Shown piece after piece: positions 1 through 64,000 of a stretch of 64,000 bases of DNA. Each line of letters begins with the position of its first letter. Position 1 is the first letter of the stretch. Origin of the DNA: Catajapyx aquilonaris (lineage: Eukaryota); NCBI GenBank assembly GCA_000934665.2, contig JYFJ02001686.1, forward strand, positions 1 to 64,000. The letters run 5' to 3'. The position numbers and the translations under genes are program-made. The notes under the pieces were generated by a model, which saw nothing but the letters and a program-made list of their open reading frames with translations, was not told the origin of the DNA and did not search any database.

Positions 1-1157
1 AATATGTTTTTTTTTCCCTTAACACCTCCCCATTGATGGTGGCTTTAAAAAATTAAATGCAGGGTGTCGCAACAGGTGCACACTTTCTATTGTAGGCCTA
101 CTTCATTCAGAGATGCCACAACGAAATTGCTGTAGTTCAGTTTGGCTATTTCCACTCCATTCATGTGAGATACGAATTGTTAATCAATGTTATGTGAATA
201 TATCCTGCCCGTCTAGCAGGGGTAGTTGTAGGGATGGCATAACCTGCAGGATGACCTCTATCGGAATTCATTAGGGCCATTTCGCGAAAGATTTTTTAAA
301 TGTTTTTTTTTTTTGCTGTAATTGTTCAAGATGACTGTTAACGTTTATGGACAAGCGGAACTTACCTTGCAGGTGATTCTATCGATGTTAATGATGCTAA
401 AAGGCAAATAAAATATTTTGACTTTATCTGCAGAATCGAATAATTATGGATGAGGAGATAGGAACTAGCTACTGATTCAATTGATATTATTTTTAATACG
501 AATGCAAGTCATTTTAATATAGTACATGTCTCATAGTATGTGCCGTTGAGTATAGGAATGGACTTCAAGATGGTATGAGAAAGTTTCTCCACGTTGATGA
601 TATACTGCACGTTGAAGTCAGTGAGTGATGCTGCTTCCACTCAACCAGAAGCTGCCTTACGGCGATGGATCCTCACACCTGCAAGACAAGAGGTACATTT
701 TAATAGTAATGAGCGTCAGTAAGTCCTTCACAGTAATTGAAAATGTAAGCCTGCAAAAACTAAATCTCCCTCTCGTCTTACCCCCTTTTCTCCCTCCCTT
801 CCACGTTTTTTTCTCCCCATCCGGATAAGTCTCCCACCCTTCTCTTGATCCGGCAGGGTCCTCTTGTGTACCACTCTCTGAGACTGGAATGACAATCCGA
901 CCCTGCTCCTTGTTTGGAACAGCAGCCCCGGACGAGGGCGCCAGAGCCATTATCAGCACAGCCAGCTTCCCCGAGCCTTCACACCACGACTCACAAAGAG
1001 AAAGAAGCGCCCAAAATGCAATTGGCCCAATCCCCAAAGGTGGAGCCAAGATTAGGCATAATCCGACTATCTCCCACCCACCTTGATTGGACAGAACCAG
1101 ATTAAAATAGTCGTTGCTCCAAATTACAAATGGCCGCCGCAACATAGCGCCACCTAC

Positions 1158-1298
1158 CGAGAGCGTCATATAACTATACATGTCGAGAGCGTTATGCTTC
1201 GTCATGTCGAGAGCGTCATCGCTCGTCATTTCGAGGGTGTCATTGCTCGTCATTTCGAGAGCGTCATCCCTCGTTATGTCGAGAGCGTCATGTCCTCA
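1158..1298 (+). repeat. 24-bp minisatellite, ~5-6 degenerate copies
   Basis: Unit approximately GTCGAGAGCGTCATCGCTCGTCAT. Confidence 0.8.
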
Positions 1299-2976
1299 TG
1301 GCTAGATGAACACTGACATCTTAGTTCTTGGGTGTTCCCAGCAGGTTCTGACCCATAATTCTTTCGCCAATGTAATCGCTCCACCATCTACATACCAAAT
1401 GAGCCACTTCCTCCTTGGCCATATCATACTCGCCGTACCTATACATCATGTCAAAACTGTAGAGACCCCCCTTTGCCGCAAGAGATGGCCATACTCCTGG
1501 GAGGTACAAGCTACCGTAACGATGACACGCGTTTCAAACATCGAGTACGTGGTTAGAACCATAATGAAAATGGCAGCTCGTGTCGGTTCTAATCTCTCGA
1601 AACAGGCCCGCCCCCCTTGTGATTAAGCTAATGCCCATCCGAGTTCCAGCATTTTTCCTCATTGGAGCATTTCAATTACCAGCAAGGGTCTCTCTCTTTT
1701 TTTTTCGGAAGGGGGGGTATTTCGGAGGGAGGGCATTTCAATCGGCGGGTTCATCAAGCGCGTACCGGATTACTGCGGGAAGTTTCGCTTTGCGGCTAGA
1801 GGATTAGGGGGGTTGCTTATACGTACGTTGCAGATTGGCCAGTCGGAGGGGGACGTTGTACCACTTCCCCATATTCCCCCCCCCCTTTTTTTTACGTCCA
1901 AAGCAGATTACACCCTGTACTGAAAATCAGTGCTAAGCATGCGCCATTTTAGGGCTCACAATCTGAGCAACGCGAATCGATAGGTACTAGCTTGCTTGGT
2001 GCTTCACTCTAGCGCACCCTTGCCTAACTCTGACACATGTGCACCCAGTATCCTCCATCAGCATCTGCTAGGTCAAAAACCATTGATTGCCCACCGGCCA
2101 CATTGGCTAATGACGTTTATTGCCCCACCCCGGGCGGATCATTGTGAACCTTGTTGGCGCCACAATTTATTTAGGCTATTGGCCATTGTAGGGGGGGTAG
2201 GGAGAGGGAGGCTACCCCCCCCCCCCCCCCCCCCCCCNCTCCCAGCCCCCTAACATAATGGTCAAGCATCTGTCTGTAATCGGGCTCCCGGCAAATTAGG
2301 GGTGACACTTGATGGGGGTCTCCAAATATGTGTACAGGGTGTGGCAAAAACGGCCATCTTTAAGAGCTGGCGGAGAAAAAGGCGGGAACCATTTTGCAAG
2401 GGCGTCGGTGTCATGTGACCTACGCTACCTGATTGGCCACAGCTTATTGATCTTCAGGAAGTGTCATGAGAATGGCCGCCCAATGAATGAGTTCAGTCCT
2501 TTCCATGTATGTGACAGTATGTGACAAAAAGAATGGAGAGACGAAAGAAAGAAAGAAAGAAAAACTCTCACTTGTATGTTGTGACGTGACCTCTGTCGTC
2601 AGGGGAGATCCGCCTGGGCAAGTGTCCAGTCGAGTAGGACATCCTGCAAAGAGAACAAACACAGCCCACTTATAAGCATATGTCAACACGAACCGGCAGC
2701 AGACGCACACACACTTCACTCAATGTGCGATGAAATCTTTTACTTCGTGCCCAGCATTGCGTAACGGATGGATACAAAATGGCGGCGGATCCAAGCATAT
2801 TATAATAGTTAGGACCGGTTCATTGGCTGGCCGCGCCTGCATCATTTAATTCCAGCTAGTGTGGAAAGTCAATAATTAGTGGAGTGCTGCTGCGGAATAC
2901 TTGCTTCAATCAACTCGAGCACAGAATAAACTTTGGGGAATTACAATGCGCGGTCAAATGCAATCGGGAAGAGGGC

Positions 2977-3027
2977 GGGGGGCGATGATGGGGGGGCGAT
3001 GATGGGGGGGCGATGATGGGGGGGCGA
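2977..3027 (+). repeat. 14-bp tandem repeat (GGGGGGGCGATGAT) x ~3.5
   Basis: Directly visible: four G-runs separated by CGATGAT. Confidence 0.85.
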
Positions 3028-6002
3028 ACTGGAGATTCCATTTGCCAGCCCCCCCCCCCCTTTTCCTTCATGCAAATTAACTATTCATCACGATGAAAAA
3101 TTCACTTTAATTAACTGCCGGAACTTTGAAGCCCCTATTTCCCTCGTATCTAGTTACCTAAAAATCGTGTAGATATGCTTAAAATTTATATAAGTGTATA
3201 TAAAAAAAAATTGAGTGCGACGAATCGTATCGGAAACGACCAACGTCCGTGTGGGCACATCCTGAACTCATTTCCTACATGTATGGTACCCACCCCTTTT
3301 CCATATACTTCATCTCATTTCACGGACCAGTACTCAACATCAGCATAGAATACGTCGCACCATTTCCCTCACTCATATTTCTCCTAATGATATTAATTAT
3401 GCAGACATTGCAAGCCGTATATATAATTACCTACAAACTTCCGGTTCATATATATATACACACACTTTTTTGCATGTGGCGCCTCTCTAGCGGGACCTGT
3501 CCAACATATCAGAACGTGATCCTCGTTCGCCCCTCCAATCATGTCAGTCCAGGCTTTATTTAGCACAATAATGGCCGATTAATATACGGCCCGTTTGAGC
3601 CGATGAGATGTCAGCGGCTGTCACCACGCTCCTGCCATATACGTTAGGCTTACAAATCCTTCTGGGCGGCTTGTCAATGCCCGTCAATCATTTCCTCGCC
3701 AATGTTCATTTTGGATGCCAGATAACAGCACTTTACAGACGGATCCCGCCCTACCAACTTGTTAATCCCTCGACTTTTAATTACCCGGCACAATCGACAT
3801 GTATGAAACTGGCACACTTCTGCATTGTTGCTAGTATCACAGCGGTGCATACACTCGACCGTACGCACGGTGGCTATCTCCAAATTTCACCTGGTGGGCA
3901 CCTGCGACCTTGACGTGATTGATGTCAAGGTGAGGGTGACCTGCCCTCTCATTACATTGAAGATGGGTGTGCTAACCGGGCTTTTATATTCGCACGTGTC
4001 ATCCGCACCGAGCAAGGATTTTGCGGAATTTCCGTCACGGAAACGCGCGTGTTTCCCTCAGCAACCATGCAATTACAATGTTGATACCACCAGTTTTTTT
4101 TTTTTTTACTAACCAAACACCAACAAAAGGGTAGCAATTACTCACCAGATGGTCAAGAAATTTCGGATCGCATTAGCGGCATTATCCGACATGACACGCG
4201 TCTACATCTTTAATGGGACAGTCAACCAAGGGTTGTCGAAGGTAATGTGCGATATGATGGATAGTCTGGGTCAGCCCCACCCTTTTGGCCCGTGGGCGGC
4301 CCACATTCATCACCCCGGGGCGGACACCTGGGCGCTACCAACTTCCGCCCAATGGCCACCCCCATGAAGACATCGGTTTCCCACACAGGAATACCCCACA
4401 TTCCGAAACGTCAAGCATGTCAGACCGCTGTCATTCCAACCCAAAACCTCAAAACTATTTACCTTCTCAGGACACTACTCAGGTTAATTAGTATGGCCCA
4501 CCTGTCTTATTTCACCATTAAAAAAAAAGGTGCGTGTGACCTTCGTTTGTATATACCTGCACCCAATAATCCGACACCTAACTACATTTTATTTGCTAAC
4601 TTTCGCCCAAATTGACCTCCAGAACATCAGCAGGTGCATCTATCTAAAGATAGACAGATATCTATCAAACCCACTTTTTTTCCCCTTGTTAATAACACGT
4701 AACATCATAACGCACCTGCACCTCCTCAATGTGTATGTAAAAGGTATTACATTTCGACTTATTAATATTTAATACATATCACCTGTCATTACATAGCATA
4801 TGTGGGTAAAAAATTAATGTGGGCAGATACGGCTTTTTTATTGCTGATTAATGTGGAGCTGATGCACCAAATTGTCACCAGTGCAGCCGGACATGTATGC
4901 GTCATGTGCAAGTACAGCAGTGTTGCAATCCACTATCGATAGCTATGGCAACATTGGTATAAAAAAAGTATGGGGAGGTGGAGGGGGGGGGGGGNGGGGG
5001 GATTTTTTTTCTTCCCTTTTTCCCCCCCATCCCATTCCACTCTTGTAGGCAAGTCCCATCATTAATTTTCCGATTCGCCGTGCCGATCGCTTCCTTTCCT
5101 GTCACCCTTCCTTGTCACCGGTTCGTCATCGATCATGCCTGTCACCGCCCGCACCAAAAATAATGCCCAGTAATTAGGGCGGTACTATCACCGACAAACC
5201 GTTCGGTACACCCCCCGAAAAATTTATTCACGGTCCGAACTAGAACATGAACTTTGAATGTGTCCGATTTGTTTAGCTATGGATCACTCTAACTCTCACG
5301 ATATATTTGGATCGTATTCACGACAATTTATACACTGCAGATACGGCTTTTTTGCTTTCACACCGTACGGCCCGAATTTTTGGGTACCTTCTTAGGCGGA
5401 CAGAAGCACTTTAATTTTACGGTCATGAAAATCGTGACGGTCATTCCTACTTGGCAACTAGTTTTTTTTAATGTGGACCTGCACGCGCGAGAATTTACCT
5501 CCCATTTGTTATCCTGCCTACTGTACCACCCTGCCTATTCTATTAGCCAAATCATGCTCCGCGAAATAGTCAGTGCCCTAATGACCGCACCTGTTCCGAA
5601 TCCTGCCAAATATGTGGATACCCCCCATAATAAATTCCGGGGATCCTAGGTTGTTGGCCCGGAAACAATAAAAGTGTCGGTTCCGATATTAACGACTCGA
5701 AAAAAGACGGCATTTGGCCAAGATTGGCAGTGTGAACCCGCCTCGTCAGCGTCGGTAACAAACGGACATGGGGACAACTTCATGGGTGCCCAATTAACCA
5801 AAAGGAGGGGGCCACGTGCCAGGGGCCATGTTGGCCAGCCCCCAGGATTTTTACTGCAGTTTTACCGTTAACTGCATTGGTCACAGCCAAGCCCCGTAAT
5901 TGGACATCCGGTCGCTTTCACTTCTACTATTGCACTGTTGTAGCGATAGGCGGTAGCGCCCTGGTAACGCTACTGACTGAGCCATCCGATGGTTGTTACA
6001 AC

Positions 6003-6084
6003 CGGCATCGTGCGTCAATGTTCGTAAATCGGGCATCGCGCGTCAATGTTCCTAAATCGGGCATCGCGCGCCAATGTTCGTCAA
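6003..6084 (+). repeat. 28-bp tandem repeat x ~3
   Basis: GCATCGCGCGTCAATGTTCGTAAATCGG-like units at 6005, 6033 and 6061. Confidence 0.85.
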
Positions 6085-7805
6085 CCATCATCTCCATTTG
6101 ACCACCGACTCCCTATTTTGAGCTACCGGACGATGACCTGCCCTTAAGCTTGATCCGATTTGATGTAAGCCCTACCTGAGGGTAAATTGCACCCTGGGTG
6201 AAGCCTCTTTTCGCGAGAGGGTTTCTAGACACACCATATTTCTTGGCGGGCCTGCTGGGAAAGTGACAGGCAACAGGGTTCTTGGCTAGCGGACGACACT
6301 TGCCAAGGGAGCGCAGGTGCTGGGCGGACATAAATTTAGGGGGGGGACCCCCGGTCACAGCGGGAGGTCACCTGACCTCACCTTGGCCCTTTCTAGCTTT
6401 AGGCTATACCAGCCTATCTCATTGTACGATTTGTGAGTCAACATCCTAATTAAGCAGTATTTTTTCGCATAGCCCACCCTAATTGCCTAGGGGTCTACAC
6501 CATTCGAATCTCTCCCCCCTCTAGTAGCAACCGCTACACACACATTGCTTAGGGGCAATACTCTCCCTTCCCCTTCCCATGTTGCTGGCACCCACAACCT
6601 GGCCGACATGGTCGCATTCAAAAAACCGCAGCAAAGTGGGAGCTCGGAGGCCCCGGGGGCTGTTGGAGATACTATTTTTGGGGTTTTCATTTTTTACGTT
6701 TCTTGCACGAGCAGCCGCTGTGACGTTGTTGCGAAATATTATGCGGCTTAGGGCGGATGAACTCTGTCCACTACCGTGTGGTCAAATATATCCGGCTACC
6801 CTGCCACTTTTACTCCTACCCCAGCCTTATGGAATACCCCGTGCTGGTGGGGGCCACAAGTTGGTGGCGCCACCAGCTTGTGACGCCACCAACTCCATAA
6901 GAAGTTTCAATGACAATATAGTACTAAGAATTAATAGTGCGACGCTGGTACCATAAATATGTCGGGGCATTGTATAGGTATATTTTGGACAACATATGGC
7001 TCAAAGGCAATAGTTGCGTGTTGTATCTCAATTTCAGGGCGTAAATCTTGAATGGTTGTGTATTAGGGGGGGTTATTCCCTTTATTACACTAATCTGGAT
7101 GATCTGCGCGACATCCGTAGTGCAGAATTCATGTCTGGGGCTGTTGGCAAACAATAGGTTATGAGCATGGGTGTGTACGCAGGTGTGATGTTTTTTGATA
7201 CTTTCACGGAAAAGAAGGCGGTAAAGTGTACGGTACGAAGGCCAACCGACCACGCCTCCATAACCTTCATTATGCAAGCATTCCCTCCTTTTAAAAAATT
7301 TATGAAAAAAAAATAAAGCACACCAAATTTCTCAAAATTTAATCCAACCGAGTTTCACACATACTGATCCTTTTTACCAGCCCAGTACATGAGAATGTCC
7401 ATTCACCAAACTTCGAAGCTGGTCAATTTCACAAATGGGTATGTACCATCTCCAAGTCGGTACATTTTCCCGTCCCATCCGGCTATTGAAGTCAGTGATT
7501 CAGAGTGACCGAGTTCTTACCCATAGGATCATTACTGATGTTAGGGGGAGACACCATCGCGTGGGATTTCCGCTCAATTTCAATAATCCATCTGGCGAAG
7601 CGTCGTCCCCGTGAAAAATGCCCTGCCAAATCACTGCGCGTGCAAAAGAGGGGGATGGAGGGAGGGAATAGAGGGGGTAAAAAGTCCCCCCTCTTTTCAA
7701 TTGTGTCCCCAACTCAATCGATCGGAAAGGCGCTTTTTTGGGGGGGAGCTAACTAATTTTCCACTAATATTTCAGTCCATGAATTTCGCATATTAGCTTT
7801 TACTA

Positions 7806-7889
7806 CAGGGTGTACCAACTCTTCTATCAATTTATTGCCACCATGTGTCTCATGAATATCTGGAGCATCCAAAATTCATGGGGACACTG
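7806..7889. mobile_element. Tiny degenerate Tc1/mariner-like MITE remnant
   Basis: TA-CAGGGTGTACCA ... TGGGGACACTG-TA imperfect inverted termini. Confidence 0.3.
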
Positions 7890-8366
7890 TAGGGTCGCAG
7901 TTACACGACTATAAACACAAATGATCGGAGGAAGTGCCGAGGGTTCGCGGAAATGCCTGTAACAAATTTATTCGGGAGACGTTACCGCCCCGGACAGACG
8001 TAATTGCTCCAAATGCATTAGAGGGGGACAAAGGTTTCTCCCCTAGTGTCTTACGCCCTCTAATGGCTGATAAGGGCGTTAGTGTCCCCCCAAAATTTCA
8101 GAAAAGGCGTAAAAGAATGGACTACTTGCGGCAGGAAGGATGGGGTCAATAATATTCCGTAAACTCAAAGCATGGGGCCTCTAATGTGTCCATATTACGA
8201 GGTAGCCACGCAAAGTTTCATGACTACCCCTCGCCTCTAATGGCCAGCGTGATAAATGCGATAAGGTAATGAGAGGTATCTGCATATCAATTCTAAAAAG
8301 CTATCCCGCATAGTGCGCTTCACGGATAATAAATGACCTGTTCATCAGTGTCACCGCGTTACCGAA

Positions 8367-8472
8367 AATCAATCAGCTTACAACCCAACACCCTAGATGC
8401 CGCTACCTGCAGGGGCATAATCAATCAGGTTACAACCCAACACCCTAGATGTCGCTACATGCAGGGGCATAA
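8367..8472 (+). repeat. 52-bp tandem duplication
   Basis: AATCAATCAG.TTACAACCCAACACCCTAGATG.CGCTAC.TGCAGGGGCAT at 8367 and 8419, differing by 3 substitutions. Confidence 0.9.
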
Positions 8473-11400
8473 CCTTTAGCTTTAAATGGAGGTTAATACT
8501 GACCCAATCGATCATAAATTGAGCGGACATATTGTTCCCATGTGGAAGGGGAAGGTCTCTAGAGATGACCTCACGGTCGACTGGTGCCCCGATTAACCCC
8601 CCCTTCAGCATCCCATGGAAGATTCAATTTCACCTCTGGGGAAAGTACACCCCTCAAATAATCGAGTTTTACAGGGGCAACGCCGAATGATTGGAGCAGA
8701 GGGTGGATGCAACAATATGCCACTTGTCACCACACGAGGCAAAAAGTAAATCCTAATAATTGAAAGGCTGTTCCCTGAAGGGACTTAACCCCCTCAAAAT
8801 GTACCTCCCTCCGAATTAAATTTACACAGAGTTGCGCCCAAGAACAAAGAGGGGGGGCGGGGGGCGGGGGGGGGGGTGACCTATCCCTAGGGGTGCTCAT
8901 AATGTGGATTCAGAGGGAGTTTGTATGAGGGCTAAGGTCAATATTTGGTCATTTGCCACATCCCTACTAACACCTGTTTCGACACTCTACTGCCTCTCAA
9001 GACTGATGGCGATGCATAAATTTGTGACATATGATGATCAGTATTGTTCAGAACAATACCGAAAAGGGCAAACACATATTGTTCCAAGATTGACGTTAGA
9101 ATCGCCATACATGACACATACATACAATGATACATATATAAAAAAATAAGTAGGTACCAGCTCATGTCTAACAAGGTGGGGGTATATCCCCTCTGCAGCG
9201 GAACATCTTCCAGCGGAACTTCTTCTGAAATCTCGTGACCCATTCCGGAGGTCGTTTGGCGGCCTTTTATGCCTTCCCCTCCCCAAGCTCAGCAAATCCG
9301 AGTCGAGCTGTCTCCGTCTCTCGGAAAAGAGCCCAAACTCCCGCATTCTGGATAATTGTGACCTAATGTTCCGCTCGCAGACAAGAAAAGTGATGGAGGA
9401 TGGGGGGGACAAAAACCCAGAGTATTTTGGATGACGAGTCAGAATGACTATCTCCTTTTTTTTTTAGGGAAAAAATAGGAATGTCGATAATGGTGCTGCA
9501 GGGGGTATAACCCGGGCCAATTCAGGTCGTTATGTGATTATCGAAAAACCGTCCATAATTGACGTAACCCCCACCATTATTCTAATATTTGCATGTCGAA
9601 TTTCAGAGTTGGCGCCTTTTGTTTGAAGGTACATTCATATTATTGGATTTAATTTTGATGGCTGTTGGTGTTAAAACCAGTCCTGAGTTCGTCGAAAATA
9701 AGCGTCCGTCAAAAATGGTGCACAGCAGCAACATCCGTAAACAATTTGTTTACGGATGGCGCTACTGCTCGCAAACTTTTTCTACAAGAGTTTCGATATA
9801 CTGGTGACATCCAGGGCCAAAAGGTTGATTAGGTAGAAAACGGCAGCAGCCGAGTGTGTCGCGCGACCCTCAGGGTTTACGACCCTTCATTGTCACCGCA
9901 ATAATGAGTTGGGGTCATTTCGTGTCGGTGAGAGAGCGAAAAAAAAAAATCCCGTTTCCTCTAATTGGATCTGAGGATGTTAACAATGGTGAAGGAATAT
10001 ATCGCAACTATTTGCATAAAGACGCGGTAGAAAGAATAGTTTTCTTTCTCTTTTTTTCACGCATGGTGTGTCCACCACAAAGGTCCGAAACTGTGTCAAC
10101 AACCCGTGTCCTACGTGGCATTTACCTTCTGGAGATGTACTTTTTGCCACCGTGCAACAACACTTCACCTGCGAAAATTGGCCATTAATCTTAAACCCCC
10201 AGCTCCTGCTATTACCCCACTAACTTCGAACCATATGGTTACGACGTCATACCCCCCCCCCCCCTCCAAAAAATTCCAAACATTTTTTCGCCTCCCAAGC
10301 CGGGTCCGGATGGGAGTGGTAAACCTTAGACGGGGCATCTCTCTTCCACCTGATTTATAATTCGTATACACCTCCCTACAAATTACGAGCATTACACCAC
10401 ACATTATTCTTGCTGTTCCCATGTAAGTTGGTAGCCGCGATGCAAAAATTTTGGAATTTTAATTGAAGCAAAACCCGGAAGAAAGCGTGACAAGTGTCCT
10501 ATTGGCATTACCCCACTAGGGTCTCGTACCCTAAAACATTCAACGATGGTATCTCCCAGTCGGATCAGGATGACATGCGGCGATTATCGACTGACCGCAC
10601 ACGCACCACTTTTCGTGACCATTTCTCAAGCCCTGCTAAAACACACACATACTGATAACGTGATTATTAAATCGACCGTCTATATATGCAGGACGTTGCT
10701 TTGGAGGGGGTTTTTAGTACGCAGCATAGTGTACGTCTCTATCTCAACTACCATAATTTCTAAGCTTAGCATGTGTCCTAACAGTAGCTAGAACCCATGC
10801 TGAGCCATACCTGCGCTCGACCCATTTAAATTGCTTATTAAACCCACACACACACACATACGGGTGGTCTGTGGTTTACTATACTGTAGAATCGATGCAG
10901 ATCAATCAGTACCTGGTGCTACGTTAAGACAGTGACGGCTGGTAAAAAAAATTAGGACCCTGTGAGTGGTGACGGGAGCGGCTAGACTGGGGCTCCTGCA
11001 GCTGCCGCCAAAGACACAGGTGATAAATTAATTTCCGCTGCTACAATTTGTCATGGGGGCCCGACACCCGGGGAATTAACCTGGGCTGCCGCTCACCAGG
11101 GTGCCTCAAAATGAGTGAGGTACATTCCCCAAAAATATATATCCAATCCTATACCAACTGAAAATTGAAAAACGTGTCAACACTGTGATACTATCAGGCG
11201 CTATAAATATATAAATTAAAACCAGCCGCACCCTAATCGTGCCTAGTTCGGCCCCCCCTTTAAAATTCATTATGGTGTCCATATCGGCCATCCTCTGAAA
11301 TATATTCGGCATATTTTTATAACCCTGTTCGCTAAAAGTACATATGTGAAAAAATAGGGTGTGGTGCATGGCAGCAACGCACCATCGATCATTTGGGCCG

Positions 11401-14400
11401 CCCACCCGGTAGCTACTGCCAATTAGTTGCAACCCCAGCCAAGCGAAACGCCGTACATTTTAATAGCCTACACGTACTTTTGGACCACGCATTTTGTCCT
11501 TCTAAATGTAAGGATAATCTCGACTCATCACCAGTTTCCCCGCTGGCTCAGATTAACCAAGGTTTAATTTCAGAGGGATGTCCTCCATTCGCCGCCTTCT
11601 AATTAAGCTTCTTGATTGCTGTGGGAATATCGTCGGCTGCAGGTGACAGATGCGGATGGTGGTCGGAGCTAGGAAAAAGTCACTAATAAATCATGACGTA
11701 AGGAGGGTGTAGCCCTGTAAGTTTAGCTACTAGCCAGTATGCGTGTATCCCACAAGGCTGCCATTCTAACATGACCAATCCATTCTAGCCGGGCTAGGAG
11801 CTGCGGGAAAAACAACGCACCTCATCCGCTGACAAGTGTTGCCGAATTACTCTAATTGCGGTCATGTTTTTCAGTAAATTAGTGCATGGTGTGGATTAGA
11901 AGGTGGTCTGATATGCCAGATTGCGATTGGTATAAGTTGGTGCATATACAGTGGTTTAAAACTGATTTTTGGCGCTTATAACTAGTTATGAAAAGTGATA
12001 AGTGTGTTAATTTTGCGCAATCGGTGTTCAGTATTGGACATCGATATGTGCAGGTAGGGTGGGGCTGGTTCCTTCAGGTGCGGGGGTGTTGTAGGGGGCA
12101 AACGTGCGTGTCTAACAGAGGGAAAGTGCTTGTTCTCACGCCGGCTTAAAACGTGGAGGCGGATCCGTGGTTGATCACTGCTACCGACTACCAGCCTCCC
12201 TACCGATTGACCACCCTTGACCTCAATGAGAAATAAGACAATATTTGCTGTACAAACAACTCCTACCTTTTCCCCCACTATGTCCTGCTGGTAAAAGGCG
12301 ACACCCTCTACTGCCCCCCTCGAATGGCAGTTATTTATAAGCCGCAGTTGCCATGTAAGATGCTGGTTGTCATCTGACAACCCTGGGCCAAGCCACCTGG
12401 ATGGCCTCCTTGGTTCCTTCAACCCCTTTCGACCTCTTAGACCCCCCTCTAGCTAGGCCCCCTGCTATTGCCCCTGGATGGGCACTTCGCCTATAAAACG
12501 CGCAGTTTGACACATCAATCCGCGGCAACTGTAAACCAATAGCCCCTACGGCACTTGACGAGTCCGTCATCAAACTCTTGAAAGTGGTTGGTAGAAAAGG
12601 AAAAAAAAAATATGGCTGCGACCCCAATTGCTTTCCTGGGGTAAATTCTCCACGGGGTTGGGGAAAACTTGGGGAAAAACGGTCAGGACTAAAGTTTTGT
12701 GCTGTTTCATGCTATGGCACGGAAAAAGTTGCTTCTCATGACCTGGGAGTAAACATCAGCCAGAATTGTACAAACAATGTGGCCTGAATTAATGAATACA
12801 GCTCATTAGCAAATTGTTAACAATACTATTTTTTTATAATGTATGTTTGTTACGTAGGCGCCCATAATAAATAACAACAGTAATAAGCATTGTGCACTAC
12901 ACAGTGTAGCATTGTACACTATATCCTACAGTAGCATACACCCTCACTAAAAAAACACCTCTAAAATGTCACTAAGTTCTAATTAGCCCTAATGATTTCC
13001 TTCAGGCAACTAATACACCCGATATTGTATCACACCCCATAAGATTTTTTATGGTGCAGTTGTAGCCCTCCATCAGGTGTAAGGAAAATCGGCGAGAAAG
13101 ACGGGAGATGGATTTACTAGCCACAGAAACGTCAGTTGGTCGTAAAAGGCACCTCATAAAAAGACGGGTGCTTGTAGTGTGGGTGGGTTTGCCAAGAAAA
13201 GGCCCACCCACAGGTACACCTTTTTTCTTCAGAAAGTGCTGCAAGACATGTGTACACACGCATTAAAGGTTAGGGACTATTGCATTTTTACAATCCACTT
13301 CCCCAATTCTCCATCCTCATCGATTTCTTTTTTGGTTCTATTGTGCCTATATTGAATGCCAAGGAGACAAGGGCGTAACCAGCTACCCAAATTAATTTAC
13401 ACTACATTCAATTCGGTCGCCATGTTTTGTCGCCAGAGCCATCTAGTTGTAAATAACGTGACCGAAAAAAAAAAGTAAACAACAAACGAGCAGGTGCACG
13501 GTGTGAACATATGAGCATAAAACGCACTTGTTGCGAGGGCCTTTGTGACTGCGACCTATTTTTTTGGTCGTAAACAAGACCTGGGGTATTGATTGCTAAC
13601 AACCAGCCACATCATCACACCTGTACCTATCTTCCGGTGCCTGACATTTCCGGCCCTCATTTCACAAAAATAAATAAAAGTTAATGAATAAATTTTAAAA
13701 TTTTGGTAGAGCCGGAAAATATTTTTCGAGCCGGAAATATGAATTATAGTGTTTACATAATATATAAACATAAGGTGGAGCACCTGCACAATTTAGCCTT
13801 CTGAACACACCCTCTTTTTTGTTATTTTGTCGTCAAGTATCGCCTCCCAAATAGCCATGTAATAAAGAGGGAATCGCTTTGTTGGATGGCTCCAATAATA
13901 TTTCTATAGTCATTTGGAACCCACACCACCGTATTATGTCGCTTCCGATTATTTATGTGCGCGTGCGACAGTTTCTACTATTTGATTCCCCACAAATTTT
14001 GTTTCGAGGTGTCGAACTCCATAATAGGTTAGCACCACGCCATACCTCAGGGAAATAATCCAAAACCTAGTGATCAATTTTCATTTGCTGCTTAATATCG
14101 ATTCCACTCAACTAAAATGACAAATCAGGTGACGAGTGAGTATAATTGCGTAAAGAAAATTGAACGGAAGGATTTACGTGCCCCGATGGGAATAACAAAA
14201 ATTCTGTCCGCTATCTTTCTCATACATATAGGGGTGGGGGCAGGCACGCGAGCGCCACCTTACGTGGAAGAGCGTCACCCCGGTCCTTACATGATGGATG
14301 AGCTCTGACCATGCCAAGGAATTAAAATTTCACAAGACGCAGAGTCAGCAGGAAAAACAATGCCTGCTTGTGAAATATTAATGCCAACCAGGCGAACTTA

Positions 14401-17400
14401 TCATCAGTGTCACGGCTTTGCTACTGTATACTCAAAGGGGAGACGATCCACCTAACAGGTACGTAAGACGACGTAGTACCTATACAGAGTTCAAACTGCG
14501 TGCAGGTACGACCAATATCTTTTGTCAGATGCAATTAGGCGTCGCTTTTGAACTTGGTACGAATTCCATGGTTGCGCTAAAAGCCTTTATTGGCATGTGT
14601 GTCTGAAAGTATATTTATCCAGTACCCTTAACACCGCCAACGCTGCCAGATTATTAGATTAGCGCTACGAAAAACCTTATCGAATTTCCTCCCTTCTCTG
14701 CGAATCGCTCTTTCCACAAACAATAGGTGCCTCATTAACTTGATTCCTTAATCTGCAGGCGCAGCTTGTCGCAAGGTTCTATAACAATTACGTAAAATCC
14801 TTGCATGAATAAATTATGACCAATGACTTCTATTAATATACCGGCAGCGGTTATTACTCAAACTGGTGAAACCACCGTATGGTCGCCCCTTGACCTCAGA
14901 ACATCTAGAGGTCAAGCTCCCGAAAGCCGACCAATTTGGTCCCCCCCTCCCTAAAACTGCTTTCTTTTTCCGTTATCCACGGGAACAAACACCCCCGGAA
15001 AAAATCCGGACCATAAAAAGGGCAAGCAAGACACGTTTCCTGAGGGGTGCAACATCGCCCCAGATTTAATGCTGCATACCTCCCCCCAATAACCACTCTA
15101 GTAAGGGGAGAACGTGTCTCCCTCTTTTTTTTTCCTTCTGGCAAAATTTATCATGTGTCAAATTTCGCCATCAAGCATCCCCCTAGCAACCTAGGGCCCA
15201 GCAAGCGGAAGAAAGCCAGCCGTAAAAATGATGGATGCGGGTGCATCAATGGGGACTCCCAACGACCTCCGCACCGCAGGGACTCCCCGACCTGCCCCTG
15301 CCCAATGCTAATGTTTCATCGTTGCTGACCCCACCGGCTCATCGTACTGTCTCTAGTTCCGGACCAATAAGCCACTTCCCCCCTTTAACCAAAACAAAAA
15401 AGCGGTAGTCTACCCCCCAAAAAATTGTAAAGTTGAGATGGACATTCAGCCGTCATCAGCAGTTACCCGCATTGGTTGGAATTTTATGCCCAGAAAATGC
15501 TGGGTCGGTGGGTAATAAAAGAGCCATACTGCAGTTGTGTGTGAAAAGGGTATGCTACATTCCACATGGTTTCTGTTTGGTTTAATGCTACCAGGTGGGT
15601 TGGACGGGTTTGGGCTCAGGACGAATTCCTCTGCACAGAGGAATCCTCCAAATTTGACCAGTAGCAACTATAGTTGCTACCGGTCAATTTTCGTCGTCAC
15701 TGTTAGCAGCACTCAACTGGCCGTGGTTAGCAGTACGTGGGACGAAAATTCGACACGTTGGGAACATAATTTGTCCATAGAGTCGTACTTCATGTCATAA
15801 AGAATACACCGCTCTGAGCAGTACTGTACGTGCATAGGCTCACCCATTAATTTACACACACCCCAAAAGTACTGTAGATGATAGCCTAATTAATATAACT
15901 AAACGACTAGCTATTGATGGCCAGAATTATCAGTATCTTTGACTACCTGTACAATGCGCTAATTTGCGATCTGGCCGTGTGTGTAATTTTAAAACTGGCC
16001 CGATTGTCCATCCAGAACTGGCTCCAGTAGTGCGAAACGATGGGTTTGACACAAAATGCCATCAGTTTCTCTGATCTTGCTTCACCCTGTATTAGCGCCC
16101 ATCAACCGTGTAAGTTGTTCCCGCCTCCCATACCGATTAGGTAATTGCTCCATGTACAAAATGGTGTTTCACGTACATGCCTCCCATACCGTTGATAAAT
16201 TTACATAAAGTCGGTCCCATCTGCTGGGATGCAACTCTGGATGCAGGATGGGGGATGAGGGGGGAAAGTATAATAGCGCCCAGCGTCCCATGTCTGCAGT
16301 GTCCGTGGGCGAAAACACGCTGTTCAATGCCCTCCCTTCCCATCTCGACAGTCCCAGGCTCACCCGACCGTGTCCCCTAGCTTCCCACCCCCCATCCCAT
16401 CCTCCTGGCAGCTGGGTTCGGCCCTTGGTACCACACCTGCCCACTGCAAATCTCACGATATTTTTTTTTTCTCCCCCCTCCAACTTTCCATTATTCCCGC
16501 GGGTGGCGGCCATCTTGTAGCGTCCTTCACTAGAAGATGGTATCCGACGGCGCATTGCATTTTTCCATCAGGTTTTAAGCCGGTGGTTTCTTTTTGCCTC
16601 CGCCTCTGAGCTTTACTCGCAGCTGGAGCCGACTAATCCTTCAGGGGGCAGCGGGAACCACCCAGGGTCCTCCAAAGCCGCTTAGGCCTAGCCTGCAACC
16701 GGGACAATATGTTCGGGGGGACATACCGACGATAATCATAACCTTGTGTTTCAGACGGTTTCCGGTAGCTGGTAAGACAAGTTAGGTAGCTCTAACGAAC
16801 GTCGCCACCCAACCAGTTTCATTCAACAGCTTGCACCATTTGTTCTAGATCTGACAGTATGCAACCGAGTTGGTGGAGGAAATATGGGTGTTGGGTTGGA
16901 TGGGCGTGGGGGGTAAGAACAGAAAAAGGTATGGCCATGGTCTCGCTCTCCCAGCAGGTTTTTTCGGTAAGGGTAGGTTGGGCTGAGGGCATGGTCGTAA
17001 TTAAACGGCGGCGGTCGTGCAGCAAGCCTCTCGACTAATCGTGCCTCGATCGGACTGGGAGGGCTTCGGAGATTCCAAATGGTTTCGGCGAGCAAGGTCG
17101 ATCGTTGACTGGTGCCTCTCGAAATTATCTGGTCGGAAATCTGGTGGGGGTCAAAATTAGTGCTCACTAGTGGTCACTACCATAGGATAAGATAACGATG
17201 ACAAATTCAGGGTTTGGTACCTGTTCAGTTACGCAATGTGTTGTATTTTAGACACCTTTCAAGAAACGCGACGTTTATCTGCAGTTAGCATAATATATGC
17301 GGCATTATGCAGACCGACTCGTGGGGTTGTCAAAGGTTGAGTACGACAAGCATCAAAAGTTATTACGAGATGCCTGTGAAGGTGCACCGGCTATGACCTC

Positions 17401-18315
17401 AAGTCTAGCTATTCACTGAATATTCCAACAAATTGCTTGTTACATGTGTATACATATGCTTTGTAAATAAAATTCAACAGAAAACGCAAACAAGGGTGAA
17501 TCAATTCAGGTTCAAAAGATGTTATGCGAATATTTGCGCACCAAAATAGAAAACACAACAATAGCATGTAATGTGATGAATGCACCGGCAGATTACGGGT
17601 ATTCAGAAAGCAATTTCTCATCTTACCAGGTGATTTGTCGGAAATTTTTTGTCACATATCCGAATATTCTGAAAAAATTGCTCATTTTTGGCTATGCTGG
17701 TTTTGACTCAAATTTTTGCTGAGTCATCAACACGTGTACATGTTGCCAAGCCCAATGTCGGAATCCCTACCTGGCCAAATTACGGATCCGCCCCTAGGGG
17801 ACTTTTGGAGGGTGGTTGCACGCCACCCATGACGGCGACTTCAATGCGCGAATGAGCAAGCCTCCTTTCGCTTCCTCCACAATCCTTGAGGCCACTAGAA
17901 AGTCCCTACCTGTCATACCCCCAAGACGTCTGACATGCTCGTGACCTCTCCACCCCATCAAAAAAATTTCAGAAAAAAAAAATACACCGAAGCATTCCCT
18001 CAGTTAACTCTAGTGAAACATTAAAACTAACCCCCACACCCAACACCTCTTCCGGGAATGTTAGCCCAAGCGGAGATACCGGTCAGGGCTCCGGACGAGG
18101 TCAGCCCAGCAACAATCCTGTGTCTCCGGTTAGCCAGATCGGAAGTCACATCCCCGACGCACCCATTTCAAGCCCCCCATAACATACACACCCCTTTCCT
18201 CTTCCTCCCAACTAGATACCATTTCCCGCCTCCACAACACGCACCAACTCTCCCATGTCACACACATACACCTGTACAATATTTAATTATGAAAAAAAAC
18301 GATCCGAATGCGCTT

Positions 18316-18390
18316 GAAACACGCTCCGATCACGTTCGAAACACGCTCAGATCACGTTCGAAACACGCTCAGATCACGTTCGAAACACGC
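18316..18390 (+). repeat. 22-bp tandem repeat x ~3.4
   Basis: GAAACACGCTCAGATCACGTTC units at 18316, 18338, 18360 and a partial copy at 18382. Confidence 0.9.
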
Positions 18391-20699
18391 ATTATTGGAT
18401 AAATTTACAGCGTGTCTCGAGCGTTTCTTCAGCGATTTTCGAACGTTTATTTCTGCAATTCTCTGGCAGAATCCCGATAGCAATTGGCCAGCTGGCTGCC
18501 ACGTCTGGCCCAGGCTGTGACACGCCGGACTCGCGGTAATTAGCATTAATCTCCAATGCAAAACAGCTAGCTCGCCAAGCGTACAGCGGGGAGGCTCACT
18601 CACAGCCGCGGCCAAAAGTACTTGTCAAGGGCACTGATGGGGCATAAATAGGCGCATATACACATTCTATATAGACCACTCTCTCGGTGGTGGCTGGTCG
18701 ACTCGAAAAGGAACGGGGGAAAAAAACTGGCACGCCATCATCCATCGATCACTTATGACACCCCCACGATTTTGGTAATTGTTGTGTATTGAGTCTAAAA
18801 AGACAATAGTTGCATGTTGAAATTTTAGCGGGCTCCAAATTTTGACCTCTAGCTATCTTTGCATTGAATGTAAATTGGGTGTCTGCTATTGCAATGGTTA
18901 ACGTCAGTGAGGTGCAGTCAACTTTGCACTAACATATGCCTTTTTGTCAAAATTGTATCCGAATATGAATAGTTCTCAGGAGCAGTAACTTTTAGGCACA
19001 TTTTGATGTTAATATTTGTAAAACTCGATTGTATGGTGATTCGCGTACAGTTTGTTCACCTGTGAGAAAATACCTGCGCAAACTTTCTCAAGGGACTGTT
19101 AGCATTGCGGCTTGCAACACTTGAACGGCCATTTCAATCAGACTGACACGAGCCGCATTGTCTCCCGATAATTTATACGAACGCAATAACTCTGTCCGGT
19201 AATGTCTGCATGACAGGTCTCCCAACAGGAAGGAAATAAAAAAAATTGGCAATCCTGTCACCGGGGGTCCCTATATATGTAATGTGCAGCTCGCGTGTTA
19301 CTCCTGGACCTACAAGACTCCCTTGAGACTCTTAGGGGGGTTATACCACGTCACGCCTTGTTTGCCTACACTTCCATTCATACTCCGCTAATTAAAACCT
19401 CACTTACACCAACACGTGTCTAGTTGACACCTATCTTGTCATGTACTTTATTGGCATGTCTTTCTGCACGATTTGGAATCGCGCTTATGGATTTGTCGTT
19501 CGTCGATATCAAGGGGCAACTTATTGCTTAGTTGCGACATGAAACTTGCTGGTGTGATAACCGATCAAAATTTGGCTGGACCGATCAAAATCATTGTCGT
19601 CAATTTGAATATTATTTAAACGAAGTGATTTTCCGTGGTAAGACCAATAAAAATATCAACACTCACCTCTCGGCTACATGGGACGACGACTCCGGACATG
19701 TCCATCAAACGTCTGGACGATTCTGGACGCCCCCATGTTCCCACCAGTCCCCCCCATGGTAAACAACCTGAAAAAATAGCTATTATTAACACGTCCAAAG
19801 GCGGTGCTTAAAAAGTCAAACACAAATATTTACCTCTTTGTACAGGCATCCAGCTATAGGGGTGGACTGGCAGGGAATATTGAAAAAAACCCCAAAATCT
19901 CAAAAATGGGGGAGGTTTTGTCATTATTCCCTATCCAGCAGCTGAAAAAAAATCGCAATGGACTTTTTTTTTCCTACCCAAAAAATGGCATGTTCCGCAA
20001 GTACTGGTCAGTCCTTATTCCCCGGGGTTTTTTTTCGCAAAAAAAAAAAAAAAGTCTCCCACTCCGGATCCAATCCCGAATTTAAAGTTTTCCACTCCCT
20101 GCCCCATTATGGAAAACCAAATTCACGCTCGGCCAAGCGCTGCCAACTGTAATTACCACGGAAAGGAGACCAAAACACAGCTGGTCAGTACCGGACTCGG
20201 TACGGTGGGCGGCCCAGATAATTAATACTCTTGCTATAGTCAGGGGAAAAAAAAAAATTAATCTCAACTTTTGTCGCTACCGGGGACTGCCTAGACAGCG
20301 TTTGACACCTAGAGAGTATAGTCCGGTTAGAAAAAATGTCGCCACCAGAACATGCAATGGACGTATTAGGGGGGTTCTCTGAGAGGAAAGCGGTTGAGTG
20401 GCGGTAATGGCGTAATACGGCCGGTGGCCACGTTTCCGGCAGACTCTGCAATCTGACAGCCGACAATCACAAGTCTTTTCTACCTCCCGCCGGGGGTAGA
20501 TGGGGGGAAAAACTAGTCGAGAAAAAAAAAAATATCAGACAGAACACGTGCATTAAATTAAAATCCGCCAAAGGGAACCGGCTTCTCTTGGACATATGTG
20601 AATTCATCTTGTAAGCAATGGTATGGCATTTGGTTAATTATTCTCACAAATTTTGGCAGCCATACCCCAGCCCTGATAAACCTATTATGAAAGCATTAT

Positions 20700-22461
20700 G
20701 AAAGCATGCTCAGTTGGCCACACATAGATTAGACTTATCAAGAAATTGGCTTTTGTTGCAAATTTTCTCCCCCACAAAAAAAAAAAATATCGGGTGTTCA
20801 CGCACCAATTGTTGGGTATATAGAGAGGACATAACAAATAAGACGGATGGATCAAATAAATAACAATTGCGTTTCTGGGGTGTATCACAGTGTAATTATA
20901 CAACTTATGTACAGCACAATGGCGGAAGAAAAAGAACTCACACAGTTCCATTGCAGTCTCGTAAAATCGACCCCGTCATAAATAATGCAGGATTAAAACA
21001 GTATTATGTATAAGAACGAGTTGAAAACGTTTGAAAAAAGAGGGTCCCTGGCAACAATTAGCCTAAGGAAAAAAAAACATAATCGTCAAAAAACCCCAAC
21101 GATTGTTATTTATCAGACCCCTTCCCTTCCCTCCAAAGTCTGTGTTTGTTTTTTTTTAATTTATTTTTTCGGTAGTTTCCAACCATCAGATGAAAACTGT
21201 GTGTGTACTTTATATAACAAGATTCACTTTTTTTTCCGGTGCGCATATTTACAAGTATTTCTTGACGCCACTTCTCACAAATAAACCCCGAAATCATACT
21301 TTTTTTGTTGTCCCGCCGTACAAAGTAGGGCTTTTGCAAGAAAATAAACATTAAAAAAAAAAGAAAATAGACAGCTCTGATAGACAAGAAAAAATCTTTT
21401 TGCTGAATATAATAGACCTACTCCTAAAAGTAGGGCCCATGATCAACTTTCTTTATAAAAACTAGAAATTCTAAAAATTATAAGTATGCTTAAAAGGTGG
21501 GAGCACAATTTGATCTCCGAATCAAAAAAAAAAAAAATATTGGGTTCAAATCATATCAACAAATTCCTGAGATAATACTTGGGATTGACGTAAAGAAACT
21601 TAATTGCAGATTTTCTTTTTTGTTCATTTTTTTAAAAACAAGAATTGCAAGTTTCTTAATGCCATAATTACAAGAGAGAAAAAAGCGAAAAAAATAGGAA
21701 CAAGAACAGATGTGCAAGAAAAAAAAATTGTCTTGGGCCTATATCGGACACAATCAGGACTATACATCTGGCGAATGGTTTTGGTTTGCTTTAAATGCAG
21801 TTTGTCTACTGATCGGGATTGAATTGGAACAAATACTTTATGTACAAACCTCACTAAATGCATGCCTTACAACAACACACACAGGATTTCACAAAAGGCA
21901 AGGGGGGGTGGGTGGGTGGAAATGGCCCATGAAACGCNGGGAGATGTCCGGAATTCATGATTCTTAATACTCATTTTTTTTATTAATTACGATAATTTTT
22001 TTTTTCAAATCGGGTGGATTCTGTTCGCGAACATCCTATTATAACATAGGGGCCTGAAAAAGGCGCTAAGTGTCTCGGGGGGGTGGGAATGCTCGATATG
22101 ACAGACTATCACGATTATAGAAGAGAGGTCTACACGAGGAATGTCACGTGACACTAGAACAAAAAGTTTATTATTATTATTATTATTTTTCTCTAGACGA
22201 AGATTTGTTGCGATACTGGGTGTAGTAAATGACGTCTATATAAGGAGAGCAGTCTGGTGGGGGGGTAAGTTTTGGAAGTAAAAGTTTTGGTATAGAATTT
22301 GCACTCGGGTGTCTTCTTCCTTTAGGTCTGTCATTGTTTCTTGTATAAGTTGGGGCGCGCTCCGGTCACACACACTATGGTACAATTTCTACAGGGAGAA
22401 GATGGGTGGGGGGATAGGAAAACAATGATTGATACAAGAGGGGGATGGTAAAAGAGAGGAT
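20700..22461 (-). other. Probable long U-rich 3' UTR of SoxN
   Basis: Strong strand asymmetry (plus-strand A-runs are U-runs in the mRNA). Minus-strand AATAAA at 22172-22167, 21984-21979 and 21165-21160. Contains UGUAHAUA elements and miRNA seed matches. The distal end is uncertain. Confidence 0.5.
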
Positions 22462-22779
22462 TCACAGCAGATGACTCTGTCCTTCGCAGCTAGGGTAGAG
22501 AGGATGAGTGACACGGGGAATGTTTGGCTGCTGGTGGTAATGATGAGGAGAGGTGGTCTGATGGGTAATGGTGTTGTTGGTAGCAGTGGCGGCGGCGGTG
22601 GTGGCGGCGGCGGCGGCCCCTTGTTGTTGGTCGTCGTCCTCGTCGTCGTCGTCCTCGTCTCGACTGGTTGGGGGCTGGCACCCGTACGGACCCTCAGGGG
22701 GCCACGTGACCCGGCAACAGTACTGCTGGTCGGTGCAACAACGCTGCTGGTGCTGGACTGTCCGGGCGAGTACGGAGTG
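22462..22779 (-). other. Candidate stop-codon readthrough extension of SoxN (105 in-frame codons plus second stop TGA)
   Basis: After TAA the frame stays open: HSVLARTVQHQQRCCTDQQYCCRVTWPPEGPYGCQPPTSRDEDDDDEDDDQQQGAAAAATTAAATATNNTITHQTTSPHHYHQQPNIPRVTHPLYPSCEGQSHLL*. The stop context is UAA-C, triplet repeats are in phase, and a structured RNA is predicted directly 3' of the stop. Confidence 0.6.
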
Positions 22780-24078
22780 TTACATGTGCGTTAAGGGCAT
22801 GGAGCTGGTCCCCATGGGGTCGGGCGAGCCGGTGTGGTACTGGGAATGGGAGTGCATCTGGAGCCGACTTTGAGCAGAGGGATCGGAGGCGTCGGTGGGA
22901 AGGTACATGGAGATCATCTGGCGGAGGTCACCCGCGTTGGTGTACTCGCGCTTGACGTTGCTGGTGGCCGCGGCCGAGAGACCAGGGGCCGGACTGGACG
23001 TCGGGATGCCGCTGGGGGAGACTGGGTGACCCTCCGACTTCATGCTGGTAGGGCTCGGAGACACCGTGCCTACCGACCCCACCGACCCGACTGACCCCAC
23101 AGACCCTACCGAACTCATCTGGGACGCTTGCATGGAATACGGCGATGAGCCCGTCGAGTACATACCGGTGTAGGTGGATCCGTTCATATAGTTCATGGTG
23201 GATCCCCCGGTCATGGAGGCGGCGTTGTGCATCTGCGTCATGTCGTACCGGGGGTACAGGCTGCCGTTGCCCGCCATGTGGCTGCTGTAGGCCGCCGCCG
23301 CCGTGTGCTGCGGGTACGCGTTGGGGTCGTGCATCATGGTCGGGTACCCGTTCGGCATGTACCCGTTCGGCATCTGGTACATCTCCCGCCCCACCTGCTG
23401 CACCGAGGTGCGCCCCGGGTCGGTTGGAAGCAGCCCACCGGCCAGGGGGTACTTGTCCTTCTTCATCAGCGTCTTCGTCTTGCGGCGGGGACGGTACTTG
23501 TAGTCAGGGTGCTCTTTCATGTGCACCGCCCTCAGCCTCTTGGCCTCGTCGATAAACGGCCGCTTCTCCGCCTCGGACAGAAGCTTCCACTCTGCCCCTA
23601 GTCGCTTGCTTATCTCAGAGTTGTGCATCTTGGGGTTCTCCTGGGCCATCTTGCGTCTCTGCCCCCTGGACCACACCATGAAGGCATTCATGGGCCTCTT
23701 GACCCGGTCCTGCTGATTCTTTTGGCTGTTGCTCTGGTTACCACCGCCGCCGCCTCCGCCTCCTCCGCCTCCACCACCTCCTCCGCCCCCGCCGCCGCCA
23801 CCTCCGCCTCCGCCCCCGGAACCTCCGCCCGGGGCATGCCCGTGCTGGTTGTGCCCTCCCTGCCCGTGGCCCCCAGATCCGGAGGTGGGTGGTGGTGCCT
23901 GCACCGACATCCCTTGCACCCCGTGCACGTTGGGCGGCTGTAGTGCTGCACTGTAGTGCTGGTGCACCTGGGCAGCCGCCGCAGCAGCCGCAGCAGCAGC
24001 CGCGGCCGCATGCGACGAATGCGGAGGCATGTTGGCGTGCAGGGAGCCCCCCTTCAAGTCCGACTCCATTGTCAGCAT
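22780..24078 (-). CDS. SoxN: SoxB1-group HMG-box transcription factor (SoxNeuro / Sox1-2-3 orthologue), single exon, 432 aa from the first ATG
   Basis: Contains a canonical group-B HMG box ([74 protein letters not shown], ~23709-23488) followed by the group-B motif [13 protein letters not shown]. SoxB1-type C-terminal motifs [12 protein letters not shown] and terminal PLTHM are present. The N-terminus MLTMESDLK resembles arthropod SoxN and vertebrate Sox2 (MYNMMETELK). The ORF-track start at 24324 is a GTG; the first in-frame ATG is 24078-24076 (context GCGGCCATGC). Intronless, as expected for SoxB genes. Confidence 0.96.
23740..23817 (-). repeat. Coding (GGN)26 poly-glycine tract just N-terminal to the HMG box
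   Basis: 78 nt of mixed Gly codons. The gene also has a 13-Ala tract at 23971-24009 and an SVG peptide repeat near 23065-23113. Confidence 0.9.
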
Positions 24079-24228
24079 GGCCGCTTCCGGGTGGTGGTAG
24101 CCGTACAGGTTGGCCGCAGCTGCAGCCGCAGCCGCCGCAGCCGCCGTTGACGACGACGCGACCTCGCCGCGGAACTCACGGGGGTACTGAGCCCTACTCA
24201 CCGAGCCGGTGGCCGCCGCTCCCGCCAG
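24079..24228 (-). other. Candidate non-AUG (CUG) initiated 50-aa N-terminal extension of SoxN
   Basis: In-frame and AUG-free. CTG at 24228-24226 in context TTCGCC-CTG-G. Encodes [29 protein letters not shown]11[11 protein letters not shown], and the 11 alanines use all four Ala codons. Confidence 0.5.
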
Positions 24229-24369
24229 GGCGAACTCTCGAGGTGCTATCCAAGCACCCACTTTTTCACACTGTACTTCAAAAGTCTGCTCTCTGCTACT
24301 ATACCACAGTTCCAGTCCGCACACTCACTCGGGGGTTCGGTTTGCTGCTGGTTGCTGCTAGGGGGTTGT

Positions 24370-24411
24370 TCAGGCCTCGTGGGCCTCCTCTCGTCTCCGG
24401 GTAGTCTTCAT
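24370..24411 (-). other. Short upstream ORF (MKTTRRREEAHEA*) in the presumed SoxN 5' leader
   Basis: ATG at 24411-24409 in weak context, TGA at 24372-24370. It is the nearest AUG upstream of the SoxN ATG. Relevant only if the TSS lies upstream of 24411. Confidence 0.3.
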
Positions 24412-24439
24412 TCACCGTGGGTATGAGGGCACACCTGGC

Positions 24440-24760
24440 GGCGCTGATTCAGTCTCTCTCTCTCCCCCCACTCTCACAATATGCCCTCCCTATTGAATGC
24501 CTCCACAGAGCGTGCACAACTCACGTCTGTTCGCTTTGAAAACCGCCTATTCTTTGCTCCATTCTCCTGTCCAACCCATGTGTTATTGATTGACATCGGA
24601 CTGCCATGATTTTTTCCCACCAATCACAGCCAGGGTATGGGCTGCTGTGGGAGGAGTCATGCTCTTACACGAGCAACTCCGGCCTCGTGACGCCGAACCG
24701 GTGGGCGGGGCTTAGGGACGCCCAGGCCACGCCACCCACCGCCACTGCTCCCTTCCCTTC
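24440..24760 (-). promoter_or_regulatory. Probable SoxN proximal promoter region
   Basis: GC-rich segment upstream of the leader with (TC)6/GAGA-type repeat 24453-24464, CCAATCA 24620-24626 and GC box GGGCGGGG 24703-24710. The TSS cannot be placed from sequence alone. Confidence 0.45.
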
Positions 24761-27431
24761 CCCACCCCTGTGCTTCCCATGGCACCTCTCCCCCCTCCAT
24801 AAGCACACCCATGTTTCTCATGGCACTCCAGGTAAAAAGGCCCGGTTTTTCGGTTGCTCTTGTCTGGATGTCGCACGCCGACAGGCCATGAGGGTGAGTC
24901 CTTGCATATTTTTAAAGGGGGGTGGCGCATGGCCGCTTCTCATGGTACCGGTATGTCAATTAAATAACAATTTGGAAAAGAGTCACCATTAAATATTAAG
25001 TTGTCCAGAAATATTCAAGGACACTGTCATACTTATGAAAATGATCATGCAAGGTCAGTACGTACTGAGTCAATCACCAGCCGAACTGCAAGTGGTAAAG
25101 TTGACATGTTCAATTGCGGGGGGGATTGATGCATAAGTGATGTCAACCTTATGTAAAGCAGGCGGCTTTTTTTGGAAACGACGCCATGAATCACATATAG
25201 AGACCCCCCCTGGTCATCCCTATCCAGTTGGGGGATATATACACCTGAGCAAATAGCAATCGCATTCATCACGTCCCTATCATTACTCGCCATCGCCTTC
25301 CAATAGCTGGGGAACTCCCCACTTAACCCTCAACAGTTGTTTGGATTTATTTTTTTTTTTTCGATACGGATCGGTGCATGGCAGACCAGGGGAAAAGAGA
25401 AGCCCGATGTCGACTCATATATATGCAGTATGTGCATGGGAATAAGGTTTCACAGTACTGTAGCCTGGTTCCAAAATAATAAAAAAGCCAGTGGCTGCTG
25501 GCGGGGCGCACGCTGACCTTTTCTTCTCTTACATGTGCATTTCCAGACAGCGATGCTTTATGTGGGGACAAAGCTATAATCAGGAACATGCACGCATTCG
25601 TAGTCGCCATTATGCACTATTTCATCCCGCAATTTGTGCTTTGGTGAACTGCCTCGACCTCGATGGGGCTGTCAGGTGTGTAATTGTCACCGTGTGAAAA
25701 TTACACATTGCGTGGGATTGCTTGCCTTATTGAATCCTCTGGGAATGCTGATTGTTTGTTTGTTGCAAATCTGGTCATTTTACAGTACCAGTATGTGATA
25801 ATTACCGATATATTGTCAGCAGGTTTTTGCGACATTTTCATGTATAAAAATAAATTAATCTTGTAAAGCCCCCAGCTATATATGATCAAACTGCTGCTCC
25901 CGGAAAAGAAGCTTACACGTTGCGCACAATAAGAAGCTAAAATGTGCGCTTATAAATAAACAATTAAGTCATCAGAAGAGGACTGCCATGGCGGAAAGTT
26001 CTCAGGAAGATTTGCATAATATGATTATTTCTTTAAACTTGTGTTTGTAGTGTTTCTTGCTAAGCTGTTGACACTTTATCGTGCTCTATAATTAAAAAGC
26101 AGCAGGTACATGCAAATAAGACATAAATCATTATATAATATTTTATTTGAACTTCATACGTCGTAGGATCAGCATAACAAAACTGACGTTGAGGCGGGAA
26201 GGTATAAAATCACTACTTCCGATGCTTAACTGATGTATGACTTTGCACGCAGGTTATAAATTCCACAACATGCAAGTCACTCCCACGAAGTTTTAGTCAC
26301 TCCCAAAAAGTGAGCGATTATAAAAATATTTCTCACTCCCCTCTGTCCCCCCCCCCCTCTTTACAACATACCAACCCCCCCTCTATAGCAATCAGTCAAG
26401 TATTGATTAAGTATAATTCCTGCCAGTTGCGGCTTGGGGAAGCACACAGGTTATGCATCAAGCGTAATTTCATTAACGCCATTTACAATATTCATTATTT
26501 ACGACAGCAATTACACGAGCTGAACGTGACGCCTAGTACGGTAGATATATAATAGCGCACGGCAGCCACAAGTTCCATACCATGAAGCGTTAATTTTCGC
26601 AACGGACATAAAAATTTCCCTGCGATTATGCCAGCCTGTAAGCCTAATTACTCCCTATAAAGATGAATTACGCTGCTTTGCATTCCAGTCGCAAGATGTG
26701 CGGTTGGAAAGCTGTGGTTGCATATGAGTTGGGTTCAAAATTAACACGCAATATGTTATACTGCAGTAGTACCCTCAAAATGTCAACTTGCTGAGTGGTT
26801 TTTAAAAATAAGAAATCCATAAGTGAACCTAGCAACGTGTCTATTGCGTGTTTGAGCAAAACGGTCACTTTGAACGGGAAAGTTTGGGACAGAAATTTTT
26901 ACGTGGTTTGCGTGACTTTTTGATCACTCGTTGCGGGATATCATGCAGAGATGAAGAATAATTATTGCCTGCGAAGCACTTGTAACCTACAATTGTGAAC
27001 AAAAATCTGCACTATAAAACGTTAGCATGAAATGTTTGTCTGAACATATTTTTCCTCCTTTTGATATGTTGTCAAAAAGACAATGTTGTGAGTGTTCCCG
27101 GTTCAATACGGTATACAACAAACAGTCAGATGTAAGTTATCAATTTATTATATAGCACCAGGTGTTGCTAAGAAAATTCTGATAATTAATATTGATGAAT
27201 ATACGATTCTCCTATACACATCTCATACATCAGTATGCATTACAAAAGGAACAATATTGTGTATTGTAAGTGTATCTCTTTATACGGTATTACTTACATA
27301 ATTGATTCAAATTCCTCACACTTATACCTTTTAAAATTCGTAAACCTATTGTCCTAACTACACTCACGAATAGTGGAAAAAGATAAAAGGGATTATGGAA
27401 ATGCGAAGTGAGAGGTTTGGTTAAGGGCGGT

Positions 27432-27632
27432 TAGGGATGAGTGTGTAACATATCTGTAATGTGTGCTTGAGAATATGGTAAAAAAATACTGCAGCATATG
27501 ATTAAATTTACTGTCACGATAAGCAAGTGCACATGATGTAAATGATTGCAAAGCAGGTGTATTTTAAGAAAATGCATGCATCGCAAGATCATATGGTAAC
27601 TTACAGACTTGCATGTGTTACACACATCCATC
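27432..27632. mobile_element. Degenerate hAT-like MITE remnant
   Basis: TAGGGATGAGTGTGTAACATAT ... ATGTGTTACACACATCC imperfect TIRs. No target-site duplication evident. Confidence 0.3.
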
Positions 27633-30600
27633 ATGTATACCAGCACATAATTTAATAGAATTTACATCACCCATTGATTATAATTCCCTCATTTGTGTTC
27701 CTTGTGGTACAAAATAGTAGTGGGTGAATTTGATTTGGCATTATTGAATCATACTATACATCATCTGTCGCCACCATCGCCATATGTCAGCCTAACATGT
27801 ACTGTCATGTACTGCATCACAGAGTTTGAATATATGGTGGACCATGAGTCTCTATATACCAATTAACAACAATAGAAAACTGTACGGTTCTGCTGCTGTA
27901 ATTTTTCACCAGAACTGTGCTAATGATATCATGCATTACATATTCTTATTTCCATTCACACCTGTTCCTTGTGCAGTAATTTTATGGATGAATTCATTGT
28001 TGCGTATGCCTACATCGATATTCTGTGACATGCAGCTGGCCAGATGATTTCTAAAAATAAAATAAAATTTCATATCCTCCCGATATCATGCAGACAGAAG
28101 AGTCATAGTCGAAATTGTTCGTGTAAAACTGTTCTACAGCAGCTGCAATTTCTCGGCAGGTCAATTATAGACGTGCACTATTTGACCCCCACTATACTGT
28201 TCGAATAAAATACGGTACGATTGATCCGTATCATTTTCAGGGATATGGGATAAAAAAGGATCCGTCATACCCCAAGTGGATTCTAGGAAGTGTTGTAAAA
28301 CTGCCAATGTAACTATACAGTCGTCGACTGTAATCCCATAAGTTTAAATACAAAATAAGTGAATAATGCATCATTTTGCACTTGTAACATGCAACAGGCG
28401 CTTTGTCTTGACAGATCATGGGCCAGTGAACAACAATAGCATCGAGTGTGTTTCGCACAGCAGGTGTTTTCATTTCCTGTATAACTTACTGAATCATAAA
28501 ATCACATAAAGAAGTGGAGAAGGATCACAAATTGTAATGTGCAATAGTGAATATGGGTGGTCTATTATAAATAATATTCTTATGCATTTGGAATGTTTCT
28601 TAAGAAACCAACAATGTCTTAATATATTTTTTGCATGATTCTCTGTGTACGGTTTTTTAAAACGCTTTAAATTATTCTCAACTAGGATTCACTGTCACTA
28701 TTTATGTTTAGAAGTCGAATAAATGGCATCCGTTTGAAACATCGACACTGTCATCTTCAAGAAGCACAAAACCATTCATCAGCCACTTTTTTCCATTACT
28801 TTATTCGCAGTAATTATCACAAAGACACATAACATGCACATATGGATGATAACCGAATTGCAGCCATAAACTATTATGACGAAGCCTGTATACGCAACAC
28901 TAATCGTTAATTTGTCATAATTTCAAATAAATCTGGCTGTCCAACATGCCATTAATAATTCCCTATATGCACAATAACAATAACAAAAAACTCACGATAT
29001 TTTTTTTCTACCCTTTTCCCTCACTCTCTTTCTGGTTGGATACGTCTGGAATTCCACCACAGCATTATTTAATGCCACTGCTTGGAGCATTCCTCCCAAG
29101 AAATCACTCAAAAGGAGAAGTTTAAAAAGCACCTCTCGGCATTGACGACGGTCTGGATCGATACACCCTCACCGTGTGCAAGCCACTATGAAAGGTGCCA
29201 GACACAAAATAAGCCTTATACCGTATACACCCCCCTCTCGAATAAAGTGTGTAGGTCAGTAGCGCCTTATTCAACCCCAATGGTTTCGACATTTTTTTTA
29301 AAAACAATACCATTTTTTAAAATATATATATAATTGATTATTATAGTAATAAAAAATCATGGTGTGTTTATGAAGCAGTCCTCCTAAGCAGTCAAGCCCG
29401 TGTCCTGTTGGATGTATATCTGGCTATGCTAGAGAGACATGGAGCAGGGGCATCCAAGGGTAAAAGAGATGCCCCTCGTCAGATCTCATCTCGCCTCGTC
29501 CGCAAAGCATTCATCCTAGTTCCTACATCCAAATGGCCGTAATGAAGCTTCCCTGGTGAAACAAGGCGTCTTTATCCCTTCACCCTACCTCTCTACCTAC
29601 AACTCAGATGAGGTTTAGGACCAGAAGGAAAAAAAAAAGAAGGAAACCTGCGGGTTGGTTTGGTATAGGCCCTGGATTTACCTACACCATCATCACGGAA
29701 CTGCAAACAAGGTGTCCCCCCCCCTTCCCTCCTTCCCTCCTCCTCTCCCCATTTTGGGATTGGATGCCGGGGCGGTTACCATGGTAGCCGTCGGAAGCTG
29801 TTGCCATGACGACTTCCGTCCCTGCCTGCCACCTATATAACCCCGAACCCACCTATATGCTGGCCAAGGATGCCTCGGCGGATGCGGCTCCAAACTTTGC
29901 GTGCAGTCCCCGAGGCACGCAACAGTATGCATATGGACAGGTGAGGGAAGGTGTTTCGCAACATACCGGCCTTCGACATGGTACGACGTAGCTACAAAAA
30001 AAACTGGGACTGTACCGTTTTGTTTAAAAGAAAAGATGTTCCCCAGCAGTCTGGATTTCCAGGTGAAATATCCAGTCTGACCTGCCCCGAGGCCAGTCAC
30101 TGTTCCTAAAGCCCCCCACTCGACCACTTGAAACCAGGGCTGCCAACTATAATATTCCATCTCCCCCCACCGAAAATTGAGGGGTCTTTGTCATCCGGTT
30201 CCAGCGCTCGATTGGTGCTATCAGGGTTAGTGCTCGCTGTTTATTTACGATCCGTCGACATCGCTTCTTTCACCAGCACAATAGCGCGACAACTCTGATG
30301 GCCCAATCATAAAGGTCAGGAATGTCAAAGGCACTGGGGCAAAGTCGGCTACTGGACCGGGGGTGGCGAAGTACCTATGAAAATCCTAGTATTCAACTAT
30401 CATGCAATCACTAATTCATCTGGTTTGCTATTCAAACCTCAAAAATGAGCTCGCCTGTTATTGTTCCTCATTCGATATTTTTTTTTTTTTTACTTCAGCA
30501 ACAATGGGTACTTGGGTAGTATAGAAGACGGCTTAAATGAAGTCTGAATAATTTAGAAGACGTCGGAATGAAGACGATCATTTCCCGGCAGTTGGTCATC

Positions 30601-32695
30601 CCCCCTCCCCGAATGTTGGGACGTCTCCTTTTTCCTCGCCGGCAGGGGGTATCCCAAATTGTCAACAACTTCAAGGGTAATCTCTCCTAGGGTCCGTCAC
30701 ACCAGTCAACAACCGTTGCCTATTACTGCTGATTACATGCAATCTGACTAAATGGCCGCGGAACCAAAATGAGACTGTTATATATGGCACACAGCACTAA
30801 CAAAATAGTCCATTACGATTTTGAATCAGCTAAAATGGGCCCTAAAATGTCAGGTGAAAATTGCTGTACTTACGTGCTCAATGTCCAGCCGGATTGCCTG
30901 GAAAACAAAAAGTAGGATAATTAGTGTTGAAATATTTTTTTTTGCATATTTCTTGGACTGTATAGGGATCAACTTAAAGCTTGTAAAAGCGGATTGGACA
31001 GCCTTTCTCTTTCCGAGGTCAGGTCCCTCGAGGCTGTATGACCCCCTGAGGGCACAAGCCCCGGTACAGTACCCTTCGCCCCCCATCCCACCATCGGGTT
31101 CTTTCCTTTGGGTTGGAGGTTTTTAGTGGGCGAGCTTGTTTGCTGTTCGCACAAGGCGCTATCGCTTCTGCCAGTTTGCCCAGCTCTCCAACCATGTTTG
31201 CTGACGAGCTTCCGTCATCTTAACAGGGCACCCTCTCCACTATATGTCAGCACCAGATGAATTAAACAGCTCATGCCCAGATGGAATCGCAATCAAGGAG
31301 GCTCATTAACTTCAACATATTACACATATAGATATTAATCACACAATTATTTCCAATAGTGATTAATATCTACATGTGTGACACACAAACATCCAAGTTT
31401 TCTTCACCTGTTTCCTCCCATGTCAATCAAACACTTAATTTAATTCCGATATCGTGTCAAAATCCAATGCACGTACTACCTAGTCATATCCCAAACAAAC
31501 GACTGCAAAATGTACATTTCCGATGGGGGGACCATGTACATGTCAATATTCAGGGTGTAAAATCGTGCAGTACAATTATTTGCAGGCCAATTCACCTGCA
31601 CTTCAAAATTCCCAACCAACACTGTCATATTTTTTTTGTGTTCATGTCACTAAAAATTCGCGCCCAAAAACATACTGTGGCTGTGGGCCGTATTTGTGTT
31701 ACCGAGACAAACCAAAATAATACACAGAACCACAAAATGCAAATTTTGATCGAAAATTGTATAGGACATTGGATATAACACACAATTCTTCGCGTTCAAT
31801 ACCCATGACATTTGACCCACTGAGTCATCCCACGCAATGACCCCCCACCTTCCAACAGGTCAAACAAGAAGTCCCGCAAGGGGATTCTCCATCAAGGTGA
31901 TTCTATCTGGGTGGAGCTCTTTCCCCCCACAACCAACCAACAACCCCCCCTAGAATTAGCCTCAGGGGGGCGCTCTTATAAAGCCCTTTTTAGACTCGCC
32001 CTGATTCTTTATGCCCTGAAACCGTGCAGAATATGAGTCCAACCACTCCTCCATGCATGTGTCGCCATAAAACGGGGCCATCTCCCTTAGAAAGTTTTTT
32101 TTTTCTGTTTTTCTGTGTTTTTTTGTTTTTTGCTTTTTTTTTGAAAAAAAAAATATCCGGAGAGCCGGAAATCCAGGCTCAAATCCGCAAGGTTGGCTGT
32201 TAGAAGCATCTTGGTTATAAGAAAAAGAATAAGTAGGGTCTAATGTGTTCCGAGGGGAAGTGGCGGTCCGTGGCTACGGAAGAGAAGCCCCCGTGGCAGC
32301 GCCACGCTCGGCTGAGGGGCCTCTTTCAGCAAATGGCCGCATTTCCTCCTTCCTCAGCCACCCAATATGTCACCCCCCTATACCCAGAGACTTGGACTTC
32401 TTCTGATTTATAGAACCTACAATATCTCATTTCCTACTGTTTGAATTTGCTTCCTGAAGCCAGTTGATTTAGCTCATGTGTTACCCAGAAAGAAGAAGGA
32501 TGCCGTGTTGCACCTAAATCAAAATGGATGGTTTTTCTTTTTGGGTTACTTTTCTCGATTGAAATTAATGGGAGAAGGCCTGATGCCACAAATTATCTGG
32601 AGCTGACGTCCTTTTCCGGGATGCGTTTAGAGTAACTTATGGTGTTGCTTAGAGTCAACAGGATATCGACATCAAATTTCGCACTTAGCAATATA

Positions 32696-33124
32696 CTGTA
32701 ATTCATGTACCGATTCCGGAGGTGGTATGTTGTGATCAACAATACTGTATGCAGTAATAACTTGTGAGCCCATCGGTCTACAGAGTACTGTCTACAAAGT
32801 ACTGACTTGTAGATAGTTCATCGCCCAGATGTACTGACTTGAAAGTGGTACATCACGATGTATCGATTATTCATGTACTGACTTGTAGACAGTCCATCGC
32901 CCAGATGTACTGACTTGTAGACAGTCTATCGCCCAGATGTACTGACTTGTAGACAGTCCAGCGCCCAGATGTACTGACTTGAAAGTGGTACATCCCGATG
33001 TATCGATTCATGTACTGACTTGGACTTCAAATACCGTCTACAAGTCGGTAAAGAATGTAGTGGGTATTTGTTGATCACAAAATACCACCTAGTTGGTGCA
33101 TGAATCGGTACATGAATTACACAG
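32696..33124 (+). mobile_element. Non-autonomous TIR element (MITE family A), copy 1, with internal 32-bp tandem repeats
   Basis: Left end CTGTAATTCATGTACCGATTCCGGAGGTGGTATGTTGTGATCAACAA is mirrored by TTGTTGATCACAAAATACCACCT...AATCGGTACATGAATTAC. The internal unit GTACTGACTTGTAGACAGTCCATCGCCCAGAT is repeated. Confidence 0.75.
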
Positions 33125-33142
33125 TTATATGGTCAAGTTACA

Positions 33143-33318
33143 CTGTAATTTATGTACCGATTTAGGAGGTGGTACTTTGTGATCAACAAAATAATACCGT
33201 ATACGATACTGACTTGTAAACAGTTCATTGCTCAGATGTACTGACTTGAAAATGGTACATCACGATGTACCAATTTGACGGTGTTGATCACAAAGTAACA
33301 TCTCTAAGTCGTTACATA
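33143..33318 (+). mobile_element. MITE family A, copy 2 (short)
   Basis: Starts CTGTAATTTATGTACCGATTTAGGAGGTGGTACTTTGTGATCAACAA, has the internal GTACTGACTTGAAAATGGTACATCACGATGTA, and a degenerate right TIR TGTTGATCACAAAGTAACATCT. Confidence 0.65.
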
Positions 33319-35359
33319 GTGCACCTTTTTTCCATATTAAAAAAATGGCGATGGGTGCAACAAAGGTCCAGCTTGGCACAACTTTCCATGTAAATTCCAG
33401 TTCGACAAAGAGGCTTGTAATTCGGTTCTGCTTCCCCAATTACTCCCATTGAAAAGCAGATCACAGGTACCGACTGCAAAGGTTGTCGGACACCACCATG
33501 TATATATAAACGCATACTATTTTGGACAGAAGTTTCACATCCGACCGGCCCAAATAGATATAGTCCCGCAATGGATGAAAGGATCTTGAAATTTCTCTCT
33601 ATGGGGCACACCTTCCCCCCCCCCCTCCCCCCTCCCCATCTGATCCGAGTCCACCGCGATGTGCTCCAATTCCTCACCCCCTCGGCCGATGATCCCCCCC
33701 TATACCCATGTCACCCACTCCGGACGACATCATTTCACAAGTCCGTTTTGCGGCACCCCCCCCCCTTCCCCACTTGCATGACTTGTGAAATTGCATGACT
33801 GATCCTCCAAATTCCTACAGGAAGCTTACGCCCCGAGATAGCATTCATGCAGATGAGGGGGGTCAACGCGAAGCCATGAAATCATTTCCTGGCACAACGT
33901 AGCACGAGGTATGGGTGTCGCCATCGTCGTTTTTTTATATAATAATTTTTTTTTTGTTGGATAGCACATATAAATCACATGGGGGCAACAAGGACCACAT
34001 TTCCCTTGCTAAATGGGTTGTAATAGTGACATGCAAATATTTTTTTGGGGAGGTACAGGATGTGCCAATTTAAATTGTCAGTCACACTGTGTGTTCAATA
34101 TTATTATTTATTATTGTAGAATTGCAGGTGTGGTTCGAAAAACTGTTTAATCAGTAACATGTTCATGTCTATTGTTGAGGTTTACCATTTTGACTGAAAG
34201 TTCTGCACAACACTATTATCCTAACAGATGCAGCAGGTATGGCACAGCATGCAACATTCCTGACCTTCGACAAACAAGCACATGAATCACTCAGATATGT
34301 ACAGATACACGTGCATATTAATCGGAAAAAAATGACATTTCCCTAGGTCACGACGGGGGCATGGCTGACCTAAGGTTTGAACCCCCTCCCACTTCCCTCA
34401 GGTTCAGCACATGGGCCAATGAAGAGATGAGGTTGGCCCCTGAGGCGATCGATCCTTTGCCCGGTGATCCTGCGCTCTCCTGCCCGCCATGTGCTGGATC
34501 GAAGCCCCCAACAGCATGGCTTCTTGCATTTCCCCCCCCCCCCCTCCCTCCCCACCTGGATGCTGCTTCAAGACGAAACACAAATTGCCACGCCCACCAA
34601 TGGCTTCCTTCCTGCCATGAGACAAACAAGCAGGTGCCACCTTTAAAAAAGTTATATGTCATGTATGAGGATGACCGCATTTCCTTGGTCCTGAGGCCGC
34701 AACTACCGGTCCTCTGACAGGCCATGTCAAAGTCAATCACAGTAATTTCACTAGCTCTAATTATCCTCATCCCTATGGCCCGTTTCCGGTCAGCCCATCA
34801 GCAGCCTCAGGGACACTAGAGGACATCCAAACTGCAGGTGATATGGTAATGAAGAACATGTAGGGTTATGACCCCTAGGCCATGTTTCTAATTTGCACCT
34901 GAGTTAGTTTAGGTCTTCTTGGGTGACCTGAGATTGAAACAAGAGACCCTCCGGGGGGGGGACATAGGATGGTGGACAATACCGGCCGCAGCCCACCAAA
35001 GAATGAAGTGTTTGTAATGCAATTCGGTGTAGGACCGCACGCTCGTTCGCCATAGACTATTAATTCTGTTTGCCCACTTGTGCATTATTAAACATTACCC
35101 TTTTCAAGTTAACAACGGTTGCGGTTACGAGTCACAATGCCGCCATTTTCAAGCTTTTTAGCTATGAATGTCTCATTTGGAGTTGCGCCCAATGAAACAC
35201 AATGCATAAAGCCTCCCCCTCTACCGAAAGCCCCTGGCAGGAACCCGCATCACAGAGTGATTATGAGAATGTTTACTTTAGCCTTGGCTATACGGAGTTG
35301 CCAAGCTGACATTTTTTGCATATGAGTTCAAAAAATTTGGGATATTCCCACCATCTATT

Positions 35360-35622
35360 GCAGGTGTGTCAAACGTATCCCCCCTCCACATGAGAGAGCG
35401 AGAGGTCATCACGTGACAACACGAAGTCACCTATAAATATATGCGATATGTTACCCACTCTTAACGGAACCGGAAGTGGCGTGGGAAAAGATCGTGGGAA
35501 GAGTCAGGATTGGGACTCTTTTTCCCTTCGGTTTTTCAAGTGACCCTTGCCTCCTTTCGTAGGTCACTCGAGGGAAGGGGGCAGGTGTGTGTCGCAAAGG
35601 TGGAAGAGGACACACCTGCCCC
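35360..35622. promoter_or_regulatory. Candidate Notch/proneural/ETS enhancer module
   Basis: ACCGGAAGT 35469-35477; CGTGGGAA at 35480-35487 and 35493-35500; GCAGGTG at 35360 and 35581 and CACCTGC at 35613; CACGTG at 35410. Confidence 0.4.
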
Positions 35623-38600
35623 GTTTCCACACCATCACGCAACGTTGTTTCTACCTGAATGTTTTTAAAACTTTACCTATATAGATTCGGGTTGTTATTA
35701 ATTATTAAACAGCCATGATGCGACCTGATGAGTTTATCTTCGTTTAATGTTTCTATAATGCAAGGTATACCCATCCTATAATCCACTACCTTTAAAAAAT
35801 TCAGGCTCCTTACAATTCACTTTTCCCCAAAAAACCAGCTTGTTTTTTTTATTATCTCAAGCTGATAATTTACCTACTATGATGTCTAAATTGTACATTT
35901 TAACTCCTGCTTACACGTGCATTTCAATTTTTTAAGCCATGACGTGGGTAATTGATTTCTGAATCGACTTTTCGTGTACAGTCGTGAGCAAAAAAATACA
36001 TGTTGGCTAAATATTTACTCGCGAGTGTACCTATGAAAATCCTTTCTAGTTTTCCAAACATACGCAGTCAAAAACGGCACATGTCGCCCTTTCAAGAGCT
36101 TACACGAGTCGACAACACTGGTCTGGAATACAATCCTCTCGAGGATAAGGATTACGAGTGTCGTTTTCCGTTTGACATTGTCGATTCAAGCCTGATGGAT
36201 ACCTGCAAAAGCTAACGACCTGCTGCTTTGTACTCTATCTGGGGAAGCCATGAGTCAACGTACTTGGCATTAATTTGGGCAACTCCGCAGACTGATTGAG
36301 TGTTTCAAACCCATTATATTTACCCTACATTGCTCATATTGGGGGGGAACGATACAAGTACTGTACAATTATCAGTCGACTTATGCAGAAGGGCCAACCT
36401 TTAGATGTATGCCGCTTTTTCATGGCGCCACTGATGCAAAATGCTGAGTACTTACCCCTAGCCTTAAAAATAAGTGATGAGGTAAGTATTGTCCCAAGCG
36501 AAAACGCACTAACAACCTCATTGTTGAGAAAAGTATAGCTTGTGCGCTCAATTGCCCATTCAAGATTTTTTTCCTGGTTTGCATTTCTCAGCGACTTGCC
36601 CGGACAAAAGAGACATAAAGAGAATACGGAATGTTAAATAATTAACTACTTGCAGAAAATTGTGGGACTGGCAGGGGTAATCAGAAAGAGCTTGAATATT
36701 GCGAAAATACTTATGTAATTTGTATCAACTTTACATGGCCTATATCACCCTAAATCTGTTTGATGTTTACTCGTACCAGTTTCTTTTACTGGATGTACAG
36801 CAGGTACCTCCATCCCATATTGTACTTCGAATAGCTCGTAGAAAAAAAATCGCCAAAGGGATTGGAAATGAAAGAACAGGAACTAAACCTAGTTTTCGCC
36901 AGTGTGTGATAGGCACAGGAATTCTTCCCTTGTATATAAGCCCGATCCTCAAACCGGATTTCCTCTCAGTACACGTCTCCATTTATTAACTACAGGCGCG
37001 CTTCTTGATCCACCTTTTATCAAAGGGATGGTCCCGGTGCAAAGCAAAAAGGCCAAAAGTGTTTTACAATCATCCAAATGAATCCTTAATCCCTTTTACA
37101 AAGTCTGAAAAAATACGATGTTTTTTTTTGACATGAATAGCTCGGATAGTGATAAATCAACCGGTTCACAAAGCAATTTTTGTTCTCCTTTTCTATATAC
37201 CTACATCATCACCTGTTATTACAACAAATATTCAGAAGCTATGAGCCTACCACAACTTCAATAGCATGTTACATATAGGTATATATGAAGTATTTACAGA
37301 CGAAGCAATTTCAAGCACAAACTCAATTTCAACGACCTTTTTTCGCACCTGTCCCAGGAAAGTGTCTCGTCCATCACCGCAATCAAAAGCGCCTTATTAA
37401 TTATTATTGCCCCAGTGGAGGTGTCAGGAGCAAAATCCTGGGTGATCCTGCTTGATGTGCCCTTGACCACATATGCCCTAAGGGGAAATCGGGGTTTGTT
37501 CTCTATACACACACCCCTTGATGCCCCCATAAAGCACGGGATTACTAATCTCCTGAGGTGTCTCCACCTTCTGGCCAAAAAAAGTCATGGATAATAATAG
37601 TGGTGGCGCCACCAGTACGACACCATTAATTTCCAGCATTGTACGAGACATCTACCGCCAGTAAACTCCACTGAGCCTTAACATTCTGAAGCAGTAAATA
37701 ATTGGTAATTGTGCTTCGTTGTACTTGAAAATAAACATGGTATAGCAAAAATAAGGTCTAGCCGAAAATATATCCAAAGCCTGCTCATTACACACAATGA
37801 CGCCCGTGTTGCTTCCATGCAAGACTTTTGGGGTGGCCCTTTTGTCCTGTGATTGCCATAGTCCCGAACACGCCATCTCGTGGCGGACGCATTAAAAAAT
37901 AATGCACGCCCCCTCATAATAACAGGCCAAACAAAAGCAATAACCCATCGCAGCAATCAGGCTACTTCACAGGAAAAGTGCAAAACTATACACAACAGTT
38001 CCATTGGGCCAAACAATGCAAACAATGGTCCAATTAACCTGCCTACAATTAGTGCCGGGCCGCCTTCTAGGTCGCACACTGGTTGCGCCCCCCCAACAAT
38101 AAAAGTGTCCATTATGGCTTGTACAGGGGGTGTTGGGATAGAGAGTTAGGGTCTCTCTCTGTGATGATGTCCTACATTATAACCTAGACCTGCACCGGGG
38201 TTATCCAATTAATGCCTATCTGACAGTACGCAATAAGTTATTCATATGTCCTGTCAAGTGGACCAGATAAGCACCTTCCCACCCATTCAGCAACATAATT
38301 CGTCATTGGCAGACCCTTTTTGCCATTATTCATATATATAGTGGTAAAAAAAACCTCACATCCAGCATTCACGCCTGGGATCAATACCCTTTGTGATATT
38401 CTCTATCAAAAAAGGTGTGCGAGTGCTCCGTTTTCAGAGCAGGAGTCGTGGACATTTACATGTGTTCCCAATTCTAATCCGACTTGGGCAGGTGCAAGGT
38501 CAAGGATCTTCCAGGTGCCCCATGCCAACCTACCAGAACCAATCCTCCAGAATTTATCTATAAAATTAGTGTACATGAGTCAACATAAAACGCAATTCAA

Positions 38601-38874
38601 ACTATACATTTGCGCCGAACTTCGCATGTGACTTGTGTACCGGTATTCCCAATAACACCTGTCATACCCGCCCACACATTCAAAGTCCTATTCAGCATAA
38701 CCTCCAGGCTTTCAGCATATGGCTTAGAAACCACTGTTGTTGATCAGTGTTGCTGTCCAAACTACGCGTCATACTGTTTACATTCTTTGTACTTAAAGTG
38801 TAAATACTACTGCTTATTGTATGTACAAGCCCTCTTGTATTGTTTTTTAAACAAATATGTAGTTTTTAGATCAA

Positions 38875-38923
38875 GCACGGGAGGCGCCACCTTCGCCAGG
38901 CACGGGAGGCGCCACCTTCGCCA
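38875..38923 (+). repeat. 25-bp tandem duplication
   Basis: GCACGGGAGGCGCCACCTTCGCCA at 38875 and 38900, followed by TGCGCATGCGC. Confidence 0.9.
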
Positions 38924-39501
38924 ACTGCGCATGCGCCATCTCATATGGAAACAATACGGGCATGTTCACCCTGCATGTGGATATATAACATGTAGAAGCA
39001 GCAGACAAGATAGGCTGGGGCTGGAGGAGAGATCCGCAGGGCCAAGCATTGTGGAGGCGCCTCTGGTCCACCGCTATCGAGGCTGTCCATCCCTGTCTGG
39101 CTGCCATAATGCAATCCTCTGGGACCAGCTTCTGCTCGCTGTATCATCTGCCGGGATGCTGCAGATTCTGGACCTCCGCCAGCCCAACCAACCAACCAGG
39201 AATTTCTCTCTCCTGCTGCTTTCTGCCAAAATTTTCAACCCCTCTCTTGGAAACCCTATCTGAATATTGCTCGCCGGAGCGAATCAGGGCACTCTGACCT
39301 CCGTGTGACAGGTTGCTCAAAAATACGGAGTCCGATTCTAAATCCTATTCCACATATCGTTGTCACGCGTCTTCCATTGACCTATACCCGGGGTCGCACT
39401 TCAGCTTTCAAATCGACTGGCAAGTTGAGGCCTTATCGAGGCTCTTTTGACAACCCGGTGACAATAGGACCTTACTGACGGGAACCTTCCAAGACCAATA
39501 T

Positions 39502-39810
39502 ATTTCCGTGGAAATTTCATATGTATTACAACCCATTTGAAGCAAGGTGGTATGTGGTGGTATGTAAAAAATGACAAAATAGTTACTAGGAGGGTCGAAT
39601 TTTCGTCCCACTGCTAAAGTTAGCAGTAACTATAGCAGTGGAACAAAAATTACTAGGAATTTCCGTGGAAATTTCGTATGTATGTTAACCCATTTTACAC
39701 AGGATGGTAAGTGGTGGTTTGTAAATATGACAAAATAGTTATAGAGGTGTCCAATTTTCGTCTCATTGCTAGTTACTTAGCAGTAACGAGCAGTAAGACG
39801 AAAATTCCAC
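39502..39810 (+). repeat. Diverged ~158-bp tandem duplication ending in a hairpin; related sequence in reverse orientation at ~15500-15760
   Basis: ATTTCCGTGGAAATTTC..TATG...GTGGTGGT.TGTAAA.ATGACAAAATAGTTA...AATTTTCGTC at 39502 and 39660. Hairpin AATTTTCGTCT...GTTACT-TAGC-AGTAAC...AGACGAAAATT at 39753-39806. The AATTTTCGTC...TTAGCAGT...GGGACGAAAATTCGAC motif recurs near 15686-15754. Confidence 0.65.
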
Positions 39811-42800
39811 CCTATCGGACTCTATTTTTTTAAACCTGCACATGTTTGTACGACGCATAAGCAGCACCTTCTGCGTGAACACGCAAACACACCTGCATAT
39901 TTCGCAACTCTTTCGGAAGACCATTGTTAGGGTAGGTTTCGCCGTGTGCCCCCCCTAAACATATGACATTTCAAACACATGCAATGTCACATGCGCTCAA
40001 GGTTTTAACTCCGTACCTCTCACCTCCAATATATCGATATCGAAAAGGGGATTCAGACTTGGAAGGCTGGAGGGGAAAATCGAAGAAAAAAAAAGAGGAG
40101 GTGGAGGGGGCCTATAGTGGGAGGGAGGAAAAGCCTCTCAAGTCCAGCCTGATCTCCATACATCATAATATATCATTATACTGATCCTGCCTGCCAAGCT
40201 TGTCCTGGGAGCTGCCGCCTGCCTGCCTCACCCTCCAAAGGAGCTTAGTCTATACGTCGTATGTACCACGCCCCGGTGCCGCATTTTAAAGGCGCACTGC
40301 ACGGTATGACTTGTACGTACACATGGGACAAACAAAATTATATGGCCTTGTAGCCCCCCCGGGGGAGCATGTGCTTTGCTGATTGCGTATACATAACGAA
40401 TGGTTTTATGATGCATGAAGTAATGATTATCGCGGTGTATCTAGTGTATGCAGTTTTAACCATGTGCGAAATGCACTTGTGGCGTGAATATTTCCCAGTT
40501 GGAAGCGTGCATTAATGCGGTGGGTTCAAATTAATTTCGGCCTACTTGTATCAACAGAACTTTATTAGTCCGCAGGAACGACTGTTATCTGTTTGCGGTG
40601 TGTACAGGGTGAGGCAGAATAACTGATCAACATTTTCACATTGTTTAGCATCTCTCCACTGAGGGAATATGAAGTTCTGACACGCTGTGTACCGCAATTA
40701 AAGGTGATGTGTTGCGTAATGCTATTCATTAGTTGAGGTTCTACTTTCCGAAATATTTTATAGGCGCCAGAATGGAGCTCGCTGAATCGCAGTTCACATA
40801 ACTTCCAAACTTATATTAATTATATGCCCACAATAAGGGCAAGACACCCGAACGGGCCCTAATGTGAGGAGAAAACATTCGTCAAATGTAGGCTACATAA
40901 TTATGCTGCTAAAGTCTTGAAATGATATAAGTTCATCAAAATGAGTGTACAGAAGTTATAGCTACAGGCAAACTATAGCTGATATTCTAGCGGCATTCAG
41001 AAGATAAACTAACTTGTGTTTTAAAATGCTCAATGTGATTATATAGTGCATTATATTCATGAGCCAATTACTCATAGTCTGAAAGAGACTTAACACAACT
41101 ACCCGAAAGGAGGAGAGATATTCAGCTCTGTGAAGAGTGTGCATAACTTAATTATTATAGATGCCTTTCGCATTAATTACAGCCCGGAAGAGAGAAATAA
41201 CACAAAATAAGTCGAGGTCTTCATTTTTAGGAAACTAACCTGATGGCACAAGTTTGCCCTGATGCCGCATGGAATCTACATGCAGATTTTCTCTGTGGCA
41301 ACATTAGAGCAAAAAACGCTTTGTACTACGATTAGGATGCGATAAAATAACACCATTTAGGCAAAGGATATTCGCAAATTAGTGAATAAGTTAGTGCATA
41401 TGTGAAACGCACATTCGTTCTGCCCATGTAGGCTATATTGCCAGGTAATTAGAAAACTACCGCCTTAAAAAACTATTTCGCGGTAATTGCTTTAAAATTC
41501 AGTATAGCCCTTACACATATACCGGATTAATTTTTTAATATTTTTATAGCGCGATTCTAAAATTCAACACTTAAATTTTCACACGCTCTCTTCTGCTTTT
41601 TCCATAATCCCGCCGTGTCAAACATTGAAAACATTTTCATACAAAATTCTAAAATATATTCCCAAGTAATGTGGTAATTCAAATAAAAAGGCACACAATT
41701 GCCAATATGCACAACTGCACAATAATTGAAATCAAATATCGTCACAGTTTCTGTCCCATATTTAAATGGTGCTTTAAAAATTAAACCACCTGTCCCGCAG
41801 TGATTTTGTCCCGCAAAATGGCGCTCACCTAAACACCATAAGTTTTAATCCGCTTGTTTTGACACATTATGCTTAGACATGCGACTGGGTGTGCTAAACA
41901 CCACAAAAAAATGCCAGCTGGTCCTCAACACGAACGGGTGTCGGACAATAGCATTGTACCGCCGGCATCCATATTGTTTGCAACATGCACACATTTCGTA
42001 ACCTTTGATTGTTCCCCAACTATATGCTTTTGGTTTAAACGAACAACACCAGGCTGCCGGAATGCCACATCCCAATGTAAATATTTTGCACATACACATC
42101 GTTTCACCCCCTGATCTCTTAAACATCCCTCTACCATCAAACCCTCCCTTCTAGATACCACCTAATCCACCACCATCAATCATGATATTGATGACTCGCG
42201 ATATCTAAATATCAAAAGGCAGAACCCCCCCCCATAATCTCCACAACTTTTCGCGATTTTTTTCCCTCTCATTCCCTTCTGGCCAGATCAAACGTAATCT
42301 CTCAGAGACTCTGGTGTGTCTATGTAACCCTGGTACACACGCATTTCGCAAGTTCTCGAGCGAAAGTTTCCAACCCAGCGCTTTTCCGAGCTTGCAACCA
42401 CACGGTGGCGGACTTTTACATTCTGTGGTTTTTGCGGTACAGGACGGAATAAACAGGCGAGAAGGACTTTTTGGGGTCGTACCCGGGAGCTCGATGCCGC
42501 TCTCCGGGGTCTCCAATACCGGAACTTTGCACCACGACTTTCATCACCATGTGTAACCACTTCCAAAAAAAAACCGCGACGTTGTACAGCGTAACGCGCG
42601 TAACGCAGCACGTCGCGCCTCCAGTGGTCTAAAAACGTACCTTACACCACAGCTTCCTTCCAGAGCTTCCTTCTTGCTCGCACTCAAGAGCTACACTGAC
42701 GGAGGAGCCCAAATATGTCTACTTGCAGGCTCAAACACCCCATAAACCCGCTTTCAATACTTTATTTTGCCCATTTTGTACTAAAAGATGGCACTCATTG

Positions 42801-45324
42801 AGACAATATAATGTGTAACGCGATAAGAAAGGAAGGCTATTCAGAAAGCCAACAATATGTACTGAAGGCGCCAGATAATGGTACTGAAATTCTTTTCAAC
42901 TCTCGGCTTGCATTCAGAGCCTCTGAATATGGAATCTAATGCAGAAGACCTTTTGAATGGCTCCGGCTCTCTATATACGGGACCCAGCCTTGCTTGCCAG
43001 ACTGCAGACGCTGTAGCTACGACATTGCCGCATTTCCGTATCTACCCCCCAATATGAGGTAAAGTGATATTAACGACACTTTTTTTATATATATATGCGC
43101 ACCATCCACGCTAAAAAATGACGACATTACTAGGAGGGTTCCCTCTAGCTTTCGTTTTTCGTCAAAGCTAGGTTTTCCGGATCAGTGGTGCATGCGACGC
43201 CGAGTGAAGCATCAGTGCTCGAATGAGGCTCAGGAAGCACCAACCCAATCCGCCGGCGAAAGGGAGGATATTGAGAGAGGGGGAAGGCGGGGGAAAAAAA
43301 GAGGGGGGTTTTTTGGAGGGAGGATAAGCTAAGTTGGGCAAACACCAAATAAGCCATAAGATTTCGACAATTCCTTGAAACAGAGGTGTGACGTATATGT
43401 AGGCCAACCATAATATACGAATTGTGTAACAACCTTTCAATTCTTGGTCTTGCCTGAAAGGTTGTAAACAATACACTGTGGTGTGATACATCTTAAAAAA
43501 ACCGCCGATTTGCAAAATTCTTCTCGTTATACCACACATGACACCCTACACGAAGCCATTAGCAAGGACGCTCCAACAAAAGGCACCGATTGATTAGTCC
43601 TGCAGACCTATATATATGAAACAATAGGGACCTTGACTTTCCTATATAAAACCTAGCAAAAGTCGCGTGAGAGAAGCCCTATGTGCTACTTTTCCTATCC
43701 CTGTTGTTCTCTAGACTTGTGATTAAAAAACGCCTATACACCACCCTCTGCATGAATAGGCGTCCATCCGATAAACTGCTCCCTTTGCTTCCCATACAGT
43801 AAAAAAAACGTCCTTTTCCCTCGTTGACACGACAGGTCCTATCACGGTTGGATCTCTGAAAAGACCAGTGTCGTCACAGGTCATGGACACCTGGATCGAG
43901 TGTCACACAACCGTGTGTGGGACGGCTACACACGCCCCGCATTAATAATCCGCTTGACGCTCCATAGCCTTTCCTTTCAGGATGGCCCCGGGTCCGTAAC
44001 GAGACCAAGAATATTTCTCCTCCACCTCCTTCTTCTTCCGTGAATTTTGCTTTCCACTGGACCATACAGGAAGGCCTTTCTATTTTAGAAGGGAAACTGT
44101 TCAGCCTGAAGTACAGGCTGCTCAAGTTGGCTGGATGTAAACATGGTCATCTAGGTGCCAGGATAACTCCAGTTTGTTATTTTTAATTTTAAAACAATTT
44201 AAAAATTCGTCAGTTGAGCCAGTACACCCTGTACACCCAGCTTTAAAAATTAGTTTACAATTTTCAACATTCAATCCGCGCCATTTTGGATAACAACACA
44301 TTAGCATCCAATATCCTAAAACGTGGCACATGCCTCACCTCATTTTGTTCTCCCTGTTTGTACACACTATATAAAAATGAAAAACTGACCCCAGCTCGGG
44401 GGGCTATTAGGCATCCCAAACCCGCCGCCAAAATCGATATACCAATCTTTCGGCATGTTTGGTTCCAAAATAAATCCCTTGCAGCCATATTTCAGCAGAA
44501 ACATCCATCCTTCCGCTAGACCGAGTGGAATTATTATACCCCACTACCGAGCTAAAACCGTCCAAAATTTTTTCTATCATTTCAACCCTCATCTACGTGT
44601 CCAACTATTTCCCAACTTGCCATCCCCCCCAAAAAAAAACCCAGCTAAGAGCATTACTCCCTAACTATACGATCCCCTTCTGGTATATAGGGTGAAGAAA
44701 CAAAAGGGTCCAAGTTGGGTCTGCTGAGATGGTAGGGTGGAAATCCCCTTGGCTATTTGCTCCAATTCACTCGAACAGGAGGAGCAAGATGCGTGCGATG
44801 GTCTTGAACATTCCTATCATTATTCCCTAGTCCCCTAGGCCAGACCAAAGAGGAATATCGACTCCTTTTGCGCCTCCGCTTCCCTATGTGTCAGACCGTG
44901 TAATTGGATGCAGGGAAGGTAAATACGCCCAGACTCCTGGATATGGCTGGCTTGATGGTATAAAGAAAACTGGGAGACCCATTTCCATCTGAGGGGGGGG
45001 GGGGGACGGACTTTGGACGATGTCCTAGCCAGCAGGAGACTCATCTAATATTTATCGGCCTTTTTGCTGAATTATTGACGACAGATCTTGGTTATGGAGG
45101 GGGTGAACTGGAGTGTGCTGGATCTCTTGATGGGGAAATGTGTTTTTGCGCTGTCAAGCTGTAGGGTTTTACAGAAATCACGGTCTGGTTTCAACATGGA
45201 TCAAGAATGAAGCCAACTTCACTGATTTTCCCACGAAAACTGCTTACATTTACCACTAAGGATGGTTGCATACCGCCAGGATAACCAGGAAAAAAACTAA
45301 AGTACTGCGAGGCTCAAATAGTTT

Positions 45325-45420
45325 TGGCCACTTTATCCTGGTATTGAAGCTACCCTTCACACAGGCCCCACGGTGAGCAGGTGTGTGAAGGGTTGCTTCA
45401 AGACCAGGATAAATAGGCCA
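45325..45420. repeat. Inverted repeat / hairpin with a ~32-bp core stem
   Basis: TTTATCCTGGTATTGAAGCTACCCTTCACACA (from 45332) pairs with TGTGTGAAGGGTTGCTTCAAGACCAGGATAAA (to 45413) with two mismatches. Outer TGGCC/GGCCA pair. Confidence 0.85.
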
Positions 45421-48400
45421 CCCCATAGTACTTATTACATTAATGTAATTTCAACCTTTTTCTAATCACTCCGGATCAGCTCTCCCCCTATAAGAAGCAA
45501 CCGCACGCAATGCATGCTCCTTTTCACGCAATCGGTACATACCACTAATGAAAATCCCATTTATCAACACTGTACATAAGTATTTCCCGATACATGCAAG
45601 TGGAGTCCAACTGTGACTCAGTCATCCATGCCACTATCCACACTCTGTAATATATGCATGGCCCCATAACTTCCTGCGATTCATCCTGCTAATGAAGCTG
45701 GCACCCTAAAAATGGGGAAGCCGGCAGGTGTAAACTACCAACTTGTCAACACTCGTAACAACCACCCCCAACAAATCCCGCTATTAATCTCTCTCCTAGT
45801 TTATTAGAGCGTCCCCCCCCCCCAAAAAAAAAAAATCCGTTATTAGGCAACTTGCAGGTAAATACCTACACGACCTCTTTATCCACCGCAATAAATTACC
45901 CCCTCAGTATTTTTGCTAAAACTAGCTGTAGCCAACGAGGTATAGCGGAACCTACCACGGCGGCCATTTTTCCTTCGTCCCAAAGAAGGCTTCGCTACAA
46001 TGCTTGTTGCCTCGTGGGGTGCCCAAGAAGCTACCCGACCGTCACGACCTCCATTTGTTTCCTTGTCGCCACCATTAATAACACGTAATTAGCGATTGGT
46101 CACACCATATCGTCATTCGGTTTGGATCTCACAATATTTCTACCTATTTTTTTAACAGTTCGGACCATAGGGTGGAGCTAGCTCTTTTTTTTTGAAGCTC
46201 TCAGATGATAATTGCCAGCAATTACCTTCCGATAGGCGAAAAACGCTCCTTGCATTTCAACTCGCCCCCACCCCCCCACNGCTCTTTTCATGCACACCAG
46301 AATTAAAAATTTGGGTCACAGGCCTCTAGATGTGTAGATAAGGGACACGGGGGCCTCGGATCCGAAAATTATGAGCAAATATGTTTTTTTGAATAGGTGC
46401 CCCCCCCCCCCCTACCCTCTACCACCCAGGACCACACCCCCCCTCAGATTGGGTCCGGGTTTTCCCGCACTGCGGACTCAGAGAGAGAAAACCCCCGGTC
46501 CGGAGCGAATTTGCAAAGTCGGCAGCAAAAGCGGACCTATTGATTCGTGATCGGACCACCAAGCAAGAACGGAGGGGTCCGAACCCCTGAAAAATAACTG
46601 GGCAACCCATTGATTGACCCGATTCATCTATTGGTCAAAAATATTTAACTGTGAAAATATTTGTCGATGGGATTTTATTTTCTGAAACCAACATGTGATT
46701 GGCAGGGTATCAACCTGACCTGAGCTCCTTTTTGTTCACCTTGTATTGTTCGGGGTACAAGGGCCACCCAAGGTATCAAAAGGAGTACCCACGGTAGTAA
46801 CCTGCATAGAGGCAGATGGTGCTCCACTTGCTCTTAGGGCATTGTTCCAATCCCCCTATTGGGTCCTAGCCAAGCTTTTCCCAATCTGGAATTCTGATAC
46901 CAAATAGTCCGTTTTTTTGGGGGTGTGTGCGTACCCTACCAGTCAACGTATGGTCCAATTCTCCGCACCATTTGGCGGCTTAGAGTTTTGGCACACCCTT
47001 CGGGTTCAAATTCCATTGGAGATTTATATGTACAACTGCCACATGCTTTGAAGAAAAAAAAAGGGACTGAGAACCATTTTGGTACGTTGTACTCACCGGA
47101 TTTGGGTATAACAATGACCGGATCATCTGTAAATAGAGAATAAAAAATGATGAGTATAACATGCTTACAAGTTTGAGACAATTCATATCGTGTATTCAAA
47201 ACCTTCTGTTGTACTTGTTTAACGTACTTCGTCCCGTAATCCCACTTCTGACACCATTGTTATTGCTTGGTAATGAAAACAACGGCAATTTGGCTCTTAT
47301 AAAAAGCAAATAAGGCGCTATTGTTGTCATTACTAAATAAGTCAATAAGCAGCTCTGTCTCCTTTGTCCCTTATAGTAAAGGACACTACTAAAGGCCCAT
47401 TTACACGAGACCATTGCTAGCAAAATGTAATCTCATGGTCGCGTTTACACAAAATTGGTATATGAAACGCTTCGTTGGCTCTTCTGTAGTACATATAGAC
47501 ATCATATCTACGCATGATGGTGGCCATCTTTGGTCCTCTCATCCACCTCTAGAGCTGACCAACACAAGCCCACACCCATGATTTAGCCTCCAGTTAAGTC
47601 GTCTGGAATGGGATCTCCCCAGCCCATAATGGAGCAGCCAACTCTCCGGATTCTGCATCTTTTGAGGCCAAGGGGGGAAGCTTCCTCCTTCCAGGACCAG
47701 GAGGCTCTGGAGTCTGCTCCTTTTATCCGGATAAGATATGGCTGCTCCGGGTCCGCCCTTTGATTTATGACTCTGCCACTTTTCTGCCTGGACCCACGAC
47801 ACGGTTGTGTGTGTGTTCTCCGGCCATGTCAGGTCATCGGAAAAATGCCTGGAGGGGTCGCTCCTTCTCGATGCTCGACCGACCGTGAAATTAATGGCGG
47901 TCGCTAATGATGCTAGGGTGTGTCTCAGTGCCCAGATTCCGATGTCAAGCACTTGACTGCTAACAATTGATGGCAGGGGGAAAAAAAAACCTATCGTAGA
48001 ACCGCATATAGCTAGATCTATATCGGCACAATTTGAAGCCAACCTCATCGGTTACAGATATCTGTGCAAGAACGTTCCAGCAGTTTCCTCTCAATAACAG
48101 TTAGCCGCTACGGGCTAATCTAAATTGCTTATCGGCGATTGATCCAGCCGACCCGATAGTCTATGACTATAATAGAAAATGGTCTGCTGGCTGGCCTCCC
48201 CAGAATTTTACACCCATAGGCAATTATGGGTTGGAACAGGTTACGACTCCGGAACAAGGTGTTTTACAACATTTTTCATGAGGGTTTCGGTGACATAAAC
48301 GGGGGGAGATGCTGTGAAGAAGGTGACAACTACCACGGAGTTCACCTTGAGAAATGAGACCTTTCCCATCGTATTCCTAAACCCCTTTTCTACAGCCCTG

Positions 48401-49304
48401 GACCCTTCGGGGTGGTCGGGCCTTGAAACCAACAGTCACTAAAATGGGCCCTGCTCCTCCTCAGGTAAGGATTGATGGCTGCCGAACCATGTCCTTTACC
48501 CTGCCCAATGGCATTCCAGGTAGGCGCACTGCAGTCTGCTCCAGGTGGAGGTCACCCTGTGGGAGAGTCCCAGCTAGAAAAATACGATTGTTCAGTACCG
48601 GTACCTGAACATGCGTGACAGACCGGGAAACGCATTACCACAACCCCACGCAAAGGATACAAGAGTGAATGAATAAGTGGGCACGTTTATTAGGCCAGAT
48701 TAGGATAGATAATCCTATACCCCCTTCTGATATACCGGAGGGGGGTTTTAAAAGACACGCGATGTCCTTGCTCAGCACTTCAGAAAATCGTGTGTAATAG
48801 TAATCAAAGCTATTAGCTATTCTCGGAATATTAATCCGCGTGGGAGGCTTCCACGTCAGCACTCCAGGTCAGTTCAATACGGCAACATTGCTTTTCCCAG
48901 GTGTGTTGCTGGGCCTCCAGCGACACCTTCAGGAATGCGGCCCTAATTGATGACTGTCCTCCCGTGATTCAGCTCGGTTTCGCCCCCTCCTTGCCCGGAA
49001 TGTGCTTCACCTGCACTCTTCTTACCCTCCCTTACCCCCTGTAGTCAACCGAGTTTCTTTGGCTCAAAAAATCGTGACAGTAGCACACACCCACACTATC
49101 CATATCCCAGCAGTTTGTGGGAAGGTAAAAAAGAGAGAAAAAGTTGTACTATTAGTTACGCACCCTGATCACAATCTGATGTACCAAATTTGTATGTCAA
49201 AGAAGCTTGTTCTGTTTTAATTTATTGTTCGAATTTCATACCAGTAGCTTGTGAGTAGGCAAATATTAACATTAGCCCCACTCTAAGCGATTAAAACCAC
49301 ATTT

Positions 49305-49530
49305 CTAAACAGCTACATTAAAATAGCTGAATAGCAAAATCAAATAGTTGTATTAAAACAGCTAAATTGAATAACTATACCGATTAAATAGTTAAGCAGT
49401 TAAACTGAATAGCTATATTCAATAGCTCAATAGCTCAATCAAATAGCTATAGATTAAAATAGTTAAATAGCTAAATTGTATAGCTAGATTAAAATAGTTT
49501 AATAGCTAAATTAAATATCTAGATTAAAGC
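49305..49530 (+). repeat. Degenerate AT-rich short-unit satellite built on AAATAGCT
   Basis: Many imperfect AATAGCT/AATAGTT units. Confidence 0.75.
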
Positions 49531-50278
49531 TACATGTTCTATAGGTTGCCTCCTGCCAGGATGTCTGAAAACCCTCCCCAATTCTGACAAAGAAACCGCC
49601 CAAGAAAGGGGATTTCTTCCGCCACAGATGGAAAGTCTTGATCGATTTTCAAACCAAGAAGGAAGGGTATGGGGGGTGGTGGGGGGGGGGGGGGTNAATT
49701 AATTAGCTCCAGAAGCGAGGTGGTGAAGGAAAAAAAAGGAAATGTGGGGAAGGTGCTGGGGAGATATGAAGGTAGCTTATTTTGCGGATAGCCCTAGGGA
49801 ACACCCCAGTATCTTAGAGTCGCATCTGGGTTTTTTTTAAACCACAGCGGGTGAGAACCCGGTAGCCAAGACGCTTTTCTTCTTGCCTATTACTTATCTT
49901 TGGCAACAAAAAGAGTAGGAGGGCGTGATGGAGTAAACAAGCTTCTTATGTTTAGCCGCCCACTTCCATACACGCGCGTACATACTGCGTAATTGAAGCT
50001 AGGGAATGAACCTGTGCGGCCTCCATCAAACATTCTTTGATCCTGATCCCCCTCTCCCCCTTCCCTACCATCTCTCCAAACTTTCTTTGGACGTCTTTCA
50101 GCTCATCAGGACCGCCATTCACTGAATATAACTCGCTAAGCTAAGCATCCGGCCAGTTTAAGCAGGACACAAAGGTTGGATCTCTTTTCCCACACTAGCC
50201 AAGATGGTCTGGAGGTCATATGTTGCAATTGACCAGAGTGGGCATGAGGCACATTCCTGCCGCAGTGTCTTACTCATT

Positions 50279-50355
50279 GTTGACGGGATTTGACGCGGTT
50301 GACGGCAGTCGACGGCGCGGCGGTTGACGGCAATCTACGGCGCGGCGGTTGACGG
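50279..50355 (+). repeat. 25-bp CpG-rich tandem repeat with reiterated TTGACGG
   Basis: GCGGTTGACGG at 50295, 50320 and 50345, plus flanking partial copies. Confidence 0.75.
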
Positions 50356-51270
50356 TGAGCGCGCTTTAAAACCGAAAAAAAAATCCTCAGCAAATACCTT
50401 CCAAAAACCCCAGGGACCAACGATGGTCGATGACGTGCCCCCATCTGAATACCCTCGTTAAAAACTGGAGGTGTCCCCCCCACAGGGAGAATACCTCCAA
50501 AATTGAGACAAGGGAAGAATATGTGAAAATTGCTGACTCCCCTCCCTGCGCATTGCCATCCCACAGTAGCTCTCATTAATGCTCCGTCACAATCACGGCC
50601 TCCAACCTCCCTAGTAGATGACAGCAAACGCCTCCCACCCCCACCACCCCACACATCCCTAACACCCTCCCCCTCCTCTCCCCACAATCCAAGTCCTGAA
50701 TAGGTTCTAATGAGGCTCTATTCTGACTGAAATCAGGGGTTTGTGGGGGAGGTGGAAGAGGGACATTCCTACTACTGCCCTACCGGTAGCTCCTTGTGAT
50801 TTTGTCATACATGCAGGGGCATCCATCCCCATATCTCCTTGTACGTCATGCCACACTGCCATTCTACAATTACCATTGATGAGGGAGTAATTAAAACCCC
50901 CTACAGACCTCTCTTTTCATCACAATTTTTTTTTTTCTCCATATACGCTCGACGAACACGGACAAGGAAACACGGCGATGCCTTCTCAAAATCACGGCCC
51001 GCCAGGTTGGGATTGGCCACAATGGGAAAAGAGTTGCCAACTTCCCCGCTGAATACCCACCGGTAGGTTTCGCACACAGTGGAACCCCCTCACAAGTCCA
51101 CACATTGCGGCCAAAGCAGGTGGAAAATAATGGCACACACTTTAGCACACCTGTATTACCCCAACCGGTGCATGAACCCGCACAAAGGGCTGGGAGGAAC
51201 AATACAGGGAAGATCGGGGGGGTCTCTGGACTCCGAATACAGTGTAATTCATGTCACGGCTTGGAGACGG

Positions 51271-51335
51271 GAATCACTTACCCGTTTTTAGGCGAATTAC
51301 GACTCGTAATTCGCCGAAAAACGGGTAAGTGATTC
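51271..51335. repeat. 65-bp near-perfect palindrome
   Basis: GAATCACTTACCCGTTTTTAGGCGAATTACGA-C-TCGTAATTCGCCGAAAAACGGGTAAGTGATTC: 32-bp arms, one mismatch, 1-nt centre. Confidence 0.9.
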
Positions 51336-54300
51336 TGAGATAGAAAATTGGGTTGCTTCATGCAAGGATGACAAGTACGTCGATCAAAAATCGATATCGA
51401 TATATCGAAAACCTGCTCGTTAAGAATATTTCGATTCGTCTTTTAATAAGTCGGAAAATTGCTAATTTTTTTAAATATTTGGCCGATATTTTTTGACAAT
51501 GGACTCGATACATCAAAAAATCGATCTTAAATATGTATCGAACCTAGAAACTATGCGTATCCTGCCAGATTTTACGAAGAATCCCTGTGCGTCCTAGAAT
51601 ATATAGGAAAATCTGGCTTCCTCGACCGGGGTTACGCTATAACGTGACATCGATCATCTCGGCAGGCAAAGCAAGTTCCCTTATCACGCCTGTCGAAGGC
51701 TGCAATGGATCCACCTCGCCTGGGCCTAGTGATTAGTGGCCTGGTAATGAGAGTGCCGAACTTGGGGATGAGGAAGAAAAAAAAAGAGTTGAGGTAGTGG
51801 GGGGGTTGTTGGAAGAGAGAAAATCTCTTCTCAACTTGGCGCCTGCTAATGGGAAACCTTCTTTACCATGACAACAAAGAATTCCGTGTACTCCAATTAT
51901 TAATCACCGACTCCTTCCTTCTATATCCATCACCTTCGCCTGCTGGGATTTCTCACAAAAATATTCAGAAGTTCTCACCGCACTTTTTCCTCTATAGATA
52001 TCCATGGTTGGGTATGACACTTTTGGGACACACTGTAGCATTATGAATGAACCACATTTTTGGATAAAATGTAATAGCATTCTGGTTCTATCTTATAGTA
52101 GCATCTTGCATGCAGGGTAAGCTCATAAGCTGTGGTACATTCTGTGGTACTATAACATCATCCCAAAAATCTCATTGTTGTTTAGCCAAGTGCCTATCTG
52201 GAAACATTTGATTGCAGGTTTTGACGTCTTATCAATGGAGATGAATAGTAAACAAGCCCCTTTGATGTGACAGCTGATCAATAAACTTTAATATTTTTTT
52301 GCCCGGACCATAGTTAATGTCTTATGGCATACACTCTGCTATTATCATCGCATTAATTTTAATGGTAAAGCCATTAACCTCATGCAATTTCATTCCCTAC
52401 TACATGGTTGAATGCGTCTGTGTGTAGCAAGACTAGCAACTATATTTTCATCCCTTTTACACATTACAATACGCTCCAACTGACCTAGCCCTAGATCGCA
52501 CGAATCGTTTCCTCCACATAAAATCTCAACAGAATTTGAGCAAAATGGTGCCCACATGATGAAAGCAGTACATTTGGTCAAAAGAGTATACCGGACTGCA
52601 CTTGGAACTCGGCCCAAAATGAATGTGCGGCTATACTTTGAATAGGAGTAAGCTTATCAAATTACGTCAAGTACAATAATGGCACAGTATCGTCATGAAC
52701 AAATTTTTTTACACTACTAAAAAATGCAACTTATACTGGCGCACGTATCAACACATCCTTTTGATCATATTTCGCATAATTGACAGGTTGTCAGCTTAAG
52801 TGTGATATGTACTGAATGTGTGGAAAAAGGAGGGGGGAATCCCACACATTAGCCACTTGTGTAAATACACGTCCAAGGGCACCGACACGGCTGATTTACA
52901 GTTGAGAACACAACAGTGTGTATGTCGACACCAAACTCGCCAGACCACACAACGCCCGAGATTTATTTACTTTATATCATGTTTACAGGCTGTATTGCGC
53001 CATATTGTTATGAAATTATAACAATGGAAAATGCAAGGTGGTGTTATCACTCTGCCTTTTCTTCGCACTTGTACGTTAGTTGCTCAATGCTTTCAGCAGC
53101 TCTGTTTACAAAAAAAAGTACTGTGAATTTCCTCTTTGTTGTACACACTGCAAATAAAATCGAGTGGAAAAATCGCTCGGAAAAGGACTGATCACCCAAA
53201 CCGCTCGAAATTAATATTTCTGCGATTTTCTTCTCATTGCAACATGTACCCATGTGGCCATGTATCCACTACCTATATGATGATAAAAATTCACATGGCA
53301 TTCCCAATATTACATATACACTCCCTTTCCCCCCTTACCCTTTTGCAAATATTTCCCCCTCCAGTGGTAAGCCACGTCGAGGGTTCTGAAATCACGTTAC
53401 CCCCGTAAATCCCATCCCGATTTGGGCAGCAAAAAGGGGGGTGCCTCCAGAGGACCTTCCTTCCCCGAAACATTTATGAACCTCTTCTCTCCCAATTAAC
53501 CCAATCACACTCGGTTTGGGTGTCGACCCCCCCCCCCCNCCAATACCCCCTCGTAGTTCCCCTCGTGCCCAGCCCCGCCTCGATTCCTCAACATGCAGCT
53601 ATGATTGACAATTACGGCATATTGTCCCGCGTAATTTCATTACGCGCGGTGAAGTAATGGTAAAGAGGCAGACGCGTGCTATGAAGTGGAGCTGCGTGAG
53701 GGCAAACCTCAATGGACCTCGCTTCCTGTCCCGGGCCGATAAATTTGCATTCATAGAGCCGCTTTGCATGTGTTAAGCTAGAACACAAACACACCCCCCT
53801 CCCAGCTCCTCATTTGCATGACGGAAAGAGCAGCAGTTACAGTTTTTTTTACAGGCCACCCAGCAGTCTCATTCAAGCAGTTGAGACAAGATTCTTGAAG
53901 TGCTATCATGCAGAATGATTAGGTCAATTTGTGTTTCAGTATTTTTTTTGTGCCATGTCCTTAACATTTTAATTTTGGTAAAAAAAAGACTGGTTCCAGA
54001 ACGGGTTCGGTTTCATAAATGACCCCAACCAATGTCTTTGAGCTCTTATCATCAAGAGGCGCAGTTCCGCTCTCGCGCCAAGAAGCGCCAGATTCATCCT
54101 TCTATGGGCGAAAAAAGAAGCTGGGAAGTAGGGAGGGAGAGATATAAATGGCTTCTCTTCACTGATTTATACGGGACTTGGGTGTCCCGGAGCATTATCC
54201 GCCGCGGCCCGGATTTGTCCGACCAGGGATATAAATCATTCCTTGCCGCAACCCACGCATGACTGTCGCTGCAACCGGGGGTTAAACAATCCGGACCATA

Positions 54301-54840
54301 TTTTTTATATTGGAATCCGGAAACTGCCCGTTCCGGACATACCAAAAATTTGCGTCTCCCAAATCGCCCAGTAACAATCAATCCTGATTTTAGCAGAGTA
54401 ATTAGTCGTCTCTCTTGTTTTTGGACAAGAATTGAATGGATATTTCCTGATGCGATGAGTCTCAGTCTGATAACTTACGTAACCCCGTTTCTGCACGGCT
54501 TCCTGATGTACAATGCACGAACACAGGAGTTGTCTATCTCCCGTGCTATTAATTCTGCTGCCACAAGATGTGATCCGTGGATAATCCGGACAATTTCCAG
54601 GGGATCGGAGGAGAAATAACTTGGAGAAAAAATGGTGGTCTTCAAGGGCACGTCAATGATTAATGATGAGGAAAGTGGTCTCCTTTAACGTGCAAGGTCG
54701 CACAGGTGAGTGCAACGTTGTATGGAAACTGCATAGGTCTTCTTTAGAATTATGGACAGTCGACTGCACTGTGTTGAAGAGAGGACATTATGGCTTTATC
54801 TCGGGACTTGAATTTTTAAAGAATCTTGGGATGACAATTA

Positions 54841-55214
54841 TTTCAACGAACTCACAAGGGAATGACCCAGGGTGGTCGCCTCCGATTTGGCTGCAATTCA
54901 CTTGAGGGGTCAATCATGTGCTATAAACACAGTGGTGAAAGTTCTAGATTCCACTCTTCATCCGTTTCCGAGATATGAACGACGGAAACATCCGAATTTT
55001 GGCCGCGCGTACAGGGGCCGTGCGGGAAAGGGACAAGTGCAAGGCATATGCGCGGCCAAAATTCGGCCGTTTCCGTCGCTCATATCTCGGAAACGGATAA
55101 ACAGTGGAATCTAGGACTTTCACCACTGTGTTTATAGCACATGATTGACCCCTCAAGCGAGTTGCAGCCAAATCGAAGGCGAACACCCTTGGTCATTCCC
55201 CTGTCAGTTTGAAA
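54841..55214. mobile_element. Foldback / MITE-like element with ~170-bp inverted arms and a 35-nt spacer
   Basis: 54841-55011 is close to the reverse complement of 55047-55214 (e.g. AGGGGTCAATCATGTGCTATAAACACAGTGGTGAAAG / CTTTCACCACTGTGTTTATAGCACATGATTGACCCCT). ORF-track entries 54872 (+) and 54944 (-) translate to near-identical peptides for this reason. Confidence 0.8.
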
Positions 55215-57195
55215 ACGCTTTGGAACAAAATTAGTAAATAACGAGCACTTTTAACCTATAATTTTAGGAACATGGACTCACATCGAGTGACAATCAATCA
55301 AAAGGGACAGTCCAACTTCAATTAGATTGAGTGAAAACCCAATGAAATCGTGCCGAAAATCACTCCAAGAATGTAAGATTTGGAGGCAAATAATAATTTT
55401 ATAGCTCCTTTAGTAATTTTATTCATTTAGAGTAACACAGAAACCTCCAATAAAAATATTCACACAATTTGAGTGATATGAATGGCTTGATTGAGAAGTT
55501 CAAAGAAATCGCTCTGAGAGAATAAAAAATAGCCCATTTAAAGTTATTGTACGACTTAATCAGTACTATAGTTTTAAGGGCAAGTTTCGCTCAAATTGAG
55601 CTATTTTTAGCTACAATTATATCGTTTTAGAATGCCCCGTCTCTATATAAGCAGAGAAAAATGAACCTTTTCCTTCCTTCCAATAAGCCTGTCCCTTGAA
55701 CATCCCTGTCGCAGAGTTGACACCTCTCGTGTGAGAAGTGTCCCAATGACCAAAAAGCATCGCCATTGGAACTCGCTGACGCCAGCCAAACCATCCAGAC
55801 CTCCCTGAATGATATAAAATTCCGGATGAAGAAGCGAGAAATCCCCAGCTCTTCATTCTCACCCTCTGGCTGTTATTCTCCATTACTCAGCACTCTTCTT
55901 AATTATTCCACCTGCCTTGACTCTTCGCGCCAGCATCCGTCAGAATCTCACCACGACATGGCGGCTACGATATAGCCCAAGAAGAAGTAGAAAAAAAAAT
56001 GGCTGTCTGAGAGAGGGTAAAAATGAAGAGCTGTGTTTATACACGATACCGACGATGATCACGTTCTTTCGAGAATGATCGTCATGATTAAGCAAGAATG
56101 CATCATCCAAGAATGCCCGTTGGGTATATGGGCGCTGATTTTTCGGATATTTTGACCTCACAGTCACGGATGGGCAGTCACTAGCGTATGTTGTGTACAC
56201 ATAGCAAAAATGCGATATGGAGGTCCATATAGCTCCAGTTCTACGCAGTTCTTTTGGTAGATCCTGATGTGTAGGCTGCATGGTAAATCCCTCATATGTA
56301 AAGCAGAGGAAATAATCTACCTTTTTGTCAGAGTAGAATATGCCTGTCTATTCCACTACAGCGGTTGGTCATGCAGTCGTCAGTATTTACCCCCCCCCCC
56401 NAAAAAAAAGCGGCATGATCTGACCGATAACTGTAGAATAACAAGCACAAAAACACCGGCTACGGCTATAATTACTTGGACAAACAGCCTTGTGTTGCAG
56501 CTTTTAGAACTAATTTAACGCCGTGGTAATCCTATAACGGAGCGGTAAAGCAGTAACGGCCTCCGGTATTCCTACACATCCTTTTTTTCTCTCTCTTCTC
56601 ATTCTATTCGCATTTAACCGTACTTTGAGCTCGATGTAAACGTGACCATCGAAGTACACGACATTTTCATCCCTTTAGCTCCCGTACATATACGGGCAAG
56701 TACTCTGGTAACTTTCTGGTGGCATGACCGGAAGAAGCATTTCTTAGCTTCGGCCACGCCTACTGAGCATCTCCCTGGAGGCAACAATGGCTCCCCCTTT
56801 CCTTGCTATTTGGCTGCAACCTCCTCCATCTATGGGTCTCTCTGGTGCTTCTAGTGGGTGCCTCCATGCTCCAGCGGCCATGGGGCCCAAGGGGTCAAGC
56901 TTGGCTGCCTCCTTCGCTCTGCCTCTCTCAACATGGCTAGACCTCCTCGTCAGAGCCTGATGACTACATTAGGACCTCCTCTCCACTCTCATTCCCTCAT
57001 CTCACGTTTCCTTGCCCTCAAGTGCTAGCTGGACGAATCAAATAATGAAAAGAAGAAAAAAAAACTGAGAGAAAACTTTCTGGAGGGAGGTCATGTGTGG
57101 TTTGGTAGCTGACCCTCGGTGGAAGGATGGATGGACTTAAATCAGATCAAAATGTGAAGCTAACTTTTCTCAAATTGCCAAAGAGCAGGGAGAAT

Positions 57196-57445
57196 ATCCT
57201 GGTGGATAGGCAACTCATATGGCACTACCAGGCGTGTTTGTCCTTATTAATCCAGGTATGCCTAGCGTCCTATATGTAGGACACTTGCACAGTTAATTTT
57301 TTGTTGTTATGTTAGTGCATCATTTGCTCATTAATTTAAAAAAAAATATTAGTTATCCTGATGGGTAGGCAGCTTATATGGCACTACCAGTAGTGTTAGT
57401 CATTAACCCAGTAGTGTCCTATATGTAGGACACTCGTACAGTTAA
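57196..57445 (+). repeat. Direct repeat (~100-bp core, 159-bp spacing, 2 copies) with an internal palindrome
   Basis: ATCCTG.TGG.TAGGCA.CT.ATATGGCACTACCAG...GTCCTATATGTAGGACACT..ACAGTTAA at 57196 and 57355. Confidence 0.75.
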
Positions 57446-57721
57446 ATTTCCGATTATCCGGGTGCGGATTATCCATGCATCGCCAAAAAAATTGAAGTCC
57501 AAAAAATGTCAATGTTTCGCACGAAAAATTACGGACTTCTTGTCTAGAGAACTACCTAAAAATCTATATGTAAGTTTTATTATTTTGATTAAAGTATTTA
57601 AAGAAGCATACACTATGAACAGTAGTACATTTAAAACGTGTGAATTATTTTTACGGTGTCTAGGATCATTGTCGGATTATCCGCGTTTTCCGATCATCCG
57701 GCCGGATAATCGGGAGTAGTG
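57439..57721. mobile_element. Tc1/mariner (pogo/Tigger-like) MITE
   Basis: TA-CAGTTAAATTTCCGATTATCCGG ... CCGGATAATCGGGAGTAGTG-TA, with TA at both ends and subterminal CGGATTATCC repeats. Confidence 0.55.
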
Positions 57722-58923
57722 TAATTACGTCAGTCCATTTGCTAATAATATTTAAAAAATTAACAACTGGGTTAATATCATGCGCTCAGGCATCCATCTC
57801 CGTAATTTCCATCTAACCCCGACAATTACTCTGACAAAAAAAATTCTCCAAAAACTTCTAGGTGTTAATTTAAGGTGTGCGAAAGTCGTGATGCCACCAC
57901 TTATAAATATACAGCAAAGGCATTGGTGTAGAGATAAAAAAAAGTAAGGAAGGTTACAAAATTTCCCAACCCATTCCCTCCTCCTCCTCCTCCACACCCC
58001 CCCCCCCCTCTATAATTAATTATGGCGCTTCTCATCACCGCTTTCAAAATGTCACCCTCGGTTTCCCGTTCCCATGCCAACGCAACTCTGGTTGCTAGGT
58101 GGCACGGCTTCAACACCAACCCTCCCCCAGCAACCTCCCCTACCAACCAAACTCTTTATAGATTCGCTCGTGTCGAAATTTGATGAGTTCGGCACGAACT
58201 TTCCTATACCAGTATATGACACAAAAAAACATATGCGGATTGCAACATTCTAATATTCCATCGACATCTAGTGTCGTGTGCCATCAGGTCGAAGATGCCA
58301 AGTCACGCGTGAATAAATTATAACGTTGCAAATACGACGAAAAAGGGGGGGGGGGNTTGAAATTGCTACGGGCGAGAAAAGGAGAAAAGGGGAGGGGGGG
58401 GGGAAGCTATATATGATGTCAAGCTGAATCGCTGCCTCTTTATGTCTCCTTTCTTGTTCTCGCAATATTCACTCGTAGTACGAAATATTCCCTCAAAAAA
58501 AATGCAGATTTGGCATAAATTTTTAGGAAGTTAAAATTAGAGTTGGTGACTAGCACTTCCTGGTCTGAAGAAAACGTCACTCTGTCGGTACGACTAGACA
58601 CTATATATCAAAATCTGAACTCCCAGAAGGCAGGCTTTAATTTCCCAGCTCTCCTCAAAGGCATGTTCTTTGATAGGGTCCGCCCGTATTCAACCCCCCG
58701 TTCCTCATTAACAACCTGATAAGGAGTCGGCAAATAAAGCCCTGATAACATCCGCAGAAATTGTAGCAGACCAGCAAGTTAGAGGGGGAGACTCCGTTTT
58801 GAAATGTACAGCGATTCAACACAAATGACATTCGGTCGATACACTGTCATTTGCTGGTAAGACTGTATGTATTTTATTGCACACCCGGTACAGGGCTACA
58901 ACAGTTTTTGCGATAACTCTACA

Positions 58924-59291
58924 CTGCAATTCATGTACTGTTCATGTACCGACTTGAAGGCGCAACAAAATTTATTCAGCACAAAATGTCGTCTACAGTA
59001 CTGACTTGCAGACAGTATTAAAGCTGATGAATTTTTAAACATTCACATAATCGATGATAATTTAATAATTGTTTTGTCAACTTTTATCATCGTTATTGCT
59101 TGGGTCTCTCGATGTTAAATACTGTCTACAAGTCAGTATTGCAGACGGTACTATTTGACGTCCAAGTAGGTACCGGTGAATCAATACCATTTTCAAGTCA
59201 GTATCTGAACGATGAACTGTCTACAAGCCAATACTGTAGACACTTTGTTGATCACAAAGTACCACCTCCGGAATCGGTACATAAATTACAG
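58924..59291 (-). mobile_element. MITE family A, copy 3 (reverse orientation)
   Basis: Ends TTGTTGATCACAAAGTACCACCTCCGGAATCGGTACATAAATTACAG and begins CTGCAATTCATGTAC. Internal motifs are reverse complements of those in copy 1. Confidence 0.7.
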
Positions 59292-60594
59292 CAAATTGAT
59301 CGGACGCCCATTGCTCTTGAAGTTCTATAGCTTCCTAAAAAAATTGCAAGAAATATTGACCCAGCAGCCATAGCACATCACATGTCAATAAGCATTGTTG
59401 CATCCAAACTAAGGGACAATGATTAATGATCCGAACAGGTCACCAAGAGCAATCACTTCCATTTTGTCCCAAACATTGGCAACATTGGTGACCCCAGTAT
59501 TTTGGGTGGACATACCCAATTTTTTTTACGCCTCGACGACATCTCCGATCAGAATCATTTATCATGTAGGGGGGTAGCCATGGGGAGAGTTGCTTTTGAT
59601 AACATCCGGGCGCCTTATAACCCTCCTCTTTTACCTCCTCCTTCTCCCTATCATTTGTCTTGCCGGTCTCACCTGTCAAATCCGCTCAAAGAAGGCGAGG
59701 ATAGAAGAGGACGTCATCAAAATCCAGCCTGTCTTTCACACCTCCACTAGCAACCCTAAAAGCAGACTCATTATCCTTTCTACCTACGATTTGATATTTC
59801 AGCAATTCCTGCTTACTTCAGCAGCCTTCTCAGCAATAATCCTCCGCTAGAGGGCAGGCAGGCAGATCGATTCGACCTCCCATAGGTATATATATATTCC
59901 CGTCTCTAAAAATGGTGGTAATCCACCCCCCTCTGTTCCCTCAAATGGAGTAAAGTTAAATAATTTTTAAAAAAAATTCCCGTCTCCAAGTCGGAACATG
60001 TCACGTGGCATCTCTTTTCATCGCTTTCCATCATCTCCCATGTAGTAGTCTAGTTTTACTAATGGCCGCCGCAGTTTTTCCCCCTCTTTGCACCCCCACG
60101 TCCATTATCGGGTCAGCATATGCAGGATTCGGGAGCCGCAGATTCAATTAACGAGCGTTCGACACGCACGGGGCGAGGTTGCATTATCCATACCAGGTTG
60201 CCAGTGCTATACTATTAGAGGAAATAACCGTGGACCCCCCTACTGGATTATAGGAGGGAAAATTGTAGGGGTGTGTCCCCCCTCCCTAGCACCTCGAAAC
60301 CTCTCGAGAGATGGACTTCATTTTCCATTAAACAAGATGTTCAAATTCGGTGGTGAAACCCACGAGGGATGGAGGGGTGCAGTCATCCATCACCAAGTCA
60401 CTCGATAGGGAAAAGTGTGGGGAATTATCCTCAGAACCTCCCCCTCTTATATGCTGATGTATCGGCGAAATCCTAGAGATATGGATGATTGAAAATCGGA
60501 ACCAACTCGTTTTCCGCCAAGAAACATGGAGGGTAAATGGAGCCAAAATGGCGTCGAGTAATGAACAATTGCAATTATTTGACAATCCATAACA

Positions 60595-60782
60595 CTGTAA
60601 ATCATGTACCGACTAAATACCATCTCCAGATCAATACATGAATGCGTATACATGACGTCCAAGTCGGTAGCATACATCGTGATGTACCATTTTCAAGTCA
60701 GTGCACATGTGTCTAGTCAGTACCGTATAGACTGTATCTGCTGATCCCAAAGTACTACCTCGGAATCGGTACATGAATTACA
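60595..60782 (-). mobile_element. MITE family A, copy 4 (short, reverse orientation)
   Basis: CTGTAAATCATGTACCGAC ... TGATCCCAAAGTACTACCTCGGAATCGGTACATGAATTACA, with internal ACATCGTGATGTACCATTTTCAAGTCAGT. Confidence 0.65.
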
Positions 60783-62646
60783 TTACGATTAAGAAATTTA
60801 GTTTCATATGTCAGATACACCGCATACAGGACAGCAAGTACCTGTCCTACATCTGGACATTCGCCATGACCAATGGGCAGCGGAAAGACAGCAATTTTTA
60901 GCACCCATTCGACAGACGGAATTCCAAAAAAATGTCAAAAAAAAATTGGAACGGGGAGCGATTAAAAAAAGTAGGAAACTCCTGGACAAACTCTAGACAC
61001 AATCTATTTCCCACGATGAGTGGGAAAATTTTCATGCCCGTCTAGTCGCCCGATTGTCATTTCAGCTACTTTGCTACGCTTTCCAAACGGACCGTTACTG
61101 TATGAAAATGATGTACCGCTAGAAATGTTCTGATAGTGTGCTGAGAGGACCGTTTCACCAAGTTGCCACCAAAGCACGACCACACCACACAATTTTGGCA
61201 TAAAAAAATACACAAACTACAGAATTTGGTCCCACTAATTCGACCGAATGTTCAGGGTTTTCTATCAATATGGGCAAATGGATTACAAAATTAAATTGTA
61301 AAAAAATCATAAATTGGCTATTACAATAATCCAAAATATTTCCAAAAATTGGCCAAAATGGAATGAAAACAAACACTTGAGGTGCATGAAGTGGCGCCTG
61401 TAGCAACCCCACCCTAGGCAGGCAGGCAGGCAGCAAAAACCCCTGCAAGCCTTGTAACCAGGGGCTGATGTCCCTACCAACCAGAGCTCACGAGGGCTGC
61501 CCCGCCCTCTCCTCACCCTGGGAACCTCATCGATCCTCCCCCACCCCCAGAACTCTAATGGTGGCAGCCCCCATTCTGAACCCCCCCCCCTCCCCCTACT
61601 ACCCTTCGACCCTCTCTCTCTCTCTCTACCCTCTCTCTAAAAGTAATAACGTGGGAAGCTGGCGCGCGAGAGCAAACGAAAAACTGGGGGTTCCCGCATT
61701 GTCCCCAGGCCTCCTGGACCAGCTGGCAGGCTACGCTTTAACGCTCTACCTTCCCGCCAACGTATGACCTAAGGGGGTCAAACCCCGATAGATAACCTCA
61801 CTCACGCTAGACATGCCAACTCTTCCTGGTAAGGCTGATGCCCCACTTTTCAGTTCCGAAAAATCGACAACAATCCATAAGTGGTTTTAGAACTCCCTAT
61901 TGTTGTAGACATGAGCTAATGACCATAACATCAACCTCAAATGAAACTATTCATGACCTATAACCTTTTATCACAATGAGCCACACTGTTATGTCAGCAA
62001 TCGACATTGATACATACTATGGTTTAGCCGCCGGATTCACCTCTACTGGGCGCCACCTTTTAAAGAGATTTAACATTAAGTTGGTACTAGCAACTACCAA
62101 AAATGCGAGTAGTTTTGTAGAACATGACTCGCTACCATTTAGAGTGGTGCAGTTGAGAGGAGGATGTCCAATTCTCTTGGTTGCGCCATGAATTGTGTGC
62201 TCTGCCCTTCGCCCTTCTCCCCTACTGGCATCCGTAGGCCTGCCCTCTTTCCCCCTCCATCCCCTACCTCCCCCCTTGCTCTCTCTCTCTCTTCCGACCA
62301 GGCTTTTCATATGCAGCCAGATGGAGGAAATGAAATGCGTTTCCGGCCCTCCGCTTGCCTCCGCTGCCTGCTCTCCGCGTGGGGGAAAAAGCAGCCAGCC
62401 AGGGGGTGGAGGAGCGGGGAATCTACCCACATCCCTCCCTACTCCCTCTCTCTGATTTCCAAGACTCCCCCCATAAAAATTCAGAGTGGGAAAGAACTGG
62501 ATGTGACGTCATGCAAAAAGTGCCACTTTACATCGGAAGTCATGATGGACATATGACTATCCGGATCCATTGGGCCTAAGAGTCATTGAACGGACTCAAA
62601 GTCATGTTTTGACTGGTAAGATGCAGAAAAATTTGAGCTATGTGGG

Positions 62647-62922
62647 TCGCGAATAAGGGTGTTCGCGAATTAGTTCTCGTGAATACATAGGGTGTTCGGG
62701 AATAGGTTCTCGCGAGTACTAGGGTGTTCGGGAATAGGTTCTCGCGAGTACCAGGGTGTTCGAGAATTGGTTCCGCGAATACCAGGGTGTTCGGGAATAG
62801 GTTCCGCGAATGGGTGTTCGAGAATTGGTTCTCGCGAATACCAGGGTGTTCGGGAATTGGTTCTCGTGAATACATAGGGTGTTCGCGAATAGGTTCTCGC
62901 GAATACATAGGGTGTTCACGAA
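62647..62922 (+). repeat. ~32-bp minisatellite, ~8 copies
   Basis: Unit AGGGTGTTCGGGAATAGGTTCTCGCGAATACC with 28-33 bp variants. Units abut with no unique spacers. Confidence 0.92.
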
Positions 62923-63734
62923 CGTAGGATACGAGCTGACTTATGAAACAAGCAGGGATTACCCCTATTGGCCGAATAGGCCCTTAGAGACAAACACGAC
63001 CTTCATTAGCTCCCTCGCACCCATTTTTTCGGGGGTCCTTTGCTTCATTTCTCTCATCATCCCTTGTCCACCCCTATGGCACCCACCCATCCACCCACCC
63101 CTCCGATATCGCTTTAACGCCCGAATCCACACCCCTCCTTGGCTGGGTAGCCTCAGCGGACAACCCTCCCAACCCCAAAACCTCCCCTTCAATCCCCTCC
63201 GATCATTACAGGAGATGGAGTGTCAAAATGTCAAATTCAGATTGCAGAGGGGGCGGGGCCCGGACCCCCGCTTGGGGATTCATGGGGGACCTTTGGGGGG
63301 AAGACCCCCACCCCTACTACAACCCACCCCTACTTTTGACAGATCTCGGCAGAGTTGAGATGACAGGGAGTGCCGGGGATTCGGTACTGCCTGGAAGAAG
63401 ACAGGACGAGTGCAAAGGAAAAGCTGGAGGGGGATTGTCGCCAACGGGACAATAGGGGATTATCCTTCCTGCCCACCCTATCCCACCCACCAGGCTCATA
63501 CGCGGCTCGCATGCCTCATGCATTAATATCAGGAGGATTATGACAGGGTGGCACCCTTCGCACTGGCAACGCACACCCAGATCCATACATAGCATAGTGT
63601 ATGACGCGTGTATGACGTAGTCTTTACCATATCGCAAGTTGTGTTTGAATAATCAATTGGAAGTGGAAATTATTATCAATTATTACATGGCAGAGTGAAG
63701 AGACTTTGACATGTGCTTATCATTGAGATATGAA

Positions 63735-63807
63735 GGCCCAGTGGCGCAACGGATAACGCGTCTGACTACGGATCAGAAGATTCCAGGTTCGAATCCTGGC
63801 TGGGTCG
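63735..63807 (+). tRNA. tRNA-Arg, anticodon ACG
   Basis: 73-nt GGCCCAGTGGCGCAACGGATAACGCGTCTGACTACGGATCAGAAGATTCCAGGTTCGAATCCTGGCTGGGTCG. Acceptor stem GGCCCAG/CTGGGTC, anticodon arm TCTGA-CTACGGA-TCAGA, T-arm CCAGG-TTCGAAT-CCTGG, intact A and B boxes, no encoded CCA. Confidence 0.97.
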
Positions 63808-63814
63808 CGCACAC

Positions 63815-63821
63815 TTTTTTC
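63815..63821 (+). terminator. RNA polymerase III terminator (T7) of the tRNA-Arg gene
   Basis: Run of 7 T starting 8 nt after the discriminator base. Confidence 0.85.
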
Positions 63822-64000
63822 ACACAAATATAATAAAATGTTCAAAATATTATATCGTAACACCTTTTTTTGCGTCAACAAGCCATTGTTGGCAATAGTG
63901 ATGTCAAGACTATTCTCAGGCCAAAATTCTTTTTCGAAAATTAGACACCCATACTTCAAACATAAAAAATTGCATTTTTTTTGGTTAGTTTGTGCATGAT

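Follow-up and report, generated by a model that had tools for sequence, protein, structure and literature searches.

Gene content and features of the locus

The DNA analyzed here (the window) is a stretch of 64,000 nucleotides of contig JYFJ02001686.1 from the assembly GCA_000934665.2 of Catajapyx aquilonaris. From its sequence, the gene of interest is a SoxB1/SoxNeuro (SoxN) transcription factor, as indicated by an HMG box (Pfam HMG_box PF00505, 5.7e-28, residues 126-194) followed by a SOXp domain (PF12336, 1.4e-22, residues 195-278), an insect-type N-terminus, MLTME(S/T)DLKGGSLHA, common to the proteins of Periplaneta, Anabrus, Timema and Chrysoperla, and the PLTHM end. The best protein match of all reaches no more than 65% identity. 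As a transcription factor, SoxN/SoxB1 is central to neural fate, and its extreme C-terminus, PLTHM, is conserved across bilaterians; P(L/S)(T/A)HM is the C-terminal end in 14 of the 16 orthologues that we compared, the two exceptions being Timema doublecta (PLSHNM) and an Anabrus gene model without the motif.

The initial annotation proposed that some translation continues past the SoxN stop codon into a C-terminal extension. Its description of the DNA was exact: PLTHM is followed by TAA and C, the same frame then remains open for 105 codons up to a TGA, and the predicted read-through product is 538 aa long (432+1+105). The translation contains the acidic DEDDDDEDDD, the QQQ, the run rich in A/T and both of the peptides put forward for mass spectrometry; its low-complexity runs (acidic, Q, A/T, H/Q/P, in that order) come after a Cys/Gln-rich stretch. 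TRF confirms the triplet arrays, with period 3 at 22630-22659 for GAC/GAG and at 22588-22617 for GCC/ACC, and the codon listing shows that (GAC/GAG)10, (CAA)3 and the GCC/ACC run encode the acidic, Q and A/T runs respectively. Composition shifts past the second stop, with T going from 0.14 to 0.28 and GC from ~0.63 to ~0.40. Table 1 lists the features.

Table 1. Features of the SoxN locus discussed in the text (positions in the window)
Feature	Position	Strand	Description	Evidence
SoxNeuro/SoxB1 CDS	22783..24078	-	Single ORF, 432 aa, ends in SSMPLTHM	Translation
First stop	22780..22782	-	TAA, followed by C (22779) and A (22778)	Sequence; no listed difference in X6 or X7
Candidate readthrough extension	22465..22779	-	105 in-frame sense codons	Translation
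Second stop	22462..22464	-	TGA; site of the composition change	Translation
Hyper-conserved block	22689..22779	-	Directly behind the stop, extension codons 1-30	Contigs of relatives
In-phase triplet arrays	22588..22659	-	(GAC/GAG)10, (CAA)3, GCC/ACC run	TRF, codon listing
5' leader (internal control)	24079..24324	-	82 in-frame open codons without ATG, in-phase (GCN)11	

Tests of the open frame on the single sequence

The open frame by itself is not beyond chance. When the 315 nt were shuffled 5000 times by dinucleotide and 5000 times by mononucleotide, 536 and 383 of the products, respectively, had no in-frame stop, so that 8-11% of the shuffles are open, and the earlier caveat that other frames are open too holds, since three of the six frames lack an internal stop across the 321-nt stretch. 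These are the sense 0 frame, the sense +1 frame (open for 133 codons, 22389..22790) and one antisense frame (121 aa, TTG start). Frame 0 of the extension is opened by no ATG, GTG or TTG. Stop triplets in any phase number 2 per 315 nt of extension vs 24 per 1296 nt of CDS, which makes off-frame stop triplets three times rarer in the extension than in the real CDS. Among 29 SoxB1 post-stop frames the one in the window is the longest (the other 28 span 0-68 codons, with a median of 20), and comparison of these post-stop frames found no tail common to the 28 other loci.

The initial annotation took the open frame, the in-phase repeats and the alternation at codon position 3 as signs of coding. These arguments do not discriminate, because the 5' leader, which precedes the start common to the orthologues, shows the same features: its frame 0 is without a stop, its in-phase GCN repeat varies at the third base, its period-3 signal is significant (chi-square p=0.007) and its codon scores (-0.35 / -0.51 / -0.90 for frames 0/1/2) are nearly equal to those of the extension. 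Within the extension, codons 1-40, which are non-repetitive and the best conserved, score -0.51 / -0.48 / -0.55 without a preference for frame 0, and the same scoring picks frame 0 in 19 of 20 held-out CDS segments. The scores were trained on the 432 SoxN codons only; because these contain no Cys, the Cys-rich codons 1-40 are penalized. Third-position A is depleted in frame 0 of the extension as in the CDS (0.10 vs 0.09; p=0.005 for the non-repeat extension codons only), and this depletion is absent both in the 5' leader and downstream of the extension. GC3 is 0.70 (69.5%) in the extension and 0.81 (81.0%) in the CDS.

Database searches with the tail returned no match at E<=0.001 (phmmer, 1.84 billion representative proteins) and no Pfam family above the cut-off, the only matches there being sub-threshold and of low complexity. 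Of 30 longer SoxN-like proteins that matched in a further search, none is a readthrough isoform from fly or a close relative.

Stop codon context and RNA signals

UAA is the least leaky of the stop codons, and readthrough is more often lost at TAA and TAG (PMC5100048). The C at +4 and the A at +5 of the SoxN stop fit the bias reported for tier 1-2 readthrough genes (PMC13278127), while CAR-YYA and the reported G at +9 are both absent at this stop. Folding of the RNA 3' of the stop gave no signal over 131 nt (z=+1.32) or in four post-stop sub-stretches (z = +0.53, +1.32, -1.24 and +0.55). Covariation cannot show in the post-stop block because the block is invariant. RNA structure is unsupported as a readthrough stimulator or as the cause of the conservation described below. 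A search of the block for the 3'UTR motifs PRE, K-box, Brd-box, GY-box and CAR-YYA found none, and only an E-box palindrome was present.

Conservation around the stop in related organisms

The comparison set consisted of four contigs from related organisms, X6 to X9, of which X6 comes from the closest relative in the set and X7 is an RNA-library contig. The aligner masked 22572-22664 as repeats, and stretches without cover were kept out of the evidence, as were the small word shares of X7-X9. The initial annotation had suggested that the post-stop region be aligned across related species to look for selection, frame-preserving indels and a fixed second stop. What stood was that TAA-C is kept in X6 and X7, that indels come only in multiples of three and that the first ~90 nt behind the stop are conserved better than the C-terminal CDS (X6, X7); what did not was selection at the protein level, for which the substitutions are too few.

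The TAA and the +4/+5 positions (22778-22782) have no listed difference in X6 or X7, and X9 also spans the site, with 5 of its difference rows not visible. None of the four relatives has a listed difference in the core of the block, 22700-22740, and X8 has 0 differences in 51 nt of the block. Behind the stop, X6 differs by a single substitution and the deletion of one CAG over 91 nt, compared with 10 substitutions over 267 nt of CDS; for X7 the figures are 1 listed substitution plus an insertion of 6 nt over 80 nt, compared with 32 substitutions over 264 nt of CDS (Fisher p=0.002, or p=0.09 if all 3 unlisted differences fall post-stop). The elevated conservation around the stop described for readthrough genes, about -25 to +75 nt, is thus present here. 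Past the block, X7 differs at ~5-7 of 30 visible letters, roughly the neutral rate and comprising ~3 third-position and 2 second-position changes, and a further 188 nt lie outside the alignment.

The extension has 2 listed substitution sites, 1 synonymous (X7, X9) and 1 non-synonymous (X6), and because substitutions are this few, dN/dS is uninformative. The third positions of extension codons 1-27 carry 1 listed change vs ~5.8 expected from CDS third positions (Poisson p=0.02, rising to p=0.31 should the 3 unlisted differences all lie in these positions). Synonymous sites are therefore frozen in these codons, which points to a constraint at the nucleotide level; coding does not explain the freeze. 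The exact 27-nt core of the block had 0 matches in metagenome contigs, and the block is absent from all 80 SoxB loci compared, in which the blastn matches are to triplet repeats only.

In the four relatives, every change of length within or across the extension is a multiple of 3. X6 lacks 3 nt (CAG) in the block, its segment 22528-22688 goes from 161 to 155 nt net, and one CTG is lost before the TGA; the segment 22500-22699 goes from 200 to 188 nt net in X8; X7 gains 6 nt and a further 3 read from a loose end, the latter being the one indel outside a triplet repeat; and X9 gains 21 nt in total. Triplet repeats, or segments that contain them, hold five of the 6 indel events, and since such repeats slip in threes, 3n indels are expected without coding constraint. 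X6 keeps the TGA in phase, at a point one CTG codon short of its place in the window (hand alignment of a 30-letter loose end), and past the TGA the same hand alignment has indels of 1, 2 and 5 nt within ~31 nt. The region after the TGA is CT-rich, and the X8 insertion there, 54 nt, is also a multiple of 3. The pattern of 3n indels inside the extension and frame-breaking ones past the TGA is therefore found here but confounded, by the repeats on one side and by the CT-rich region on the other.

Comparison with other SoxB1 loci and with known readthrough genes

In all four control groups of other invertebrate SoxB1 genes, identity is 0.71-0.78 within the CDS and drops to 0.35-0.65 over nt 1-80 behind the stop. 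Judged from these alignments, a post-stop conservation peak is not generic for SoxB1 genes. A trio of cockroach/termite-like SoxN sequences, 83% identical to Periplaneta SoxN, ends at a UAG that is followed by its own post-stop ORF of 25 codons ending in TGA. Variable columns in the trio number 0 over the final 300 nt of CDS, 1 in the 25-codon ORF and 8 in the 75 nt past the TGA, including 1-nt indels (Fisher p=0.03 for the ORF vs the following 75 nt, and p=0.0014 vs the next 300 nt). At the level of these alignments the cockroach/termite-like lineage shows the same pattern, with a constraint boundary at its own second stop. The tail in the window is unlike the 25-residue cockroach-like tail.

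Whether SoxN orthologues were already annotated as readthrough genes had been left as a question by the initial annotation, and the answer is that Drosophila melanogaster SoxN belongs to the 'conserved SCR' reference set and scores as a tier 1 gene (13/15; Table T3 of PMC13278127). The entry for this gene (FBgn0029123) in Supplementary Table T3 of that 2026 preprint gives a score of 13, a UGA stop and a 567-nt (189-codon) extension, with readthrough predicted by 3/3 Ribo-seq classifiers and Conserved_SCR=1. That table apart, the one article found to pair SoxN or SoxNeuro with readthrough has the word only in its reference list, and SoxN is absent from the searchable files of Supplemental Data S1 of PMC5100048. 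The locus in the window resembles fly SoxN in being the orthologous gene, with a stop directly behind PL(A/T)HM and a long post-stop ORF (fly 189 vs 105 codons), in having an extension GC3 below that of the CDS (fly 69.8 vs 77.7; here 69.5 vs 81.0) and in the conservation between species of the nucleotides just past the stop. The two differ in that the fly has UGA then G and the window UAA then C, in that the first 21 residues of the fly tail are unlike the tail in the window (by eye, for those 21 only), and in that the fly call comes from Ribo-seq classifiers whereas ours comes from sequence.

According to PMC13278127, conservation in tier 1-2 genes peaks between -25 and +75 nt, the +4 and +5 positions are C and A, the tails are disordered and rich in Q/E/D/G/A, and GC3 shows periodicity. 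The 2016 curation by Jungreis (PMC5100048) looked for an ORF longer than 100 codons, indels that keep the frame, a C at +4, strongly conserved nucleotides and frameshifts past the second stop. With the insect 'abundant readthrough' genes of that study the locus shares the class of gene (a neural/developmental transcription factor), C past the stop, a low-complexity CAG-rich tail, frame-preserving indels and high post-stop nucleotide conservation; the 8-mer CAGCAGCA that is enriched in them has 0 copies here. The SoxB2 genes Sox21a and Sox21b, which are among them, are different, with UGA-C and short extensions of 19 and 16 codons. Two readthrough transcription factors of tested function are vvl/drifter of Drosophila (PMC8417969) and traffic jam, the latter as cited in PMC13278127. 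SoxN would resemble them as a developmental transcription factor gaining a C-terminal extension which could alter its activity, and they differ in that in vivo and reporter evidence underlies those two cases.

Possible readthrough and its alternatives

The 105 open codons are kept in frame and partly conserved in relatives, and therefore a longer readthrough protein is plausible. We consider the chance that this is a genuine stop-codon readthrough extension, lineage-specific in its sequence, to be only slightly better than even. The alternative that deserves most weight, which we judge to be a serious possibility somewhat short of even, is an ordinary 3'UTR: translation would end at the UAA, behind which would lie a conserved non-coding regulatory element of ~90 nt acting at the RNA or DNA level, and then GC-rich, T-poor, degenerate triplet repeats that lack an in-frame stop by chance and change length in threes. 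Conserved 3'UTR or non-coding elements flank SoxB1 genes, and they are like what is seen here in the ~90-nt block, the frozen 'synonymous' positions and the lack of a coding frame preference. Such elements have no reason to begin at a stop codon, nor to have behind them change that preserves the frame up to the next in-frame stop. The shuffles that stay open, the open sense +1 and antisense frames, the rarity of off-frame stop triplets, the 5' leader that mimics the extension without an ATG, and the short post-stop frames of the 28 other loci all agree with a 3'UTR, as do the UAA itself, the lack of a frame preference in codons 1-40 and the 0 protein homologues of the tail; the frozen synonymous positions of codons 1-27 need a nucleotide-level constraint regardless. 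However, a 3'UTR leaves unexplained the rise in conservation that abuts the stop, where all four control SoxB1 groups drop, as well as the 3n size of the sole non-repeat indel (X7, +3), the change in indel type and density right at the TGA in X6, and the depletion of third-position A in frame 0 that matches the CDS. The tier-1 status of the Drosophila orthologue and the constraint boundary of the cockroach-like trio also count against it.

It is very improbable that the region codes without readthrough, either as an alternative 3' exon spliced from inside the SoxN ORF or as a small ORF of its own, read in +1 or antisense. Those frames are open, and some crustacean SoxB1 genes have several predicted isoforms, but in the crustacean proteins compared the isoform differences are internal and every protein ends in PL(T/A)HM, the +1 and antisense peptides consist of poly-P, poly-G and poly-V runs, and frame 0 has no start codon of its own. 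The RNA-library contig X7 moreover runs colinearly from CDS through stop to extension without a joint. We reject the idea that the tail is the true C-terminus, cut off at the TAA by a recent nonsense mutation or by a fault of the assembly, and give it almost no credence: only the open frame speaks for it, whereas the stop lies exactly behind PLTHM, the end site in 14/16 orthologues and in 28 metagenome loci, the TAA is also found in X6 and X7, and four sequencing runs of the same organism hold 0.88-0.97 of the sampled words.

Proposed mechanism and significance

If readthrough is genuine, a minority of ribosomes would decode the SoxN UAA as a sense codon, possibly with the aid of C at +4, A at +5 and the conserved, unstructured element of ~90 nt directly 3'. 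These ribosomes would then translate the 105 further codons to the UGA and yield the 538-aa isoform, in which PLTHM would become internal and be followed by the Cys/Gln-rich stretch and then the acidic, Q, A/T and H/Q/P runs. The putative function of the tail, as the initial annotation also suggested, would be to bury PLTHM and to add an acidic domain. A regulated isoform that hides PLTHM and carries an acidic disordered tail could alter partner binding, stability or condensate behavior in neural cells. Readthrough of SoxN would also extend beyond Diptera and occur at UAA, the stop thought to be least permissive, and fly, cockroach/termite-like insects and the lineage in the window could then serve as a natural series on what selection targets, a given tail sequence or merely some tail. 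If the extension is not real, the locus is a warning case in which a GC-rich triplet-repeat UTR imitates nearly all of the single-genome hallmarks of readthrough.

A broader reading, which we offer as speculation and regard as unlikely at present, is that SoxNeuro readthrough is old and insect-wide and that its tail has been fully turned over between orders. The Drosophila UGA with 189 codons, the cockroach/termite-like UAG with 25 and the UAA with 105 described here might then be three forms of a single trait. What selection maintains could in that case be the leakiness of the stop, a cis element of ~75-90 nt and the presence of some disordered tail by which PLTHM becomes internal, whatever the sequence of that tail or the identity of the stop codon.

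The SoxN gene and the layout of its candidate extension

The SoxB1/SoxNeuro (SoxN) protein of the window has an N-terminus of the insect type (15 residues) and ends in the motif PLTHM; no other convincing long open reading frame was seen in the 64-kb window. The C-terminal pattern P(L/S)(T/A)HM was found in 14 of the 16 orthologues compared with it, the exceptions being Timema doublecta, which ends in PLSHNM, and a Sox-2 model of Anabrus simplex (P0013) without the motif, whose final ~25 residues resemble a mis-spliced or run-on gene model. The closest database protein is just 65% identical, a sign of poor sampling around this species; its N-terminus assigns the gene to the insects. The initial annotation had proposed that stop-codon readthrough extends SoxN, and the layout it described, TAA-C followed by 105 open codons and a TGA, is exact in sequence and translation. 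The acidic, Q and A/T runs that it had listed are present and encoded by period-3 arrays, and the composition does shift near the second stop (GC is 0.63-0.66 up to ~22500, then ~0.40, and T doubles). Minus-strand AATAAA motifs at 22172, 21984 and 21165 lie 608, 796 and 1615 nt downstream of the TAA, so the 3'UTR is probably at least 0.6 kb long, with the whole candidate extension inside it.

Features of the window and of the comparison trio
Feature	Location	Strand	Description
5' leader	24079-24324	minus	82 codons in frame with SoxN, no stop, no ATG
SoxB1/SoxNeuro CDS	24078..22783	minus	single ORF, 432 aa, HMG box and SOXp region
First stop, TAA then C	22782-22780	minus	directly after PLTHM
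Candidate extension, frame 0	22779-22465; TGA 22464-22462	minus	105 codons to TGA
tRNA gene	63735-63807	plus	Rfam RF00005, 60.6 bits; only Rfam family match in 64 kb
Trio post-stop frame, TAG to TGA	L002:3913-3993 (same gene in L003, L004)		25 codons; frame comparison of three loci

Signals within the single sequence

By itself the open frame is not beyond chance and carries almost no weight. When the 315 nt were shuffled 5000 times in each way, 536 dinucleotide and 383 mononucleotide shuffles had no in-frame stop; the real stretch holds just 2 stop triplets in all phases together and is fully open in three of six frames, the sense +1 frame running to 133 codons. The leader was treated as a non-coding control, orthologues beginning at MLTMESD, downstream of its codons, although it may alternatively encode an N-terminal extension initiated at a non-AUG codon. 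It carries an in-phase (GCN)11 with variable third base and shows 3-nt periodicity (p=0.007); its codon scores in frames 0, 1 and 2 are -0.35, -0.51 and -0.90, against -0.34, -0.55 and -0.78 in the extension. Because the leader is so alike in open frame, repeat, periodicity and codon scores, the single-sequence arguments of the initial annotation do not discriminate coding sequence from UTR in SoxN. Two further signals point opposite ways. Third-position A in frame 0 is 0.10 in the extension and 0.09 in the CDS (non-repeat codons, p=0.005), a depletion found neither in the leader nor downstream of the extension; codons 1-40, the only non-repetitive part of the extension, show no frame-0 codon preference, versus 19 of 20 held-out CDS segments that do, a score handicapped by the lack of Cys in the SoxN CDS.

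Conservation among relatives

The comparison set, taken from one run search and assessed through listed alignment differences, comprised contigs of three other organisms (X6, the closest relative, X8 and X9) and an RNA-library contig (X7). The TAA and positions +4 and +5 show no listed difference in X6 and X7, all of whose listed differences are displayed; X9, with five difference rows not displayed, stands outside this statement. By the listed differences, the ~90 nt right after the stop are more conserved than the C-terminal CDS: X8 has no difference in 51 nt, X6 one substitution and a CAG deletion in 91 nt, where 267 nt of its CDS list 10 substitutions, and X7 one listed substitution and a 6-nt insertion in 80 nt, where 264 nt of its CDS have 32 substitutions (Fisher p=0.002, or p=0.09 if all 3 unlisted differences fall after the stop). 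The X7 changes in the CDS are coding-like (19 at third positions; 20 of 32 synonymous), and past the conserved block X7 diverges at about the neutral rate, its last 188 nt being dropped by the aligner. Third positions of the first 27 codons show one change versus ~5.8 expected from the CDS (Poisson p=0.02; worst case p=0.31), and conservation so far above that of the CDS indicates constraint at the nucleotide level, coding or not.

All length differences in or across the extension are multiples of three: in X6 a loss of 3, a change from 161 to 155 over masked repeats and one CTG codon missing just ahead of the TGA; in X8 a change from 200 to 188; in X7 a gain of 6 plus 3 read from the loose end; and in X9 a gain of 21 overall. 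The loose end of X6 keeps the TGA in phase, and after it come indels of 1, 2 and 5 nt in ~31 nt (hand alignment, 30 visible letters). Five of the six indel events fall in triplet repeats, however, where slippage would produce multiples of three without coding constraint; the sequence behind the TGA is CT-rich and liable to 1-2-nt slippage, and the X8 insertion there, 54 nt, is likewise a multiple of three. The reading of the initial annotation is partly supported by the kept TAA-C, the frame-preserving indels and the TGA of X6, with the repeats as a confounder; the extension lists only two substitution sites, one synonymous (X7 and X9) and one non-synonymous (X6).

Other SoxB loci

A scan of metagenome contigs gave 80 SoxB loci, with a recognisable PL.H.-stop end in 28. 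Behind that stop the frame stays open for 0-68 codons (median 20), none of the 28 has a tail resembling the extension, and the conserved post-stop block of the window's SoxN is missing from each of the 80. In all four groups of related loci that are not insect-like, identity drops at the stop, from CDS values of 0.71-0.78 to 0.35-0.65 over nt 1-80, so a rise in conservation past the stop is not general to SoxB1. One SoxB1 locus (L006:1217-1222) ends with two TAA codons in tandem, the opposite of a leaky design.

Three cockroach/termite-like loci, 83% identical to Periplaneta SoxN, have no variable column over the final 300 nt of CDS and one (GAT/GAG) in their 25-codon post-stop frame; change sets in directly past the conserved TGA, with 8 variable columns over 75 nt, 1-nt indels among them, and a further 32 over the next 225 nt (frame versus next 75 nt, Fisher p=0.03; versus next 300 nt, p=0.0014). 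This pattern marks the second stop as the limit of constraint in a different insect lineage, a possible second case of SoxN readthrough, with a tail unrelated to that of the window.

Readthrough or ordinary 3'UTR

D. melanogaster SoxN (FBgn0029123) is listed as a readthrough gene, which answers a question raised in the initial annotation: Supplementary Table T3 of a 2026 preprint gives it tier 1, score 13/15, with a UGA stop, a 567-nt extension, 3/3 positive Ribo-seq classifiers and Conserved_SCR=1, the conserved set combining the Jungreis 2016 list with FlyBase 'Stop-codon suppression' comments (PMC13278127). In the tier 1-2 genes there, conservation peaks between -25 and +75 nt, C and A follow the stop at +4 and +5, the tails are disordered and Q/E/D/G/A-rich, and GC3 is periodic (PMC13278127), a feature set that fits the present candidate. 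The manual criteria of Jungreis 2016, an ORF of >100 codons whose indels keep the frame, a C at +4, strong conservation of the nucleotides and frameshifts past the second stop (PMC5100048), describe it as well. The supplement of that study includes Sox21a and Sox21b, SoxN not being among the entries of supplementary file 2 (PMC5100048). A literature search turned up no discussion of SoxN readthrough in a main text. The fly gene is orthologous but differs in its stop (UGA, versus TAA in the window) and has an unrelated tail, its first 21 residues being dissimilar (PMC13278127 supplement).

On balance we lean towards a genuine SoxN readthrough extension, favoured by the prior that the fly orthologue and the cockroach-like trio provide, by the unchanged TAA-CA, by conservation that peaks next to the stop, and by change in multiples of three up to the TGA with breakdown beyond it. 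An ordinary 3'UTR in which a conserved element precedes triplet repeats is a tenable, though less probable, explanation; readthrough is held back by its UAA stop, by the confounding repeats, by synonymous sites that are frozen, by codons 1-40 showing no frame signal and by the putative status of the translation. UAA elements can function, as in unc80 with ~10% readthrough (PMC13278127), and readthrough was lost more often at TAA/TAG (PMC5100048). All other readings jointly seem very improbable. A search of 1.84 billion representative proteins gave no homologue of the tail. RNA folding past the stop is unremarkable (z +1.32 over 131 nt; sub-stretches +0.53, +1.32, -1.24 and +0.55); the conserved block, if it promotes readthrough, would act as a linear element. 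Readthrough here would extend the listed Drosophila case to an orthologue from a different insect lineage, whose stop is not the same and whose tail is unrelated. A bolder reading, in which SoxN readthrough spans the insects while stop and tail turn over completely, we consider unlikely, though it would be of more interest.

Minor features of the conserved block

The block holds a palindromic E-box, CACGTG, at 22703-22708, which makes a DNA-level regulatory role also conceivable. At 22708-22749 (minus strand) are two adjoining 21-nt units, each with a CAGCAG start and TGTTGC, encoding QQRCCTD and QQYCCRV. The units can form a G-U-rich hairpin with each other, whose stability does not exceed that of shuffles (z -1.24), and resemble the product of an old tandem duplication in frame.
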